DNA from: an uncultured archaeon
Lineage (GTDB): Archaea; Asgardarchaeota; Hermodarchaeia; Hermodarchaeales; Hermodarchaeaceae
Assembly (NCBI GenBank): GCA_964347045.1
Contig: CAYFXC010000010.1
Location: forward strand, 17,312 to 81,311
Reading direction: 5' to 3'
Length of the DNA: 64,000 nt
The notes below the pieces were generated by a model. That model searched no databases. It saw only the letters and a program-made list of their open reading frames with translations, and was not told the DNA's origin. Both the position numbers and the translations under genes were made by a program. This document shows positions 1 through 64,000 of the stretch, piece by piece; positions within the stretch are counted from its first letter, which is position 1; each line of letters opens with the position of its first letter.

Positions 1-1
1 C

Positions 2-340
2 AATGTCGCCTTAGATATCAGCGAATGGTGCGATTGTATGCCCGCAGGTCCACAAGCAATGGTACCTGACTTGGGAATCTTTGCTTCACGGGATCCAGTA
101 GCTGTCGATGCAGCGAGCATGGATAAGCTCAACAAGGCATTTCCCATTGCAAGTTCAGCGTGTGGAAATATTGCTCCGGGCGAGGATAAACTTGCGGTAG
201 CGACTCCTTGGCCTGATCCCCACACTGGTGAAAAAACTCCAACCCAATGTCATTTATTGCAACTGGATTATGCAACCGAATTGGGTGTTGGAACCAAAGA
301 TTATAGACTCAAACATGTCGACAAAGCCAAGCCGTCGTAA
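2..340 (+). CDS. DUF362 family Fe-S protein, C-terminal part (5'-truncated by window)
   Basis: Frame open from nt 2: NVALDISEWCDC...PDLGIFASRDPVAVDAAS...QLDYATELGVG matches the DUF362 C-terminal motifs. Confidence 0.8.
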   Translation, partial: NVALDISEWCDCMPAGPQAMVPDLGIFASRDPVAVDAASMDKLNKAFPIASSACGNIAPGEDKLAVATPWPDPHTGEKTPTQCHLLQLDYATELGVGTKDYRLKHVDKAKPS

Positions 341-348
341 AGCCGAGC

Positions 349-1002
349 CTAACGCGATTTGGATTTCTTCGATTTTACTTTGGAAGGTATTTGAGATTTT
401 TGAGTGCTTTGGGTGTCTCTTGATAACCATTCGTTGAGAAACAATTTAGCATAATGGATCGGAACACCCACATCAAAGAGATGCCCAGCAATTTCTTGAC
501 GTGACATTCCCATTTTTGCTAGTTGACTTGCAAGGTTATAGGTAAATTCTTTCAGTTCCCAAGGATATACAACCCATGCTTCAGTTTTCACAACGTAGTA
601 GTCAGGAACTAATTTTGTCCAAGGTTTCATATGCATCGTTGCTGTTCGAGGATTCTTGTATCCTCGTTGCACCAGGTGCTCACCAGCAATAATTAGGCTG
701 TCTCCTGTATCCGAAATATCATCTACGAGAAGAGGATGTTCCCATTTCATGTCTCGTGGAATTTTCTGGCTTATTCGGGGTTCAAGGTCTCGAGCATAAA
801 TTCCCCGATAAAGATCCACTTTGACATTGGCTGTATCACGAGTAAAGAAGAGGTCTGAAAGTATTCGAGCGGGAATCCATCCCCCACGAGCAACGCCTAC
901 GATAACATCTGGTCGGTATCCTGAATCCACAATTTGTTCATAGAGTCTAAAACAAAGTTCGTACAGTCGCTCCCACCAAACGAATTCGTACGAGATTGCC
1001 AT
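349..1002 (-). CDS. Type I phosphoribosyltransferase (purine PRTase-like)
   Basis: GVARGGWIPARILSD, PRPP-binding LLVDDISDTGDS and WVVYPWE motifs. Confidence 0.9.
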   Translation of the reverse strand: MAISYEFVWWERLYELCFRLYEQIVDSGYRPDVIVGVARGGWIPARILSDLFFTRDTANVKVDLYRGIYARDLEPRISQKIPRDMKWEHPLLVDDISDTGDSLIIAGEHLVQRGYKNPRTATMHMKPWTKLVPDYYVVKTEAWVVYPWELKEFTYNLASQLAKMGMSRQEIAGHLFDVGVPIHYAKLFLNEWLSRDTQSTQKSQIPSKVKSKKSKSR

Positions 1003-1128
1003 AATGCATGGTATCTACCCTGACTATAAAGCTTATCGTCAAGACCCTATAAAATCGCGAACTATGGACAAATATAACCTTGCTTTGATTACCTTAACAA
1101 TAATTATGTATATAGGCATCAATTTCTA

Positions 1129-1638
1129 ATGGGAACTAGGCTGGCGCTGATGACTAATCCCACGAATTCCGAAGATGAAGAGAAGAAACTGGAGAAGGAA
1201 GAGGCGCAAAACGAAAAAGACTTCAAGGATAAGCTAGAAGACATCTCATCCCGTCTTGCCCGAATTGAACGGGTGCTTGCACGTCTTGAACCGGAGATGG
1301 GTGAATTCCAGCAATCCACCCGATTAATTCGAGACGGGATGGACTTTTATGGGAATCTCTTCGAGATGATGGGACGTTTCTCAGGTCGTCAACGCTTGCA
1401 GAAACGCTATCCGATATTAGCGAAGGATGAGATGAGCCGACTCATTGTAGAAGCACTCGAACCAGGAAACCCTTTGAATATCAGCCAGCTCACGGTTGCT
1501 GTGCGACGTGGTCGGGGCACTGCTTCACGTCGAATCATTCGAGAACGAGTAAAACAGCTTCAGAACCTAGGGATTATCCAAGAATCACATCAAGACAAAA
1601 AAGCAATGTATTATAAACTGTCTGATGATCTTTTGTAA
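1129..1638 (+). CDS. Coiled-coil plus winged-helix transcriptional regulator
   Basis: N-terminal coiled coil; C-terminal LNISQLT...ASRRIIRERVKQLQNLGII wHTH. Confidence 0.75.
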   Translation: MGTRLALMTNPTNSEDEEKKLEKEEAQNEKDFKDKLEDISSRLARIERVLARLEPEMGEFQQSTRLIRDGMDFYGNLFEMMGRFSGRQRLQKRYPILAKDEMSRLIVEALEPGNPLNISQLTVAVRRGRGTASRRIIRERVKQLQNLGIIQESHQDKKAMYYKLSDDLL

Positions 1639-1673
1639 GAGCTCTTTCATTTCTAATGGGTTCTTAGTCTGGT

Positions 1674-1693
1674 GTGACCCAATATTTGGTCAC
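1674..1693. promoter_or_regulatory. Palindromic operator candidate
   Basis: GTGACCCAATATTTGGTCAC is 18/20 self-complementary and lies between the wHTH gene and the next gene. Confidence 0.5.
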
Positions 1694-1739
1694 TTCTTTG
1701 CACACAGTATTTGTTTTCTGACCACATCAATATATCCTG

Positions 1740-2096
1740 GTGACAACAACCATGAGCGACAAAGATATCAAATCAACTGATGCAGAGGAAGTACGGGTTA
1801 TTCTTGAAGCGGTTCAAGAAACCGTTCCTAACCTCATCAGTCAGCTCGTTCAAGCCATTTATTCTCCCAAAGTTGCAGAAAGTATCGCTGAAGCCGTTGG
1901 TACGCTTTACCAAGGTCTTAAGAAAAAAGGCCTTCCAGATGATTTGATTCTTGAGATGACACGGAATTACATGAAAGTCCTTGACATTAAAGAGTTAATG
2001 AGTGAAAGCATAGGTTCAGGTCGGTTATCCAAAGATTGGGACATTGATGTAGAACGTGCAATTCGGAAAAAACGTGCAGACAAGGAGAAGGCTTAG
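1740..2096 (+). CDS. Conserved helical hypothetical protein
   Basis: Clean ORF; LYQGLKKKGLPDDLILEMTRNY motif shared with the next gene. Confidence 0.8.
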   Translation: MTTTMSDKDIKSTDAEEVRVILEAVQETVPNLISQLVQAIYSPKVAESIAEAVGTLYQGLKKKGLPDDLILEMTRNYMKVLDIKELMSESIGSGRLSKDWDIDVERAIRKKRADKEKA

Positions 2097-2207
2097 AGTA
2101 AAAAAGAATAGATGGAGAGGTCATCTGGACAGGTTTTAAGATCCAGATACCTTTTCCCTCATTCATCCAACCTAGCATCTGTAACCCAAAAGGAGGAACA
2201 TCAAACA

Positions 2208-2462
2208 ATGACAGCCAGAAAAATCATCTCAGCAATACCCGAAGTGATACGAGTGGCCATTCGTTCTTGGATAGCACTCCAGCAGGGAAAACGCTACGCT
2301 AGTAAAGGTGTACAAGTTTTTCAAAATACGTTGCAGGTACAGGGGTTGCCAGAAGACGTTGTCAATGCACTAACCACGAGTTATCAGGCGAACCTTAAAC
2401 TCCTTTCAATTCGGGAACTCTCACAATTTTCAATACGGGTGGCTCGCCAACAATCTTCGTAG
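2208..2462 (+). CDS. Small hypothetical protein, paralogous motif to upstream gene
   Basis: AGGAGG SD before ATG 2208; FQNTLQVQGLPEDVVNALTTSY motif. Confidence 0.7.
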   Translation: MTARKIISAIPEVIRVAIRSWIALQQGKRYASKGVQVFQNTLQVQGLPEDVVNALTTSYQANLKLLSIRELSQFSIRVARQQSS

Positions 2463-2483
2463 CAATCTATTGTTACAAAAATT

Positions 2484-2588
2484 GCGAGCCGCGGACGCTA
2501 ACATCCGAGCAGATCAGTTCCGTCATCCGCCATGATGAGTGGCTCTGGTTAGGTGCATGTTCGTCATCGTCGACGTCCGCATGCTCAC
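2484..2588 (-). ncRNA. Box C/D guide sRNA candidate with extended terminal stem
   Basis: Minus strand: terminal stem, C ATGACGA, 13-nt guide, D' CAGA, hairpin, C' ATGACGG, 12-nt guide, D CGGA, stem, then a TTTTT tract. Confidence 0.65.
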
Positions 2589-2631
2589 TGAATAGGAAGT
2601 AATTCTTCCCTTTAGGAGTTTCTGAATCTCT

Positions 2632-3078
2632 TTACTCAGATTTTGGGGGTTTCATCAACTCTTTTTTGATAGCGTTCATGGTTAAAAGAGGTCTAAACAG
2701 AAAGTAGAAGAAGATCAAACCGACTAGAAACAGAACAATGCCTAGAATCTTTAGATAGAGGGCAAAGGGTCCAAAGGTAGTAAATACTATGGCGAGGGGT
2801 AAGAGCGCACTAATGATAGCGCGAATAATTGTGAGTAAAATGGCTTTTTGAGTGTCTTTGACAAAGAAGACAGCAAAATAACCGATAATGATGAAAAACA
2901 AGGTTATACCAGCAACAATGGTCAAATACAGCTCTTGGAACGTCGTCGGAAAGAATGCACCACCAATGAGTAGTATAAAGTAGATGACGATGACAATGAA
3001 AGTCCAATAATTAAAAGCACTGGTAAATTTTTTCAAATCTATCGTAGCTTTGGTTAATCGCGCTATGGGATCAGACAT
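2632..3078 (-). CDS. 4-TM membrane protein
   Basis: Four hydrophobic segments; GGAGG SD. Confidence 0.8.
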   Translation of the reverse strand: MSDPIARLTKATIDLKKFTSAFNYWTFIVIVIYFILLIGGAFFPTTFQELYLTIVAGITLFFIIIGYFAVFFVKDTQKAILLTIIRAIISALLPLAIVFTTFGPFALYLKILGIVLFLVGLIFFYFLFRPLLTMNAIKKELMKPPKSE

Positions 3079-3148
3079 GGCAAAAATCCTCCAAATTGTT
3101 GCACCCTTGTTGGATATTCCCTAAATCCCTTTCTATGGAAAAATACCC

Positions 3149-4237
3149 TCATTTTTCGACCAGTTTCAGAATCTCTTTGGGCTTGATTTTTGTTAGCACC
3201 GCTCTTTCGGTGATGAAACCGGTTACATACTTGGCAGGAGTGATATCAAATACAGGATTCAAGACATCAGTATGGTCTGGAGCAACCTGAATTGGCCCCA
3301 TTCCACCCGTAGGTAGACGCCCTGTCACTGTTCGCACCTCCTTGGCAGGACGTTCCTCAATTAAGATATTTTTACCGCTGGGGCAATCTAAATCAAAAGC
3401 TGTAATTGGTGCCGCGACATAAAATGGCACTCCATGTGTATGAGCAAGCAGAGCTTTTTCGTAGGTTCCAATTTTATTAGCAACATCACCATTTGCAACA
3501 ATCCGATCGGCGCCAACAATCACCATATCAATTAGCCCTTGGCTGAAAAGATATCCACAAGCACTATCGATGATAAGTTGATGAGGAATATCTTCCTGTT
3601 GAAGCTCCCAAGTGGTCAACCGACTTCCTTGCAACCATGGCCGAGTTTCAGATACGTATACATTTGCGATATTTCCCGCACTATGCGCAAATCGAATAAC
3701 ACTAAGTGCGGACCCATGGTCCTGAATAGCTAGAGCACCAGTATTGCAATGGGTTAAAACCCGGCTTCCAGATTTGAGCAGAGTTGCGCCTTCTTTACCA
3801 ATTGTTTTTGAGGCATGTAAATCTGAAGTAAGAATATCACTTGCAGCCTGGTCAACGAGGACTTTTTTTTCTTCAATGGTTGTGCCTTTTTCAGCAGCCA
3901 AAAGACAATATTTCACAGCCGCAGAAAGGGTTACGGCGGTCGGTCGAGCCTGCATAATGATGTTTCCAGCTTCTTTTAGAAGATGATTAAACTCTAGCAC
4001 CAGAGTAGTTGAGATTTCTTGGGCGGCTTGGGCCATAGCGAAGGCTCCAGAAACACCAACAGAACCAGCACCGCGGGTAACCAGATCTTTGATTGCTTTC
4101 ACTGTTTCTTGCCAAGAAGCAAGTCGTTTTAGTTCAAATTTAAATGGTAACCAACGTTGGTCAATCATAGTCACAACATGATTTTCCATCTGAACAGCAA
4201 GCATATCAACTATCTGACCATCAATTTTTATTCGCAT
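3149..4237 (-). CDS. mtnA: S-methyl-5-thioribose-1-phosphate isomerase
   Basis: IDQRWLP, RGAG, ARPTAV, LTHCNTGALA, ETRPWLQGSRLT, GDVANKIGTY, NPVFDITP. Confidence 0.93.
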   Translation of the reverse strand: MRIKIDGQIVDMLAVQMENHVVTMIDQRWLPFKFELKRLASWQETVKAIKDLVTRGAGSVGVSGAFAMAQAAQEISTTLVLEFNHLLKEAGNIIMQARPTAVTLSAAVKYCLLAAEKGTTIEEKKVLVDQAASDILTSDLHASKTIGKEGATLLKSGSRVLTHCNTGALAIQDHGSALSVIRFAHSAGNIANVYVSETRPWLQGSRLTTWELQQEDIPHQLIIDSACGYLFSQGLIDMVIVGADRIVANGDVANKIGTYEKALLAHTHGVPFYVAAPITAFDLDCPSGKNILIEERPAKEVRTVTGRLPTGGMGPIQVAPDHTDVLNPVFDITPAKYVTGFITERAVLTKIKPKEILKLVEK

Positions 4238-4347
4238 TAACCGACCTCCAATCGTATCATTAGTTACATCTATAGACCAAAAGAGTTTTGGGAATCACCG
4301 GAAGAATAGCCCAGCCACATAATACTTCGAAACTCGGTGCTTCAGTA

Positions 4348-5034
4348 ATGGTTTTTCAAAAAACTGTCAAAGTAATGCTGTTTGATTTGGATGGAACTCT
4401 CGTGAAGCTTCCTTTAATATGGCAGTTTTTTGACGAGTTACTCATAGAAACACTCTTAGAATTTAACATTTCTCCTCCACCACAGGATACTCGCTTTGCA
4501 GTCTGGCATACAGGAAGCAATTTCGAGACAGTCATCAAAAGCTGGGGTGTGGAGGATTATCCAACTTTCATTCATCGTTTTGATGTACGGGATTATCAAA
4601 AACGAAAAGAACTGATTAACCACGGAACAATACAGCTCTTTGATGATGTGGATGTATTAGAACCCCTGCATAAGAGATTTGATCTAGGTTTGCTCACAAA
4701 TACACCACCAGGAATAGCATGGTTAGAAGTAAAATCCTTTGACTTGGAAAAATATTTCAAAGATTTTGTCATGCTCGGAAGTGTCGAACAGCATATTGCA
4801 AAACCTGAACCTGACGGCTTTCTTCGATGTCTTAAAAACCTCGATGCGCAACCTGAAGAGGCTGTTATGATCGGCGATTCCAGTAGTGATATAATTGGAG
4901 GAAATCGTGTGGGTATGATTACTGTGTTAGTTAATCGTCCAGATCAACACACTCCAGTAAATTTGAACCCACCACCAGACCTAACCATCACGGATTTGAA
5001 TGAATTACTTAATTTTCGTTCTAGCAAGGATTAG
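4348..5034 (+). CDS. HAD family hydrolase
   Basis: FDLDGTL, LTN, KPEP and MIGDSSSDI motifs; ATG 4348 is the likely start. Confidence 0.9.
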   Translation: MVFQKTVKVMLFDLDGTLVKLPLIWQFFDELLIETLLEFNISPPPQDTRFAVWHTGSNFETVIKSWGVEDYPTFIHRFDVRDYQKRKELINHGTIQLFDDVDVLEPLHKRFDLGLLTNTPPGIAWLEVKSFDLEKYFKDFVMLGSVEQHIAKPEPDGFLRCLKNLDAQPEEAVMIGDSSSDIIGGNRVGMITVLVNRPDQHTPVNLNPPPDLTITDLNELLNFRSSKD

Positions 5035-6462
5035 TTATTCAGTTGGACGGTGTAGGATTTCTCCGTATTCAACAAGTGCGGCCATTCCTCGAGCACCACG
5101 CAATGGAAGGTGGTAGGAAGGAACTCCTGCTAATCGAAGTGTAAACATTCGTTTTCGGATTTCTTTGGTCGATGGAACCGATACCACCACCACGGGTTTC
5201 TTCTTCTGTTCTGAAGCTTCAACGATTGCTTGACTCACTTGTTCCGCATCGAGTAATGGTGTCATAAATAGAGGAATCACAATTATTCCATCAACCTCAT
5301 CACTATCTAAGAGCGTGTTCATTGAAAATGCAAATTGCTCTGCTGTTGCAGAACCTGTCAAGTCAACAGGATTTCGAACCGAATAAAAGTAGGGGAGTTT
5401 TGTATGCAGGCGTTTCTGAAGCGTTTCGGATAATTCGGGTGCTTGAAGGTGATAATCAGCCAAAGCGTCCAAAGTCATCACACCAAACCCACCACCACTA
5501 GTAATGACCCCAATGCGATTACCCTTTGCTGGTGGTTGGTTGACCAGAGCACGAGCCACATCAAAGAATTCACCGATTGTTTTAACGCGAATTACACCAG
5601 CTGATTCAAAAGCGGCATCGTATATCCGGTCTGTACCAGCCAAAGAACCTGTATGACTACTGACAGCCCTTGTTCCTGCTTCACTGCGACCTGCTTTGAT
5701 GACAATGAACGGTTTGACTTTGGATGCCCGTTTACAGATTTCAATGAATTTTCGACCACGATTAATAGATTCCAAGTAAAGGCCAGTGACTTGGGTATCT
5801 TTATCATCTTCTAAATAGTCGATTAAATCCCCCTCATCCACATCGATAGCGTTACCGAAACTGGCGAATTTACTGAAGCCTATTTCTTCATTAAAGGCAA
5901 AGCTCATCACCGCACCACCTACAGAGCCTGATTGAGTGAGAAAAGAAATTCGACCAACTCCGGGTCGAGGAGTTGTACTTCCAGGAAGAAAAAGCGTGTC
6001 AATATGCGTGCTTGGACTGAAAGTTCCTAAACAGTTTGGACCCAAAACACGAATATGGCCTTTTTTGGCAAGTTCTAGAACTTGGTTTTCTAATTTTACA
6101 CCTTCCGGACCTGATTCACGGAAACCCCCAGAGACAATGATGACATTTGGAATCTTCTTTTCGATGCAGTCTTTCATTGCAATTGGTACAAACTTGGCTG
6201 GAATGACGATGACGGCCAAGTCAATGGGTCCACCACAGTCTTTGAGGGAACCATAGGTTTTGATTCCAAGGATATGGTATTCCTCTTTTGCGGCTTTGGG
6301 ATTGATCAGGTATAATCGCCCTGGGAACTTAGCGGCTACCATTTGTTCCACGATGATGTGTCCGATTCGCCCTGGACGGCGAGATGCCCCAATAATGGCG
6401 ACGTTTCGGGGATTAAAGAAGCGATCCATTTGTGTTTCAACCGAATCCATATTACTAACCAC
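5035..6462 (-). CDS. acdA: ADP-forming acetyl/acyl-CoA synthetase alpha subunit
   Basis: AIIGAS, LGPNCLG, TQSGS, phospho-His SHTGSLAG, NPVDLTG. Confidence 0.9.
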   Translation of the reverse strand: MVSNMDSVETQMDRFFNPRNVAIIGASRRPGRIGHIIVEQMVAAKFPGRLYLINPKAAKEEYHILGIKTYGSLKDCGGPIDLAVIVIPAKFVPIAMKDCIEKKIPNVIIVSGGFRESGPEGVKLENQVLELAKKGHIRVLGPNCLGTFSPSTHIDTLFLPGSTTPRPGVGRISFLTQSGSVGGAVMSFAFNEEIGFSKFASFGNAIDVDEGDLIDYLEDDKDTQVTGLYLESINRGRKFIEICKRASKVKPFIVIKAGRSEAGTRAVSSHTGSLAGTDRIYDAAFESAGVIRVKTIGEFFDVARALVNQPPAKGNRIGVITSGGGFGVMTLDALADYHLQAPELSETLQKRLHTKLPYFYSVRNPVDLTGSATAEQFAFSMNTLLDSDEVDGIIVIPLFMTPLLDAEQVSQAIVEASEQKKKPVVVVSVPSTKEIRKRMFTLRLAGVPSYHLPLRGARGMAALVEYGEILHRPTE

Positions 6463-6507
6463 ACTTCAATTCATAAGACCTAAACTAGGTGTGATCTTCG
6501 CCCTTTA

Positions 6508-6675
6508 ATGATTCCCGTGAATTTGCTGGTAATTCGTTCGACCCAACGGTTAGTATTATTTCTTGAAGGGGTAGCTACTCTAATCTTAGTGATAGTCGTA
6601 GTTGTTCTGATACTAGTAAAAATAAGACGCCCCTCCCCAAATTCTCCAAACACCATTCACTCGACGGAAAAGTAG
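6508..6675 (+). CDS. 55-aa single-TM peptide or remnant membrane anchor
   Basis: Hand translation MIPVNLL...GVATLILVIVVVVLILVKIRRP...: TM followed by basic residues; no clear SD. Confidence 0.3.
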   Translation: MIPVNLLVIRSTQRLVLFLEGVATLILVIVVVVLILVKIRRPSPNSPNTIHSTEK

Positions 6676-6911
6676 GAAAAGCACAAACCATTCGCCTTAT
6701 TCAATATATTCAAATCGGGTTCTCGTACTTCCCAAGGTTTCAACGGTTATGGCATCCATGGATCCTAGGTGTATAGCGGACCAAGGAAATCCAAGGGTTT
6801 CAATATCACTACATCAGTCTACTGACACTGTTCCTTTGTCTAGTGAAAAGGTTAATTTTGAACGCTGTCCATGTCTGTTTAAAATTTGTATTGAAAACAG
6901 GTGTTTTGCTC

Positions 6912-8147
6912 GTGTCTAATTTAGTTGTGCCCGATCGAGTTCTTGTACGTTACGGTGAAATTGGACTGAAAAGCATTGGTGTTCGCCGTCACCTCGAGAG
7001 TCTCCTTCATAATCATCTCATTGCTATGCTTGCCCGATATGGAGCGGAGTATTCGAGTATCACTCGTGAACGTGGCCGGTTTTTCATTCAGACAGCTGAA
7101 CCCGATTTGAGCGCTCAGGCAGCATCGCGGGTCTTCGGAGTTGTTTCAACCAGCCCGGTCTGGTCTGTTCCGTCAAAACCTGTCAAAATTATTGACCTTG
7201 TAAGAGAGCTCACACCCCAAATTGTAATGGAGGGCCAAAAATTTGCTGTACGAGCCCGACGCGTGAAAACCCTTCCTTATACGAGCCAAGAAATTGCAGC
7301 TCAAGTAGGTGCGGCTATCATCGAAGCAACCAAGAACTATAAAGAACCTATCAGGGTTGACTTGAACAACCCAGCTGTTGAAGTCCATGTGGAGATTCGA
7401 GAGAAACTCACGTTCATCTTCACAGAGATCATCAAAGGACCAGGCGGATTACCTTACGGATCACAAGGCACCATTCTCGGACTCCATTCGGGAGGACTGG
7501 ATAGTCCTGTAGCGCAATGGTTGATGATGAAACGAGGTGCGCGAGTAATCCCATTATATTTTGATTCAGATGTTCCACCTCGACAAGCTTTGCGATCTCG
7601 AGCCATTCAAAGTGCGAAGCGCTTAGCAAAATGGATACCTGATAAAAAAGCCGAGTTACTTATCATTCCCTATTATGACATTTTACGGCAATTGCAGATG
7701 CCAGCCTATCCGAAAATAACCTGTATCCTTTGTAAACGAATGATTTACCGGATGGGAGCCATGGTAGCTGCACAAGAAGAAGCAAAAGCCTTGGTAACGG
7801 GTGAATCTTTGGGGCAAGTAGCCTCACAAACATTGAGTAACCTTTCAATTCTTGATTCCGCAGTGGCTCTTCCAATCTTTCGCCCATTAATTGGTTTTGA
7901 TAAGACTAAAACGATGGATTTAGCCCGACAAATTGGCACATATGATGTGTCGAGCAAAGACGTTGGTGGTTGTTTTGCTGTACCTAAGCAACCGACTATT
8001 GCAGCCTTATTAGATCAGGTGCATGAGGCGGAATCCAAGCTGCCCATTGAAGAATTAGTCATAGGTGCGGTCTCCCGTTTAGAGAGGATTCAAATAATAG
8101 AAGAATTTAATTGTAGGAAGATAAGAAATAGAAATTCTAGAGATTGA
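6912..8147 (+). CDS. thiI: tRNA 4-thiouridine(8) synthase ThiI
   Basis: VRYGEIGLKS, THUMP domain, GPGGLP, PP-loop SGGLDSPVA, CILCKR, GESLGQVASQT; GTG 6912 is the likely start. Confidence 0.93.
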   Translation: MSNLVVPDRVLVRYGEIGLKSIGVRRHLESLLHNHLIAMLARYGAEYSSITRERGRFFIQTAEPDLSAQAASRVFGVVSTSPVWSVPSKPVKIIDLVRELTPQIVMEGQKFAVRARRVKTLPYTSQEIAAQVGAAIIEATKNYKEPIRVDLNNPAVEVHVEIREKLTFIFTEIIKGPGGLPYGSQGTILGLHSGGLDSPVAQWLMMKRGARVIPLYFDSDVPPRQALRSRAIQSAKRLAKWIPDKKAELLIIPYYDILRQLQMPAYPKITCILCKRMIYRMGAMVAAQEEAKALVTGESLGQVASQTLSNLSILDSAVALPIFRPLIGFDKTKTMDLARQIGTYDVSSKDVGGCFAVPKQPTIAALLDQVHEAESKLPIEELVIGAVSRLERIQIIEEFNCRKIRNRNSRD

Positions 8148-8207
8148 CTTATTTAAAACGCAGTCATCTCCTTTATCAGTTTACCTAAAGGCGAGTAGTC
8201 GGGTGTA

Positions 8208-8900
8208 TTGATGGTGAAACGAGCAATCGGTCGAGTGATGGACCGTTATGAAATCGATCAACGTATCGTTGAAACTATAGCAGTGAAACCTAGAGTGACG
8301 ATTGATGGCATTGCAAAAGAAACGGGTTTAAGCTACACTGCAGTCCGGAACAGTCTCCAACGCCTTGTAAATCTTGGCGTCGTGGTTGAGATCACTGACA
8401 CTGAAAGTCCCACTCGAAGAGGACGACCAGCTACTTATTTTCGAATCGAAAAGGGCTTACAACTCTTTGTTCCCCCTCGTCAGTTTAAACATCTAGCTTT
8501 AACTCTTATTGAACAAATCATAATGGAAGAAGGTCCAGAACATGTTGCAGATCTTCTTGATCGTGCAGCTAAACTTCAAGTTGAGAAGCTCTCGGCAAAA
8601 TGGGAGAAGGAAAAAACACGACCCAAAACTCTAGCCCAGATGGTTCAATTCATTTGTGATTATATTAACGATCTGGGTTGTTATGCGAAGCACACGACTT
8701 TCGAAAAGGGCTTTTATGTTTTTGTAAACAATTGCGTCTACCTTGGAGTGGCTAAACAATATCCGGGGACTGTCTGTCGATACCACGAGAGCTTGATCAC
8801 ACATATGGCTCATTCTCATGATAAATCGGTCCTCGTTTCACATGAGCAAGCCATGGCAGAAGGGGCCCACAACTGTCAATACACAATCGTACGCCGATAA
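8208..8900 (+). CDS. ArsR/SufR-like HTH regulator with C-terminal Cys cluster
   Basis: N-terminal wHTH with RRGRP wing; NNCVY...CRYH...HNCQY. Confidence 0.8.
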   Translation: MMVKRAIGRVMDRYEIDQRIVETIAVKPRVTIDGIAKETGLSYTAVRNSLQRLVNLGVVVEITDTESPTRRGRPATYFRIEKGLQLFVPPRQFKHLALTLIEQIIMEEGPEHVADLLDRAAKLQVEKLSAKWEKEKTRPKTLAQMVQFICDYINDLGCYAKHTTFEKGFYVFVNNCVYLGVAKQYPGTVCRYHESLITHMAHSHDKSVLVSHEQAMAEGAHNCQYTIVRR

Positions 8901-8997
8901 TTACTTGATTTTTCTCGAAATTTTGACTGTAGGTTATGCTTTTAAACCATACTGCCTCGATATTGGCAGAACCTCTTAAATTCTTAGGTGAAAACTC

Positions 8998-9318
8998 TTG
9001 GTTGATACTCCAAAAGAAGGCTTAGAAGTCATGGTCGGAACCTTTGACCCCGGCGCCGCCGCAGGCTGGAACTGCATCATCGAAATGGACATCCAAGGCG
9101 ACAACAAATACAACATCACCATCAAAGATCAAAAAATCGAATGGAGCGATGGCCCCGCTGACAAAGCAGACCTCGTCATCACCATTAGTAAAGAAGACTG
9201 GATGGCCATTACCAACGGACAACTCAACGCCGTCGCCGCCTTCATGTCCGGCAAACTCAAATCACAAGGCGACATGAGCCACCTCTTGAAACTCCAAAGC
9301 GTCTTCAAACTCGGCTAA
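8998..9318 (+). CDS. SCP2 sterol/lipid-binding domain protein
   Basis: ADLVITISKEDWMAITNGQLNAVAAFMSGKLKSQGD is the SCP2 signature; AGGTGA SD. Confidence 0.92.
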   Translation: MVDTPKEGLEVMVGTFDPGAAAGWNCIIEMDIQGDNKYNITIKDQKIEWSDGPADKADLVITISKEDWMAITNGQLNAVAAFMSGKLKSQGDMSHLLKLQSVFKLG

Positions 9319-9465
9319 CCCCTGTCAAACGTTCCAACAAACCCACACCCCCCACCGAAATCCTCGGTACATACACATGAGCAGGGGTGGCTTCACACCC
9401 ACCCTTCGCCTCATCTTTTTCCCCCCAAACTCATACTCACACCACCCCCCACACACTACGCCACC

Positions 9466-9503
9466 AAGGGGAAGGGGGAGGATATTAGGAGGGGGAAGGG
9501 GAA
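9466..9503. repeat. Perfect 18-nt polypurine mirror repeat / G-quadruplex motif
   Basis: AAGGGGAAGGGGGAGGAT-AT-TAGGAGGGGGAAGGGGAA. Confidence 0.85.
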
Positions 9504-9516
9504 AACTTGATAAAAA

Positions 9517-9732
9517 TTAGAAGACTTCACGTCCGTAGGATTTTGCATAACCACGTTGATAGGTACACAAAGCAAGGATTGCTGTAACTATAACGACGAT
9601 GAAGCAGATGGATCCGATGATAAGGGGTATAATTTCAAGGATGGGGAGATAGGGGCCAGCAATTAAAAAAATCATTCCAATGATGGCGAAAATCACGGCG
9701 ATTGCCACTAACCTATCTGCATTTAGTTCCAT
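9517..9732 (-). CDS. Small 2-TM membrane protein
   Basis: Two hydrophobic helices; directly downstream of the aminotransferase. Confidence 0.75.
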   Translation of the reverse strand: MELNADRLVAIAVIFAIIGMIFLIAGPYLPILEIIPLIIGSICFIVVIVTAILALCTYQRGYAKSYGREVF

Positions 9733-9757
9733 GTATAATCACAGTAATTTCAATTTA

Positions 9758-11101
9758 CTATTTAACAGATTTCACTGCTTTCTCGAACCGTTCAAGAGCG
9801 ATATTAATTTGTTCAGTAGTAATTGTGAGAGGAGGAATAAATCGGATGCTACTTCGACCTGCACCGAGAATCCAAAGGCGCTGTTTGTTTACACAATTAT
9901 TTATGACAGCATCACGTTTCTGGGAGTCAATGGAGTTTGATTTCTTTTCGGTGACAATTTCAACTGCACACATGAGACCACGCCCACGAACATCACCAAC
10001 GATATTACTAGTTTCTTTAATTTCGTTGAGACCTTTTAGTAATTGTCGACCACGTTTTGCCGCGTTTTCTATTAGTCTATCCCGCTCAATGGTACGAATA
10101 ACCGAAAGAGAGAGAAGGGAAACATAGGGTTCAGCACCAAAAGTTTCAGAATGACGGCTAAAGTCAGTGAATAAAGGTTTAGGTCCAATTGCAGCCCCAA
10201 ACGGGAATCCACTACCTAAGGCTTTGGCGGTACAGATATACTCAGGGATAATGTCGCCATGCTCGATACTCCACCACTTTCCGGTACGACCAAGTCCAGC
10301 TTGCACTTCATCACTGATAATCTTTGTACCAAGTTCATCTGCGAGGTTCCGAATTTCTTTAAACCATTTGATGGGAGCAGGAATAATTCCGCCCTCACCG
10401 CAAATAGGTTCTAAGACGATTGCAGCAATGTCTTTGCCTCCGTATTCAATACTATCACGAAGATAACTGACACATTCTAGACTACAGCTTTTTTCTTCTT
10501 GACCAAATGGACACCGGAAACAATACGGATATGGTCCTCGTATCACATCAAGCCCCTGGGGATAGAAGTCCTTATGAGCATGTTTACTTGCCGTCAAAGC
10601 AAGTGCATACCCTGTTCGTCCATGGAAGGCTGGGCGAAACGCGATAAATCGAAATCGATGTGTTGTGTCCATAACAGATTTTACTGCCGATTCAACAGCA
10701 CGTCCACCACTGGTTGTAAAAAAGACTTCTTTTTCATGATCTCCAGGTGTAATACCTGTTAACCTTTCAGCCAGTAGTGTTTGAGGGATAAGGTCAAAAT
10801 CATGACCAGGAACCTCACGTAAATAGTCATTAATTCGGTGTTCGAAATCTTTGACAATCGGATTTCGAATTCCAAGAGCACGAACCGCTACTCCCGCGGT
10901 CACATCCAGATACTGTTTCCCTTTCAAATCGTAAATCCATGGGCCTTCACCTTGAGTATGATCAACGACGGGATAGATATCACGGCTTTGAGTCGTTTTT
11001 GCAACGACCTGTTCTGCCCGTTGAACCCATTCTTTACTGCTTTTGGTGATATTCAAATCAGGGCACAGTTCTTTTAATAGCTCTTCAGCGTCACGTTTCA
11101 T
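9758..11101 (-). CDS. Class III PLP aminotransferase (GabT/ArgD-like)
   Basis: FHGRT, EPICGEGG, SDEVQAGLGRTG, AKALGSG, DVRGRGLM. Confidence 0.92.
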   Translation of the reverse strand: MKRDAEELLKELCPDLNITKSSKEWVQRAEQVVAKTTQSRDIYPVVDHTQGEGPWIYDLKGKQYLDVTAGVAVRALGIRNPIVKDFEHRINDYLREVPGHDFDLIPQTLLAERLTGITPGDHEKEVFFTTSGGRAVESAVKSVMDTTHRFRFIAFRPAFHGRTGYALALTASKHAHKDFYPQGLDVIRGPYPYCFRCPFGQEEKSCSLECVSYLRDSIEYGGKDIAAIVLEPICGEGGIIPAPIKWFKEIRNLADELGTKIISDEVQAGLGRTGKWWSIEHGDIIPEYICTAKALGSGFPFGAAIGPKPLFTDFSRHSETFGAEPYVSLLSLSVIRTIERDRLIENAAKRGRQLLKGLNEIKETSNIVGDVRGRGLMCAVEIVTEKKSNSIDSQKRDAVINNCVNKQRLWILGAGRSSIRFIPPLTITTEQINIALERFEKAVKSVK

Positions 11102-11249
11102 CTTTAACCAGCAACCTAGAATACGTGTTTGCGTAAAGGAAATTATAGGCTCTATTTAAGTTCCTGCTATTCGACAACACGAACTACCTTATTCTATCAT
11201 GTTCATACTTGATTAGTTAAATAGAGCCTTGATGCTTTGAATATACGCA

Positions 11250-12779
11250 ATGAAACCAAGCTCGCGTGTAATGGCTTTAATATATTTTCTAATTGGCTTT
11301 GGTTTGATGTTGCTGGGAATGATAAATGAATTTCTTTTGGGAGCAATATTTCCTAGCGAGGTAATGCAACATTTGTATTTGCAAGGAGGATTTCTCATCC
11401 TCATTATTCTATGCTTTACAGGGGGTATCATGTTAATCCGTCGGAGCCTATTTGAGCAATGGCGATACCGGTACGACAGCATTATTTACATCATTGCAGC
11501 TTTGATCTGTCTAGCTTCTGCAATTCAGACCATTCTTGGGCTGCAAATCGGTCATCCCTACTTGGAGCTAGCTGAAACAAACCTTATTCTAATGAATCTG
11601 CTTTGGATTTTCGTACTCCCTCCTTTGAATCCATGGATAATGACAACTCTTAGTGTTGGGTTCGCTATTGTTGCATGGATGAACGCTAAAGTCTATCCAC
11701 CAAATCCACCAAATCCATCACTAATTGATGAGACACCAGTTGAACGTAGTGACGAAAACCCCCAACAATGGTGGGATATTCTTGGTGGGCTAACACGAGT
11801 TTCTGTCTGGCTCGGATCACTTTTTCTCGTTATCCTTAGTTTTCTTATTCTTGGTAGCCCACCACTTAGTCCTCCTCCCGATATCCCGCTTCATCAACCT
11901 TTTTTTTGGCTTAGGCTATTTGTAGGTCTTATTTCGGTGAGCCTTCTGAATTCAGCGGCTTTCATTCTAAACCAGATTGGAGATGTAGATACTGACCAGC
12001 TAGATTTAAGTAAAGCCCGACTTCCTGTGAGTGCTGGGCGAATAACAAGAAATCAGGCAGCACTTCTCGCTGTTGGTTTTATAATAATAGGTTTAATTAT
12101 GGCGCTTTCACTTGGATTTGCTTTTTTTAGCATTATATGTTTTATCTTCATTTTTGCAATAATCTATTCTTTTCCACCACTTCGGCTTAAAGGCCGACCG
12201 TTTTTTGATTTACTAATAATTGGACTCGGATTTGGCACCTGGGCGGTTCTCACGGCATGGGGAATTTTAACTATCCGATCTTTTTTTTATGTACTATTAA
12301 ATCCTGGACCTGAAATTCCTCTTATTCTTCTGATAGGAGCAGGATTCTTCTATGCCGGAACCCACGGTATTCATACGGCTTCCGATTATGATGCAGACGC
12401 GGCGGCAGGTGTGAAAACTACAGCAGTTCATGTCGGATTCAGAAAAGCAACTAAATTAGGGATTAGTCTCATTGCGTTGGGGCTTGTTATGCTCTATATT
12501 GCTGTGGGATATTTCACACACTTGTTTTGGTATGGACTTCTCAAGTACAAGAGCATCTTTTTACTCATTTTCCTTGGACTCCCCTTTTTTACCTTATTTG
12601 AGCAGTTTCGTGTTTGGCAACAATCAAAGATTTCAAGTGGATATGATTTACGATTTCTTCAGCGTAGGGGGCGTTGGGTTACCTATCTACTTTTTCTGAT
12701 CTTGTTGTTCTATCTAGTCTTATACGTATTCATTTTCTATCCCACATATTATCCTCACTATTTCTTTCCATGGACGTAG
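11250..12779 (+). CDS. UbiA family prenyltransferase with N-terminal 4-TM extension
   Basis: NQIGDVDTD...RLPVSAG, YSFPPLRLK, DYDADAAAGVKTTA motifs. Confidence 0.85.
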   Translation: MKPSSRVMALIYFLIGFGLMLLGMINEFLLGAIFPSEVMQHLYLQGGFLILIILCFTGGIMLIRRSLFEQWRYRYDSIIYIIAALICLASAIQTILGLQIGHPYLELAETNLILMNLLWIFVLPPLNPWIMTTLSVGFAIVAWMNAKVYPPNPPNPSLIDETPVERSDENPQQWWDILGGLTRVSVWLGSLFLVILSFLILGSPPLSPPPDIPLHQPFFWLRLFVGLISVSLLNSAAFILNQIGDVDTDQLDLSKARLPVSAGRITRNQAALLAVGFIIIGLIMALSLGFAFFSIICFIFIFAIIYSFPPLRLKGRPFFDLLIIGLGFGTWAVLTAWGILTIRSFFYVLLNPGPEIPLILLIGAGFFYAGTHGIHTASDYDADAAAGVKTTAVHVGFRKATKLGISLIALGLVMLYIAVGYFTHLFWYGLLKYKSIFLLIFLGLPFFTLFEQFRVWQQSKISSGYDLRFLQRRGRWVTYLLFLILLFYLVLYVFIFYPTYYPHYFFPWT

Positions 12780-12846
12780 AAACTCTAGTTAGTGGTGCCA
12801 AAGCTTTATTTCATCAGTCTTGTAATTGGACGGCTGAGGAAGTATC

Positions 12847-13509
12847 GTGACCCCTCGTGGATTGGTTGCCTTTGATTTGGATGGAACCTTAGTCAGAATT
12901 TGGAGCGCTTGGAGTTGGATTCACAAACTCCTTGGAACAGCAGATGCAGCAAAACCTAATGCCGACTTATATTATAGAGGAGAAATCGATTATACTCGTT
13001 GGGCAGAATTGGATGTTGAATTGTGGCATGGAATCGCACTCAACCGAATTGAGAAGGCAATTGATGAGGGATTGATTTTCATTCCGAATGTGAAGATCTT
13101 GATCGATAAACTTCACAGGTCTGGATTGAAAACCGCAATAATAAGTTCGGGGCTCGATATGTTTGCTAATCGTGCTCAAGAAGTGCTGGGTATTGATATC
13201 AGTAAGGCAAACAAACTGGTATGCGATAAGTACGGAAATATTAGTGGTGTCGAAGTTCATGTAGCCTTTGATAATAAGGATCAGATACTGATTGAAATTG
13301 CACAAGAACTTGACCAGCCTCTTTTGCATTGCGCAGCTGTTGGTGATTCAGCGAATGATATCCCAATGTTTCACATAGCTGGCTTTTCAATTGCATTCAA
13401 TCCATCGAATGATGATGTTGCTCAAGCTGCTACAAGGATTGTTAAAAGTGAAGACGCTTTAGATTTGCTTCCTCCATTGCTTGAGTATTTTCAGCTCGAT
13501 TTGTTTTAA
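12847..13509 (+). CDS. HAD-IB phosphatase (phosphoserine phosphatase-like)
   Basis: FDLDGTL, ISSG, K, VGDSANDIPM, IAFNP. Confidence 0.88.
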   Translation: MTPRGLVAFDLDGTLVRIWSAWSWIHKLLGTADAAKPNADLYYRGEIDYTRWAELDVELWHGIALNRIEKAIDEGLIFIPNVKILIDKLHRSGLKTAIISSGLDMFANRAQEVLGIDISKANKLVCDKYGNISGVEVHVAFDNKDQILIEIAQELDQPLLHCAAVGDSANDIPMFHIAGFSIAFNPSNDDVAQAATRIVKSEDALDLLPPLLEYFQLDLF

Positions 13510-13614
13510 ATCGGACAAGATAAGGTCTATCGCTAGACTTTAATGTCGGAATTGAGGGGTATTTAGAACCATCATAATTTTGGTTGGGTAGGCATCAAGT
13601 AGGAGTGAAATAGC

Positions 13615-15369
13615 ATGAGCCAGCAAACTCTAATTGACGCTAGTATGGGTCGGATCAAAGCGGATGTCGTTATTACAGACGTTCAACCCATTGATGTTAT
13701 CTCTCGAGAAATCCTCGAAGGTGGCATTGCAATCAAAGAAGATACTATTTGTCGTATTGGCGATGTTTCAGATCTCATTGGAAATAAAACAAAGGTCATC
13801 AAGGGATTAGGCCGGTATGCAGCGCCTGCCTTTATCGAGTCACACATCCATGTCGAAAGTACTATGCTTACTTTAACAGAGTTTGCACGCGCAACAATTC
13901 CCCATGGCACGGGAACAGCGATAATAGATCCCCATGAGATTGCTAACGTTACCGGAATTAGAGGACTAGAAATTTTCATGGAAGAAGCACGATCCCTTCC
14001 ACTTCGAATCCTCATGGAAGTTCCTAGTTGTGTTCCTGCGGCTTCAACTAAACTAGAGACAAGCGGGGCTCGGTTAGACGCTTTCACAGTTGATCGACTA
14101 CTCCAAGACCCTATGGTTATTGGACTCGGAGAAGTCATGAATATTTCTGCAGTATTGAACAACGATGAAGAAATCCATTTGAAAATCCAATTTGCGCGTA
14201 GTCAAGGTAAAGTAGTCGAAGGACACGCCCCGGGATTGAAGGGGAAGAAACTCAACGCCTATATTGCTGCAGGCATTATGTCGGACCATGAATGCGAGAC
14301 AGCTGCAGAAGCGGTAGATCGTCTTCATTTGGGTATGACAGTAATGGCAAGAGAGGGATCCATTACTCGAAATATGTTGGATATTCTTCTTCCTCTCTAC
14401 AAAGAAGGTCGGGATCTCCGAAATGCCACAATCTGTTCAGATGATTTATCACCTGTTGAATTAGCGGATATAGGCCATCTTGACAGGAATCTTCGACGTG
14501 CAATTGACGCGGGTATAGATCCTTTAGTTGCGATACAACTCGTAACGTCAAATCCAGCGCGTTTCTTTAAGCTTCCACGAGTTGGACATCTAGCCCCGGG
14601 GAATATGGGAGACATCGTTCTCATTGATGACCTAAAAAAAGTCAATGTAGATTTGGTTTTACTTCGAGGAAGAGTTGTTGCTAAAAAAGAACGATTAACT
14701 GTGAACCTTCCAAAGTTTGAGTACCCACAAGATATGAGAAGTACCATTCGATTTGGTGGTATTCCCACAGTACTCAACTATATGATTTCCGCAAAAGATG
14801 GGAAACATAATGTTAGGGTCATTAGGGCTCATGAAGGAAGTCTATTAACAGATTCTGAGACTCATTTACTTGAAGCTGTAGATGGATATATTCAACCGGA
14901 TCCAGATAGGGATATATTAACAATTGCTGTCACCGAACGATACATGAAAGGTGGTAATATCGGTGTGGGCTTCATACGGGGTTTTGGATTGAAGCAAGGT
15001 GCAATCGCAAGTAGCATCGCCCATGACAGCCATAACATTATTACCGTCGCTACGACTCCAGAAGACGCTTTAATGGCCGTAAGTACTGTTTCACAAACTA
15101 TGGGTGGGATTACAGCAACAAAAGGACGCAAAACACTTGCCTCTTTACCTTTACCGATTGCAGGTGTAATAACTGACGAACCGGTTGACAAAGTTGCTCG
15201 GAAGCTTCAAGCCGTACGCGCAGCAGCACATGATCTTGGCTGTACACTTGAACATCCTTTCCTTACATTGAGTTTCATGGCTCTCCCAGTGATTCCTACT
15301 TTGAAAATCACAGATAAAGGCATGGTCGATGCTAAAGAGATGAAAATCGTCCCCACCGTTATTGATTAA
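13615..15369 (+). CDS. ade: Adenine deaminase
   Basis: HIHVES, DPHEIANV, GHAPG, DHE, SDD, AHDSHN. Confidence 0.95.
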   Translation: MSQQTLIDASMGRIKADVVITDVQPIDVISREILEGGIAIKEDTICRIGDVSDLIGNKTKVIKGLGRYAAPAFIESHIHVESTMLTLTEFARATIPHGTGTAIIDPHEIANVTGIRGLEIFMEEARSLPLRILMEVPSCVPAASTKLETSGARLDAFTVDRLLQDPMVIGLGEVMNISAVLNNDEEIHLKIQFARSQGKVVEGHAPGLKGKKLNAYIAAGIMSDHECETAAEAVDRLHLGMTVMAREGSITRNMLDILLPLYKEGRDLRNATICSDDLSPVELADIGHLDRNLRRAIDAGIDPLVAIQLVTSNPARFFKLPRVGHLAPGNMGDIVLIDDLKKVNVDLVLLRGRVVAKKERLTVNLPKFEYPQDMRSTIRFGGIPTVLNYMISAKDGKHNVRVIRAHEGSLLTDSETHLLEAVDGYIQPDPDRDILTIAVTERYMKGGNIGVGFIRGFGLKQGAIASSIAHDSHNIITVATTPEDALMAVSTVSQTMGGITATKGRKTLASLPLPIAGVITDEPVDKVARKLQAVRAAAHDLGCTLEHPFLTLSFMALPVIPTLKITDKGMVDAKEMKIVPTVID

Positions 15370-15482
15370 GTGGCTTAGATTCTTGATAGAAGAAACTTTA
15401 GAAACTCACATTATGATTAACTGACTCCAAATGCTTTTTAGGCTCAATTCACAATCGACCATTAGACTGGAGGCACACTTTC

Positions 15483-16154
15483 ATGTCATGGACTCTTCTC
15501 CTTGCAAATCTTGCGCCCTTGTTCCTTGGCTTAGGTGCAATGGCAGCTTTCGCTTGGTTCCTAGACAACCTCATGGGTGAAACTTATCAACCCAGTAGAA
15601 GTGGAAAAAACGATGAAGAAGGTAAAGGTGAGCCCGAGCCGACTATTGATTGGCGACGGGGCATCGTTCGTCTTATCGGACTTATCGGAATCCCTATGGG
15701 GATCTTATGCTTTGTTTCATTTGCAGCAATTCTACTCACTCCCGGCCAAAATCTTTGGGGAGATCCCCTAACCCTCTTTCTCTTGGCATGGATGGGTATT
15801 GCATTATTTCTTACACCTATTAACAAATTACCCTGGGCGGCACTTATTGGTTTAGCGGCGGGCTTGATTGCAGTTATTGCCGTAGTAGCCTTGGCACCTT
15901 TTATCCCAGAAATCATTACCCAGCAAATACCACTCAAATATATCCTTATTGGGATATTCATTATAGTTGGAGTGGTTGTATTTACCCTCTTCAAGTGGGC
16001 GGAAAACGTCTTAGATTTAATCACGAGCATTATGGGTTCTCGACCCTTCTTACTAATCCTGACCTTCATTGCACTTGCTCAAGCTATCGCCCTTCCTGTT
16101 GTTTGGATTGTATTTGGTTCACATGGAGGACTTCTTTGGTTCTTCTTCCACTAA
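15483..16154 (+). CDS. Multi-pass membrane protein
   Basis: About 6 hydrophobic segments; GGAGG SD. Confidence 0.8.
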   Translation: MSWTLLLANLAPLFLGLGAMAAFAWFLDNLMGETYQPSRSGKNDEEGKGEPEPTIDWRRGIVRLIGLIGIPMGILCFVSFAAILLTPGQNLWGDPLTLFLLAWMGIALFLTPINKLPWAALIGLAAGLIAVIAVVALAPFIPEIITQQIPLKYILIGIFIIVGVVVFTLFKWAENVLDLITSIMGSRPFLLILTFIALAQAIALPVVWIVFGSHGGLLWFFFH

Positions 16155-16163
16155 GTATCTACT

Positions 16164-17633
16164 TCAACCTTCGATGAAATACGCAGGTGGAAGAGGAATT
16201 GGTAGGAAGAAGAGGCGAAAGAGAAGATAGCCTGTTCCTATAAGCAAATATAATACGAACATGATAGCCCCTGTCCGTAGAAATGTTCCGTACGAAATTG
16301 GACGGTTCTCCTTATTTGCCACCGTCATTGTCATAACATTCGCAACACTTGCTATGGGAGTTAACGCCCCACCAAGAACTGCACCCGCAATAAGCGCTGA
16401 CCAAATTGCTCCACCAGGATTACTACCTAAGGAAAGTTGGAATTGGGTTAAAGAATCAGCAACCGGTATCAGAGTGGCTGTTACTGGAATATTATCTATA
16501 GCTCCACTAGTAAATCCTGTCATCCAAAGCATTGAAATTGTAGCCGCTGCTGGACTTCCCTGAGTGAGAACTGAAATGGCAGCTCCAATATATGTCAAGA
16601 CCCAAAACTCCTCCATACATCCAACGATGATGAACAACCCAATAAAGAAGAAAAGGGCAGTCCATTCTACCCCTTTGAAAATCCGTTCTGTAGGAATTCC
16701 ACTTAATAGCACAAAAAGTATTGCCATTACAAAAGCAACAACCCAAGTAAAGCCAGCGCCACCAAACACTATAAACCCAACAATCATAGCTACAAAGAGG
16801 ATTGCAGTGCGGTAGAAGACATTCCGATCCTCAACCATCGTCCACGCATCGAGAGCCATCAAATCATTAACTCGACTGGGGCGAGGAGTTGTTAACCACT
16901 TTCGAAATATACGGAGTGCGACAAAACCGGTTACCCCCAACAGCATTAATCCTAAGGGAAGAAGCGTTGTAGCAAACCAAATGAAATCATAGAAAGTTGC
17001 TCCAGCCACGAGCATGCAGGGTACACTAGCAATTACTGTCGTGATTCCCCCTGCGTTACCGCTCATGGCATTAGCGATAAGATATGGTGTGGGATTTTGT
17101 TCCAAGGCATCACAGGCTAGGATGGTTAATGGTCCAATTATTAGTACGGTTGTCGCCAGCACTGTAGACATAGCAAAAGTTATTCCACAGAAAATTAAGA
17201 GAAGCCTCCGAGGGGAACCTTTACTAAAACTGAGGGCTTTCACGGCAATGAATTGAAACAGCCCTGAATCTTTCGCAATCTCGGTAATGACCATTAGGGA
17301 GAGAATTACGATGATGGTTGAAAGGTCAACCCATTCACCAAAAAAGTGAGCAAAGACCTCGGCATTAAAAACTACTGGTAATAGTTGATAGGTTAATGCT
17401 AATTCCGTGAAGTGCGCATATTCTGCGCTGTCGGGGAGGAAGTTGTTTGCTAGGTCTGTATAGATTTGTATTTGTGAGATTCGCCAAGGTTCCCAAATTT
17501 GAACAAAATAAATAATGGTGATAGAGGCACCAATTAGGGCGGCAATTGTGTGGTCTGTCACATCGAATGTAATCATTATAATGACCGCGATAAAGACGAG
17601 AATGATAAAAACAGCTGGATAGATCATGATCAT
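16164..17633 (-). CDS. ArsB/NhaD (SLC13/P-protein-like) permease
   Basis: DSGLFQFIA, VEWTALFFFIGLF, DNIPVT, LGGALTPIASVAN. Confidence 0.88.
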   Translation of the reverse strand: MIMIYPAVFIILVFIAVIIMITFDVTDHTIAALIGASITIIYFVQIWEPWRISQIQIYTDLANNFLPDSAEYAHFTELALTYQLLPVVFNAEVFAHFFGEWVDLSTIIVILSLMVITEIAKDSGLFQFIAVKALSFSKGSPRRLLLIFCGITFAMSTVLATTVLIIGPLTILACDALEQNPTPYLIANAMSGNAGGITTVIASVPCMLVAGATFYDFIWFATTLLPLGLMLLGVTGFVALRIFRKWLTTPRPSRVNDLMALDAWTMVEDRNVFYRTAILFVAMIVGFIVFGGAGFTWVVAFVMAILFVLLSGIPTERIFKGVEWTALFFFIGLFIIVGCMEEFWVLTYIGAAISVLTQGSPAAATISMLWMTGFTSGAIDNIPVTATLIPVADSLTQFQLSLGSNPGGAIWSALIAGAVLGGALTPIASVANVMTMTVANKENRPISYGTFLRTGAIMFVLYLLIGTGYLLFRLFFLPIPLPPAYFIEG

Positions 17634-17748
17634 TTTGTATCGCCTAACTCGCGGAGCTTTAACTCGTTATCACTATGTACATCTTTGGTTAATTTAGGGG
17701 CAGTTGGCAAATAAGCTTTTCACTAGTTAATTCCTTTACAAAATTACG

Positions 17749-19137
17749 CTAAGAAACAAATGGTGCGGGGATTGGGAAAATAGAGAGCCGAAAGAGCAGA
17801 TATAGTGTGCTGAAAAAGAGAAATAGCAGCGTTAGAATAACTCCTGTGATAAGGAATTGTCGTTTTGGTAGAGGCCGTTCTTCTTTATCAGCAATAGATA
17901 CTGCAAGAACATTTGCCGCACTAGCAATAGGAGTGAGACAGCCCCCCAGAACCGCACCAGCTAGCAATGAAGCCCAAAGGCTTCCTTCTGGAATTGGTAA
18001 TGGTCCCATTGTAAGAATTTCAACAACAGGAATGAAAGTTAGGGTTACAGGTATATTATCAACAAACCCAGATGTAAGCCCTGAAATCCAAACCATTAAT
18101 GTTGTAGCAATGAAAGGGCTGCCAAAGGTCAGAAGCGCAAGGACATGACCAATAGCGTCTAGAACGCGAAATTCTTCAAGAAGACCAACGAGAAAGAATA
18201 GACCAATGAAAAAAAAGAGCGCTGACCATTCAATTTCCTTTAAGATTTGACCTGGTCGAATACCACTCAAAACAACAAAAAGGAGCGCACCCCCCAAAGC
18301 AACTAAAAACGTTAGACCTGCAGATCCCAATACAATAAAACCGACTACAATAAGAATCAGCAGAAAGGCTGTTCGGTAAAAAACCATTCGATTTGGAACC
18401 ATCTCCCAGGGATCCAATTCCATCAGATCTTCAACACGTGATTGTTTTGGAATGATTAAGTCTTTTTTAAAAAGCCGTAACACTACAAAGAGCATAATTG
18501 CTAGGAGAAGCAACCCAAGGGGCATTATATCGAGGATAAACCATTGAAAGTTGTATAAAGTTGCTCCAGCGATGAGCATCGCAGGTACACTAGCAATCAG
18601 AGATGTAATTCCTCCAACGTTTGCTGCTAAGGCGATTGAAATAAGAAATGGCGCAGGATTGATCTCTAAAGCGTCACAGGCAAGAAAAGTCAATGTACCC
18701 ATAATTAACATAGTGGTTATTTGTGTAAGTACTGTAGTCATTGCGAAGCTTAGACCACACATAATGACAAGAAGTCTTCGAGTATCTCCACGACTGAATT
18801 TTATTGATTTAATCGCGATATATTGAAAGAATCCAGAATCTTTGGTCACTTCAGTGATAATCATCATCGAAAGAATTAGAATTAGAGTAGGCAGATCTAC
18901 CCATTTATTAAAAAAGTAAGCGAATACTATCGCGTTAAAGGTGGGCGGTAAAAGGTCATAATTTGCACCCGGATCAACAGTAATAATGATTTCGCGCCAA
19001 GAGGACCAGATAATTGCTAAATAAAAGATCGCAATAGTCGCTCCAATCAGGGCGGCAGCAGTGTGATCAATCACATCCATCATTATCAGGAGTATAATTG
19101 CAACGAACAAAACAATTGCAAAAACTGCAGGATACAT
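17749..19137 (-). CDS. ArsB/NhaD (SLC13/P-protein-like) permease, tandem paralog
   Basis: DSGFFQYIA, IEWSALFFFIGLF, DNIPVT, LGGCLTPIASAAN. Confidence 0.88.
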   Translation of the reverse strand: MYPAVFAIVLFVAIILLIMMDVIDHTAAALIGATIAIFYLAIIWSSWREIIITVDPGANYDLLPPTFNAIVFAYFFNKWVDLPTLILILSMMIITEVTKDSGFFQYIAIKSIKFSRGDTRRLLVIMCGLSFAMTTVLTQITTMLIMGTLTFLACDALEINPAPFLISIALAANVGGITSLIASVPAMLIAGATLYNFQWFILDIMPLGLLLLAIMLFVVLRLFKKDLIIPKQSRVEDLMELDPWEMVPNRMVFYRTAFLLILIVVGFIVLGSAGLTFLVALGGALLFVVLSGIRPGQILKEIEWSALFFFIGLFFLVGLLEEFRVLDAIGHVLALLTFGSPFIATTLMVWISGLTSGFVDNIPVTLTFIPVVEILTMGPLPIPEGSLWASLLAGAVLGGCLTPIASAANVLAVSIADKEERPLPKRQFLITGVILTLLFLFFSTLYLLFRLSIFPIPAPFVS

Positions 19138-19158
19138 ATTCGGAACCTTTCACCCCTA

Positions 19159-19977
19159 TCAAAGCGAATTACTGAACTCAGCAATAGCTTCTACAAGTTC
19201 TTCAGGTTGTTCCAGTTGGATACTATGGCTGGTCTTATCGATGAGTTTGATGGAAACGTTGGGCAAATTTTCTTTGTAAAAGTCAGCCCAACGTGGTGGA
19301 AAAGTTTTGTCCTGAGCACCAAAGATTACTAACGTTGGGAGATGAATTTCATTGATCCGATCTTGAACATTAAATTTTGCTGCAGCTCCTTGCGCACTCC
19401 CATGACTATTTGCAAGACGTTGACTTTCTTCAGCATGAAAAACCAGAAAATCTACCATTCCAGGGGTATTTCGGATTTTCTCTGAATTGTAGAATTCAAA
19501 ATCGAGGAGCTTCATAACTGCTTCTTTGGGTGTGAGCCCATAGGCTAGTTTGCCAAGTTCAATTTGGGCTATAGCACCTTCAACATCTACCATTGGTGCA
19601 GTTGCAATTAGAATTAATCCCTTGAGACGATCAGGCACATCAAGTGCCATTTGTTGGGCAATAAATCCACCTAAACTATGCCCTGCAACTATGGACTGCT
19701 CGATTTCAAGATGATCAAGGAGTGCAACCATATCGTCTTTGAAAAGTTCAACTGTACTTGGTTCGGTAAGTTCAGTCGAGTGACCATGTCCACGAATTTC
19801 GGGCATGATAGTTTGGAAATGATTTCGGATATGTGGACGAACGAACTCCCAATTTCGAATTGTTCCACGAACTCCATGGATAAGAAGCAATGGTTCACCG
19901 TCTCCATCAATTTCATAATAGATTTTCGCAGCATTTACTTCAGCATAGGGCATCGAATTTACCTCCTGAAACAACAA
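19159..19977 (-). CDS. Alpha/beta hydrolase
   Basis: LIHG, RGHGHS, GHSLGG nucleophile elbow, Asp and His; start may be the second Met. Confidence 0.92.
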   Translation of the reverse strand: MLFQEVNSMPYAEVNAAKIYYEIDGDGEPLLLIHGVRGTIRNWEFVRPHIRNHFQTIMPEIRGHGHSTELTEPSTVELFKDDMVALLDHLEIEQSIVAGHSLGGFIAQQMALDVPDRLKGLILIATAPMVDVEGAIAQIELGKLAYGLTPKEAVMKLLDFEFYNSEKIRNTPGMVDFLVFHAEESQRLANSHGSAQGAAAKFNVQDRINEIHLPTLVIFGAQDKTFPPRWADFYKENLPNVSIKLIDKTSHSIQLEQPEELVEAIAEFSNSL

Positions 19978-20224
19978 ACCAATTAGAGCTAAAGTGCATT
20001 TTCATTATTTATTAATATTCAACCCAAGGGAAGAGATTAGACGCAGTCTTATGTTGCTAATATTTGGTCCTAAAAACTCGTCATTTTCACGAAATTTTAG
20101 CACGCATATTCGTTGCCGAAAAAGCAAATCCTAATAACATTTGATTTGTCAAATTTTAATAAGACAGAACATCAATCATTGAAAATACGTGATTGAATTC
20201 TGCATATTCTGGAGGTTCCAGCTA

Positions 20225-20755
20225 GTGCAATACATCATTTTCGGTTTCTGGCCAATTATTATAATCTTGATTAACATTATTTTGCTGGCGGTCTGTATTG
20301 TATGTGTAGCAGTCCAAGATAGACGTCATTCACGTCCCCGGGCTTATGTACGAGCAAGTGCACGAGATCCCTGGCAACCTGTCACCGAAATCCACGAAAA
20401 AGAGCCAATATGGGAACCCTCAGAATATCAGGTTGATGTTTTGGTGTGTACATGTGGAAAATGGAATCCTCCGCACGAGTCCGTTTGTTGGAATTGCAAC
20501 GCTTCCTTGATAGATGTACAAACTCAAACGTATCATTTTGAAACTGTTGAGAGATGTGCTGTCTGTGGTTATTGGGTATGGCCTGGTGAACAGTTAATTT
20601 TATGCCCATCATGTCATGCTCAAGGGCATCGAGTTCATATGCTGGAGTTTTTAAAAGCTAAAGGAATATGTCCGGTATGTAAGGTTAGAATGAGTTCACA
20701 TCAACTACTCGATGCTGAACCAAAGATACCGGACGATCCCTCAAGTATTTTTTAA
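20225..20755 (+). CDS. Membrane-anchored zinc finger plus RING-like protein
   Basis: N-terminal TM; CTCGKWN..CWNC finger; CAVC..CPSC....H..H...CPVC; GGAGG SD before GTG 20225. Confidence 0.75.
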   Translation: MQYIIFGFWPIIIILINIILLAVCIVCVAVQDRRHSRPRAYVRASARDPWQPVTEIHEKEPIWEPSEYQVDVLVCTCGKWNPPHESVCWNCNASLIDVQTQTYHFETVERCAVCGYWVWPGEQLILCPSCHAQGHRVHMLEFLKAKGICPVCKVRMSSHQLLDAEPKIPDDPSSIF

Positions 20756-20771
20756 AATAAATCAAGCAGAG

Positions 20772-21968
20772 CTAAAGAAAAATCGTTTTTGGCAACTTAG
20801 TAATGGTTCGGGCACCTTTCTTTGTCACAATTATATCATTTTCGATTCGAATTCCACCGACTTTCTTATAATAGAGGGCAGGTTCAACAGCGATAACGGC
20901 ACCCGGCCTAATCGGGGTAGGTCGAAGAGCAAGTTTAGGATATTCATGAACAGCGAGACCAATACCATGCCCCAAAGAATGTAACATACCTTCTGTAATC
21001 TCAGGTGTCCGGTTGGCAGAAGCATGACCATTTCGCTCAAACGAATCGACCATAACATTAACAAGCTCTTCTGCGGTTGCACCAGCTGTTACCGCATCAG
21101 TTACAGCATCCAATACTGATTCAACAGCCTCAAATAATTTCAGAGCTTCTTTAGAGACTTGCCCCCGAACGATAGTTCGTGTAATATCCGCATGATAACG
21201 TTCTTCGATTCGCCGGGGGAAAATATCGATAATGATAGGTTCGTTAGCATAGAGTAAATCATCGCGTAAACCAAGATAGTGAAAATCAGCACCCTTGCGT
21301 CCTGAGACAACAATTGAGTCCTCACTATTTTCCGAACCATTATCAACTAATGAATGTTCGATTTTCTGTTTAAGTCGTCCCACTGTAAGCGGTGCATTCT
21401 GAAAAAATAGCACCTTCTTAGAACCTATATCAGTATTCTGTAAAACCTCAACAACTTGTTTGAAGGTTGCTTCCGTCGCACGGCTTGCTTCTTCAATAGC
21501 TTTGATTTCCATATCATTCTTTGTTTCTCGAGCTTCAAAAAACAGATCTTGGACTGGTTGGATATTTACACCCAACTTTTGCATAAAATGAATATGAAGA
21601 GCATCTGTATCACGAGGAACACCCACCACACCATTCTCGGGAAGAAGGTTTTTCTCCAATTCAACCATTACTCGTTTGACATACTCATTAGATGATACGC
21701 GATCCTGAATAGATTTATTGAGGGTTGGACTGAGACTATAAAATTCCTTTTGAGGAGAATACCTTTTTGCGCGTTCACAAACCATATCTGGTGCCGCTAA
21801 AATTCCTGGCTGATTGAGTAATTTAACAAAGTACAAATCATCTACTGTAAGAAACCGACTCATATAGTAAAGATCAGGTTTCAATAGACTTTTACCTTGA
21901 AGATATAGAGCCTCAACTTCATATTTTTCCATTAAACCATCGATATCATCAAGCAATTTGGGATTCAC
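20772..21968 (-). CDS. Xaa-Pro aminopeptidase (M24)
   Basis: IIDIFP, ADITRT, HSLGHGIGLAVHE, EP, GIRIEND. Confidence 0.92.
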   Translation of the reverse strand: MNPKLLDDIDGLMEKYEVEALYLQGKSLLKPDLYYMSRFLTVDDLYFVKLLNQPGILAAPDMVCERAKRYSPQKEFYSLSPTLNKSIQDRVSSNEYVKRVMVELEKNLLPENGVVGVPRDTDALHIHFMQKLGVNIQPVQDLFFEARETKNDMEIKAIEEASRATEATFKQVVEVLQNTDIGSKKVLFFQNAPLTVGRLKQKIEHSLVDNGSENSEDSIVVSGRKGADFHYLGLRDDLLYANEPIIIDIFPRRIEERYHADITRTIVRGQVSKEALKLFEAVESVLDAVTDAVTAGATAEELVNVMVDSFERNGHASANRTPEITEGMLHSLGHGIGLAVHEYPKLALRPTPIRPGAVIAVEPALYYKKVGGIRIENDIIVTKKGARTITKLPKTIFL

Positions 21969-22193
21969 CTCTTGGCCCAGGTAATGATTGGTGGCGTTTT
22001 GTACAAGTTCACACCTTAAATCTTCTGATATTTCACGTTGAGCTTAAGTATGTGAATTTCACAGATTCTAGCGTATTGGCTTTTGCATAATACCTAAGTA
22101 CCCTTGGTCATGGGTGATGTGACTAGAATTCTGGTCACAATATTGCAGATAACATATCTGAACTGACCACACCAACACTTTACAGTGAAATAG

Positions 22194-23654
22194 ATGAATG
22201 ATGATCCTTCACCCACCAACACAGATGGTGCCTCATCTGGGGCACCAGTTGATCCCCTTCCAAGAGAAATAGAACCGGCCCCTGAGGTTCCACCACCAGA
22301 AAAAAGGGACAAACCGAAAAAAGGGTTCGCATCATCACTGAAATCCGTGCTCACCTATGGAAGTTATTCGGTGTATTTAGTTACGGCCTGGATACTGGGC
22401 GTATTTGGCATCATTATGCAAAGCTATCTGATGCTGTTTCTCAGAGATTATTTCGTGCTCTATATTCCCCAAATTGAACAGGTCTATATTTTCATCGGCT
22501 TCATTCTTCTGGGATATATGTCAGTAGAACTTGTGGTCAGATTCTTTGGTGGATACATTGGTGACAACTACAATCGTAAATGGCTCTCAGTTTTCACCAT
22601 GTTTTTCTCTGGAATAGCAATGCTTATCCTCGCGTTCAGCACCGGTCTCATTGGATTAATCGCAGGTTCATTAATTATTGCGGGTTCATCGATATTTTCA
22701 AGTGGTTCGACGAGCTATATTTACGAACAAATAGAACCCCAACATAGCGGACTCGCAATGGGTCTATTTCAAACTAGTAGTGGCTTTGGACTGATTGGAC
22801 TTGGATTGGTCACATGGTTACTTGCAACTAGCATCCCCTTTGTTATCACAATTCAGATTGTGTTCTTTATCGGCTCAATGTGCTATATGGCAGCGGCTGT
22901 AATCCGGGTGTTGTTTCTTGCTGAACCTCGACCAATTTTGCGGAAAGCTAAAGAAACCAACAGAGCCCGAGATTTTATCAAACAGAACTCCAACGCCCTC
23001 AAGCTAATTTGGGTAATCTTACCAGTTTTTTCAATTGTACTCATTCTTGATGCCCTAAGTGACGGTTTTTTCCGATTTGTAAGCACCTTCTACCTAAATG
23101 AGGCACTGGGCTTTTCAATCGGTGAAATTAGCATTATGCTAATATTTGTCTTGGCATTTTCCATCCCTCTTTCAGTTTGGGTGGGCTCTTTCTTTGATAG
23201 ACGCGGGAGCCGACGAGCGGTAATCGTGGTATATAGTGTGATGCCAATTACGCTTGTGTTACTCATCCTTGCCCCACTTTTCCCTTTTTGGCTTCCCATC
23301 ATTATTGCAGCACCTTTAATCTCAACTTATCCCATCCTTGAGCCACTATTTAGCACAGCGTTTCTAGCTTTGGCAATGAAAAATATAAACGATATTCTTT
23401 GGTGGACCCTTATTCTAACCTATCTTCGCAAGGCAATGCCACGATCTGAAACAGCAAAAATGATTAGCATCTTTTTCATTGTGATTTTCTTAGCTTTCCT
23501 TGTTACGCCCATTCCCTCAGGAATCATATACACAATTTATGGAGCGCTCCCAATACTAGGTCTTTCATTACTTTTCAATTTCATAATCCTTGGTATCTTG
23601 GTATTTGGTAAAGTTGAACCGAAACCAATTCCTGAAGAATATCAAAGCATGTGA
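22194..23654 (+). CDS. MFS transporter
   Basis: 12 TM; GYIGDNYNRK and FDRRGSRR loops. Confidence 0.85.
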   Translation: MNDDPSPTNTDGASSGAPVDPLPREIEPAPEVPPPEKRDKPKKGFASSLKSVLTYGSYSVYLVTAWILGVFGIIMQSYLMLFLRDYFVLYIPQIEQVYIFIGFILLGYMSVELVVRFFGGYIGDNYNRKWLSVFTMFFSGIAMLILAFSTGLIGLIAGSLIIAGSSIFSSGSTSYIYEQIEPQHSGLAMGLFQTSSGFGLIGLGLVTWLLATSIPFVITIQIVFFIGSMCYMAAAVIRVLFLAEPRPILRKAKETNRARDFIKQNSNALKLIWVILPVFSIVLILDALSDGFFRFVSTFYLNEALGFSIGEISIMLIFVLAFSIPLSVWVGSFFDRRGSRRAVIVVYSVMPITLVLLILAPLFPFWLPIIIAAPLISTYPILEPLFSTAFLALAMKNINDILWWTLILTYLRKAMPRSETAKMISIFFIVIFLAFLVTPIPSGIIYTIYGALPILGLSLLFNFIILGILVFGKVEPKPIPEEYQSM

Positions 23655-23686
23655 CTGCCAAAATTAGAGAGTAATCGAGACTAATC

Positions 23687-24931
23687 CTATGTATTCGATT
23701 CATGGACAAGAGGTAACATTAGAGCCGCAATTAGTGTTAGAAGAAGAGCTAGCCCAAACGTGTAACCTGGACCAAGAAAAACCCACAGGAATCCTGCGAT
23801 AACACTGGCAGGCAGTGCCGCTATTCCGATAAGCATTTGATAAAGCCCTAAGATGCTTGCGCGTACTTCAGTTGGTGATAGTTCGGAAACCAGAGATCGG
23901 GCCATGGGCACTGTTGCACCAATGCTTACGCCATAGAAAATAAGAGCAAACAAGACTGTCCAGAAATTAGGTGTAAAAAGGAAGATTGCACACATAGCCC
24001 CAAAGAAAATGAACCCAAGGAGCATCGTTTTGCGTCGTCCAATTTGGTCTCCTAGTTTTCCCAAGGGTGCAGATGTAAAAGCAGCTGCAAGTGTGAATAC
24101 GAAATATGCGATAGGAACACCTAGTATCGGATTGATAGCCGGAATAAGGAGGAACAAGCCTGCGTAAAGTGTAACGAGTGACCAACTGAAAGAGGCTAAC
24201 GCAAAGATTATACTAAGTGTCATGAAAATCGCTAGACTGCGATTAATTCCTCTCAGACGAAAAATTGGTTTTCCCGCTTCTTTGTGATAATCAGTGATTC
24301 TAATGATGATTATTAGAGCTCCAATTAAAGTGGGAATGGCAGCAAATAGGAAAAGTAATCTGAGGCTAGCAAGCAGATCAAATCCGAACACGATTGTCAA
24401 CCAAGGAACCGCAAAAGTGACAAAAGCTAATGTGATGAGGACACCCGCTGTCGCTCCCGTATGGTCAGCTGTTCGAAGAATCCCGAAGTTCTTACCACGT
24501 GTCTCATGAGTGGAAACATCAGCAACTATTGCATCTCGAGGAGCACCACGAACTTTCCCAGCACGATCCAAGATTTTTGCGGGGATAAGCCATTGCCATA
24601 TGGGGCTAAACGCATAAATAATTCTTGATGAAGCCCCCATAAAATATCCAGACCAGATGAAAGGCTTACGTTTTTGGATCTTATCGGATAAAAATCCAGA
24701 AAACCCTTTGGAAACATTAACGACAAAATCACCAATACCATCAACTAATCCAAGGATTAAAGGAGCAAGTCCGGGAGGAGCAAGAAGAGCAACGAAAACA
24801 GGCCAAATAGAAAAGACAATATCAGAGCCCATATCATTCAGAAATGATGCTGTTCCAAAGATTTGAACCACATGACGTTCATTAGGCAATTGACTAATGA
24901 AGTCTTCCCGAGTTTCTTTTTGATCGTTCAA
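23687..24931 (-). CDS. MFS transporter
   Basis: SFLNDMGSD, LSDKIQKRKP, RGAPRDA, GDQIGRRK. Confidence 0.9.
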   Translation of the reverse strand: MNDQKETREDFISQLPNERHVVQIFGTASFLNDMGSDIVFSIWPVFVALLAPPGLAPLILGLVDGIGDFVVNVSKGFSGFLSDKIQKRKPFIWSGYFMGASSRIIYAFSPIWQWLIPAKILDRAGKVRGAPRDAIVADVSTHETRGKNFGILRTADHTGATAGVLITLAFVTFAVPWLTIVFGFDLLASLRLLFLFAAIPTLIGALIIIIRITDYHKEAGKPIFRLRGINRSLAIFMTLSIIFALASFSWSLVTLYAGLFLLIPAINPILGVPIAYFVFTLAAAFTSAPLGKLGDQIGRRKTMLLGFIFFGAMCAIFLFTPNFWTVLFALIFYGVSIGATVPMARSLVSELSPTEVRASILGLYQMLIGIAALPASVIAGFLWVFLGPGYTFGLALLLTLIAALMLPLVHESNT

Positions 24932-25097
24932 TGTTACAGCTCCGGTGAGGAAGAGTATCCAACCATAACTTAAGGGCTGCTGGCTGGTTCGACGTGAACT
25001 CGAAACTTACACGCTGTGCAACTCCCAATAGCGTTTCCTCTGAATAAACGATAATTCGTCGTCCATCAGGTTCAAAGGTTATTTGTACTTCAGCCAA
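24894..25097 (-). pseudogene. N-terminal fragment of a 2Fe-2S/ASKHA (RACo/RamA-like) protein
   Basis: MAEVQITFEPDGRRIIV..ETLLGVAQR resembles a fer2 N-terminus, but the CGG.G.CG.C motif is absent and the frame runs into the MFS gene. Confidence 0.5.
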
Positions 25098-25257
25098 GAT
25101 CGTTGCACTCCATCCAAATAATTATTAGGAAGTTAGTATTTTTTTTCCATTACTTGACCATTGAAATTTTAAACAGTTATGTATATGTTATCATTGTAGA
25201 ATATAAAGGAAAAAGCACATACAGTAAATAGTCTTTATCCTAGAGGTGACATTTGAC

Positions 25258-25500
25258 TTGGCAGAATCTCCACCCCCTGAAATACCACCACCCTCGACTC
25301 CTCCAACACCACCACCGGCTGAACCGAAGCCTGAAGAAAAACCCCTTGCCCCGGATCAGTGTCCCCGTTGCCGAAGTGATGCAACCACAATTCTCCGAAA
25401 AGTGCCCATCGCCTACGGCCATGAAATCACACGAAAATGCGATAAATGCGGCAATATCTGGAAATATACTTCCAAGTTTGGCGCCGGTGCCTGGCCTTAG
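25258..25500 (+). CDS. Small Pro-rich zinc-ribbon protein
   Basis: GAGGTGA SD before TTG 25258; Pro-rich N-terminus; CPRC...CDKCG. Confidence 0.75.
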   Translation: MAESPPPEIPPPSTPPTPPPAEPKPEEKPLAPDQCPRCRSDATTILRKVPIAYGHEITRKCDKCGNIWKYTSKFGAGAWP

Positions 25501-25620
25501 ATCCATCCTAAATCTTCAAAGGGATTCGCAAGGGAACTATTCAAGATGCTATTACTTGACCTTGAGTGACAAAAACGAACAATAAGATCAAAAAGGTTTT
25601 TTTAAAAAAAACAATGGAAT

Positions 25621-25833
25621 TTAGGCTTTCTCAAAGCCATAACATGATGATTTGTCTGGGAGTACCAGAAAATTATTATTGCCAGTTTTGGCAAATGGAT
25701 TTACTGCAGTGCACATGCCGCTTTTTCGATCATAGTATTTACATTCGAGACAAATTGACTTAGTACTCATTTCATCAGGCATGATCCTCATTTTCAAAGG
25801 ATCAGTTTTGCGTGCTTTGGATTTTTTGCTCAT
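25621..25833 (-). CDS. Small 4-Cys metal-binding protein
   Basis: CLECKYY....GMC...SCYGFE; GGTGA SD before ATG 25833. Confidence 0.65.
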   Translation of the reverse strand: MSKKSKARKTDPLKMRIMPDEMSTKSICLECKYYDRKSGMCTAVNPFAKTGNNNFLVLPDKSSCYGFEKA

Positions 25834-26013
25834 AACACATTTCACCACATGAATTGTAATTCGAGTAGGGTTGAGAGTTAGCTAAAACCTTTTCCATCGC
25901 TGGACTTTCAAAAAAAGCTACATCCAAATAGAACCCCTTGTTAATGAGCTTAGTGTGGTGGATATGGCATGCGTGATCATCAACCATCTAAGTCATTTGA
26001 GAAAGAAGTAATA

Positions 26014-26493
26014 ATGGGACTTGTTTCACAAATCGCCCAGCGGATTAGCACTCAGAAGGCAACCTTGATGGTAGCTGAATCAGCAACCGGGGGGTTAATT
26101 CAACACCTTCTAACACAGATACCAGGAAGCTCGGAATTTTATCTAGGCGGTATTGTAGCCTATTCGAATGAACTCAAACATCGATTATTACAAGTCCCCA
26201 AAGCTACTATCAATAAGTATGGGGCTGTCAGTTCTGAAACAGTAGCAGCCATGGCCAACGGAGTGAGGTTATGGACAAAATCGGATTATGGACTTGCCGC
26301 TTCGGGAATAGCTGGTCCAACTGGAGGTACTTCAATAAAACCTGTTGGACTGGTGTTTGTGGCTGTTTCCCACCATTCCTTTGAAACGATAACCCAACAA
26401 CATAATTTCAGGGGAGACCGACAAAGCAACAAATTAAATTTTAGTCGAGTAGCTCTCCAACTATTACTAGAGAGCATCAGACATGAAGAATAG
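26014..26493 (+). CDS. CinA/PncC family NMN deamidase domain protein
   Basis: AESATGG, PGSS, YSNELK, GAVS, SGIAGPTGG, KPVGLV. Confidence 0.92.
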   Translation: MGLVSQIAQRISTQKATLMVAESATGGLIQHLLTQIPGSSEFYLGGIVAYSNELKHRLLQVPKATINKYGAVSSETVAAMANGVRLWTKSDYGLAASGIAGPTGGTSIKPVGLVFVAVSHHSFETITQQHNFRGDRQSNKLNFSRVALQLLLESIRHEE

Positions 26494-26556
26494 ATGCTTC
26501 CTAATCGTAATGACGGAAATCTCTTAAGGTGCTTCATATCAAGACACTTGAAAGTG

Positions 26557-27465
26557 ATGGCGCCTCCCTCTAGTTATCCCTATCATCTTGAGTCTCCAGT
26601 ATTTCGCCCACCCAGTGAAGCTAATAGCTTGATTTTACAAGCCACACTCGGCTGCTCTCATAATGCCTGCACATTTTGTGGAAGCTACAAGACGAAGCAA
26701 TTCAAAGTCAAACCGTTCGCCCAATTTAATAATGAAGTAGTACACCTTTCCCGAGATTATGAAATCAAACCGCAAAGAATTTTCCTTGCAGATGGAGATG
26801 CTCTCGTCCTTTCTACCCCTCAATTACTACAAATTCTAAACTTGCTAATTACAGAATTTCCCGATGTTAAACGAATTAGTATCTATGCCAGTGGGACTAA
26901 CGTTCAACAAAAATCCGATGAGGAACTTGCTCAAATTCGAAAAGCAGGCCTTGAGTTGATCTATATCGGCCTGGAATCGGGTGACGATGAGGTCCTACAA
27001 AAGATCAACAAAGGAATTACAAACAAAGAACATATTATTGCCTGTCGACGGTTATCTCAGGCGGGATTCACTTTGTCCCCAATTATCATTTTGGGGCTAG
27101 GTGGTAGAACCCTTAGCCACCAACATGCATTACAAACAGCAGCAACTATCAATGCTATCGATCCACCTTATTTGGCAGCATTGACACTTATGCTCGTGCC
27201 AGGAACAGAGCTTTATGCTCAAGCGAAACAAGGAAAATTTGAACCTCTTAATCCACTTGAAATCCTTCAAGAACTTCGGACCCTAATTAATCAACTAACA
27301 GACCTATCAAAGTGCGTGTTTAGAACCAATCATGCCTCGAATTATCTTGCTCTCCGAGGTGTACTATCACGTGACCGAAAAAAGCTTTTAGACATAATAG
27401 ATTCTGTGCTCTCAGATCCTGATGTCACGAGTCGGTTACGTCCTGAATATATTAGAGGTTTGTAG
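26557..27465 (+). CDS. Radical SAM protein
   Basis: RPPSEA, GCSHNACTFC, FLADGDA, GLESG, NHASNY. Confidence 0.92.
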   Translation: MAPPSSYPYHLESPVFRPPSEANSLILQATLGCSHNACTFCGSYKTKQFKVKPFAQFNNEVVHLSRDYEIKPQRIFLADGDALVLSTPQLLQILNLLITEFPDVKRISIYASGTNVQQKSDEELAQIRKAGLELIYIGLESGDDEVLQKINKGITNKEHIIACRRLSQAGFTLSPIIILGLGGRTLSHQHALQTAATINAIDPPYLAALTLMLVPGTELYAQAKQGKFEPLNPLEILQELRTLINQLTDLSKCVFRTNHASNYLALRGVLSRDRKKLLDIIDSVLSDPDVTSRLRPEYIRGL

Positions 27466-27525
27466 GAAAGGTTTAACTCAAGGAATAGAAAGCCTAGCGT
27501 AAACAGTATTTGGAGTCTGATTCGG

Positions 27526-27705
27526 ATGAGTCTCGATCCAGAAGATTACGACCCCCTTGATCGACTTGGTCCTCGCCCCACTCAACCAAAAGAAGTACCA
27601 CGAAAAATTGACGCTGATATCGTTGCATTACTCCGTCAAATCATTGTTCGTGTTGAACAATTAGAGAAAGATATGCGTCGAGTCAAAGAAATCCTAAAAA
27701 TCTAA
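27526..27705 (+). CDS. 59-aa coiled-coil protein (below ORF-track cutoff)
   Basis: MSLDPEDYDPLDRLGPRPTQPKEVPRKIDADIVALLRQIIVRVEQLEKDMRRVKEILKI; GGAG upstream; fills the intergenic gap. Confidence 0.7.
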   Translation: MSLDPEDYDPLDRLGPRPTQPKEVPRKIDADIVALLRQIIVRVEQLEKDMRRVKEILKI

Positions 27706-27711
27706 GTAAGT

Positions 27712-29667
27712 TTAGACAGCCTGTGACCTTCGTCGCCAGAAGATAATAAGAATAATTGATGCTACTACAACTATTCCAACACCACTGACAATTAAAAAGA
27801 GAATCGGAAAAGTGGGACTTATGGTAAGCAAAATAGTATCGGTTTCATATTGGCACAGAAGAAGCCGAGATGGGTCAAGAAAGAGTCTCAGAGGCATGTC
27901 AGCAGTTTCAACCTCAACCGTGAGTGTTGATGCTTCCAGTGGTTGATTTGACCACAATTCAATAAAATCACCTGACACGGTTTCAATGGATATCGGGATA
28001 TAAAGTGTTACAAGTGAAGATTGAAGTTGATGAATTTGGAAGGTTGTCGTCCAGCCGGTTCCACTAGGTTGCGTTGAAGCTGCTCCCAAACTGAGTGTTA
28101 CAACACCGCTTCCATATACCCAGGAATCAAAGAACCAATCCAGTGATTCCCCCACAATGTTTTCAAAGAATTGTTGTAGTGTTCGGGTTCGAATATTTTG
28201 ATGTTTGGCTTGCGAGTAGATATATTGCCATGCTTGATAGAAGGTTTCATTTCCAATTTGGTGACGGAGAAGATCATAGACTAAGGCACTTTTTGCATAG
28301 ACAATACGCCCGTAGGAAAACCAATCTGTGGTTTGCCAATAAGCCATTGATTGATTAACGATTTTGTCCCCTTCTACGCTGACGTATTCCCAATAGCGCT
28401 CCAAATCACCTAGACGATAATCAGCGCGTGCTGTCAATCCATAGACATGTTCGACCCAAACATATTCACAATACGATGCAAATCCTTCGTCGAGCCAAGG
28501 TTCAGTAAAGCTATCTGTCCCCAGAATGAAAGGTATCCATTCATGTCCAATTTCGTGAGCTGTTACTGAAGCGAGATATGACAAACCAGAAGGATTGTCA
28601 TAGAGACTTCTCCCAATCATAACTAATTGTGGATATTCCATTCCACCTGACCAAAAATCAACTTCTACTATGGCAAGGTTGTTCCAAGGGTAGAGTCCAA
28701 ATAAACGTCCAAAGATTTCCAGACATTCCTCAGCGACTTCAAGTACTCGCAGTCCTCCCTCAGCATGTTGTGGTGCATGGTAACTTGTGACATTCACACC
28801 ATTTGTAACAACACTTTCCGATTCATAGTGTGGACTCGCACACCAAGTGAAATCATTCACTGGTCCCGTTGTAAAATTCCATGTTCGAGTGGAGATGCCA
28901 GAGGTTATTGTCAGAAGTTGTCCTGTTGCAGCAATAATGAAATCATCGGGGACCGTTATCGAAACATCATAGATGGCAACGTCGCTGTAGAAACTCTCTC
29001 CCATGTAAGAGTAAGTGTTCGTATCCCAACCTCGCTCATCATAAACAGCAACAACAGGATGCCAATTGCCCATATTATAGGCCACAAAGTTGTAAGGTTC
29101 AGTACGATTGGTCCACCCAAATCGGTCAAATTGATTAGGGACCGTGATTTCCCAAACAATCGATAATGTCACATTGGCACCAGGACTTAATGCACCCGGA
29201 CCTGCACCACCGACAAGATCCACTTTCATGATGGTTAGATTAGAGCCCATAATGATATAATTAAGTGAATTACTATCATGGATAACATCGGTTACATCAA
29301 TCCAGCCATTAGGCCGGAATGCATTCGGATATAGATGAAAATATAATTCCGTTAGAATATCTTCTGCATGGTTCACATAGGTGATTGTCGATATTCCTGT
29401 TACGACGTGACTTGAATCGATGAGCAAAGCACTAATCGAATAGTTTGTAATAGGTGACGGAGCACCCATAGGAGCGCGATAGTCCAAAGTTGTTGCTTGA
29501 ACCTCATCATTTCTATTAATCAAGGGGGTTTGCTTTACACCAAGTTGAAGATCATAAGATTTTCCAAGGAAGGTAGCGGGAGTAATGATAGGTACCATTG
29601 CTGGAAAAATAAGAGAAGCAACGATTGCATACACAAGAATAAGCTCGAAAGCATCACGAAGTCGCAT
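27712..29667 (-). CDS. Membrane-anchored M1 family aminopeptidase
   Basis: Signal/TM, GGMEYP, HEIGHEW, WLDEGFASY, VYAK, C-terminal TM plus RRR. Confidence 0.92.
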   Translation of the reverse strand: MRLRDAFELILVYAIVASLIFPAMVPIITPATFLGKSYDLQLGVKQTPLINRNDEVQATTLDYRAPMGAPSPITNYSISALLIDSSHVVTGISTITYVNHAEDILTELYFHLYPNAFRPNGWIDVTDVIHDSNSLNYIIMGSNLTIMKVDLVGGAGPGALSPGANVTLSIVWEITVPNQFDRFGWTNRTEPYNFVAYNMGNWHPVVAVYDERGWDTNTYSYMGESFYSDVAIYDVSITVPDDFIIAATGQLLTITSGISTRTWNFTTGPVNDFTWCASPHYESESVVTNGVNVTSYHAPQHAEGGLRVLEVAEECLEIFGRLFGLYPWNNLAIVEVDFWSGGMEYPQLVMIGRSLYDNPSGLSYLASVTAHEIGHEWIPFILGTDSFTEPWLDEGFASYCEYVWVEHVYGLTARADYRLGDLERYWEYVSVEGDKIVNQSMAYWQTTDWFSYGRIVYAKSALVYDLLRHQIGNETFYQAWQYIYSQAKHQNIRTRTLQQFFENIVGESLDWFFDSWVYGSGVVTLSLGAASTQPSGTGWTTTFQIHQLQSSLVTLYIPISIETVSGDFIELWSNQPLEASTLTVEVETADMPLRLFLDPSRLLLCQYETDTILLTISPTFPILFLIVSGVGIVVVASIILIIFWRRRSQAV

Positions 29668-29775
29668 CTTTAGAGCAACCAACTTTTGTGAGCACTTGTA
29701 GAATAAAAGGGAAAAAGTATTCGAAGGGTGCAAATGCCCCCTTCATGGGAGTAAAAAACTTCTGATACAAGAATC

Positions 29776-29800
29776 AAAAAGTCTTCCTTCAGTGGAAGAT
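29776..29800 (-). terminator. Hairpin plus U-tract terminator of the feo operon
   Basis: Minus strand ATCTTCC-ACTGAA-GGAAGAC-TTTTT right after the stop codon. Confidence 0.6.
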
Positions 29801-29949
29801 TAAGCTTCTTCAGGAACATCTGGGAATTCGTAGCCACAACTTGGGCAAGCAATTGAACCACAGGCTTTAGCCATCATACAGCCTGCACAACCTGTTGCTT
29901 GTGCTTTTTCGAATGTCTGGCCACACATGGGGCATCGGTAATTTGTCAT
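29800..29949 (-). CDS. 49-aa Cys-rich FeoB-associated (FeoC-like) protein
   Basis: GGAGG SD; MTNYRCPMCGQTFEKAQATGCAGCMMAKACGSIACPSCGYEFPDVPEEA directly after feoB. Confidence 0.85.
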   Translation of the reverse strand: MTNYRCPMCGQTFEKAQATGCAGCMMAKACGSIACPSCGYEFPDVPEEA

Positions 29950-30012
29950 GTTTTTGTTCCTCCAACGCATATTTCAAATTATGAAATCTACCCAATAATC
30001 ACCTTTTGAAGC

Positions 30013-32211
30013 TTATGGAAATCCCAGTCCGATGAGTATCCAGTTTGCCATACCACCGAAAAGAATGGCAAGGGAGATGGTTGTAAAGGCAAGCATGATT
30101 GTATATCTCCAGCGGTATTCACGCGCAAGAACTGCAATTGTTGCAATACATGGAATATAGATCGTAGTCACAAGAGCGAAGACAAATAGTTGACGTGCTG
30201 TCATAAAAGCATTCAGAGGACCATTTGCGAGGATGATTAAGAGTTCGACAGTGAGTTCTTTTCGAAGAATCCCGTAGATTAAGGCTGCGGCAGTTTCTGG
30301 AGGTAGACCAAGCCACCCGACAATGAGGGGGGCAGTCATGAGGCTAAACATGTGTAGATAGGAGAATTGCGGAGTAGGAAAATTTAGTAGAAGTCCCAGA
30401 ATTGCACCACCTATGATGATGAGGGGGAGTGCTATGAATACAAACTCACGGAAGCGCATCCATGTTTTTTTCATTGTAGGCTTAAATCGGGGTGCACGAA
30501 GTGGAGGTATTTCCATTACGAGTCCATGAGATGCACCAGGAAGAGTATGCTGAAGAAGTGCTCCTAATCCTATGATAATTGCAAGGACGATACCAAGAAT
30601 AATGAAGGCAAAAAAGATTGAGCCGAATAAACCTACAGTTCCAAGAATAACAGCAAGTTGAGCCGAACAAGGAACGAGAACTACAAGCAATCCAGCAATG
30701 ATTCTTTCTCTACGAGTATTGAGAATTCGTGTACTGAGAACAGCAGGTACGTTACAGCCCATTCCGGTGAGTAAGGGAATAATTGCCCGTCCATGCAGCC
30801 CAAGGCGATGCATGAAGGCATCAAGTAAAAATGCAATTCGAGCCATATAGCCTGTGTCTTCGAGAATGGAGAGGATAATGTAGAAGGTGGCAACGAACGG
30901 AACAGCTATGAACAGCCACGCTTGGATTCCGAGTACAAGTCCAAAATAGAGAATGATTTGGATAATTGGCGATGGAATGAAAGCTACAATGAGGTATTGA
31001 GCTGTAGGGTTGATGAAGGTTTCCCAGAATTCACCTAAAGTTGCTTCAAAAATAGCTCCTACACCGAACATAAGTAGGATGGATCCAATGAGAATTAGCA
31101 TTGCAATAGGGAGTCCAATCATTCGATGAGTAAGTATAGTTGAAATTTGCTCAGTTAGGGGAACTCGTTCTCCTTTCCCTTTTTGGACTTGTTCAGTAAT
31201 GTATATTGTATATTGATGCCGTTTTTCTCCAAGTACCAAAACGATATCTGCATCAAATTCTCTTTCGATTTCTTGCCGAGTTGCATCAACAAGTTTCATC
31301 GCTTTTTCTGATTCTAGTTCTTCCTCGACATAATCCCCACATTCAGCATATTCTTCAAGAAGTTGTAGAGAGAAAATTCGTAATGGCAAGCTAGCTAGTC
31401 GTATCTGCATTTGACTAAGTTGTTGTTCTAACTTCCGGAGTTTAGCTTCAATACCATCTGGGAATAGTAATCGCCGTGGGTGTTGACGAGATTTTTCAAC
31501 AGAACCGGCTTTTGCAGCAGTACTTAGTAGCAGTTTCAGATTTTTTCCCTGAATTGCCACAGTAGGAATAACAGGAACTCCCAACAAGGTTTCAAGTTTT
31601 CTTTCATCAATTTCAATACCCATTCGTCGGGCAAGATCCACTTGGTTTAAACAAACTACAAGCGGGATATTAAATTCTAATAATGCAGTGGTAAGAAGAA
31701 GGTTTCGAGCGAGGTTGGTAGCGTCGACAACGTTGACGATAACATCAGGAGTGTCTTGTTGCAGGTACCTGAGGGTGACTTTTTCATCTTTAGTTGCTGG
31801 ACTAATGATAGTATAGGAGCCTGGTAAATCCACAATATCAAGACTTATCACTTCTGATTCTGCTTTAAAATCGTTTTTTGTCCATCTACGAAATCGGCGA
31901 CCAAATCTCTGTCTTCTCCTCCCGCGCTGAGGCGGGTCAGCTTCTTCAGTATTAGATGATGTTTCCCATTCCCTAGTTTCAGTAAGTCCCTTAGGCGAAT
32001 AAATATCGTGATGGGCAAGATAGACTTTGCCTTGAAGAATTTTTACGGTTGTACCGGGATAATTCGAAACAATGGCACCAAGACCAGTCCAATAATTGAA
32101 AATAACGCTTTTCCCAACATTTGGTTGACCAACTAAGCCTATTCGTATATGATCCTTTTTCTGATGTCGAATTAGTTGTCGTTGTTTTCCCTTTCGGGAA
32201 ACCTTCACCAT
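30013..32211 (-). CDS. feoB: Ferrous iron transporter B
   Basis: GQPNVGKS, NYPGTTV, DLPG, NQVD, LEDTGYMAR, GCNVPA, PCSAQ, MEIPP, YIPC. Confidence 0.96.
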   Translation of the reverse strand: MVKVSRKGKQRQLIRHQKKDHIRIGLVGQPNVGKSVIFNYWTGLGAIVSNYPGTTVKILQGKVYLAHHDIYSPKGLTETREWETSSNTEEADPPQRGRRRQRFGRRFRRWTKNDFKAESEVISLDIVDLPGSYTIISPATKDEKVTLRYLQQDTPDVIVNVVDATNLARNLLLTTALLEFNIPLVVCLNQVDLARRMGIEIDERKLETLLGVPVIPTVAIQGKNLKLLLSTAAKAGSVEKSRQHPRRLLFPDGIEAKLRKLEQQLSQMQIRLASLPLRIFSLQLLEEYAECGDYVEEELESEKAMKLVDATRQEIEREFDADIVLVLGEKRHQYTIYITEQVQKGKGERVPLTEQISTILTHRMIGLPIAMLILIGSILLMFGVGAIFEATLGEFWETFINPTAQYLIVAFIPSPIIQIILYFGLVLGIQAWLFIAVPFVATFYIILSILEDTGYMARIAFLLDAFMHRLGLHGRAIIPLLTGMGCNVPAVLSTRILNTRRERIIAGLLVVLVPCSAQLAVILGTVGLFGSIFFAFIILGIVLAIIIGLGALLQHTLPGASHGLVMEIPPLRAPRFKPTMKKTWMRFREFVFIALPLIIIGGAILGLLLNFPTPQFSYLHMFSLMTAPLIVGWLGLPPETAAALIYGILRKELTVELLIILANGPLNAFMTARQLFVFALVTTIYIPCIATIAVLAREYRWRYTIMLAFTTISLAILFGGMANWILIGLGFP

Positions 32212-32230
32212 TCACCCGCTCCGAAAGAGT

Positions 32231-32974
32231 CTATTTAGAAAGATTACGATGGACTCGTATTCGTTTCGCAAGGGTAGAGCTTAAGGCAAAATGGGCAGTT
32301 CCTACTTCAATAAGGAGGGTGTCTCCAATTGGGGAAATTTGGATAACACGGACAGTTTCACCAGGAAGTATACCCATTGAAGAAAGCATTCTTAGTATAT
32401 CGATATTCTCATCGCTGATACAATCGATGATTGCTGTTTCGCCTTGTTCTAGGGCAGCCAAATTTAATTTTGATCGAGAAGATACAGTTCCATCCGAGTC
32501 TGGAATGGGATTGCCATGTGGGCACCTAGCAGGGCCTTCGAGCTTTTCGAGAACTTTGTTACAGAGTTCTGGAGTGAGCATGTGCTCCCATTCACAAGCA
32601 ACTTCGTGAGCTTCCTCCCAGCTAACTCCTAAAAGGTCAACAAGAAGTCGTTCTGCAACTCGATGACGACGCAGGACATCGAGTGCAAGTTTCCGACCCT
32701 TCGCGGTTAAGCGCACTCCTTTATTTTTCTCATATTTCAAATAGGATTTCTCAGCCAGCTTTTGCACCATTTGTGTCACACTTGCCGGTTTAACATTCAA
32801 AGCTTCGGCAAGCTCACCAGTTTTGGCATATTTTTCATCGTGTTGAAGAAGCCGAAAGATTGCTTCAAGATACTCCTCAATATTCGCACTTGGAATATCG
32901 TATTTGCTGGTTATAGGTGAAGAATTGGGATCTTCTTTTTTAGCTTCTAGTTGGTTTTGAGGATCAGGAGTCAT
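32231..32974 (-). CDS. DtxR/IdeR family metal-dependent repressor with FeoA domain
   Basis: EEYLEAI, SVTQMV, RRHRVAERLL, EACEWEH-like, CPHGNPIP, C-terminal FeoA/SH3. Confidence 0.93.
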   Translation of the reverse strand: MTPDPQNQLEAKKEDPNSSPITSKYDIPSANIEEYLEAIFRLLQHDEKYAKTGELAEALNVKPASVTQMVQKLAEKSYLKYEKNKGVRLTAKGRKLALDVLRRHRVAERLLVDLLGVSWEEAHEVACEWEHMLTPELCNKVLEKLEGPARCPHGNPIPDSDGTVSSRSKLNLAALEQGETAIIDCISDENIDILRMLSSMGILPGETVRVIQISPIGDTLLIEVGTAHFALSSTLAKRIRVHRNLSK

Positions 32975-32981
32975 ATCACAA

Positions 32982-32999
32982 ATTTAGGCGAGCCTAAAT
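32982..32999. promoter_or_regulatory. DtxR-type operator
   Basis: ATTTAGGC-GA-GCCTAAAT perfect inverted repeat between the minus-strand TATA (TTTATA) and the start codon; TTAGG/CCTAA arms are typical of DtxR boxes. Confidence 0.75.
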
Positions 33000-33038
33000 A
33001 TAAATTTTTACATATTGTTAGGGGTGCCAAAATAGTCA

Positions 33039-33950
33039 TCAAACAAAACCTAGCACCTGAGCACACATAAGAAAATATAACACGAATGAACCTACATCAC
33101 CCCACCTATCCGTAATATCGTCTACGTCATCACGTTTTGCAGGTTTACCATTCAAATATAATTGTGATATAATCTGCCGAATACCTAAATCATCAGCGGG
33201 AAAAACTTCCAGTCTTCGAAGGCCTGTTAAAACGGCCAACTCGGCGGTCCACCTACCAATCCCTCGAAGTGCATCAAGCTGGCTGAGTATAGAATTTGTA
33301 TCAAGCATACTTAGCGCTTCTAGTTTCAAAGAGCCTGAAGAAATCGCCTTAAAAAGCCCAATCAGATATGGAGCCTTATATCCAAGTTTACAAGCTCTCA
33401 ATTCTGCTTCAGATAGGTTCAACAAAGTTTCCAATGAGGGAAAGCCAAACAGTTTGTCATCGCCAATATAGCATTGCGGACCATAGTCCAGCACAAGCCT
33501 CCGAGTTACTTGATTTGCTGATCGAAAACTCACCTGCTGCTGTAAAATCGCTTTCACTATAGCCTCAAACAAAGTCGGTTGACTGAAGGGTCGAAGACCA
33601 CGTAGAGGTTCTTCGAGGTGCGCAATAACTGGATCCTTCATGATTTCTTTCAGTACAGGTTGAGTATCAATATCCCACCCTAAAAGCCATTCAATTGAAG
33701 TCAAAATTGATCCATAATCACTTCCAAATTTCGCAGGCCATTGCAACTGAAGACTTGGATTCGCTCCTTTCCGAAGCTGAATAACGCGAACAGGAATCAA
33801 CGCATTATTAATTGGTAGGCATCGAGCAAACTCCCCAGGTCGTTTTTTCTCTGGCGTAGGTTGAATATCAGAGAATACCCAACTATCCACGGTTAAATCC
33901 AAATCAAAAGGTCTTTCAAGTTCCACCTGAAACCCATGAATTTCGGACAT
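33039..33950 (-). CDS. AlkA-like DNA-3-methyladenine glycosylase (HhH-GPD)
   Basis: AILQQQVS, LRGIGRWTAE HhH, FPADDLGI. Confidence 0.9.
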   Translation of the reverse strand: MSEIHGFQVELERPFDLDLTVDSWVFSDIQPTPEKKRPGEFARCLPINNALIPVRVIQLRKGANPSLQLQWPAKFGSDYGSILTSIEWLLGWDIDTQPVLKEIMKDPVIAHLEEPLRGLRPFSQPTLFEAIVKAILQQQVSFRSANQVTRRLVLDYGPQCYIGDDKLFGFPSLETLLNLSEAELRACKLGYKAPYLIGLFKAISSGSLKLEALSMLDTNSILSQLDALRGIGRWTAELAVLTGLRRLEVFPADDLGIRQIISQLYLNGKPAKRDDVDDITDRWGDVGSFVLYFLMCAQVLGFV

Positions 33951-34121
33951 TCATCCACCGGCTTCACTGATTGCCTGAAGACATATTTTATCTTATGCTT
34001 CTCGCTTAAAAAAATGTTAAAGCACATGTTATCAGTTGTTATAGTATGTGGAACAACAGTTCACAACACTTTTAGCCTTATAGATCCAAATAGCAATAAT
34101 GTTTTTGGAAGTGAAATACAA

Positions 34122-34502
34122 ATGGCAATGCTTGGAGTTCAACGTATCATGACAGGACAAAATGTTGAAGCGAGCGACGTGATGCACTGTTTTCTTGGAT
34201 TACGTACTCTTGAAATAGACGTGTACTTCTACCTTCTTAAAGGCCAAGCTACTGTAAAAGAAGTTGCAGAAGCCCTCGGGCGTAATCGTAGTTCAATACA
34301 ACGAGCCATCCAAAACCTTGTTCAACGTGGATTTGCCCATCGCCGAACTCGTACTTTGCGCAAAGGCGGATATGTATATGTTTATGAAGCGGTCAGCTTA
34401 GTTATGATGAAGGATTTGATAAAAGGCGCCCTTGATTCATTTTATCAGCAAATCGAAGAATTTCTGGATCAATACTGGACCGAATCATCAAAAACAACCT
34501 AA
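34122..34502 (+). CDS. HTH transcriptional regulator (TrmB/MarR-like)
   Basis: CFLGL, TVKEVAEALGRNRSSIQRAIQNLVQRG, GGYVYVY. Confidence 0.85.
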   Translation: MAMLGVQRIMTGQNVEASDVMHCFLGLRTLEIDVYFYLLKGQATVKEVAEALGRNRSSIQRAIQNLVQRGFAHRRTRTLRKGGYVYVYEAVSLVMMKDLIKGALDSFYQQIEEFLDQYWTESSKTT

Positions 34503-34620
34503 TCGGTTGTTCATTGTTGTGGCACTATCGACAACTTTATATTCAAACGACTGTACACACACTTCAAGACTGTGAAAAAGAATATATTTCCTTTTACAGC
34601 ATAATAGACGGTGAAAAGAA

Positions 34621-34848
34621 ATGGCGTCAATTGGCTGCCCATTTTGTACAAAGACTGGCGTTGCTATGGTTATAACCAGCTTAGCACTTGTTCTCCTTAG
34701 CATAACGACAACCATTCCTTGGATAGCCATCTTAGGCCTAGTCTTCCTCATTGCCGCATACATCGTCCCTAGTATAGTGAGTGGAAAAAGCTGCCATGAA
34801 GAAGGCTGTACAAACCCCTCACACAAACATGGAGAGGAAAACTCATAA
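34621..34848 (+). CDS. Small 2-TM protein with CPFC and a His/Cys tail
   Basis: GCPFC, two TMs, SCHEEGCTNPSHKH; TAATG-coupled to thioredoxin. Confidence 0.75.
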   Translation: MASIGCPFCTKTGVAMVITSLALVLLSITTTIPWIAILGLVFLIAAYIVPSIVSGKSCHEEGCTNPSHKHGEENS

Positions 34849-35267
34849 TGAGCGAAACTCCCGATCCTGAACTGACCCGATTACGTGAACAAAAAATTAA
34901 GGAGTTACGAGTCAAAAGGGCAACACAATCCAAAACCCCAAACACGGCTCCAAATAAAGTACTTCACCTTTCCACCAACGATTTCGACCAAACCATCAGC
35001 AAAGGCATCACCCTAGTAGACTTCTTCGCCGTATGGTGTGGACCCTGCAAGATGATGGCCCCTGTGATTGATCAACTTGCCCAAGAATATGCTGGGCGAG
35101 CAAAGGTGGCAAAACTTGATGTTGATCAGAATATCGAAATTGCGATGCGATACCGCGTGCAAGGCGTCCCAACATTTGGTATCTTTAAGAATGGCGTGCT
35201 GGTCCACCGTATTGTTGGTGGTGTTGGCTATCAGCCTTTGAAAGCCGCTCTTGATTCATTTCTTTAG
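34848..35267 (+). CDS. trxA: Thioredoxin
   Basis: VDFFAVWCGPCK, KLDVD, VQGVPT. Confidence 0.95.
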   Translation: MSETPDPELTRLREQKIKELRVKRATQSKTPNTAPNKVLHLSTNDFDQTISKGITLVDFFAVWCGPCKMMAPVIDQLAQEYAGRAKVAKLDVDQNIEIAMRYRVQGVPTFGIFKNGVLVHRIVGGVGYQPLKAALDSFL

Positions 35268-35381
35268 GCTCTGCCAGTTAGTGAAACCTGACAGTTGACT
35301 AGACTTCGCCATTTACGGCAGTAGTAAGTTGATTGTTAGATTTTTCTTTTAAGAAAAGAAATATCATTATAAAGTACTAGT

Positions 35382-35512
35382 GAGCGACTAATTTTAGAAC
35401 ACATTCCTTCCGTGTTCAGGTGGTTCAAACTCAAGCAGCTCCGAAAATTTTTTATTGTCAATTCGGATTTTCGTGAGCTGCTGGACCACCCGAGGAATGT
35501 CTAGAGTTGCTT
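35382..35512 (+). ncRNA. Long structured RNA or 5' leader upstream of grpE
   Basis: Six nested helices (about 46 bp) whose wobbles are G-U on the plus strand. Confidence 0.55.
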
Positions 35513-35615
35513 CATGCTGACTTCAGACTATATGGGAATCGGGTAGCAGCAGCCACATTTACCTCTGCAGCATCGACGGTTTGTTGCAATAAAACCTGAA
35601 AGGAGAATTCGGTTA

Positions 35616-36278
35616 ATGACAGAAGACCCGCAAAAGATAAGCGAAGCACTAGAAATCGCAAAAGACAAGAAGCTAGCTGATGATCCAAACCCTAGGAAAA
35701 AAACACCAACCGAATCTAAAAAACCCAAGAAGCTAACTAAGAAGCAATTGTTGCAAGCCTTGGAAGAGGCGCAAACAAAAGTAGCGAAATACAAAACCCA
35801 GCTCGCTTATGTGCAAGCAGAACATGAAAATTATGTAAAATCAATGGAGCGTCGAGAAGTAAATCTCAGGCTTCAAGCGAATCGCGATTTGATTCTAACA
35901 CTATTACCAATTTTAGACGATTTAGAACGATCACAATTGATGGTTCCCCGAATTGAAGCGAATGACCCATTTATTGAAGGGCTTAGCATGCTAGTGGATA
36001 ATCTAAAATCTGCTTTAGCACAAGCAGGCGTCACACCGATCGAATGCACGGGGGAATCCTTTGACCCCTTACGTCATGAGGCTGTGGTACGCGAAGAATC
36101 CACGAAGGTTCCTCCGAATACTGTGGTAGAAGAATTGCGCAAAGGATATCTTCTCAAGGGATCCCTTTTACGACCTTCCATGGTTAAAATTGCGATTGCT
36201 CCTAATACACAACCACAAGCAGAGCAAAAGATTGAAGAGCCACAAGAATCTGCAAACAATGTATCAGAAAAGAAATAA
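35616..36278 (+). CDS. grpE: Nucleotide exchange factor GrpE
   Basis: [31 protein letters not shown]...LRPSMV. Confidence 0.95.
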
Positions 36279-36310
36279 CAATCTATGATTTAGAAAGGAG
36301 AGTTGAAAAA

Positions 36311-38215
36311 ATGGTTAAAATTATTGGAATAGATTTGGGAACGAGCAACTCAGCTGCAGCTGTGATGCGAGGAGATCGCCCTGTCATCATTCCCAGCGCT
36401 GAGGGTCCCACCGTTTCTGGGAAAGCCTTTCCCTCATATGTGGCCATCACAGATGATGGCAATCGACTTGTTGGTGAACCGGCCCGACGTCAAGCAGTAG
36501 CGAACCCTGAGGGTACAGTTACTGCTGTAAAGCGGAAAATGGGAACTCGTAAAAAGGTTAAGATTCGAGATAAAACCTTTACACCAGAAGAGGTCTCTTC
36601 ATTCATTCTTCGAAAAATAAAAACCGATGCCGAAGCGTTTCTCGGAGAACCAGTCATTCAAGCAGTTATCACTGTTCCTGCGTATTTTAATGATAACCAG
36701 CGCCAAGCGACAAAAGATGCAGGAGAACTTGCAGGTCTTGAAGTAGTTCGGCTGATCAACGAACCCACCGCTGCTTCATTAGCATATGGTATTGATAAGC
36801 TCGATAAGGATCTTCGAATCCTGGTGTTTGACCTCGGTGGTGGAACATTGGATGTGACCATCATGGAATTTGGTCCAGATCCAGAAACAGGAAGCGGGCT
36901 TTTTCAAGTAGTATCAACAGCGGGAGATACTCAACTTGGCGGAACTGACATGGATCTCGCGATTGCTGAATGGCTAGCTGATGAATTCAAAGGAGAGCAT
37001 GGCATGGATCTTCATGACGATCCCACTGCTTGGCAACGGCTCATTGAAGCCGCGGAGAAAGCTAAAATTGAGCTATCCAATGTCATTGAGACAGAAATCA
37101 ACTTGCCGTATCTGACAGCTGATAAAGGTGGACCCAAACATCTCCAACGAAAAATCACGCGAGCAAAACTAGAGGATCTTGTTCGAGATATAATTGATCG
37201 CTGTGACGGTCCTATGCGACAAGCTATCAAGGATGCCAAACTGCGACCTAACGAGGTTGATAAAATCATTCTCATTGGTGGACCTACCAGAATGCCTATT
37301 GTTCGACAATATGTCGAAAAGTTCATTGGTAAGAAAGCGGAGCGGGGCGTAGATCCAATGGAAGCAGTTGCTCTCGGTGCAGCCATTCAAGGTGGCGTAA
37401 TCACGGGCGATGTCAAAGACCTGCTTCTGTTAGATGTCACTCCACTTTCGCTTGGTGTAGAAACCAAAGGAGATATCATGACACCCATCATCGAACGCAA
37501 TACGACTATTCCTGTTGAACGTAGTCAAATCTTTAGTACAGCAGCAGATATGCAAACTGTTGTAACTATCCATGTGTTACAGGGTGAACGATCTAGGGCA
37601 AGTCAAAATATTTCACTTGGCCAATTCAATCTAACAGGAATACCACCAGCACCAATGGGTGTACCACAAATTGAAGTTACCTTTGACATTGACGTCAATG
37701 GCATTCTCCATGTTAAGGCTAAAGATCTTGGGACAGGAAATGAACAGAAAATCACCATTTCCGCTTCGACCAAATTAACTGATGAACAAAAGGACCGAAT
37801 GGTAGCAGACTCTGAAAAATATGAAGAAGAGGATAAGCGCTACCGCGAAGAAGTTGAAGAGCTTAACAAGGCAGAGTCATTGGTCTATTCCGCTCGGAAG
37901 ACGATTAAAGAACTTGGAGACAAAATCAGTGAAGAAGATAAACAGAAGGTCGAAGAAGCAGCGAACCGGTTAGAAAAAGCGGTTCAGGAAAAGGATTTAG
38001 CAACCACTAAAAAAGAGATGGAAACACTCACCGATATTCTTCAAGGTATTGGAACCGCAGTATATCAACAAGTTGCAGAGGAACAGGCTCGGGCTCAAGC
38101 ACAAGAAGGAGTTGCTGATGATTCTGATTCGGAGCCCAAGAAGAAAAAGAAGAAGAGTAAAGAGAAAGTTGTAGACGCCGATTATGAAGTTGTGGACGAC
38201 GAGGACAAGAAGTAA
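36311..38215 (+). CDS. dnaK: Chaperone DnaK
   Basis: [38 protein letters not shown]. Confidence 0.98.
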
Positions 38216-38315
38216 CTAAGATAATATTCTTGTATTCAGTAATTGGGCATATCGGTTGAGACAGAACAAATAAAAACCTAGTCTAGATTCGGTTACCCAA
38301 ATATGGTGAGCTAGC

Positions 38316-39428
38316 GTGAGTTATGGTAGCAATCAAAAACGAGATTATTACGAAGTGCTTGGTGTAGAACGGAAAGCTACCAAAGAAGAAATTAGAAAAG
38401 CGTATAGAAAGCTTGCACTGAAATTTCACCCAGATCGGAATAAAGAAGCTGATGCTGCAGAGAAATTCAAGGAAGTCTCTGAAGCCTATGCAATTCTTTC
38501 AGATGACGAAAAGCGGCTCCAGTATGACCAATTTGGGCATGCTGGGATTCACGGACGATATAGTGCTGAGGATATTTTTGGTGGGATTAATTTCGAAGAT
38601 ATTCTGCGCAGTTTTGGATTAGGTGGGAGACTTGGCGGTGTCGGTAGCATCTTCGACTTCTTAATGGGTCGAGGAGGACGAAGAACTTCACGTCGCGATC
38701 AGGCAATAGATCTGCGATATGATATGAATATTACATTAAAAGAAGCTGCGACAGGTATTGAGAAGGAAATCACGCTCAAGCGCGACGAGCAATGTCCGAA
38801 ATGTGGAGGAACAGGGGGAGAACCCGGAACACCTCTAAGAACCTGTTCCCGTTGTGGTGGGCGAGGCGAGCTTCGACAAGTCCAGCAAACCATGTTTGGA
38901 CAGGTTATTCGTGTTGCTACATGTCCGGGATGTTATGGTCATGGTCAAACGGTAGAAACGCCCTGCTCTGAGTGTAGAGGAAAAAGAACCGTTCGAGAAA
39001 AACGAAATATTCGAGTCCAAATACCACCAGGAGTTGAATCAGGTTCAATGCTTAGGCTTAGGGACCAAGGAGCGTCACAGGAAGGAGGAAAACCTGGCGA
39101 CCTTTATGTTGTTGTCCATATCAAGCCTGATAAAATCTTTCAGCGTGTAGGCGACGATATCCTGATGGAATTACCCATTTCAATAACCCAAGCTACATTA
39201 GGAACTGAACTCGAGATCCCAACTCTCCTTTCCAAAGCAAAATTAAAAATCCCTGCTGGCACCCAACCAGATACAATTCTCCGTCTAAGAGGACAAGGCA
39301 TGCCTCGTGTCCGATGGCGAGGAAATGGGGATCAATTAATTCGAATTAAGGTAGATGTTCCCAAAAAACTCAACAAACATCAGCGAGACCTTTTGGAACA
39401 ACTTGCAGATGAGCTTGACAGAGATTAG
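38316..39428 (+). CDS. dnaJ: Chaperone DnaJ
   Basis: J domain with HPD, G/F-rich region, four CxxCxGxG-type repeats. Confidence 0.97.
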
Positions 39429-39432
39429 CTCG

Positions 39433-40809
39433 TTAATCAGCTTTGGCAACTACTTGAATATCACTGAATTGAATTGAAGGAGCTATGAGTGATCCACCTG
39501 CACCAACAAGATAGCTCCGGATATCACTTCCAACTACGTCAACCTTTTTGATGAGATCAAATGCATTGCCAGCTAGCATTAATCCATGCACTGCACCTGT
39601 AAGTTCGCCATCAATGATGCGAAAAGCAGGATTTCCAACAACGCTATAATCACCAGTTTCTTGGTTGGATGAATGAGCACCCTGTAATCCTTTGATAAGG
39701 TAGCCAGATTTAATATCGCTAAGTATATCTTCTAGTGCATGTTTTCCACCAAGGACAACCATATTCGTAGGAGCTGTATCGACAACACCTGTACGAAGAT
39801 TACGCGTGGCGTTTCCAGTACTAGTTACACCATGACGTTGGGCCCAATAGTTGTTCCAGAGGAATGAACGGAGTTTTCCTTTCTCAATAATAGAAGTACT
39901 TTGTTGGGGAATCCCCTCACCATCAAAGAGTCCTGTAGCATATCCACCTTTAATGAGTCCATCATCAGTAAACGAAAGCGTTTTGGAGGCAATTATATCG
40001 TCTTTTTTATCCGCTAGTTGGGATTTTTCACGGACAACATTTTCACCTTTTATGGCTGGCATGAATGCATGAGAAAGAAGAGAACCTAGAGCACTAGCTG
40101 CAAAAACAACAGTCCCTGATTCAGTTTCCCCTTTAGCATGCTGCTTTGCAAGCAGAACATCTTTCACAGTATTATTGACAACATAATCTATGTCCAGTTG
40201 AAAATTCCGATTGACATCAACCGACCATACAGAAGGAGTCATACCTGAATCAGTTGGAGCTACTAATACTGCATATGCATAAACACCCGTTCCACGATCT
40301 GTAGTAGAGATTCCATTAGAGTTGGCATAAGCCAACCAGCCATAGAATCCCCCAGTTCCCGCTTCGCCGATAACAATCTTTGAATCTTTCTTCATGATGT
40401 CGCTTGTCATTTTTGTTGCTAAATCAACGAAAACACCGGGATCTTTTTCTGGAATTGAACCATCCCAAGTTCCAGTTAGTTTTGCATACTTGCCCTTTGT
40501 AGCGAAATCTTTCCAAGTTTGATCGGGAGTACTGGCCTTTGCAGCAGCAATTGCTCGTTTCACAGATTCTTCGATGGTTTCTTGCATCAGCCGATTAGTG
40601 TAAGCTGAGCCCAATTGATTATTAATTACGACGCGGATTGATGCCCCCGCTTCTTGAGATTTTATTGCTTTGTTGATCTGCCCAAGAGCGACTTCACAGC
40701 TGATTTCGTAATTATCCTGTAATAGAATCTCGATTTGATCTACCTTATTGGAACCATATGCTAGGGCTTTTTCAGCTAGATGTAGAAGCGTTTGTTCTTT
40801 GTCTTTCAT
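39433..40809 (-). CDS. pmbA: TldD/PmbA family protein (PmbA/TldE subunit)
   Basis: FDGEG, STGNA, TGDYS; no HExxxH; AAGGAGG before ATG 40809. Confidence 0.88.
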   Translation of the reverse strand: MKDKEQTLLHLAEKALAYGSNKVDQIEILLQDNYEISCEVALGQINKAIKSQEAGASIRVVINNQLGSAYTNRLMQETIEESVKRAIAAAKASTPDQTWKDFATKGKYAKLTGTWDGSIPEKDPGVFVDLATKMTSDIMKKDSKIVIGEAGTGGFYGWLAYANSNGISTTDRGTGVYAYAVLVAPTDSGMTPSVWSVDVNRNFQLDIDYVVNNTVKDVLLAKQHAKGETESGTVVFAASALGSLLSHAFMPAIKGENVVREKSQLADKKDDIIASKTLSFTDDGLIKGGYATGLFDGEGIPQQSTSIIEKGKLRSFLWNNYWAQRHGVTSTGNATRNLRTGVVDTAPTNMVVLGGKHALEDILSDIKSGYLIKGLQGAHSSNQETGDYSVVGNPAFRIIDGELTGAVHGLMLAGNAFDLIKKVDVVGSDIRSYLVGAGGSLIAPSIQFSDIQVVAKAD

Positions 40810-40828
40810 TATCTTTTCATCCTCCTTC

Positions 40829-42280
40829 TCAGGCTTTTCCTCCAAATGTTATTGGTCCACTACCAAATCGAATAAGAGGTCCACCTTCACTTATGAGAGC
40901 TTCTTGACCTTTGCCACATCGGCCTACACCATAACCAAAGGTTTCTTTTCCTACACCTTCAATTTTGAGTAACGCTTCGGTGGCAATTCCGGAAATGGAC
41001 ATGTTGCTTACTGAGTTGCCTAACTCGCCATTGACAATTTCAAAAGCCTCTTGAATTCCAACTTGGAAACTGGAATTCATTTGCGCTGAACCTCCAGCAA
41101 ATGAAAGACAATAATAACCGAAATCAATGCCCTCAAAGAGCTCTTCATCTAACATATCGCCGCGATCAAAGAATGTATTTCGCATGCGAATCTGCGGCAC
41201 AAAACGATAGTCTTCGGCTCTAGAGTTGCCAGATAGTGGTAATCCTGTTTTTTGGGCATATTCCCGATCTGTTAATAATGCGTTAAAAACCCCATCTTTT
41301 ATGAGATATACTCGACTTGTTGGAACTCCTTCATCGTCATATTTGGTAGTACCTAGTCCGTCCTTAATGGTTCCATCATCAACCATTGATACAACCTTAG
41401 GGGCAACATCTTGATTCATTTTATCTGCAAAAGAGGATTGCAATGTGAGATCGGCTTCCGCAAGATGTCCAAGGGCTTCATGAGCTAATATTCCTACCAC
41501 ATTTGGACCGATTACACAAGGAAAACTACCAGGTTTTGGAGTAGACCCTTTTAGTTGTTTCTTAACCCGTTCAACTATTCTTTCAGCAACCACTTCAGGC
41601 GTCTGGTTCAATTCATAGAATTCCCAACCATGTGAAGTAGAACCACATTCATCTCGTGCACCTGTGATTTTTCCATTTTCTTTACCTGTTAATCTTACAG
41701 ATTGATAAACATGCCCAAATCCCATCTCGAGTTGTGTGCCTTCATTTGTAACCAGGTATTTTGTACCAATACTATCACGTTGACGAATCGTAATGGCTTT
41801 GATTCGAGAATCTAAGCGTTGTGTTTCTTCCCATAGTTTTGCGGCATATGCGATTTTTTCTTTAGGATCCACATCAGCAGGATTTTGTCCAACCTCGAAA
41901 GGAACGGTTTCTTTTACTGGTTTGATTTTTGCTAGTTCAATGGGGTCTTTCCGGGCTTTTCCTGCTCTGTTAGCAAGAGAATACGCATCTTTCACTGATG
42001 ACCGTAAACCATCGATAGTGAGGTCGTTTGAGGATACAAAACCCCAAGTTCCACCAGCTAAAACACGAATAGCAACACCTTCTTCAGTGCGTTGGCTAAT
42101 GCTTCGTACACGACCATCCTCAAATTGCGTATTACTAAAAATAAGGGATTCCATGCGCAATTCAACATATGTTGCACCGAGTTTTTCTCCATAATCTGCA
42201 GCTTTTTGAAGCCTATCTATCAAGTGAATCACATCAAATCGCAAGAAGAATTTCACTTTGTCGGAGCGGATAGGATACAC
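40829..42280 (-). CDS. tldD: TldD metalloprotease
   Basis: HEALGHLAEAD, DDEG, RMRNT, CGKGQ; true start probably near 42223-42232. Confidence 0.92.
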   Translation of the reverse strand: MYPIRSDKVKFFLRFDVIHLIDRLQKAADYGEKLGATYVELRMESLIFSNTQFEDGRVRSISQRTEEGVAIRVLAGGTWGFVSSNDLTIDGLRSSVKDAYSLANRAGKARKDPIELAKIKPVKETVPFEVGQNPADVDPKEKIAYAAKLWEETQRLDSRIKAITIRQRDSIGTKYLVTNEGTQLEMGFGHVYQSVRLTGKENGKITGARDECGSTSHGWEFYELNQTPEVVAERIVERVKKQLKGSTPKPGSFPCVIGPNVVGILAHEALGHLAEADLTLQSSFADKMNQDVAPKVVSMVDDGTIKDGLGTTKYDDEGVPTSRVYLIKDGVFNALLTDREYAQKTGLPLSGNSRAEDYRFVPQIRMRNTFFDRGDMLDEELFEGIDFGYYCLSFAGGSAQMNSSFQVGIQEAFEIVNGELGNSVSNMSISGIATEALLKIEGVGKETFGYGVGRCGKGQEALISEGGPLIRFGSGPITFGGKA

Positions 42281-42328
42281 ATCAGCTTATAAGGCAATTG
42301 GAATGAACAACTAGATGAGGAATAGTCG

Positions 42329-42796
42329 GTGGTAAAGGAAACTACATTCATTGTTGATGCTATGTTTGGATCTTTAGCTCGTTGGTTAAGGTTGCTAGGG
42401 TTTGATACGTTGTATTGCCCAACTCAATCCGATGATGAAATCCTCGATGAAATTAATTCAAGAATCCTAGTTACAAGGGATGGAGAACTGATTGATCGAG
42501 CTCGAAAACAAGGATTCCAAGTAGTAAACCCCGGTATTGGAGCCATAAGGGATATGCTGCAACGAATCAAACAGGAATTGAAAATTAATTTTGTTGTAGA
42601 TCCTACGCAGAGTCGATGTGCTCAATGTAATTCTCTGCTTCTTGAAAGAACACGAAGCCAAGTTCAAAACTTTGTGCCAAGTGGATCTCTTCGAAATCAT
42701 GATACATTTTGGCAATGTACAAATCCTAGTTGCAAGCAGGTGTATTGGCAAGGTCGCCATTGGACCCGAATTAAAAAAACAGTAAAACAAATCTAG
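42329..42796 (+). CDS. Mut7-C RNase (PIN plus zinc ribbon) protein
   Basis: DAMFGSLARWLRLLGFDT, VTRD, RCAQCN, C...CKQVYWQGRH. Confidence 0.92.
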   Translation: MVKETTFIVDAMFGSLARWLRLLGFDTLYCPTQSDDEILDEINSRILVTRDGELIDRARKQGFQVVNPGIGAIRDMLQRIKQELKINFVVDPTQSRCAQCNSLLLERTRSQVQNFVPSGSLRNHDTFWQCTNPSCKQVYWQGRHWTRIKKTVKQI

Positions 42797-42824
42797 CTTC
42801 ATAATTTGAAAAGGCAAGTTCATT

Positions 42825-43352
42825 TTACTCAGGATAAAATTGGGGGAGAAGAAAACGGGGAAGCGCACAAATAACTGCATCACGAAGAACTTGAGTCCTG
42901 AGTAGCCGATTTTGTGTGAGAACTCCGATAATTCCTTCATTCTGAAAGAGGTTATTACTTCTCATTAACTTATCAACGATCTTCTTACTTAAATCGGAGC
43001 TCGGATTTATTTGATCAACGATTGAATGAGATATTTCAACAGCAACTGATCGTGCGACACACATTTTGTTACCTTTTAAAACCGCAACAATAGCTTGAAT
43101 GTAAAACGCGTTGTTAAATTTAAAAAGACCTCCTTCGATTCCCACACTGAAATCTGCCAAAGGTACTTTTTTATAAGCTTGTTTTGCGCGGTTAATTGCT
43201 CCCTGCAGAGTTTCTGCTTCTGTCATGGGAAATGGCTGAATTCCAGAATCCACGTTTATTGAAGAAATCGTTATTTTGTCGAAGTATAAACTGAAAGCTT
43301 GTCTGACTGCGGCGTGTTTAACAGGGTTTTTAGAACCAACTACGATTTGCAT
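42825..43352 (-). CDS. yjjX: Non-canonical purine NTP phosphatase (YjjX/DUF84)
   Basis: GSKNPVK, SG, ETLQGAINRA, VGIEGG, GIIGVLT. Confidence 0.88.
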   Translation of the reverse strand: MQIVVGSKNPVKHAAVRQAFSLYFDKITISSINVDSGIQPFPMTEAETLQGAINRAKQAYKKVPLADFSVGIEGGLFKFNNAFYIQAIVAVLKGNKMCVARSVAVEISHSIVDQINPSSDLSKKIVDKLMRSNNLFQNEGIIGVLTQNRLLRTQVLRDAVICALPRFLLPQFYPE

Positions 43353-43408
43353 AATGTTTTCGTTATGGGAACTCCCTTTAAAAGCTAGGTTGCTTGTAGT
43401 TATCGGTA

Positions 43409-43921
43409 TTAATCGGATTTTCGTAACCGAGCTTCACGTAATTGCTGATGAAGAAGTGAGCCCCGAGCTTTCAGGAGACGCATGATCTTTCGAATTGCAT
43501 TTGATTTCAATTGGTAACTATAGATGTGTAGAGCTCCGAGGAATATCACGATTCCTCCGAGTATAAGTACAACTAGACCTAAGGGTGCGCTGAGCAATGC
43601 AATAGTCCCTCCTTGAGTTATCAGAAGAACTACAATTCCAAGGAGAAAGAAACTAGCTGTATAAAACGCGATTATTGAAGCGATGAGTAACATCGGCCAG
43701 TAGGCAGTTCCTTCAAGTCGGGTTCCTTCTTTTTCTGCATAAAGGCGAAATCGAAGATGTTTCGCCATGGTCCAAGGAGACACACCTAACCAAGATCCTT
43801 GACGAACTTCAATAGCCTCTGGAGGAATCGTTTGTAAGATTTGACACTTGAAATCTAAAAGAATTCGTCGTAACTCGGTGTAGGCATTGTCCTGTGAAAG
43901 CTCCGTATACCCCTCAATCAT
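43409..43921 (-). CDS. Membrane protein (soluble N-domain plus 2 TM)
   Basis: Clean ORF with two hydrophobic helices. Confidence 0.75.
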   Translation of the reverse strand: MIEGYTELSQDNAYTELRRILLDFKCQILQTIPPEAIEVRQGSWLGVSPWTMAKHLRFRLYAEKEGTRLEGTAYWPMLLIASIIAFYTASFFLLGIVVLLITQGGTIALLSAPLGLVVLILGGIVIFLGALHIYSYQLKSNAIRKIMRLLKARGSLLHQQLREARLRKSD

Positions 43922-43977
43922 ATGATGCCTTGGCTCGATATGTTGTCTTTTACTTTTTCGTATGTGGTAGAGGGTTT

Positions 43978-44607
43978 TTAGTTCTTTGAGATGACTCCCA
44001 GAGGCATAAGCTCACGTTTAAAGACTTCATTGAGAAGTAGAGCAAAACCATAATAGATTCCGACAAATCCGCTAGCGATACCTTCCCATCCGGCAACCAC
44101 GTTAATAACTGTGATTGCTGTCCCTTCATTGTGCCATGTTTCCCAAGCAAACCAATGGCCTAAGGCGACAAGCCAGAAGAAAATGGCAAGAAGAAAGAAA
44201 AAGACCTGTAACACACGATTTGTTTTCATTGAAGCTAAAAAAAACCAGAAGCTGAAAAATCCCCACAGAAAGAAGAAGGGGACCTGTACTAACATAGCTA
44301 CGGCTGGTTCAGCAATAGAAGGCGCAAGGCCAAGAATTGGAAGAAAATAAATGAAAACGTATGAAAACCAAAAAGTTGCACCCAGAATTAACGTGGTTGC
44401 TCCAAAGGAGTTTCCAATTCTTAAGGACCACAAACCAGCAAGTAGTGGAGTAAAACCACCTGCAAATAATGCAGAGGCATAAATAACGCTTAACCCATTT
44501 ATATCTACGATCTCAGCAAAAAAGAGGGATAAAAGAATGAGGGCAAACCCAAATCCTATTGCTCCAAATGCTAGGGGATTAGCAATCCGTTCATCACTCA
44601 TACACAT
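43978..44607 (-). CDS. GPR1/FUN34/YaaH (SatP) acetate transporter
   Basis: ANPLAFGAIGFG (NPAPLGL-like), GNSFGATT, TFW, AGWEG. Confidence 0.88.
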   Translation of the reverse strand: MCMSDERIANPLAFGAIGFGFALILLSLFFAEIVDINGLSVIYASALFAGGFTPLLAGLWSLRIGNSFGATTLILGATFWFSYVFIYFLPILGLAPSIAEPAVAMLVQVPFFFLWGFFSFWFFLASMKTNRVLQVFFFLLAIFFWLVALGHWFAWETWHNEGTAITVINVVAGWEGIASGFVGIYYGFALLLNEVFKRELMPLGVISKN

Positions 44608-45001
44608 TCACCTAAAACCTAATTGTAAAGTTCTAAATCGGCGTTTTTCGTGTAGAATTATATAAGGCTTTACTGTGAACTTAAAACTGTTTAAAAAATA
44701 ATAACCAATACGCTTACTTCTGTTCACGCTTCAAACGTTTATTCAAACGCATTTTATTACCTGTTGTCGTTGATTGATGACGAGATAAGAAATTACAAAA
44801 ATCAGAGAGAAAGCTCTTCTTTGTTGAATATTTCTTCACTTCTTTTCTTTTAGAAATCATGACTCCCTCCCTTAAACTAACATTAAAAACCTAAAGATAA
44901 GTTTTTTCAAAGGTTTTTCAGATAGAAGCACAGAAAAATTGCCCAGGATGCCGATAGGGTCAATGTTTTAATTCGCGTTTTTTGTATACGCGATTGGGTA
45001 C

Positions 45002-46021
45002 TTGCAAGAATTACTAGTTGAAGGAAGGGCCTTGACTAAGCTGGATACAATACATAAACTGGCAATTCTAGGTGGACTAGGAGCAGTATTGAGCCCTTTC
45101 ATATCGCTCTTTGTTTCCGGAGGAAATATCAGAAATTACTGGATTTTTCAGATTTTAAATTTTTATAGCGTAGGTGTTGTAGTGTTCATCCTATTGCTCA
45201 TCGCGAGCATTTTAGCAAGTATAATGGCAGTCCGTGCAGCGAATTTTGTTTCCAAGATGCCCCAACGTGCAGCCTCTGATCTCAAAGCCTCTGGCATCCT
45301 TATCCTAATCGTTGGGATAATCTCATTGACCAATGTACTAGCGGTAATATCAGGAATTCTCATACTTGCGGTAGGTGTAGAATGTGATGCCATTTGGAAG
45401 AAGATTCAACACGCCCGAACTCAAACGGGTTGGCCCTACGTAACAGTTGCTACAGCAGCAGGAAGTACATGGGCTCGACGAACTTCCTGTGAATTCTGTG
45501 GAGCCCCTTTAGTAATTAAAAAGGCAACTGCCCGTGAACATCTCATCCTTATTGAAACCCAGTGTCCTCTTGATAACACATTCGATACTGTACAACTCCC
45601 CCTTTCTCGCTTAGATTCATGGACAGCCGTCGCGGCAGATCGACTTCATCGATGTGAAAAATGTGGAAACCGAACTGCGGCTCTTATTATGATCGGACAA
45701 TCTGGAGTAACGACCAGCTTACAGGCTTATTGCCCCAGAGGACATAGTAATCGAACTTACCGAAAAGTTTGGACACCTCTATACCCTCATATAGCCCAAA
45801 CGCCAAGTGTAAATCTTGGATTCCAAGGTAGACCAAAGCGGTACCAATTTCAATCAATATTTCAAGATCATTATCGAAGCACCTTTACACAACCTATACC
45901 CATATCTTCTAGAAAATCAGGTCTTACATACTCCGAATCGATTGGATTCTGCACTCAATGTGGAGTCAAAATCGAACTATCCGATACCTACTGCTTCAGA
46001 TGTGGGCATCAAATAAACTAA
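45002..46021 (+). CDS. Membrane protein with tandem CxxC...CP Zn repeats and a terminal zinc ribbon
   Basis: 3-4 TM; CEFC..CPLD, CEKC..CPRGH; CTQCG..YCFRCG. Confidence 0.8.
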   Translation: MQELLVEGRALTKLDTIHKLAILGGLGAVLSPFISLFVSGGNIRNYWIFQILNFYSVGVVVFILLLIASILASIMAVRAANFVSKMPQRAASDLKASGILILIVGIISLTNVLAVISGILILAVGVECDAIWKKIQHARTQTGWPYVTVATAAGSTWARRTSCEFCGAPLVIKKATAREHLILIETQCPLDNTFDTVQLPLSRLDSWTAVAADRLHRCEKCGNRTAALIMIGQSGVTTSLQAYCPRGHSNRTYRKVWTPLYPHIAQTPSVNLGFQGRPKRYQFQSIFQDHYRSTFTQPIPISSRKSGLTYSESIGFCTQCGVKIELSDTYCFRCGHQIN

Positions 46022-46557
46022 TGGTGAAAATCATGGTCCAAGCAGCAATCGAAGCAAACTTCACCTGCTCTTGTGGAACTCCATTCATTGTTATGACTTT
46101 GGATCCTGCTCCTAATGACAAAATCTCAGGATTATTAGTATGTCCCAGACATAAAGTGGGCCATCATATTACTCTAGACCATTCGGGCCTTGATCTCTGG
46201 GTTGGAGTTGTTGCAGACCACCTCTATCGTTGTGCATTATGTGGAAGAGAGTTACCACCAGCTACAGCTGTGAGTTCCTCGGAAGTAGCAACAACATTCA
46301 CACTCAACTGTCCCGTACACAGCACCCAAAATAACACCCGAACTGTTTGGAGTGTTATACACCGAAGACTTCTTTCCGAAATTCAACACCGTCGAGTACC
46401 ACCAGAACCACCCGAAACTCCAACCCAATCTGAAGAACCAAAAACGCGACCAGCCGTTGAATCTGCTGAACCCAAAGCTATTTACTGTCCTCAATGTGGT
46501 AAGAAAATCCGCCCGAATGATAATTTCTGTTTTCAATGCGGAAGTGCTATCGATTAG
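46021..46557 (+). CDS. Soluble paralog with tandem Zn repeats and a terminal zinc ribbon
   Basis: TAATG coupling; CSC..CPRH, CALC..CPVH; CPQCG..FCFQCG. Confidence 0.8.
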   Translation: MVKIMVQAAIEANFTCSCGTPFIVMTLDPAPNDKISGLLVCPRHKVGHHITLDHSGLDLWVGVVADHLYRCALCGRELPPATAVSSSEVATTFTLNCPVHSTQNNTRTVWSVIHRRLLSEIQHRRVPPEPPETPTQSEEPKTRPAVESAEPKAIYCPQCGKKIRPNDNFCFQCGSAID

Positions 46558-46596
46558 TTTGGGCAATTATACTACAGGAGCTCCTAATACTTTGGA

Positions 46597-48177
46597 TTAC
46601 GCGGAGTCAAAAAATGCTTTACCAAAGGAATGAAACAAAAGCTGTTTTATCATAGGAGCCGCTGGATTTCCTCTGGCATATAAAAAATAAACTAGGCTAC
46701 CAAAAAGGGGTACTAGAAGACTGCTGGAAAATGCCTTCCATGAATTCATCGTCAAGGGAGGTCTCCAGACATCAAGGTTTAACTTCCACGAACGAGTAAA
46801 CACTTCCCATTGTAAATCAGTCAATGCTTCGATTTCTGGTCGACTTCCTTCACTTAGAATAGATGGACGCAAAGGAACCCAAAGAAGTGGTGTTACAAAC
46901 AGTTTCATTCCTTTAATATCATCAAGAAGTTCTAGTGTAGCATTCACATCCTTTTCTTCTTCTCCAGGTAATCCAACGAGCCATGTAGTAAGGGGAAACC
47001 ATCGATTATCATTAAGTATACCGATGGATTGTTTCACAATGTCAGGCCATTCTTCAGGAGTAAAAGGTAAAGCTTTACCTGCCATCCGCTGTTTGAACAA
47101 GCGTACGCTCCCAGTTTCAACTCCAGCTTCAGCAGTAACATAAGGCTTACCTCCATGCTTGTACCGACCACGAGTTACAAGAAGTTCTGCAACCTCTTCC
47201 AAACACTTTGGATCTGTAACCACTGGAGCCAATGCAATGTGAGCTGGTTGAATGTATTTTAAGTCCGGAACTTCGACCAGTTTAGCAATTAAATCAACAA
47301 TCGCTTTACGATTGGGAATAAATCGTGATGATTTAAGACCATAGAGAAAAAGATCTTCAGTGGCGAGGATGGCCATCTCATTTCCCGCTTCAGTGTTTGC
47401 TACAACTTCCTTTAAGATATGATCAATAGGAAGGGAAAATCTTCGTCGCTGTGTCGGAGAGCAAAATTGGCATCCACGACCACACCCACGGGTAATTTCC
47501 ACCGTGCCGTGAAGGGAACCTCCACGAATGATAGGAATTTCTTCTGGTGATCGGAGAACTCCGCCAACGATAGTTGGTAGTAGATTTTCACCATTCACTG
47601 CTTGATGAAAAAGGTTCAAGACATTAGGACCAACCTCGCCAGTAACTACACTATCGATACCCAAGGTTTTCCGGGCAGCTGGTCCCGCAACCTGCCATGC
47701 TCCAGCACCCCCCACAATCACTTTCGCTTGTCCTCGATCATGAACTTTAGCGATTGTCGTCTTTCGAAGGAGGTGACGGAACTCTTTGCGGTTTCGTGGT
47801 TCACTTCCAAGTGCAAACATATTCGAATAAGTCAAACTAACATAGGCGATCCCGAGAGGATCCATGCTTGAAACGCCCACAACGCGGGTATCAGGTCCAA
47901 TAAATTGTTTCAGATTCTTTGGATGAACCACAGCAAGATCAGATTCATTAAAACCATTATCTAGAAGCAAGGCTTCAATCTTTCTTAACCCATAGGGAGC
48001 AATTCTAGCCCGACCATTTGGCAAATCAGACTCTTTGGGCATATAGAGGGGTTTGAGAAAACTAGGAATTAGAAGAAAAGATCCCGCGAAAGCTCCAAAT
48101 GGGTCATCACCAAAATGGCTCATTTCAATTTCTGAAGCAGTCAAAACGATTTTAATACCATTCTTTGGAGGAACCAT
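46597..48177 (-). CDS. Archaeal B12-binding-like radical SAM protein
   Basis: APYGLRKIEA, DPLG, IVGGAGAWQ, RGCGRGCQFC, GVETGS. Confidence 0.9.
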   Translation of the reverse strand: MVPPKNGIKIVLTASEIEMSHFGDDPFGAFAGSFLLIPSFLKPLYMPKESDLPNGRARIAPYGLRKIEALLLDNGFNESDLAVVHPKNLKQFIGPDTRVVGVSSMDPLGIAYVSLTYSNMFALGSEPRNRKEFRHLLRKTTIAKVHDRGQAKVIVGGAGAWQVAGPAARKTLGIDSVVTGEVGPNVLNLFHQAVNGENLLPTIVGGVLRSPEEIPIIRGGSLHGTVEITRGCGRGCQFCSPTQRRRFSLPIDHILKEVVANTEAGNEMAILATEDLFLYGLKSSRFIPNRKAIVDLIAKLVEVPDLKYIQPAHIALAPVVTDPKCLEEVAELLVTRGRYKHGGKPYVTAEAGVETGSVRLFKQRMAGKALPFTPEEWPDIVKQSIGILNDNRWFPLTTWLVGLPGEEEKDVNATLELLDDIKGMKLFVTPLLWVPLRPSILSEGSRPEIEALTDLQWEVFTRSWKLNLDVWRPPLTMNSWKAFSSSLLVPLFGSLVYFLYARGNPAAPMIKQLLFHSFGKAFFDSA

Positions 48178-48359
48178 GAGACGACCTCAGACGGGAATCG
48201 CAGCCCGTGAATGTGCTTTTTCAGCAAAAAAAGCTTCTGCATTTATTTAAGAAATATCACCCAAATCCTTCGTCTTACAAACTTCATTGGAAAAAAATTC
48301 CTTAAAAAGAAGGTTCTAAAATTCAATTGAGATAAACTTGTGGTTTTTTTCATAAATAA

Positions 48360-48823
48360 TTAAGATTTCTCAAAATGAGTTTTTAAGTTCATGAGTGTTT
48401 GGCGAGCATCCAATCGAATTTGTTCATCGGGTTGTTGTCGTGTTTTTCATCGATTCTCCGACCCAAAAAACTTCGGGGGGGCCATATGTAATCTCGCAAG
48501 TGAGATGTGTTCCACTTGCAGTGTGTTCAAAAAACCATTTCGCATCTTGAAAAGGTTGCCTCGACGATGATCGGACATGCAAGGATCTTCCAAGCTGAAT
48601 TTCAACGACTTCCAATTCCTGAGTGAAACGAAAATCTTTAACGCTGATTTCCATCGCAAATCGTGCTCCCACACCCCAGAGGGCTTCGGTGGTTGGATCA
48701 TAGCTTGTTACTGATGTGATGAATTTTGGGACGTTTCGATGATTGACAGCATATTAGAACAACTGTTCAAGAGGGGCAATGATTTCGATATTTTCGCTAA
48801 TTTCTGTCTTTTTTGTTTCCCAT
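48360..48823 (-). pseudogene. Degraded SRPBCC/START (polyketide cyclase-like) gene
   Basis: Stitched reading TEISENIEIIAPLEQLF*YAVNHRNVPKF...GVGARF...W.FE..ASGTHLT..ITY.PP / SFLGR / ..RQTLMNLKTHFEKS; one internal TAA and several frameshifts. Confidence 0.75.
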
Positions 48824-48854
48824 ATAGGTAGCGTAACTTCTGGGTTCTTAAGAT

Positions 48855-50189
48855 TTAGCGGTGTAAGTATTGTTCCCATTCCCAGTCTGTGACTGTTCCA
48901 TGAATGTATTTATACCATTCAGCTTTTCGGATTTGTTGGTAAAGATCAAAGAATTCAGAACCGATCACCTCAATAAGAACAGCATCCTTTTGAAGGGACT
49001 GAAGAGCGCCATCTAGAGTGTCCGGGAGCTGTTGGATTTTCAATTGACTTAGGTGTTTCCTTGATAGGTGATAGACATCCTCTATAACTGGCTCAGGAGC
49101 CTTGAGTTTTTTTTCTATGCCATCCATACCCGCGCCTAGTAGCACCGGAAATAGCAGGTAAGGGTTTGTTAGAGGATCGGGTGAGCGAAACTCAATAGCT
49201 GCTTTTTCTGCACTTGTAAAGAGAGGAATTCGAATTAGTGCAGATCGATTGAGATATCCCCAAGTAATGTATACTGGAGCTTCGAATCCAGGAACCAAGC
49301 GCTTGAAGGAATTTACTGTTGGATTGGCTAGAGCAGTGATTGCTGGAGCATGGTGCATAAGTCCTGCCACAAAATGATAGCCAGTCTCTGTGAGAGTCCC
49401 ATCAGATTTTCCAAGGAGATTCTGATTACCCTTCCATAGTTGAAGGTGCACATGCAAACCACTTCCTGCTTGGCTAGGAAAAGGTTTGGGCATAAAACTG
49501 ACCTCTACATCATAGAGTGCTGCACGTCGACGTAGGAGGAGTTTGAAGAGTGTGAAATTATCAGCAGCACGTCCCAATTCTGTGAACGCAAGTTCGATTT
49601 CCTGTTGGCTTTGTCCATGTTCGGAATGGACCCAGGCTATTTCGATTCCTATTGCCCGCAAATCGAGCGCGGTCTCCAAAAGGAGGTCCATGCTTTGATT
49701 TTCTGGAAAAATGTCTGCATAGCCAGCCGTGTCGAGAGGCACTCCATCCTCTGTGAGGAAATAGAATTCAGGTTCAAGTTTAACTCGCATCTGTAAACCT
49801 TTTGCTGCGAGTTGTTCTAAACTTCGCTTGAGAATAGTTCTTGGCGCATGTGGATGAGGAATAAGATGTCCATCTGCACCACGCTGAAAAACATCAGAAA
49901 TTACAATAGCGCGCCGTGGAACACTATTTGGCAATTCTTGGAGTGTGGAATTATCCGGAACAAGCTGGAGATCTGATGAAGTAATCGATGCGAGTCCTTT
50001 CACAGATGAACCATCGATACCACAACCGGGAACATGTGCTGACCCTTTTTTAAACGCGTTTACAGAATCAACCGGGTGGATAGGGACAGTCATTCCTTTC
50101 GGTACTCCGTCGATATCAACTGTAAGCAATTCAACAAAATGGAGTTTGCCTCGACCTTCAGGGGAATTCGTTTCTTCGGGCATACGCAT
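48855..50189 (-). CDS. glnA: Glutamine synthetase family protein (type I)
   Basis: IDGSS, EPEFY, HSEHGQSQQE, FMPKP, GSGLHVH, RLVPGFEAP, NRSALIR, EFRSPD. Confidence 0.9.
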   Translation of the reverse strand: MRMPEETNSPEGRGKLHFVELLTVDIDGVPKGMTVPIHPVDSVNAFKKGSAHVPGCGIDGSSVKGLASITSSDLQLVPDNSTLQELPNSVPRRAIVISDVFQRGADGHLIPHPHAPRTILKRSLEQLAAKGLQMRVKLEPEFYFLTEDGVPLDTAGYADIFPENQSMDLLLETALDLRAIGIEIAWVHSEHGQSQQEIELAFTELGRAADNFTLFKLLLRRRAALYDVEVSFMPKPFPSQAGSGLHVHLQLWKGNQNLLGKSDGTLTETGYHFVAGLMHHAPAITALANPTVNSFKRLVPGFEAPVYITWGYLNRSALIRIPLFTSAEKAAIEFRSPDPLTNPYLLFPVLLGAGMDGIEKKLKAPEPVIEDVYHLSRKHLSQLKIQQLPDTLDGALQSLQKDAVLIEVIGSEFFDLYQQIRKAEWYKYIHGTVTDWEWEQYLHR

Positions 50190-50309
50190 TACCTCAGTCG
50201 ACGTTTGAGAAGATAGAACTGGGATGTTGGCTTTTAAATCTCCATCGCAAGTTTATCTGTCGAACATTCCAGTGTAGATTAGGATAAGTTTATTGGGGAA
50301 AACTCTACT

Positions 50310-52268
50310 TTGAGCATGAAGACGGTGCGTTGCATGAAAGGGGCGCGACCAAAAATCCTTCCACTACTTCTCTCGCTGCTCCTAATTCCTTCCTTCACAA
50401 TATTTGGCACCTCATATGTTGTTTCTCAGCCAATTGACTCAATTCCTCAGACAAGGTTGTATAACCCATCACTGAACTTAACAAAAGTATCAAAGACACG
50501 CACACTATTGGCAAATGAAAATCCTCCACGAAACTGGACAGTACTTGTGTACATGGCAGCCGATAATGACCAGCATTTTCCCGCTTTTGATAACATTAAC
50601 GAAATGGAAATAGTTGGATCGACTCAACAAGTTAACATCATTGTATATGTTGACTTCCTAACCAATAGCACTCAATTTGGTGCAGGCGCTTATACTTTCA
50701 ATATTACGCGAGATTCACCCCTGGCCAATAGTTCAATCAATTCGCAACCACTAAACACACCACTTCCTACTGAACCAAACATGGGAGATCCCACAACTCT
50801 CCTTGCATTTATTCAATTTGCTCAGAACTATTCCCAAGCAGAACATTATATGCTGATAATCTGGGATAAGGGAACAGGCTACACCGGTGTTTGTTTTGAT
50901 GAAACCAGTGGGGGTGATCGTCTTCTTCCTCAGGAGATAGCTCTAGTTTTAGAAAATAATACTATTGAGCCGATCAGCATCACTGCCTTTGATGCTTCCC
51001 TCATGGGACAGATCGAACTAGCATATGAGCTTCAAGAAGGAACAGAATATATAATCTTCTCAGAAGAAACCATTCCAAATCAACATTTCCCCTATCATAC
51101 TTTTTTGAACAGCCTTATTCTTCAAGAAGATTCAAGTCCATTCCTGCTCGCAAAAGAAGTTGTTGACCGATATATCGAGGCTTATTCACCAGGCGGCACA
51201 TACTATTCTGATTTTTCTATTCCTCCATCAACTCTGTGCCTTTCGGTCATTAACACTTCCATGATGCCCACTGTCTTTACATGGTTTAATCAAGCCATTA
51301 ACTGGTTAAATACCAGCTATAATATATACAGGTCTTATTCTGGAATATGCAAATCAAGAGGTTTAACACAGCAATTTAGTGTCGCTCATTACATTGACTT
51401 AGGAACCTTCGCCTACCAATTACTACAATGGGTACCGGATCTAACGTTCCAAAATTTTGTTGAGAATCTCAGCATCAGTATTCAATCGGCAGTTTCTTAC
51501 CAATTGCACCTTTCGGGTTCACCCGGAGCTACTGGATTAGGCATTAATTTTAATTACTATGATCCAGTCCCACTTTCATTTCTCAATAACTCGGCCTATG
51601 AAGACGTTATTACCAAATTGTTTACACTTGGTGAAACTGCAGACACTTCAATTCTTTCATTATCATTAGGTCCCATTTTTGGTTATCTCGATGGAAAAGC
51701 CGACTCAGTATATTTTAGATTTTCTCCTCAAATCGCTGTTGAACACACTGTCATACTAACTGCTTTTCAAAACGTTGATGAAGACTTTGACCTTTATTTG
51801 TATGACAGTAATCTGAATTTATTAACACGAGCTGTTGGTATAACTTCAGATGAAGCTGTGCAATGGTCCCTAATTCCTGGACAACTTTACTATATCCAAA
51901 TTTTTTCAAATCCGAGAGCTGACATCACATATGGATTAGGTTCATTTGAAATCATAATTAATCCAAGTTTTCCAGTTAATCCAGCGTCAGTGGTAATACA
52001 GATTGGTATCTTTACCATTATTCTCTGCATCATTCTGTTCATTATATACATTATTTGGCGGAACTGGGAAAACATTAAACGGGCAATCGAAAGCTATCAA
52101 ATTAGGCGAATGGCAAAGCGGATCCAAACCGAAGCAACCACGGAAACTGGATCCCCAACTTCTACATCAACATGCGAAAAATGTAGCGAAGTATTACCTG
52201 AAGATGCAAAATTCTGTTCAAATTGTGGAGAAACCTTTGAAGAACCTTCAGAAAATCCCAAAGATTAA
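50310..52268 (+). CDS. Clostripain (C11)-like surface protein with PPC-like domain, TM and zinc ribbon; catalytic dyad absent
   Basis: WTVLVYMAADND, EPNMGDP, WDKG (normally WDHG), FDAS (normally FDAC), DFDLYLYD, TM, CEKC..FCSNCG. Confidence 0.85.
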   Translation: MSMKTVRCMKGARPKILPLLLSLLLIPSFTIFGTSYVVSQPIDSIPQTRLYNPSLNLTKVSKTRTLLANENPPRNWTVLVYMAADNDQHFPAFDNINEMEIVGSTQQVNIIVYVDFLTNSTQFGAGAYTFNITRDSPLANSSINSQPLNTPLPTEPNMGDPTTLLAFIQFAQNYSQAEHYMLIIWDKGTGYTGVCFDETSGGDRLLPQEIALVLENNTIEPISITAFDASLMGQIELAYELQEGTEYIIFSEETIPNQHFPYHTFLNSLILQEDSSPFLLAKEVVDRYIEAYSPGGTYYSDFSIPPSTLCLSVINTSMMPTVFTWFNQAINWLNTSYNIYRSYSGICKSRGLTQQFSVAHYIDLGTFAYQLLQWVPDLTFQNFVENLSISIQSAVSYQLHLSGSPGATGLGINFNYYDPVPLSFLNNSAYEDVITKLFTLGETADTSILSLSLGPIFGYLDGKADSVYFRFSPQIAVEHTVILTAFQNVDEDFDLYLYDSNLNLLTRAVGITSDEAVQWSLIPGQLYYIQIFSNPRADITYGLGSFEIIINPSFPVNPASVVIQIGIFTIILCIILFIIYIIWRNWENIKRAIESYQIRRMAKRIQTEATTETGSPTSTSTCEKCSEVLPEDAKFCSNCGETFEEPSENPKD

Positions 52269-54049
52269 TCTTTAATGAGCTGTTCGAGTTGTGTAATGAA
52301 CGCTTCTGCTTGTTTCATCCCAAGAGCCCAGAAATCCTCTTTTGAAATATCAAAATCTAGTTCAGCCGCAAGTTTCCGTGGCGAACTTGTGCTACCAGCA
52401 GAAAGTATTCGTTTGAGTTTTGGTACAAAGTCTTTGCCCTGTTCTTTGTAGAGCCGGTAAAGAGCAAACACAAAGAGATTAGCAAAGACATAGGGATAAT
52501 TGTATAACCGGAATCTTGGGATGTAATAATGCCCTTTGAAAGTCCACTCCCATTTGCTTTCCGGTAGCCATTCGACCGCGTTTCCGAACATCCTGTCACG
52601 CCCCTTAACCCAATATTTCGAAATGGTTTCGCCATCGAGATATTCACCTCTTTCAAAAGCAGCATACATATCTATTTCAAAGAAATAACGGGCTGAAACT
52701 TGGAAAACCGTTTGTCCAAATTCATCAAGCACACGAACGAGGACTTCGATTTTCTCATCGTTAGTCTTTGCTTCCTCAATAAGCTTGTCCGATAATAGAA
52801 GTTCCCCAAAGATACTGCCTACTTCAGCAATACACATTCCAATATCTGTGTTAATAGGTTTCAGCCCAGACATTAGATAATCATGAACTGCATGACCGTT
52901 TTCATGAACCAGAGTAAAAACTTCACTAAGTTTGCCATTATAACTCAATAAAATGAAAGCTGATTTGCCCGCGAGCCAAGGCGAGCAGAATGCTCCTTGT
53001 CGTTTTCCTTCACGAATCGCTCCATCAATCCTATTTTTATCAAACATATCTCTTACAACCTGAGCAAGCTCGGGATCAAACCCCTCGTAAGTGTCAACAG
53101 ATATTTGTTGGGCTTTTTTCCAATCAAAACTACGTTCTGGCATATTAGCTAGTGGGGTAACCACATCCCATTCTCCTAGTTTGGGTAAGTTCATGAGCTT
53201 TGCTTTTAGATGAAGATAACGCTGAAAGAGTGTTGAGTGATTATCAACTGTTTTCATTAACGCGTCAATCGTTTCAGAGTCAACATCGTTATCAATAAGA
53301 CTCTGAGTTCGTGGGGATGGCCATTTTCGTTTCTTACTCATTTCTACATGATCGCCAATAAGAGCCCGTGCACCGCTCGCCCAGATGATTTCGTCTTTTC
53401 CAAGACCTGTCCAAATAATACTCTTTGCAGCTTTGCGAACATCTCGATCAGAGTCTTCGAAGAGAGCATGGATTTGCGTAAACGGCATCTGTTTCATTTC
53501 GCCATCGATTTCGATTTCAAACATCCGCGTTGAAAGCCAGTCCCCACGAAGTTGTTGCCACGAATCAATGCCAAATTGATCTTTTTGAATAATAAGTTGT
53601 TCTTCCATTTCACTCAAAACATGTGGTACTTTGCGTTGGGCGATTTCAAGAACATGTTTGTATTCAGCAAGAACAGGATTATCAATAAGCTCCGGTCGGG
53701 CTGCAATCGCTTGTATAAGTTCAATCTCTGTGAAGGCAAGGAGTTGACCAATCTTTGAGTTCATCCTGCGTGCTAAATCTGCAGCTTGTTTGGCAGCATC
53801 ATCAAGAGAATTTGCAGCATAGCTAAGATATGAGTATTTGAAAGCGCCTTCGCGTTTTAGATAGTTATCTTGGGTTTTTTCAAGAAATGCTTTCAATTCT
53901 GTGGGATTAAGTTTGCGAATTTTTCCTTTGTATTCAATTGCCAGTTCTTCTGCGTCCTTGACAGCCTGATCCATCTGTATTTTGAGTTTGTCAAGCTTCG
54001 TTGAGGGAACCAATGGACTTAGGTCCCACACTGCACCTTTTACGGTCAT
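52265..54049 (-). CDS. pepF: M3B oligoendopeptidase F
   Basis: WDLSPL, GKRQGAFC, HENGHAVH, AEVGSIFGE, YNYPY. Confidence 0.9.
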   Translation of the reverse strand: MTVKGAVWDLSPLVPSTKLDKLKIQMDQAVKDAEELAIEYKGKIRKLNPTELKAFLEKTQDNYLKREGAFKYSYLSYAANSLDDAAKQAADLARRMNSKIGQLLAFTEIELIQAIAARPELIDNPVLAEYKHVLEIAQRKVPHVLSEMEEQLIIQKDQFGIDSWQQLRGDWLSTRMFEIEIDGEMKQMPFTQIHALFEDSDRDVRKAAKSIIWTGLGKDEIIWASGARALIGDHVEMSKKRKWPSPRTQSLIDNDVDSETIDALMKTVDNHSTLFQRYLHLKAKLMNLPKLGEWDVVTPLANMPERSFDWKKAQQISVDTYEGFDPELAQVVRDMFDKNRIDGAIREGKRQGAFCSPWLAGKSAFILLSYNGKLSEVFTLVHENGHAVHDYLMSGLKPINTDIGMCIAEVGSIFGELLLSDKLIEEAKTNDEKIEVLVRVLDEFGQTVFQVSARYFFEIDMYAAFERGEYLDGETISKYWVKGRDRMFGNAVEWLPESKWEWTFKGHYYIPRFRLYNYPYVFANLFVFALYRLYKEQGKDFVPKLKRILSAGSTSSPRKLAAELDFDISKEDFWALGMKQAEAFITQLEQLIKD

Positions 54050-54147
54050 AATAAAACGCTCACTCGTGAAATGTGCTTCAAGGTTAAAAGTTACATGGAT
54101 TAGTTATCTTCTGTCAAAAGCATAATGAGAAATGGCTAGCAGGTATA

Positions 54148-55680
54148 TTAGGTATTTAGTTGGTAACACATACCACTAAACTGATCAAAAATGTCACGAA
54201 ATGCTTTGTAGAGTTTATTATAAGTAACCACTCGTTCGGAGTCAGGGAACACTTCACGGTCATAGGAAAAAAGACGTTCAAGCTCATCAAAGGATTTGAA
54301 TTCACCCAGCGCAACAGCAGCGACTAGAGCAACTCCCACGGTACCGGCATCTTGCAGGGTTGTCACTCGTTTCAATGGAACATTGAGCACATCCGCGAAA
54401 ATCTGTATCCACAAATCACTCCTAGCTCCACCGCCGCAGATATTTAGTTTTTTGACAGTATGACCCATGCCTTCGAGCACTTCTTTGACCCAGCGGGTGT
54501 TATATGCCACGCCTTCAAGCACAGCGCGGACCATATGGGTGCGGTTATGGTCCAAGCTGAGATTCAAAAAAGCACTTCGGATAAAAGGATTGATGAATGG
54601 ACATCGCTCGCCAATGGGCCAAGGGAGATACAAGAGATTCCGACTTCCAGGTGGAACCTTTTTGGCCTGCTCAGTAACGAGATCATAAACATCAATATTC
54701 GAAGCTGACGCTTCTTTGATTTCAGCTGTGCATACATTATCAACTAGCCAAGACAAACATGACCCTGCGCTTTCCATGTGTCCAGTTAACAAGAGACGCC
54801 CTGGAATTGCACTTTCAACGGTTCCAGCCCCTGCCAAATCAAATTGTGGTTCATCTTGATGTTGAGCGATCCAACCCGAGGATCCGACATACAAATGTTT
54901 TTTCATAGGTCTGATTGCACCCGACCCAATAGGAACTGCCACCATATCTCCGCATCCGCAAACAACATGGGTTTCCGGAGACAAACCTAATTGCTTTGCT
55001 GCCTTAGAAGATAGGGTGCCCAATATATCCGTTGTTTTCTTAATTATTGAGAAGTGATCCAAAGAAAGTCCCAAACCTTCTTCAACAATTTCCGGTTCCG
55101 GTGTATGTGTGTCGACGCGAAAATAATTCCACAAACATGCATGACTCCAATCAGTGTAAAAGTCATCTAGCCCACACTGATAGAGAATCCAGTCTTTGAC
55201 ATCCACAAACTTGAATGCCTTCTTGAAAATTTGGGGTTCTTCATTTTTCACCCATAAAATTTTTGGCAAAGGATCCTTTGCAGATGCCACAGGAATGATG
55301 TTTTTCGCCAGCATATCCGGAATGGTAAACTGGTTCATAAGCGGAGTCACGTAGTCGACTGACCGAACATCAAGCCATAAAATAGTTTTGCGAAGGGGAC
55401 GCCCTTTACTATCCACTGGAATCACTGATGCCATCATCGCATCAACCGTAAATGCAATAATTGATTGAGGGTCAATCTTGGTTTGTTTAATTATTTCACG
55501 GGTCGTCGTAGTGATGGCATCCCAATAGACTTGGGGATCCTGCTCGGCCCATCGCTCTTGGGGGTACTCGACCTGATAGGCTTGTTGGACTGTACCTTGC
55601 ACACAGCCTTGCATGTCGATAATGCTTGATTTGGTGGCACTAGTCCCTAAATCACAGGCGAGAATATATCTATTAGACAT
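54148..55680 (-). CDS. FGGY carbohydrate kinase (xylulokinase-like)
   Basis: DLGTSATK, EQDP, WLDVRS, GERCP, RAVLEGV, GGGARS. Confidence 0.9.
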   Translation of the reverse strand: MSNRYILACDLGTSATKSSIIDMQGCVQGTVQQAYQVEYPQERWAEQDPQVYWDAITTTTREIIKQTKIDPQSIIAFTVDAMMASVIPVDSKGRPLRKTILWLDVRSVDYVTPLMNQFTIPDMLAKNIIPVASAKDPLPKILWVKNEEPQIFKKAFKFVDVKDWILYQCGLDDFYTDWSHACLWNYFRVDTHTPEPEIVEEGLGLSLDHFSIIKKTTDILGTLSSKAAKQLGLSPETHVVCGCGDMVAVPIGSGAIRPMKKHLYVGSSGWIAQHQDEPQFDLAGAGTVESAIPGRLLLTGHMESAGSCLSWLVDNVCTAEIKEASASNIDVYDLVTEQAKKVPPGSRNLLYLPWPIGERCPFINPFIRSAFLNLSLDHNRTHMVRAVLEGVAYNTRWVKEVLEGMGHTVKKLNICGGGARSDLWIQIFADVLNVPLKRVTTLQDAGTVGVALVAAVALGEFKSFDELERLFSYDREVFPDSERVVTYNKLYKAFRDIFDQFSGMCYQLNT

Positions 55681-55801
55681 GTAAAAGCCTCCCGCCGTAT
55701 TATGGGAGTGAACTGGAATAAAGGCTTATTCACTTTGAGTCTATGGACACCAATGAAATCATGTTAGATAAAATGAACGCAAACCCAGTCGCTATCTGAT
55801 T

Positions 55802-56899
55802 TTACGAATTGAGCGCTTCCTTAATGGTATTCACACAAGCTTTGTTTTGCTCTTGAGTTCCAACTGTTATTCGAATGAACTGACCATCTAAGCCAGCTTT
55901 TCCTGTATAATCGCGAACAATGATCCCTTCTTGAAGTAAATTCTGTGCTATTGTGTTTGAATCGGCGTTGGAAGCTGTAAATTGCGTAAGTACAAAATTG
56001 GTTTTCGAAGGAAAAGCTCTAACACCTGATAGTTGATTAAGAGCTTTTTCAAGATATTCACGACCAGTTTTGATTTCACGCTTTACAAAACCAAGATATT
56101 CTGAATCACCGAGAGCTGCCACAGCCGCAGCGGCAGTAATGCGATTGATAGGAAAATGGTACAAGACCTTTGAAAGGTATTCAGCAAGTTCAGGATTTGT
56201 GAGAGCGTATCCCAAGCGAAGCCCTGCAAATCCAAAGGCTTTCGCCATAGTACGAGTAATAATGAGATTGGAATGTTTATCGATGAAGTGAGCCAGGGTC
56301 GTGTCTGTGAAATCAAAGTATGCTTCGTCGACAATAATTAGCAGATCCAATTCAAGGAGGCGGCGAAATTCCATTTCAGGGATACAATTTCCCACTGGGT
56401 TATTTGGGCTTATTAGAATGACTTCTTTGGTGGCAGGAGTGATAGCCTCAATGACATGGTCAAGAGTCCATGAGTAATTGGGTGGGGGTCGTGGTACAGA
56501 TAGATCAGTGCCACCAAAGATGGCGAGGCGGAGACGATAAGGACCATAATCTGGTGGGACAAAGAGTACAACATCACCGGGATTTAAGAATCCATAATAG
56601 AAGGCATCAATGAAGTGAGTTGATCCGTTCCCAACTACAATTTGTGTGTCAGGAAACCCAGTATAAGCTGAGAGCGCTTGTTTGAGCTCATAATAAGAAG
56701 AGTCTGGGTAGAGATGCGCTTTATCTAGCTCATCAATGGCGGCCTGTCGAGCTTTGGGCGAAATACCAAATGGGAGTTCATTTCCCATAAGCCGAGCATA
56801 ATCGTTTCGAATCTCGTAGAGTAAACGGAGCTGCGCTGTTGGATTGTACGCGACACCAGTTTGGACATGTGATTTTAAAAGATGTGAAATGTCACCCAT
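55802..56899 (-). CDS. hisC: Histidinol-phosphate aminotransferase family
   Basis: GNE, YPD, GNGS, SPNNPVG, DEAY, RTMAKAFGFAGLRLGY, RITVG. Confidence 0.85.
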   Translation of the reverse strand: MGDISHLLKSHVQTGVAYNPTAQLRLLYEIRNDYARLMGNELPFGISPKARQAAIDELDKAHLYPDSSYYELKQALSAYTGFPDTQIVVGNGSTHFIDAFYYGFLNPGDVVLFVPPDYGPYRLRLAIFGGTDLSVPRPPPNYSWTLDHVIEAITPATKEVILISPNNPVGNCIPEMEFRRLLELDLLIIVDEAYFDFTDTTLAHFIDKHSNLIITRTMAKAFGFAGLRLGYALTNPELAEYLSKVLYHFPINRITAAAAVAALGDSEYLGFVKREIKTGREYLEKALNQLSGVRAFPSKTNFVLTQFTASNADSNTIAQNLLQEGIIVRDYTGKAGLDGQFIRITVGTQEQNKACVNTIKEALNS

Positions 56900-57051
56900 G
56901 ATACTTTCCCACCCAAACCAATAAGGGGAATAGGCTTTCTTTACACGAGACGCTTAAAGCCAATGGTTGTACCGAAAACAGAGCAAATCTGATGGTAGGA
57001 TTTTTACTTTATCCGGCTCGCTTTTAAACTGAATTCACTCTATTTTCCTTC

Positions 57052-58569
57052 ATGGCGGTTTATGACGAAATCATGGCAAAATATCGTGAGGCGGCGTTAA
57101 TAGGGTCGATCATCTCCGTCATGGATTGGGATACAGAATGCTACATACCACCTAAAGCGTATCCATTACGTGGAGAGCAGATGGGATTAATTCGCCAGAT
57201 GCGCCAACGTATGCTATCTAGCCATGAATTAGGAACATTACTTGACAAGGTGGAATCAGAAACTGAATTTGCGAAACTCGATGAGATACAAAAGCGAAAT
57301 ACCTACCTTGTGCGTCGGCAATATGATGTTATGGTAAAAATCCCTGAGGAACTTACTGTTGCATTATCAAAACAAGCTACAAAAACCATGAATATCTGGA
57401 AGCAAGCAAAAGCCAAAAACGATTGGAAACGTTTCCAACCTGAATTGACAGAACTTTTCAAGCTTCTTGAAAAACGAGGAGAAATCCTCATGGAAGTGCG
57501 TCAGACCCCAACAGTATATGATGCCCTAATTGATCTCTATGAGCCCAAAATGACACAAGATACAATATCTAAAGTCTTCAAAGAGCTGCGAAGAGATCTT
57601 ATTCCACTTGTCGACAAATACACGGTATTCGTAAAGGAAATGGACTTTTCATTCATGAATCGAAAAGTGTCACTGGATGCTCAACGAAAAATCTCCACAG
57701 CACTCTGCGATTTTATTCAGTATGATACTACCTCGAATCAGGCAGGTGGGCGAGTCGATGAAACCGAACATCCCTTTACTTCAGGTTATTACGACGATGT
57801 TCGAATAACCACACACTATTATGAGAATAACTTCGCAGCTTCATTCTACTCAGTATTACACGAAGGTGGTCACGCTATATATGAACAGAACTACCCACCC
57901 GATGGGAAATTCCAACCCTGGGGTGATGCACCTAGTTATGGTATTCACGAATCGCAGTCACGGTTTGTAGAAAATATGTTGGGGCGATCCAAAGAATTCA
58001 TCACCTTTTTCCTTCCAACACTTAACAAACTCACAAAGAACACCTTCAAAGACATTAATGTTGAGCAGATGACAAAAGCAGTGAACAAAGTGGAGCGCTC
58101 AAAAATTCGAATTGAAGCTGACGAAGTCACCTATTCTCTACATGTTATTATCCGCTTTGAAATAGAACGTGATTTATTCGTGAATAAAGTCAAAATTTCA
58201 GAGTTGCCTAGTGTATGGAATGAGAAATACGACCAATACCTTGGAGTAGAAATTGAAACTGACTCAGAAGGCGTCATGCAGGACACTCATTGGGCGTTAG
58301 GATATCATGGATATTTTCCCTGCTATGCCCTAGGGAATATCTATGGAGGTCAATTCCTCGCAGCGATGGAAAAGAAAATTCCCACCTGGTTAGATCTAGT
58401 GGCGTCCGGCAAATTCGGAGCCATCAAACAATGGCTAGTTGACAATGTACACCTCAAAGGGGATTTGTACGATCCTGAAGTTTTGCTCCACAAAATCACT
58501 GGTGAAGCATTAAATCCGAAACCCTTCGTTTATTACCTGACAGCCAAATACAAAAGTATCTTTGGCTAG
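57052..58569 (+). CDS. Carboxypeptidase M32 (Taq-like)
   Basis: HPFT, DVRITT, HEGGHAIYEQ, HESQSRF, IRIEADE, QDTHW. Confidence 0.95.
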   Translation: MAVYDEIMAKYREAALIGSIISVMDWDTECYIPPKAYPLRGEQMGLIRQMRQRMLSSHELGTLLDKVESETEFAKLDEIQKRNTYLVRRQYDVMVKIPEELTVALSKQATKTMNIWKQAKAKNDWKRFQPELTELFKLLEKRGEILMEVRQTPTVYDALIDLYEPKMTQDTISKVFKELRRDLIPLVDKYTVFVKEMDFSFMNRKVSLDAQRKISTALCDFIQYDTTSNQAGGRVDETEHPFTSGYYDDVRITTHYYENNFAASFYSVLHEGGHAIYEQNYPPDGKFQPWGDAPSYGIHESQSRFVENMLGRSKEFITFFLPTLNKLTKNTFKDINVEQMTKAVNKVERSKIRIEADEVTYSLHVIIRFEIERDLFVNKVKISELPSVWNEKYDQYLGVEIETDSEGVMQDTHWALGYHGYFPCYALGNIYGGQFLAAMEKKIPTWLDLVASGKFGAIKQWLVDNVHLKGDLYDPEVLLHKITGEALNPKPFVYYLTAKYKSIFG

Positions 58570-58699
58570 AAGCATGATTGGATTTGAAAAAGTAATGATA
58601 GAATTTGCGCACACATTAGAGAAAAGGAAAAGGGACCCGTGCCCAGTTGCTCGAGCCCCCATTTGTTATGGGCACGTTCAAGTTTCTTAGTGAGCGTCT

Positions 58700-58792
58700 T
58701 TAGTTGCGACAAGCAAACCAATAGATGTACTTGACGCGATCTGCTTGCATTTGAGTCTTGTTCGCGCCATGAGGATAATTATATTTGTGCAT
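58700..58792 (-). CDS. 30-aa peptide ORF within a small structured transcript
   Basis: TTAAATA box, GGTGA SD, MHKYNYPHGANKTQMQADRVKYIYWFACRN, then a CGTGCCCA/TGGGCACG hairpin and TTTTCCTTTT. Confidence 0.45.
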   Translation of the reverse strand: MHKYNYPHGANKTQMQADRVKYIYWFACRN

Positions 58793-58870
58793 TTTGTGTG
58801 TCACCGATGAAAGCCTAGCCCAACGTCTTATTTAAGGCGGACTCACCTTTTGGGCTCACTTTGAGAGGTC

Positions 58871-58898
58871 GCATAATGTTACTTTACTCACATTTTGC
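58871..58898. repeat. 11-6-11 inverted repeat (dif-like)
   Basis: GCATAATGTTA-CTTTAC-TCACATTTTGC (9/11 complementary). Confidence 0.5.
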
Positions 58899-59016
58899 TA
58901 ATTCTGATAAATCCAGAGAATGATTCATATTGTGAGGTTCTTTCATACACTCCTCGTTACTATTGGAGCGAATTGATGTCTTAGAAATTCATGAGACTTC
59001 TAAAGGAGGTCAACAA

Positions 59017-59409
59017 TTGAAAAAGAAAGGTGATCTTTCACCAGAGCCAAAAAACGTTGATTCTTACATTGCCAATTCAGGCAGCGAAGCCCGCCCAATA
59101 CTTGAAGAACTCCGGAAAATAATAAAATCCACTATTCCAAAAGCAGAAGAAGGAATAAGCTACAACGTGCCAATCTACAACTATCACGGTATTCTTGCAG
59201 GATTTGCCGTATACAAGAACCACGTTAGCTTTGGCTTTGGAGCGGACGTGCTTCAAAATAGAGATCGCAAAATGCTTGAAGAAAAAGGTTACAAAACCGG
59301 AAAAGGAACCATGCAAATCAAGTTCGACCAAGAAGTGCCGACCACAGCGATAAAGCAAATTCTAAAAGCAAAAGCAAAAATGAATGAAGCCAAAAGAGCG
59401 ATAAAATAA
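59017..59409 (+). CDS. DUF1801/YdhG family protein
   Basis: VDSYI, ELRKII....P.AEEGISYNVP.Y, FAVYKNHV, GKGTMQ; AAGGAGGT SD before TTG 59017. Confidence 0.9.
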   Translation: MKKKGDLSPEPKNVDSYIANSGSEARPILEELRKIIKSTIPKAEEGISYNVPIYNYHGILAGFAVYKNHVSFGFGADVLQNRDRKMLEEKGYKTGKGTMQIKFDQEVPTTAIKQILKAKAKMNEAKRAIK

Positions 59410-59560
59410 GCTTTAAATCAAGATTAATAATTCTCGATGCATACAGACGCATTAAAGAATCGCTCAATACTGAGCTGTTTCGGATTTTTTAGTTGCCCTC
59501 TTCAACAGAGCATATCATTTTTAATATGTGGCACTAAATTTTCATTAGGAGGTTTGATGA

Positions 59561-59977
59561 ATGGAAAGGGGTCAGGTTGCTCAAAATTTAATAATAGTTG
59601 GCATTATCCTAAGCGCCTTGTCCATGGCATACGGCGCTTTTGGCGCAGGAATTTTCACTCGTTCTCTCTTTGAAGGTTCTCCATTTCTAGGTTTTGTGAA
59701 TATAGGCGTGTTCCTCGCCTTCATACATGGTTATATGGTATTAGCTAGTTTCATATTAGGAGTACTTTTACCCATTAGTTTCTTGAAATCAATTACCTTA
59801 AAACAGATGAAATTCGCCACAACTCTTTTGCTGGTTTGTGCAATTACGATATTCGTTCATTTTGGGTTGGTTTCTTTTGCATCCTTTTTCATAATTGGCG
59901 ACCAGAGTAATCTTATCTACTTAGGTGTATTAATTGGAGCAATTCTTTACATCTTCGCTGGATTCTTGAATGTATAG
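59561..59977 (+). CDS. 4-TM membrane protein
   Basis: Four hydrophobic segments; AGGAGG SD. Confidence 0.75.
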   Translation: MERGQVAQNLIIVGIILSALSMAYGAFGAGIFTRSLFEGSPFLGFVNIGVFLAFIHGYMVLASFILGVLLPISFLKSITLKQMKFATTLLLVCAITIFVHFGLVSFASFFIIGDQSNLIYLGVLIGAILYIFAGFLNV

Positions 59978-60038
59978 GAGGAGTTCAAAAAATCTGAGCA
60001 CTACCATGAATACTGTTTCAATCTAAACACCAGAAATC

Positions 60039-60083
60039 ACATAATGTGAGTAAATGTAGATGTTGAGGTCACATTATGTAACT
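60039..60083. repeat. Perfect 11-bp inverted repeat, related to 58865-58898
   Basis: ACATAATGTGA-N19-TCACATTATGT; GAGGTCACATTATGTAACT matches 58865-58883 at 16/19. Confidence 0.6.
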
Positions 60084-60207
60084 ATACTGCTATGTCGCTA
60101 ACAGACCAAAAATCATTAACAAAAAAGAGTTCTTTGTAACGAGTATCTAGTTGATTTCATTTAGAAAAATTCAAAATATCCGCCTATCCTGAATTTAGCC
60201 AGAACAC

Positions 60208-60366
60208 TTACTCTTTTCGTCCTTTTGCAATTGAGATTAACCCCAAAATTGCGAAAACTGTACCACCAGAATATCCTCCAAGGGGATTTATAATTGGCAT
60301 GAAAATGAAGAATATTGCTGCCAAAATCACGAGTATTATTCCAATCAATACCTTTCCTTTGTTCAT
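60208..60366 (-). CDS. 52-aa 2-TM protein (below ORF-track cutoff)
   Basis: MNKGKVLIGIILVILAAIFFIFMPIINPLGGYSGGTVFAILGLISIAKGRKE; GGGTGTGA SD-like sequence. Confidence 0.7.
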   Translation of the reverse strand: MNKGKVLIGIILVILAAIFFIFMPIINPLGGYSGGTVFAILGLISIAKGRKE

Positions 60367-60543
60367 TCAGTCACACCCAATTTACTATTTATGGTAAGGT
60401 TTGTTTGGAGTCCATTAAATTCCTTATAATGTTTTTTATTTTCCAAGCTATCAAAATGTAGGGGATTAGCTCGAGTCAGGTTCACTCGGTTCCCTACGAA
60501 TTTAAAAAAACAAGCTAGGCTATATTATGCTTGTTGTGATTTT

Positions 60544-61023
60544 ATGACGGGCAAAGAAGATGAGTTTGAAGAGATTTTAACGCAGGCATATAAACGCATG
60601 CACCGATATAGTTGTGCAGAAGCCTCATTACAAGCCCTGATGGCTCTGTGGAAACTACCAGAACAATATTCCTGGGCAACGGCAGGGTATTTAGGTGCCA
60701 TAACTTCAGGTCAGACTTCGTGTGGTCTGCTTATCGGTAGCAGCATTGCAATTGGTTTTCGGAGTGGTCAAAAAGTAAAAGGCATTCCAGAGCTAAACGA
60801 GCGTGAACGAAGCAGAGCCATTCACGCGGTGAACGAACTCTATTCAGAGTTCTTAAAGAAATTTCAGAGTAGCGACTGTAAGACTCTTAGTGAGGTAGAT
60901 TTCGTCAAACCTGAAGAAATTGCTCAATGGACGATTAGTAAAGGCTGGAAGAAGACCTGTGACATTTATCTTCATTTTGTGATAAACAAATGTGCACAGA
61001 TGGCTGAAATGGGAATATTATAA
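60544..61023 (+). CDS. C_GCAxxG_C_C family putative redox protein
   Basis: YSCAE, G.SCGLLIG, SSDC, KTC. Confidence 0.85.
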   Translation: MTGKEDEFEEILTQAYKRMHRYSCAEASLQALMALWKLPEQYSWATAGYLGAITSGQTSCGLLIGSSIAIGFRSGQKVKGIPELNERERSRAIHAVNELYSEFLKKFQSSDCKTLSEVDFVKPEEIAQWTISKGWKKTCDIYLHFVINKCAQMAEMGIL

Positions 61024-61282
61024 TCTCCAACCAGAAAGTAATGATCTTCAAATTACAGACCTTGAATAAGTCTACACACAGGGATCACCAAAAGTGACTA
61101 GATTAACAATTTGTAAAGGCGATTATTTTGTTTGCCTTTCATATGTCTGATTGGTCTAGTTGGCAGTTTCCGGAATACAAAAATTTATAAATGTTTACTA
61201 ATAATTAGTAAACATGTGGCAAAATCCTGAACAACTGAACTAGCAGGAATTAGCCATAAAAAGAGAAAACGAGGAAAACGCA

Positions 61283-61783
61283 ATGGGACTTCTCTCCCCT
61301 GATGAAGAGATGGTTTGGCAACAATTCCAACAAGGACAATCAACCAGCGATATTGCCAGTACGAGCACAAAGGAGAGTTGGTCAGTTTCGTATGTATCTC
61401 GTGTGTTAAACCGTGCAAGAAAAAAGATTGCGAAAGTATTGCAAGAGCATGCTCGAAGTCATCGCTTAGATGTTGAGAGTTTGTTGGATTACAAGGGGCT
61501 TCTGATAGGGTTTGACTATCAAGCCAACACTCAAGTATACATTATCTTTACAATACCAATGGGCATTGTCGTCTGGTATAAACATGAATCTTACGCTGGT
61601 AAGCTATGCCCAGAGTGCCCAAAACAACAAGAGTGCCGGTATACACTTGATGCAGTTATCAATGAATATAACATTACACTGCGACCAGATGAAAAGGAGC
61701 TCCCCATGACAAAGCAGTCCATTGCACTCTTCAATAAACTTGCTGCGAAAGAGATACCCCGGTATCAAAGGAGTGTGGAATAA
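61283..61783 (+). CDS. HTH protein with C-terminal CPECP...C motif
   Basis: STSDIAS...VSYVSRVLNRARKKI helix-turn-helix; GIVVWYKH...CPECP..EC. Confidence 0.75.
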   Translation: MGLLSPDEEMVWQQFQQGQSTSDIASTSTKESWSVSYVSRVLNRARKKIAKVLQEHARSHRLDVESLLDYKGLLIGFDYQANTQVYIIFTIPMGIVVWYKHESYAGKLCPECPKQQECRYTLDAVINEYNITLRPDEKELPMTKQSIALFNKLAAKEIPRYQRSVE

Positions 61784-62530
61784 TTGGGAAGGGAATATGA
61801 AGAAGCACGGGTGATTAAGCCTCCCGGCGAAAAGATCACCAGTGGCCGAGTGTTTAGACCTTCGAAAGCTCTGCGGAACAAGATGTGGCTTCAACAAGTT
61901 ATCCTAGCGCTATTCATCTACATACTATTCTTAGTATTTGTTGGAGGAATTGGTTCAATTATTAGTCTAGATGATCCAAGTGCATTTCTGTGGCTTGTAG
62001 CTTGGTGGGTGCCACTGAATATTGGAATGTGGATATTTAACCTAATTTGGCTGATTCCAGCTTGGATTCTAACGCCCCTCTATGTAGGAAGAATTGAATA
62101 TTCGGTAATTGCTAAGTCAGGTGAAACAATGCCTGAGGTTTATGTCCGGAAAGGTATTATTAGCATTACACGAAAGCATGTACCCTTCCGAACTATCACT
62201 AATATCAGCACTACTGCAGGACCTTTCGACCGGATTTTTGGTATTGGTAATGTTAATATCGAAACGGCTGGATATTCTGGGCAAAAATCAGGTCCCGAAG
62301 AAAAATTAGAAGGTTTTGAATTTTATGAGGAGTTGCGTGATTTCATTCTTCAAGAATTGCGAAAGTTCCGAGCACCATACACGATTGGTACTGAAGTCGT
62401 GAGTCCCCGGGAGGAACCAATACCAAAACTCCCTGACACATTGGACGATGAAATTCTTCTGACTCTTCGGGAAATCCGTGAAATCCTTTCGGAAATCGCT
62501 CGAAAACTCGAAAAAGCAAAACGCGATTAA
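61784..62530 (+). CDS. Membrane protein with bacterial PH (bPH_2) domain
   Basis: 2 TM, then VRKGII....HVPFRTITNI...GPFDRIFGIGNVNIETAG. Confidence 0.88.
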   Translation: MGREYEEARVIKPPGEKITSGRVFRPSKALRNKMWLQQVILALFIYILFLVFVGGIGSIISLDDPSAFLWLVAWWVPLNIGMWIFNLIWLIPAWILTPLYVGRIEYSVIAKSGETMPEVYVRKGIISITRKHVPFRTITNISTTAGPFDRIFGIGNVNIETAGYSGQKSGPEEKLEGFEFYEELRDFILQELRKFRAPYTIGTEVVSPREEPIPKLPDTLDDEILLTLREIREILSEIARKLEKAKRD

Positions 62531-62540
62531 ATCTAAACAG

Positions 62541-62574
62541 GAGGAAGAGTAGAATCTTCCTCTCCCTCTTTTTT
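62541..62574 (+). terminator. Hairpin plus U-tract terminator
   Basis: GAGGAAGA-GTAGAA-TCTTCCTC then TTTTTT. Confidence 0.6.
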
Positions 62575-62794
62575 ATTCTCAACTAAATGAATTAAACATC
62601 AACCTGATGTCACACGAGTTGACCAATGAAAACTTGCTTTTCGTACTTGACAAATTAGAAAAAATGAATTTCTATTTCTAAGAAAAACTTATTAAAAATT
62701 CTTAATTTTCGTCATCTATGGAGCTTTCTTAAGGGTACTTCTTGAAAGTCTTTGTTTGGAAAATTTAGATTTACTGGCAGGGGTGGCTAATTAG

Positions 62795-63643
62795 ATGATT
62801 CATCATGTCTTCATTATTGATGCGCGAGAAATGATTGTCGTGCAGAAGAAGTTTTGGATCATCGATGTGGATAAACAAGAAATGCAGCAATTTGCAACCC
62901 GTGTAAAAGCTAGTCAAATGGTTCAAATTGAAGTAATTGGTTCAACGAAATATATTGGACAGCCACTTGGACGTGGAGTCGTTGTTCTCTGTGCCGAGCC
63001 CGTTGATGAAGACACCACTCTTCTAGAAAGAATTGATAAAGTAACTTTTGAGTTTCGGCGGGTCATTTGCCACGAAGAAGATTTTGAAGCATTCATGATG
63101 AAAGTTGACAAATATGTAACAACGAAGCTCAAAATAAGTTTGTTGGGTTATGGCGGTGTCGGAAAAACAACAATGCTTCATTTGCTTAATGGGGGTGAAC
63201 CACCCCAAACGTATATTCCGACCATTGGAATTGATATCCAAAAAGTCGAAGGGGCTCGCATTGGCACCTACGAACTACTGGTGTGGGACTTTGCAGGACA
63301 AGACCGTTTTCGAAAATTGTGGAAGATGCTGTTTTCTCGGAGCCGTATTGTATTTCTAGTCACTGACTCAACATTAGAAAATGTGCTGCAAAGTAAGGAC
63401 ATTATCACCTTTCTCCATGAACAAGGCTTGTCCAGTGAAATCATTATCATTGCCAATAAACAGGATTTGAATGGAGCTCTTCAACCGCATCTCGTCCAGC
63501 GGCTTCTAGGCGTGAGAACATTTGGGCTCATTGCTATTGATCCCAATGACCGACAAAAAGCCCTTGATATAATTCATAAAAGTCTGGAACAAACAGTGGA
63601 CTGGGATCAATTAGAGGTCGATACCATTGATTTTCTACCCTAA
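62795..63643 (+). CDS. Arf/Rab-like small GTPase with N-terminal longin/roadblock-like domain
   Basis: G1 GYGGVGKT, G2 PTIG, G3 WDFAGQ, G4 NKQD; N-terminus MIHHVFIID is longin-like. Confidence 0.88.
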   Translation: MIHHVFIIDAREMIVVQKKFWIIDVDKQEMQQFATRVKASQMVQIEVIGSTKYIGQPLGRGVVVLCAEPVDEDTTLLERIDKVTFEFRRVICHEEDFEAFMMKVDKYVTTKLKISLLGYGGVGKTTMLHLLNGGEPPQTYIPTIGIDIQKVEGARIGTYELLVWDFAGQDRFRKLWKMLFSRSRIVFLVTDSTLENVLQSKDIITFLHEQGLSSEIIIIANKQDLNGALQPHLVQRLLGVRTFGLIAIDPNDRQKALDIIHKSLEQTVDWDQLEVDTIDFLP

Positions 63644-63736
63644 ACAGAAGAGGAGTCATTAAACTAATTCTATTTGCCAAGAAATGTTTGTAAGGGCAGC
63701 GCATTTAATTAGGCTCAGCTCTGTCAAAGTTATCAA

Positions 63737-64000
63737 ATGACAGATATGGGAACTCAGACAGATACATTAGTAAAATCCCATTCAGGGAAATACTTAGTAA
63801 GTAAAGTACAAACTACTGAGAATCTCCGAACGGACATTGAGAAAGCTGTCGAACTCATCGGCGGATTCGACCAACTCATTCAGCCCGGCGATTTGGTCAC
63901 CATCAAACCAAACCTAAATACGGCTGATCCCTATCCCGCCTCCAGTGATGCGAATTTTATTCAAGCCTTGGGTGAAACCTTGCTTGCGGCAGGGGCAGGA
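63737..64000 (+). CDS. DUF362 family protein, N-terminal part (3'-truncated)
   Basis: Hand translation ...KAVELIGGFDQLIQPGDLVTIKPNLNTADPYPASSD...AGA. Confidence 0.8.
   Translation, partial: MTDMGTQTDTLVKSHSGKYLVSKVQTTENLRTDIEKAVELIGGFDQLIQPGDLVTIKPNLNTADPYPASSDANFIQALGETLLAAGAG

Follow-up and report, generated by a model that had tools for sequence, protein, structure and literature searches.

In this work, we report a conserved element on the minus strand of an Asgard archaeal contig (positions 2588-2484 of the window, namely the whole stretch of 64,000 nucleotides that was analysed), and we propose, at a probability of roughly 0.8, that it encodes an independently transcribed box C/D sRNA of ~105-112 nt, extending from ~2588 to ~2477, that would act as a dual guide for helix 34 of 16S rRNA. 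The element is conserved beyond chance and is a real small RNA gene. It is most likely a guide RNA of the box C/D class, unusual in its architecture, and it most likely guides methylation on the two strands of helix 34; perhaps the RNA also chaperones the folding of these strands, a role that is compatible with methylation. From the sequence we infer the transcript ends, the protein binding, the methylation and the chaperone role that are described below. The first-pass annotation of this DNA had already read the element as a box C/D guide RNA, and this identity is upheld by the four boxes, spacers of ~12 nt, a closing stem, guides that pair over at least 9 bp and the presence of all three protein genes.

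Architecture of the RNA

Every coordinate and motif first assigned to the element (boxes, guides, hairpin, stem arms and T5) proved correct when the sequence was re-read. From 2588 to 2484 on the minus strand, an 18-bp terminal stem surrounds box C, a 13-nt guide, box D′, a hairpin, box C′, a 12-nt guide and box D, and the features are as follows.

2608..2622, minus strand: promoter-like box GAAACUCCUAAAGGG, conserved in an otherwise variable 44-nt gap; putative BRE/TATA element
2569..2588, minus strand: 5′ arm of the terminal stem, 20 nt (GUGAGC-A-UGCGGACGU-C-GAC), from sequence, fold and pair counts over 15 species
2561..2567, minus strand: box C, AUGACGA, with C replacing U at position 5
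2548..2560, minus strand: D′ guide ACAUGCACCUAAC, 13 nt, positions 4-12 pairing with 16S AGGUGCAUG (E. coli 1049-1057)
2544..2547, minus strand: box D′, CAGA, with GA invariant
2529..2543, minus strand: D′-C′ hairpin GCCA-CUCAUCA-UGGC, with compensatory changes in the closing pair and an invariant loop
2520..2526, minus strand: box C′, AUGACGG, with AUGA invariant
2508..2519, minus strand: D guide AACUGAUCUGCU, 12 nt, positions 1-11 pairing with 16S GGCAGGUCAGU (E. coli 1193-1203); N+5 is G1197
2504..2507, minus strand: box D, CGGA, with G replacing U at position 2
2484..2502, minus strand: 3′ arm of the terminal stem, 19 nt, from sequence, fold and pair counts
2477..2481, minus strand: T5 run, after AA beyond the stem; likely an archaeal oligo-T terminator

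Single nucleotides lie between the stem arms and the boxes, namely G between the 5′ arm and box C and U between box D and the 3′ arm, and GG lies between the hairpin and C′ (all minus strand). The fold energy of the minus strand is -41.4 kcal/mol (z = -2.3), and the plus strand reaches z = -1.1; no ORF of at least 40 aa overlaps the element, and no tRNA gene occurs in the window. The irregularities of the terminal stem are a single one-base bulge and one C·A mismatch, and a bulge-helix-bulge splicing motif is absent on inspection.

The hairpin between D′ and C′ would supply a closing helix, by which the C′/D′ motif would become a full K-turn instead of a K-loop. Its loop CUCAUCA (2533-2539, minus strand) is invariant in all 15 species; the UCAUC within it is able to pair with GAUGA of box C′, and the minimum-energy fold prefers this pairing over the GCCA/UGGC hairpin. 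Through the UCAUC/GAUGA pairing, C′ may stay hidden in an alternative fold before protein binding.

Conservation and covariation fix the RNA strand

The gene is present as a single copy wherever it was found; 13 of the 14 genomes of the genus carry it, and so does one of four of the sister genus. Nucleotide identity to the copies of the 14 other genomes is 78-97% and the flanks diverge, while in metagenome contigs of relatives the similarity is limited to 2476-2599, so that the element stands out as an island. A covariance model built from the 15 copies and searched, under stricter filters, in 151 Asgard genomes gave no match in the 132 genomes outside the genus and its sister genus.

Covariation in relatives had been named as a check on the proposed fold, and it bears the fold out. 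In the alignment of 15 sequences, 94% of the pair cells of the 18-bp stem are paired, and two pairs carry double compensatory changes, C-G to U-A and G-C to A-U; the hairpin likewise shows compensatory changes, its A-U closing pair becoming G-C in G012 and C-G in G017. The long terminal stem described earlier is thus real, supported by covariation and unusually long; calling it snoRNA-like is fair in comparison with archaeal sRNAs, although 18 bp exceeds typical snoRNA stems too. Many further stem changes are one-sided, and pairing is then saved through G-U only on the minus-strand RNA. Since the same pairs are A·C mismatches on the opposite strand, the RNA strand is the minus strand, as had been argued from the G-U wobbles of the single sequence.

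The boxes are conserved in relatives as well, and the K-turn G·A dinucleotides of all four are invariant across the 15 species. In box C both UGA and GA are invariant in 15/15 species; in box D′ the GA is invariant and the first two bases vary (CAGA, CUGA, CCGA, UUGA), the first of them covarying with position 6 of C′ from C-G to U-A. The spacer from C to D′ measures 13 nt in 13 species and 12 nt in two (G007 and G012), and that from C′ to D measures 12 nt, with 15 and 17 nt in two species whose extra bases lie toward C′.

Non-canonical boxes and K-turns

All species of the genus have AUGACGA as box C, and the sister genus has AUGAUGA; box D is CGGA in seven species, CUGA in seven and UUGA in one. 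Position 5 of box C and position 2 of box D consequently face each other as C-G in 7 of 15 species, as C·U in seven and as the canonical U·U in the sister genus. The deviations of the two boxes had been taken to compensate each other, and in the present genome the C-G pair at the usual U·U position of the K-turn is indeed real. But seven species keep AUGACGA together with CUGA, and hence the G of box D is a later change in one subclade and not an obligatory partner. By comparison of the species, the C-G pair arose stepwise, from U·U through C·U to C-G, and in this one subclade only.

Despite the deviating bases, tandem G·A pairs are possible beside the closing helices of both box C/D and box C′/D′. 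In this the motifs resemble the K-turns bound by L7Ae/Snu13/15.5K, in which sheared tandem G·A pairs are preceded by a three-base bulge (here GAU) and flanked by helices. Unlike those K-turns, the 3b·3n pair is here C-G or C·U instead of the U·U usual in C/D K-turns, and box D is separated from the stem by one additional unpaired base.

Both guides match helix 34 of 16S rRNA

The host MAG (83 contigs, 89% complete) holds no assembled 16S or 23S gene, so targets were taken from the 16S and 23S genes of relatives. For a neighbouring gene, the closest public records belong to MAGs of Candidatus Hermodarchaeota and Promethearchaeota. Positions follow E. coli numbering, which we take to be correctly anchored by the 1100 and 1392 primer sites, C1054, G1064 and C1192. 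Among these rRNA genes, the 16S of G006 (L032) spans 3.6 kb for 1478 model positions and has large insertions, and 23S segments of relatives (L040, L041) are 200-700 nt longer than the model; the insertions in L032, L040 and L041 are probably introns.

The best rRNA match of the D guide (guide 2) is 16S GGCAGGUCAGUA, with 11 contiguous bp (9 Watson-Crick and 2 G-U), at a site conserved in three relatives' 16S genes. Across species this guide pairs over 9-11 bp at E. coli 1193-1204, on the 3′ strand of helix 34, and N+5 falls on G1197 in 15/15 species, always in the same register beside box D, which withstands insertions of 3-5 nt toward C′. C-to-U and A-to-G changes, which retain pairing, make up most of its substitutions, and two species gain a new pair; one G-U pair lies directly beside the target base. 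Taken alone, this match is equalled by 19 of 500 shuffled guides. The target first suggested for guide 2, a 23S segment of type GACAGGUUGGAU near 2600, has to be abandoned, as it offers 8 bp with 3 wobbles, which is below the average of shuffled guides, and the 16S GGCAGGUCAGUA is a far better and conserved partner.

For the D′ guide (guide 1), the proposed pairing of 9 nt with helix 34 was recovered in relatives' genes, namely as 9 Watson-Crick bp with 16S AGGUGCAUG, its best conserved match; at least 9 nt of rRNA complementarity thus exist for both guides, which pair over 9-11 bp with relatives' 16S. Across species guide 1 covers E. coli 1047-1058 on the 5′ strand of helix 34. Its match is by itself not significant, with 58 of 500 shuffles doing as well. 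The predicted site moves with the D′ spacer, N+5 being G1050 with 13 nt (13 species including the present one) and G1051 with 12 nt (G007 and G012), and in the 13 species pairing begins only at guide position 4, which makes N+5 the second base pair of the duplex. In G012 two transitions in guide 1 are kept as wobbles and a new CUCU end lengthens the duplex to 11 bp, and in G017 one pair is gained at the 5′ end. A 23S site, AUUGGGUGCAUAG, scores equal to the 16S site of guide 1 in one species only; it was rejected, as its 10 bp exist in G006 and G008 has AUUGGAUGAGUAG there with the guide unchanged.

The two 16S sites lie ~150 nt apart, on both strands of helix 34, and none of 2000 shuffled guide pairs gave two matches of at least these scores within 250 nt.

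The D guide can also pair with the D-arm of tRNA-Ala, GGUAGAUCAGCG, with G10 at N+5, and if this were its true target the 16S match would be secondary. The pairing comprises 10 contiguous bp (8 Watson-Crick and 2 G-U) with two tRNA-Ala genes of the genome, and guide position 6 forms U-A there, as against U-G in 16S. However, the tRNA scores 22 versus 25 for the 16S site, the pair at position 11 is lost, and we know of no 2′-O-methyl G10 among archaeal tRNA modifications; a tRNA target would moreover leave unexplained that guide 1 lands in the same rRNA helix as the 16S match of guide 2. We consider this target quite improbable.

Slightly less improbable, though still unlikely, is that the C/D-type particle is mainly or only a folding chaperone for helix 34, which would keep hold of its two strands while the subunit assembles, much as eukaryotic U14 and U3 do on pre-rRNA, with little or no methylation. 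The two guides bind the two strands of one helix, and the D′ register, which differs by one base among species and pairs from position 4, is a poor geometry for methylation; such a role also fits the proposal of Dennis et al. that dual guides with targets close together in the folded rRNA act as chaperones (PMC4644070). Against chaperoning alone speaks the strict register of guide 2 in 15/15 species despite insertions, as a methylation ruler requires, and its predicted base G1197 is a known eukaryotic Gm site. We accordingly keep to a methylation guide as the main reading.

The antisense of relatives' 16S GGAGGUGCAUGGCCGUCGUCA reads UGACGA-CGGC-CAUGCACCUCC, namely a box C look-alike with C at position 5 followed by guide 1. 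It might be speculated that guide 1 and the odd box C descend from an antisense fragment of rDNA; the second long-stem sRNA described below also has UGACGA.

Genomic setting, transcription signals and protein machinery

The gene order is kept in all 15 loci, where an IF-2B-family gene, a 148-aa membrane-protein ORF and the RNA follow each other on one strand, the RNA always 40-50 nt downstream of the ORF (44 nt here). The ORF (2632-3078, minus strand) is hydrophobic, has no Pfam match and evolves much faster than the RNA, at 35-77% amino-acid identity. Around its last codons (2623-2662, minus strand) the sequence reads UGAUGA, 12 nt, CUGA, which gives a 14-bit sub-threshold snoPyro_CD match without the second half and is probably due to chance.

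The CCTAAA core of the promoter-like box GAAACUCCUAAAGGG lies ~26 nt upstream of G2588, the first base of the stem. The box is clear, with small changes at most, in 13 of the 14 species compared (G017 left out), and the most divergent species, G012, has only a degenerate GAAACCUCUUAAUCA in its place; a T-rich run beyond the stem is present in 14/14 of these species. The exact consensus occurs once in the genome, at the RNA locus, and as a probe for further sRNA genes it yielded no second locus by exact-consensus matching, which degenerate copies would escape. From the box and the T-run we infer that the RNA has a promoter of its own, starts at or close to the base of the stem and ends at an oligo-T terminator. 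One metatranscriptome contig of a relative (run X20) covers the element and was set aside as evidence for a discrete transcript, as it extends beyond the element on both sides and could stem from DNA or a longer RNA. Marsh and sediment metagenome runs were likewise not used as evidence of habitat, since only small shares of the stretch were matched.

The constant position of the RNA 40-50 nt behind the same ORF, on the same strand, would also suit a K-turn RNA with another job, for example a stability or regulatory element in the 3′-UTR of the membrane-protein gene, whose likeness to a guide would be incidental, and the degenerate boxes and the absence of Rfam matches at threshold agree with this. 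But a conserved TATA-like box separates the ORF from the RNA, the conservation of the two differs (35-77% amino-acid identity for the ORF and 78-97% nucleotide identity for the RNA), the spacer lengths, the four boxes and the dual rRNA complementarity suit a guide, and a second RNA of like design lies in unrelated surroundings. Of the explanations weighed here, a 3′-UTR element appears to us the least likely, and the RNA is treated below as a guide RNA with a putative promoter of its own.

The proteins of a box C/D particle are all encoded in the genome, with fibrillarin adjoining Nop5, plus L7Ae, and the Pfam models PF01248, PF01798 and PF01269 all score above their cut-offs.

Comparison with archaeal and Asgard sRNAs

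No Rfam family matches at gathering thresholds over the whole window, and the best sub-threshold scores (sR15, 14.5 bits versus a cut-off of 40; sR43, 12.8 versus 45) are at chance level; the element lies outside the sR15, sR43, snoPyro_CD, SNORD25 and SNORD33 families. With the sR families of Pyrococcus and Sulfolobus (snoPyro_CD, RF00095; sR15, RF01146; sR43, RF01128) it shares the order C, guide, D′, C′, guide, D, spacers of 12-13 nt, dual guides on nearby rRNA sites and the presence of L7Ae, Nop5 and fibrillarin genes. A typical archaeal sRNA has a terminal stem of few bp or none, and its 3-9 nt D′-C′ linker forms a K-loop. Archaeal box C/D sRNAs are 50-70 nt long (PMC7994747), whereas the present RNA has ~105 nt and an 18-bp stem, its D′-C′ linker is 17 nt long with a helix of its own, and non-consensus bases occur in all four boxes, with scores below the Rfam thresholds.

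A pattern search of 400 Asgard genomes returned mostly false matches. Those of family f6 lie within a protein-coding gene, as judged by third-codon-position variation, and the match in G207 equals, base for base, the reverse complement of relatives' 16S helix 34 and is most likely the antisense strand of its own 16S gene. Only the match in G169, a genome of another Asgard family, is a real sRNA (L162:1497-1553, plus strand), with a homologue in G168 (L193). This canonical 57-nt C/D sRNA reads AUGAUGA, ACAUGCACCAGU, CUGA, a 4-nt linker, AUGAUGA, CGUUCACGGU, CUGA and a short stem. Its first guide pairs over 11 bp with its own 16S GCUGGUGCAUGG (locus L191), placing G1051 at N+5, and the second over 9 bp with GCCGUGAAC on the 3′ strand of helix 34, N+5 being ~U1210.

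The G169 sRNA and the present RNA share the identical box C-proximal guide ACAUGCACC, which in G169 fits its own 16S CUGGUGCAUG, and both RNAs direct two guides at both strands of 16S helix 34. The guide thus tracks 16S between lineages (CCAGU versus CCUCU or CCUAAC). Unlike the present RNA, that of G169 has consensus AUGAUGA and CUGA boxes, spacers of 12 and 10 nt, a linker of 4 nt and a stem of ~4 bp, and its second guide targets ~U1210, not G1197. The dual helix-34 guide, as predicted for both RNAs, is hence not peculiar to Hermodarchaeota.

Within the genome, a strict-consensus double C/D pattern found no match, and relaxed scans gave 11 real versus 4 control and 9 versus 8 matches, of which only two were convincing. 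A second long-stem C/D-like RNA, outside the window (G000 contig C1, 48070-48160, plus strand; L143:1071-1161), has box C GUGACGA or GUGAAGA (never U at position 5), D′ UAGA, C′ AUGACAA and D CUGA, together with a strongly covarying hairpin, a 10-bp terminal stem, whose two arms show coordinated one-base deletions in the sister genus, and a T-run. Conserved copies exist in 12 of 14 genomes of the same genus and in two of four of the sister genus. A 23S match of its first guide, close to the sarcin-ricin loop, is confined to a single species, and for its D guide GGAUCUUGAGUG neither rRNA nor tRNA gave a match. A long stem, a helix-closed C′/D′ and degenerate boxes are thus common to at least two RNA families in this lineage.

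Comparison with eukaryotic snoRNAs

In eukaryotes, helix 34 carries two 2′-O-methylated guanosines, yeast Gm1271 (guided by snR40) and Gm1428 (snR56), which equal human Gm1328 (U32) and Gm1490 (U25) (PMC2794176, PMC8817022). In Dictyostelium, CD1 pairs with AACAG*GUCUGUG, where the starred G at N+5 is the equivalent of Gm1428/Gm1490, and CD37 pairs with GGUGG*UGCAU, where the starred base is the equivalent of Gm1271/Gm1328 (PMC8817022, supplement). G1197, the base predicted for guide 2, is the homologue of Gm1428/Gm1490, and the match is exact in all 15 species. The RNAs of that clan (SNORD25/U25, snR56, AtsnoR19 and CD1; RF00054, RF01188, clan CL00049) therefore share the predicted rRNA base with the present RNA, and the register is the same as that of CD1, the sequence here being GGCAG*GUCAGUA. 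Beyond what the target forces, no sequence homology is shown; the eukaryotic guides pair perfectly by Watson-Crick pairs, whereas the present guide has two G-U pairs, and the eukaryotic RNAs work from the D′ box, whereas the present RNA would work from box D.

For the other site, whose equivalent is G1051, the agreement is partial. The D′ guide covers the same stretch as the RNAs of the second clan (SNORD32/33, namely U32 and U33, snR40, snR55 and CD37; RF00133, RF01201, clan CL00054), and N+5 is the G 5′ of UGCAUGG (1051) in G007 and G012, whose D′ spacers have 12 nt, and in G169. In the other 13 of the 15 species, including the present one, the 13-nt spacer places N+5 one base upstream, at G1050. 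A further difference is that both helix-34 guides reside on one RNA here and on separate snoRNAs in eukaryotes.

[quoted passage not shown] It is conceivable, although we hold it doubtful, that the Asgard ancestor already had C/D RNAs guiding the two helix-34 methylations that are common to all eukaryotes, and that the RNAs of Hermodarchaeota and of the G169 type would be surviving relatives of the ancestor of U32/snR40 and U25/snR56.

Proposed function and implications

Based on these comparisons, we propose that a single particle could serve both strands of helix 34. First, L7Ae would bind K-turn 1, formed by box C and box D and closed by the 18-bp terminal stem, and K-turn 2, formed by C′ and D′ and closed by the internal hairpin, and Nop5 and fibrillarin would then assemble onto the RNA. 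By pairing with the 3′ strand of helix 34, the D guide would put G1197 fifth from box D for 2′-O-methylation, and the D′ guide, paired with the 5′ strand, would put G1050 or G1051 at the target position. One particle gripping both strands of the helix would probably also aid folding of the 3′ major domain.

No survey of Asgard box C/D RNAs turned up in the literature covered, and sRNA finders that are tuned to the sRNAs of thermophiles would overlook Asgard guides of such build. If the shared ancestry with the eukaryotic clans is true, the long external stem and the helix-closed C′/D′ K-turn would be an archaeal case of features usually deemed eukaryotic. If the predictions are true, a single Asgard RNA would serve both helix-34 sites of the decoding centre, and it would provide a concrete and testable tie between archaeal and eukaryotic rRNA modification.

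Follow-up and report, generated by a model that had tools for sequence, protein, structure and literature searches.

Nested candidate promoters and a covarying mRNA leader in a genus-specific control region of an Asgard grpE-dnaK-dnaJ operon

Our analysis revealed that the spacer between trx and grpE in the 64,000-nucleotide stretch of DNA examined here (the window) holds a genus-specific control region of an Asgard Hsp70 operon. The description that fits it best, and to which we give an even chance of being right, is a set of nested promoters with a covarying leader and an alternative hairpin that depends on the distal promoter, P1. The first-pass annotation had proposed a selected RNA structure before grpE, a rod of 131 nt (35382-35512, plus strand). 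The sequence before grpE is indeed selected, non-repetitive and structured, but the rod as a single unit was not supported by the comparisons described below.

All genes of the locus lie on the plus strand, and the trx-grpE spacer is 348 nt long. The genes encode a Lrs14/Sta1/TrmB-like wHTH regulator, assigned from sequence and model matches (33936-34502), a 75-aa CxxC membrane protein (34621-34848), thioredoxin (trx, 34848-35267), GrpE (35616-36278, ATG 35616-18), DnaK (36311-38215) and DnaJ (38316-39428). This order (33936-39428) is kept in the genus and in its sister genus. Beyond related archaea, the next-nearest proteins to GrpE are bacterial. The first ~55 called residues of the wHTH regulator align poorly to relatives, and thus its true start may be downstream. 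A 112-aa ORF on the minus strand (34488-34826), opposite the CxxC gene, has tblastn matches in all relatives; since it overlaps a conserved plus-strand gene, we take it for a probable shadow frame rather than a real gene. At its upstream end, the control region is bordered by a putative trx terminator on the plus strand, in which a 13-bp hairpin (35288-35338; -25.3 kcal/mol, z -2.7) is followed by a T-run (35341-35350). Related species carry differing inverted repeats at the same position at the 3' end of trx, for example GTCAGTCAACTG/CAGTTGACTGC and GACAGCCAATC/GATTGGCTGTTC, with a T-run after each. The terminator-like hairpin appears to covary, since the repeat sequence differs among species at this one position.

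The element is present between trx and grpE in every member of the genus (Hermodarchaeota, Asgard) with an assembled spacer, which gives 13 species genomes and one metagenome variant, or 14 sequences with the window included. It is single-copy in the 2.58-Mb, 89%-complete genome, as judged by BLAST and three nhmmer profiles; the profile of the core gave a best match at E 7e-20 and a runner-up at E 0.8. A MITE or other dispersed repeat, which had been named at first pass as an outcome that would speak against a selected RNA, was rejected on this ground. Pattern scans with the invariant bases over 185,579 species genomes and the JGI metagenome set found no element outside the genus, and added one new variant (L181) to the known genus members. 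Two other scan matches were set aside, as L166 lies within a coding region and L172 is weak and partial and was treated as chance. The rod is absent from the sister genus, although the gene order is kept there.

The fold of the rod is as stable as had been supposed. The MFE fold of 35375-35520 has an energy of -52.3 kcal/mol, whereas dinucleotide shuffles of the region gave -32.4 +/- 3.8 kcal/mol (z -5.3; 0 of 200 shuffles as good). All six helices listed at first pass were found at their coordinates and in this MFE fold, and the wobbles within them are G-U on the plus strand, as claimed. The view that the rod belongs to no known RNA family also held, since an Rfam search of 34800-36000 returned only chance-level matches to microRNA and snRNA models (E 0.96 to 4.2, all far below gathering scores).

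Across the aligned species, the rod is not kept as a single unit. Among six related species, only 62% and 63% of cells were paired in helices 1 and 2, and helix 3 (35401-09/35492-500) was 83% paired, decaying via changes on its 3' strand that have no compensation. Near-invariance keeps helices 4 and 5 paired in 96% and 100% of cells, and no pair of helices 2 to 5 had changed on both sides. Several features leave the single-unit rod unsupported. The outer third of the rod is not conserved and precedes the putative P1 start; the loop is the most conserved part and reads as a BRE/TATA promoter; the rod lacks covariation, while an alternative fold of its 3' half covaries; and about 100 nt separate its end from the SD, while its stability is far above what a melting thermometer would have. 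We therefore consider, with the same even confidence as above, that the rod is the overlap of three things: a proximal promoter (P2), the leader fold of the P2 mRNA and a 5' extension added by P1.

The block TCCGAAAATTTTTTAT (35440-55) is the only one invariant in all species. In an ungapped alignment of 13 species (A1), TCCGAAA.T.TTTTAT (35440-55) is invariant at fixed spacing, TTT and TG (the latter at 35474-75) in the 3' arm are also invariant, and the 3' half of the apical loop varies freely with its spacing unchanged. We read these bases as the candidate promoter P2 (35440-35456, plus strand), with a BRE-like CCGAAAA (35441-47) and a TATA-like TTTTTTAT(T) (35448-56), which coincide with the inner 5' arm and the 5' half of the apical hairpin loop. 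Besides being conserved at fixed spacing, the box matches promoters of the same genome, namely GCAAAGGTTTTTAAC and CGAAACGGTTAAAATG before tRNAs, GCGTAAGCTTTTTATG before a thermosome gene and TTTTTATA before an hsp20 gene. This likeness was judged by eye, in direct comparison with about 15 sites; a de novo EM search of 1352 upstream regions and of the tRNA upstream regions returned only weak or irrelevant motifs. The sister genus keeps GAAAA-TATA-N10-GATTTTC without the rod, in the form GAAAAC-CTTAAAAT-N10-GATTTTCCG, and its spacing is identical to that of GAAAAT-TTTTTATT-N10-GATTTTCG here. Furthermore, P2 is the only conserved promoter-like site before grpE in the P1-less species (7 of 14). 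Promoter geometry (22-24 nt after the TATA) places the predicted P2 start at about 35475-80 on the plus strand, which is where the leader fold begins.

The apical helix itself shows no significant covariation: on A1, 92% of its cells were paired as compared with 91% in column shuffles, and 32 to 48 of 500 shuffles reached as high a count as its single compensatory pair. The TATA-like region of P2 contains a T6 run (35448-53). Archaeal RNA polymerase is known to terminate at oligo-T, and a role of the run as terminator for upstream transcripts is plausible.

The covariation that the rod lacks was found in the leader. The predicted leader fold, or S-domain (35477-35553, plus strand; -31.2 kcal/mol, z -3.0), contains three stems: S1, GCUGCUG (35477-83) with CAGCAGC (35547-53); S2, CCCGAG (35489-94) with UAUGGG (35531-36), for which the MFE fold pairs 35488-93 with 35539-44; and S3, GUCUAGAG (35499-506) with CUUCAGAC (35521-28). 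Eight species were aligned with MAFFT on sequence alone (A3); of the S1-S3 cells, 87.5% pair in this alignment, and changes on both sides occurred in 8 of the 21 pairs, five of these eight in S3. The observed value was reached by 0 of 500 shuffles on any of five measures, and pairing fell to 20-48% when the partners were slid. Compensatory change, by which a structured cis-regulatory RNA is recognized, is thus present in S1-S3; in contrast, the rod has 0-1 compensatory pairs and does not exceed its shuffles. The domain does vary among species. S1 is missing in two of the eight aligned species, three species that form a clade carry a hairpin unrelated to S3, GUAAUGCC-UUCG-GGCAUUAC, in its place, and the outer stem of the leader is built from different sequence in different species. 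A nested fold like the S-domain is nevertheless predicted in most of 13 species, and the distance from CCGAAAAT to the grpE start codon is 173-182 nt in all 13. When 13 species were aligned with MAFFT, the full leader gave a weak consensus fold (-2 kcal/mol), because the variable parts misalign. The rod uses as its 3' half the same bases that form the 5' strands of S1-S3, so that the leader fold and the rod are mutually exclusive.

The remainder of the leader (35554-35618, plus strand) contains a CCUCU block (35562-66), a hairpin (35566-72/35582-88), the SD GGAG (35602-05) and the grpE ATG. Of the two small hairpins described after the rod in the first-pass annotation, this one is predicted, whereas that at 35541-35564 is not; the latter bases are the 3' strands of the longer-range leader fold. 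An SD/anti-SD pairing with the CCUCU block was rejected, as its predicted partners are inconsistent across species; the predicted partner of the SD changes from one species to another. A K-turn and a short upstream ORF in the leader were considered by eye and dropped. In the sister genus, the shorter grpE leader also opens with a long-range stem whose sequence differs by species (CAAGCAU/AUGCUUG, CUAACA/UGUUAG, CA(A)GGC/GCCUG). The family as a whole may thus share a stem at the 5' end of its grpE mRNA.

The candidate distal promoter P1 (35353-35374, plus strand) consists of a purine-rich BRE-like tract and the TATA box TTATAAAG; the box noticed near 35367 at first pass was found at 35367-74 and is conserved. 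P1 is present in 7 of 14 species, the window included, and the other seven lack both P1 and the 5' block. In alignment A4 (the six closest species, which bear P1), the BRE/TATA of P1 has 85% mean identity, while the spacer between the TATA and the putative start (35375-35396, plus strand) has 34% mean pairwise identity and is saturated. This spacer holds the 5' strands of the two outermost helices of the rod (35382-88, 35393-97). Identity is 91-94% from G35397 to about 35495 and then 56%. The onset of the conserved block at G35397 lies exactly 30 nt after the first TATA base, a spacing that is standard archaeal geometry. The block therefore appears to begin at the P1 start, which we place provisionally at about G35397, and this exact spacing supports the two-promoter reading. 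The first 21 nt of the predicted transcript (35397-35417, plus strand) form an invariant 5' hairpin, GAACAC/GUGUUC, with loop AUUCCUUCC. The hairpin sequence occurs only at the grpE locus, in six P1-bearing genomes, and a search for it elsewhere in the P1-less genomes, as an independent gene, found none.

The inner rod (35419-35490, plus strand) probably folds in P1 transcripts, in competition with the leader fold. It comprises helix 4, GGUGGUUCA (35419-27) with UGGACCACC (35482-90), and the apical helix (35435-50 with 35465-81). RNAalifold on the seven P1-bearing sequences gave the 5' hairpin 35397-35417 and a long hairpin 35419-35490 at -38.2 kcal/mol, and the predicted full P1 transcript folds the inner rod, not S1/S2. 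In this seven-species consensus, which takes in the 5' hairpin and helices 4 and 5, ten one-sided changes keep the pair, two break it and none is compensatory; the pair-keeping changes all run via G-U or A-U on the plus strand. The 61-nt core is 94% identical among P1-bearing as compared with 68% among P1-less species, and Trx+GrpE identity is 78% within both groups. The apical hairpin has a predicted energy of -21.3 kcal/mol here (37 C), against -9 to -17 kcal/mol in P1-less species. These results suggest an RNA-level constraint tied to P1, though it does not take the form of covariation. The P1-bearing species could also be a slowly evolving clade. The Trx+GrpE species tree has no resolved backbone; it does not tell whether P1 was gained or lost, nor does it allow the events to be counted rigorously. 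Species without the 5' strand of helix 4 also conserve its 3' strand, GGACCACC, and for this reason the 5' extension looks like an addition that pairs with a pre-existing leader.

On the reading that we prefer, P2 would be the universal promoter of grpE-dnaK-dnaJ, starting at about 35475-80, and its mRNA would open with the ~75-nt nested stem domain S1-S3 (35477-35553), which would tie up the 5' end and would most likely set the stability of the mRNA or the conformation of its leader. Half of the species would gain from P1 a 5' extension, beginning at about G35397, that carries complements (GGUGGUUCA, GCAGCUC and CGAAAAU) to the region around and just after P2. A P1 read-through RNA would fold the inner rod 35419-35490 in place of S1/S2 and so give a second, promoter-dependent leader, while a P1 RNA that stopped at the T6 run would be a short RNA of about 57 nt. 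We infer the P1 and P2 starts, the use of either promoter and any heat response from the sequence.

A stronger form of this reading, which we hold only tentatively and think rather unlikely, is an RNA switch worked by promoter choice. P1 would transcribe through P2, and either the rod in cis or the ~57-nt RNA in trans would couple chaperone output to the promoter that fires. The P1 5' extension is complementary, via helix 4, to what would be the first ~15-25 nt of the P2 mRNA; the pairing of helix 3 was found only in the window genome. In trans, the ~57-nt RNA, ended at the P2 TATA/T6, might pair with the 5' end of the P2 mRNA or with the RBS of an SBP transporter gene.

The constraint in the P1-bearing species can also be read in another way. 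If transcription started only at P1, the inner rod would be a cis element of one leader of ~220 nt, serving as thermosensor, stability element or protein platform, and the TATA-like loop would be a motif at the RNA level and no promoter. The significance of the fold, the 100-nt block that is invariant from the P1 start, the much stronger constraint where P1 is present and the variable positions that mostly keep pairing via G-U on the plus strand all agree with this proposal, which continues the ~220-nt leader of the first-pass annotation. The TATA at 35367 could indeed start such a leader, but the comparisons gave no support to a single thermosensor or stability RNA that takes in all 131 nt of the rod. 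The seven P1-less species keep the core with the BRE/TATA-like bases invariant while the stems decay, the T6 run in the loop would terminate archaeal RNA polymerase, and the rod makes no contact with the SD, which follows about 110 nt later, and is too stable to melt. Moreover, the 3' half of the rod has a better-supported alternative partner and its outer helices are unconserved. We thus regard a single long leader as unlikely, at about the level of the promoter-choice switch.

Slightly less probable still is a DNA operator. The repeat (GCAGCTC, CGAAAAT / ATTTTCG, GAGCTGC) that flanks the P2 TATA would be bound by a dimeric or tetrameric repressor, for which the neighbouring Lrs14/TrmB-like wHTH protein is the candidate; TBP/TFB would be blocked until stress, and the RNA fold would be incidental. 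The repeat brackets the BRE/TATA and the predicted start and persists in 13 of 13 species, the wHTH gene is syntenic in two genera, and control of archaeal heat shock by a repressor at a palindrome is known for Phr (PMC10746257). In the P1-less species, the apical inverted repeat persists in weakened form, with a 5' arm that has no evident promoter, and this pattern fits an operator at the DNA level at least as well as an RNA fold. On the other hand, no second copy was found in the genome, the hsp20 and thermosome upstream regions included, and the arms, measured between their centres, are separated by 25 and 41 bp, an unusual layout for a simple dimer site. The sister genus retains the regulator and lacks the outer arms, and a search of PDB sequences gave no match of the regulator to Phr. 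Substitutions within the arms are biased towards transitions compatible with G-U pairing on the plus strand, although this was a hand count and is weak. A perfect 8-bp inverted repeat, GCAGGAAT-TTCAG-ATTCCTGC, was observed ~60 nt upstream of an hsp20 gene (ORF start 10039, G000:C13), directly before CTTTTATT and the SD; it could be the terminator of the upstream gene or a promoter-linked palindrome.

The least probable alternative, which we consider improbable, is that P1 makes a separate T6-ended small RNA of about 57 nt (35397 to ~35453). It would act in trans, either via its anti-SD-like loop AUUCCUUCC or via its 3' half, whose sequence is complementary to the start of the P2 mRNA. The geometry of P1 and the invariance of the 5' hairpin agree with this, and 12 nt of the loop and its flanks form an exact complement of the SD/AUG (ACGGAAGGAATG) of an SBP_bac_5 gene (G000:C2:41502-41513). 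However, the target RBS is equally conserved in P1-less species and thus gives no co-occurrence signal, an anti-SD-like loop will match some RBS by chance, and the RNA has no significant fold (z -0.6). As it stands, the complementarity to the SBP_bac_5 RBS would neither support nor exclude targeting. The product of this gene is a peptide/nickel ABC binding protein of 646 aa. Its own leader (G000:C2:41450-41520) has a conserved hairpin, GCGGC...GCCGC, before the RBS in 10 of the 11 orthologue upstream regions examined.

Asgard archaea obtained their Hsp70 system from bacteria and had to connect it anew to a transcription machinery that is archaeal and eukaryote-like. Our study delimits the control region of this locus sharply and in a testable form: a candidate universal promoter, a covarying 5' leader and an upstream candidate promoter, present in half of the genus, whose product would be complementary to the leader. 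If the model of two promoters and two folds is true, it would be a rare documented case of control by leader isoforms in archaea; if it is false, the locus would be an ordinary promoter with a palindromic operator. A true promoter-choice switch would couple chaperone output to which promoter fires.

The control region shares features with several known systems. RNA thermometers (ROSE, fourU and hsp17-type) are structured 5' leaders of heat-shock genes that pair with the SD/AUG and are marginally stable (PMC3074152). The region is like them in being a structured heat-shock 5' leader, often rich in G-U pairs and mismatches in those systems, but the rod lies far from the SD, has an energy of -52 kcal/mol and matches no Rfam thermometer model. 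We rejected a thermometer on the SD, as the rod (35382-35512) ends about 100 nt before the SD at 35602-05, with the ATG at 35616, and a melting thermometer, as the predicted energies at 37 C of the rod (-52.3 kcal/mol) and of the apical helix (-21.3 kcal/mol) are not those of marginally stable structures.

The inverted repeat directly before a bacterial-type grpE-dnaK-dnaJ operon recalls HrcA-CIRCE, and its arm GCAGCTC/GAGCTGC loosely resembles GCACTC/GAGTGC. CIRCE controls the bacterial hrcA-grpE-dnaK-dnaJ and groESL operons and works at two levels, in DNA as an operator and within the mRNA. This system was rejected, since both the sequence and the spacing of the repeat are wrong and a search for HrcA (PF01628) gave no match in any of the 19 genomes of the family, which are 72-91% complete; the positive controls responded. 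The CIRCE pattern, TTAGCACTC-N9-GAGTGCTAA, was not matched: the arms here, AAGCAGCTC and GAGCTGCTG, differ in sequence, have a spacer of 33 nt instead of 9 nt, and enclose an archaeal TATA box.

In Pyrococcus and Thermococcus, the wHTH repressor Phr silences heat-shock genes via a palindrome over the promoter or start (PMC10746257). The locus is similar in having a wHTH regulator near an archaeal heat-shock gene palindrome that overlaps a candidate promoter. In contrast to the Phr system, there is no regulon-wide motif here and the arms stand much further apart. No second site of the repeat motif turned up when the genome was searched by pattern and by profile, and no motif was shared upstream of the three hsp20 and two thermosome genes. 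The neighbouring wHTH protein matches TrmB/Lrs14/Sta1 models, with no Phr structure among its PDB sequence matches.

Bacterial mRNAs of the ompA type are stabilized by 5'-terminal stem-loops. Long regulatory 5' UTRs are also known in archaea, for example in Methanolobus psychrophilus (PMC5378194). The leader described here resembles both in that its first bases are predicted to be locked in S1, its length is fixed and it has post-transcriptional potential, but its motif is genus-specific. The region can also be compared with tandem archaeal BRE/TATA promoters, which share an A-rich BRE, a T/A-rich 8-mer, a T-rich tract near -10 and a predicted start 22-24 nt on; both P1 and P2 have these features, and both are similar to the promoters that precede tRNA, thermosome and hsp20 genes in this genome. 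Unlike such promoters, P2 lies within a conserved inverted repeat with 16-bp arms, inside the predicted P1 transcript.
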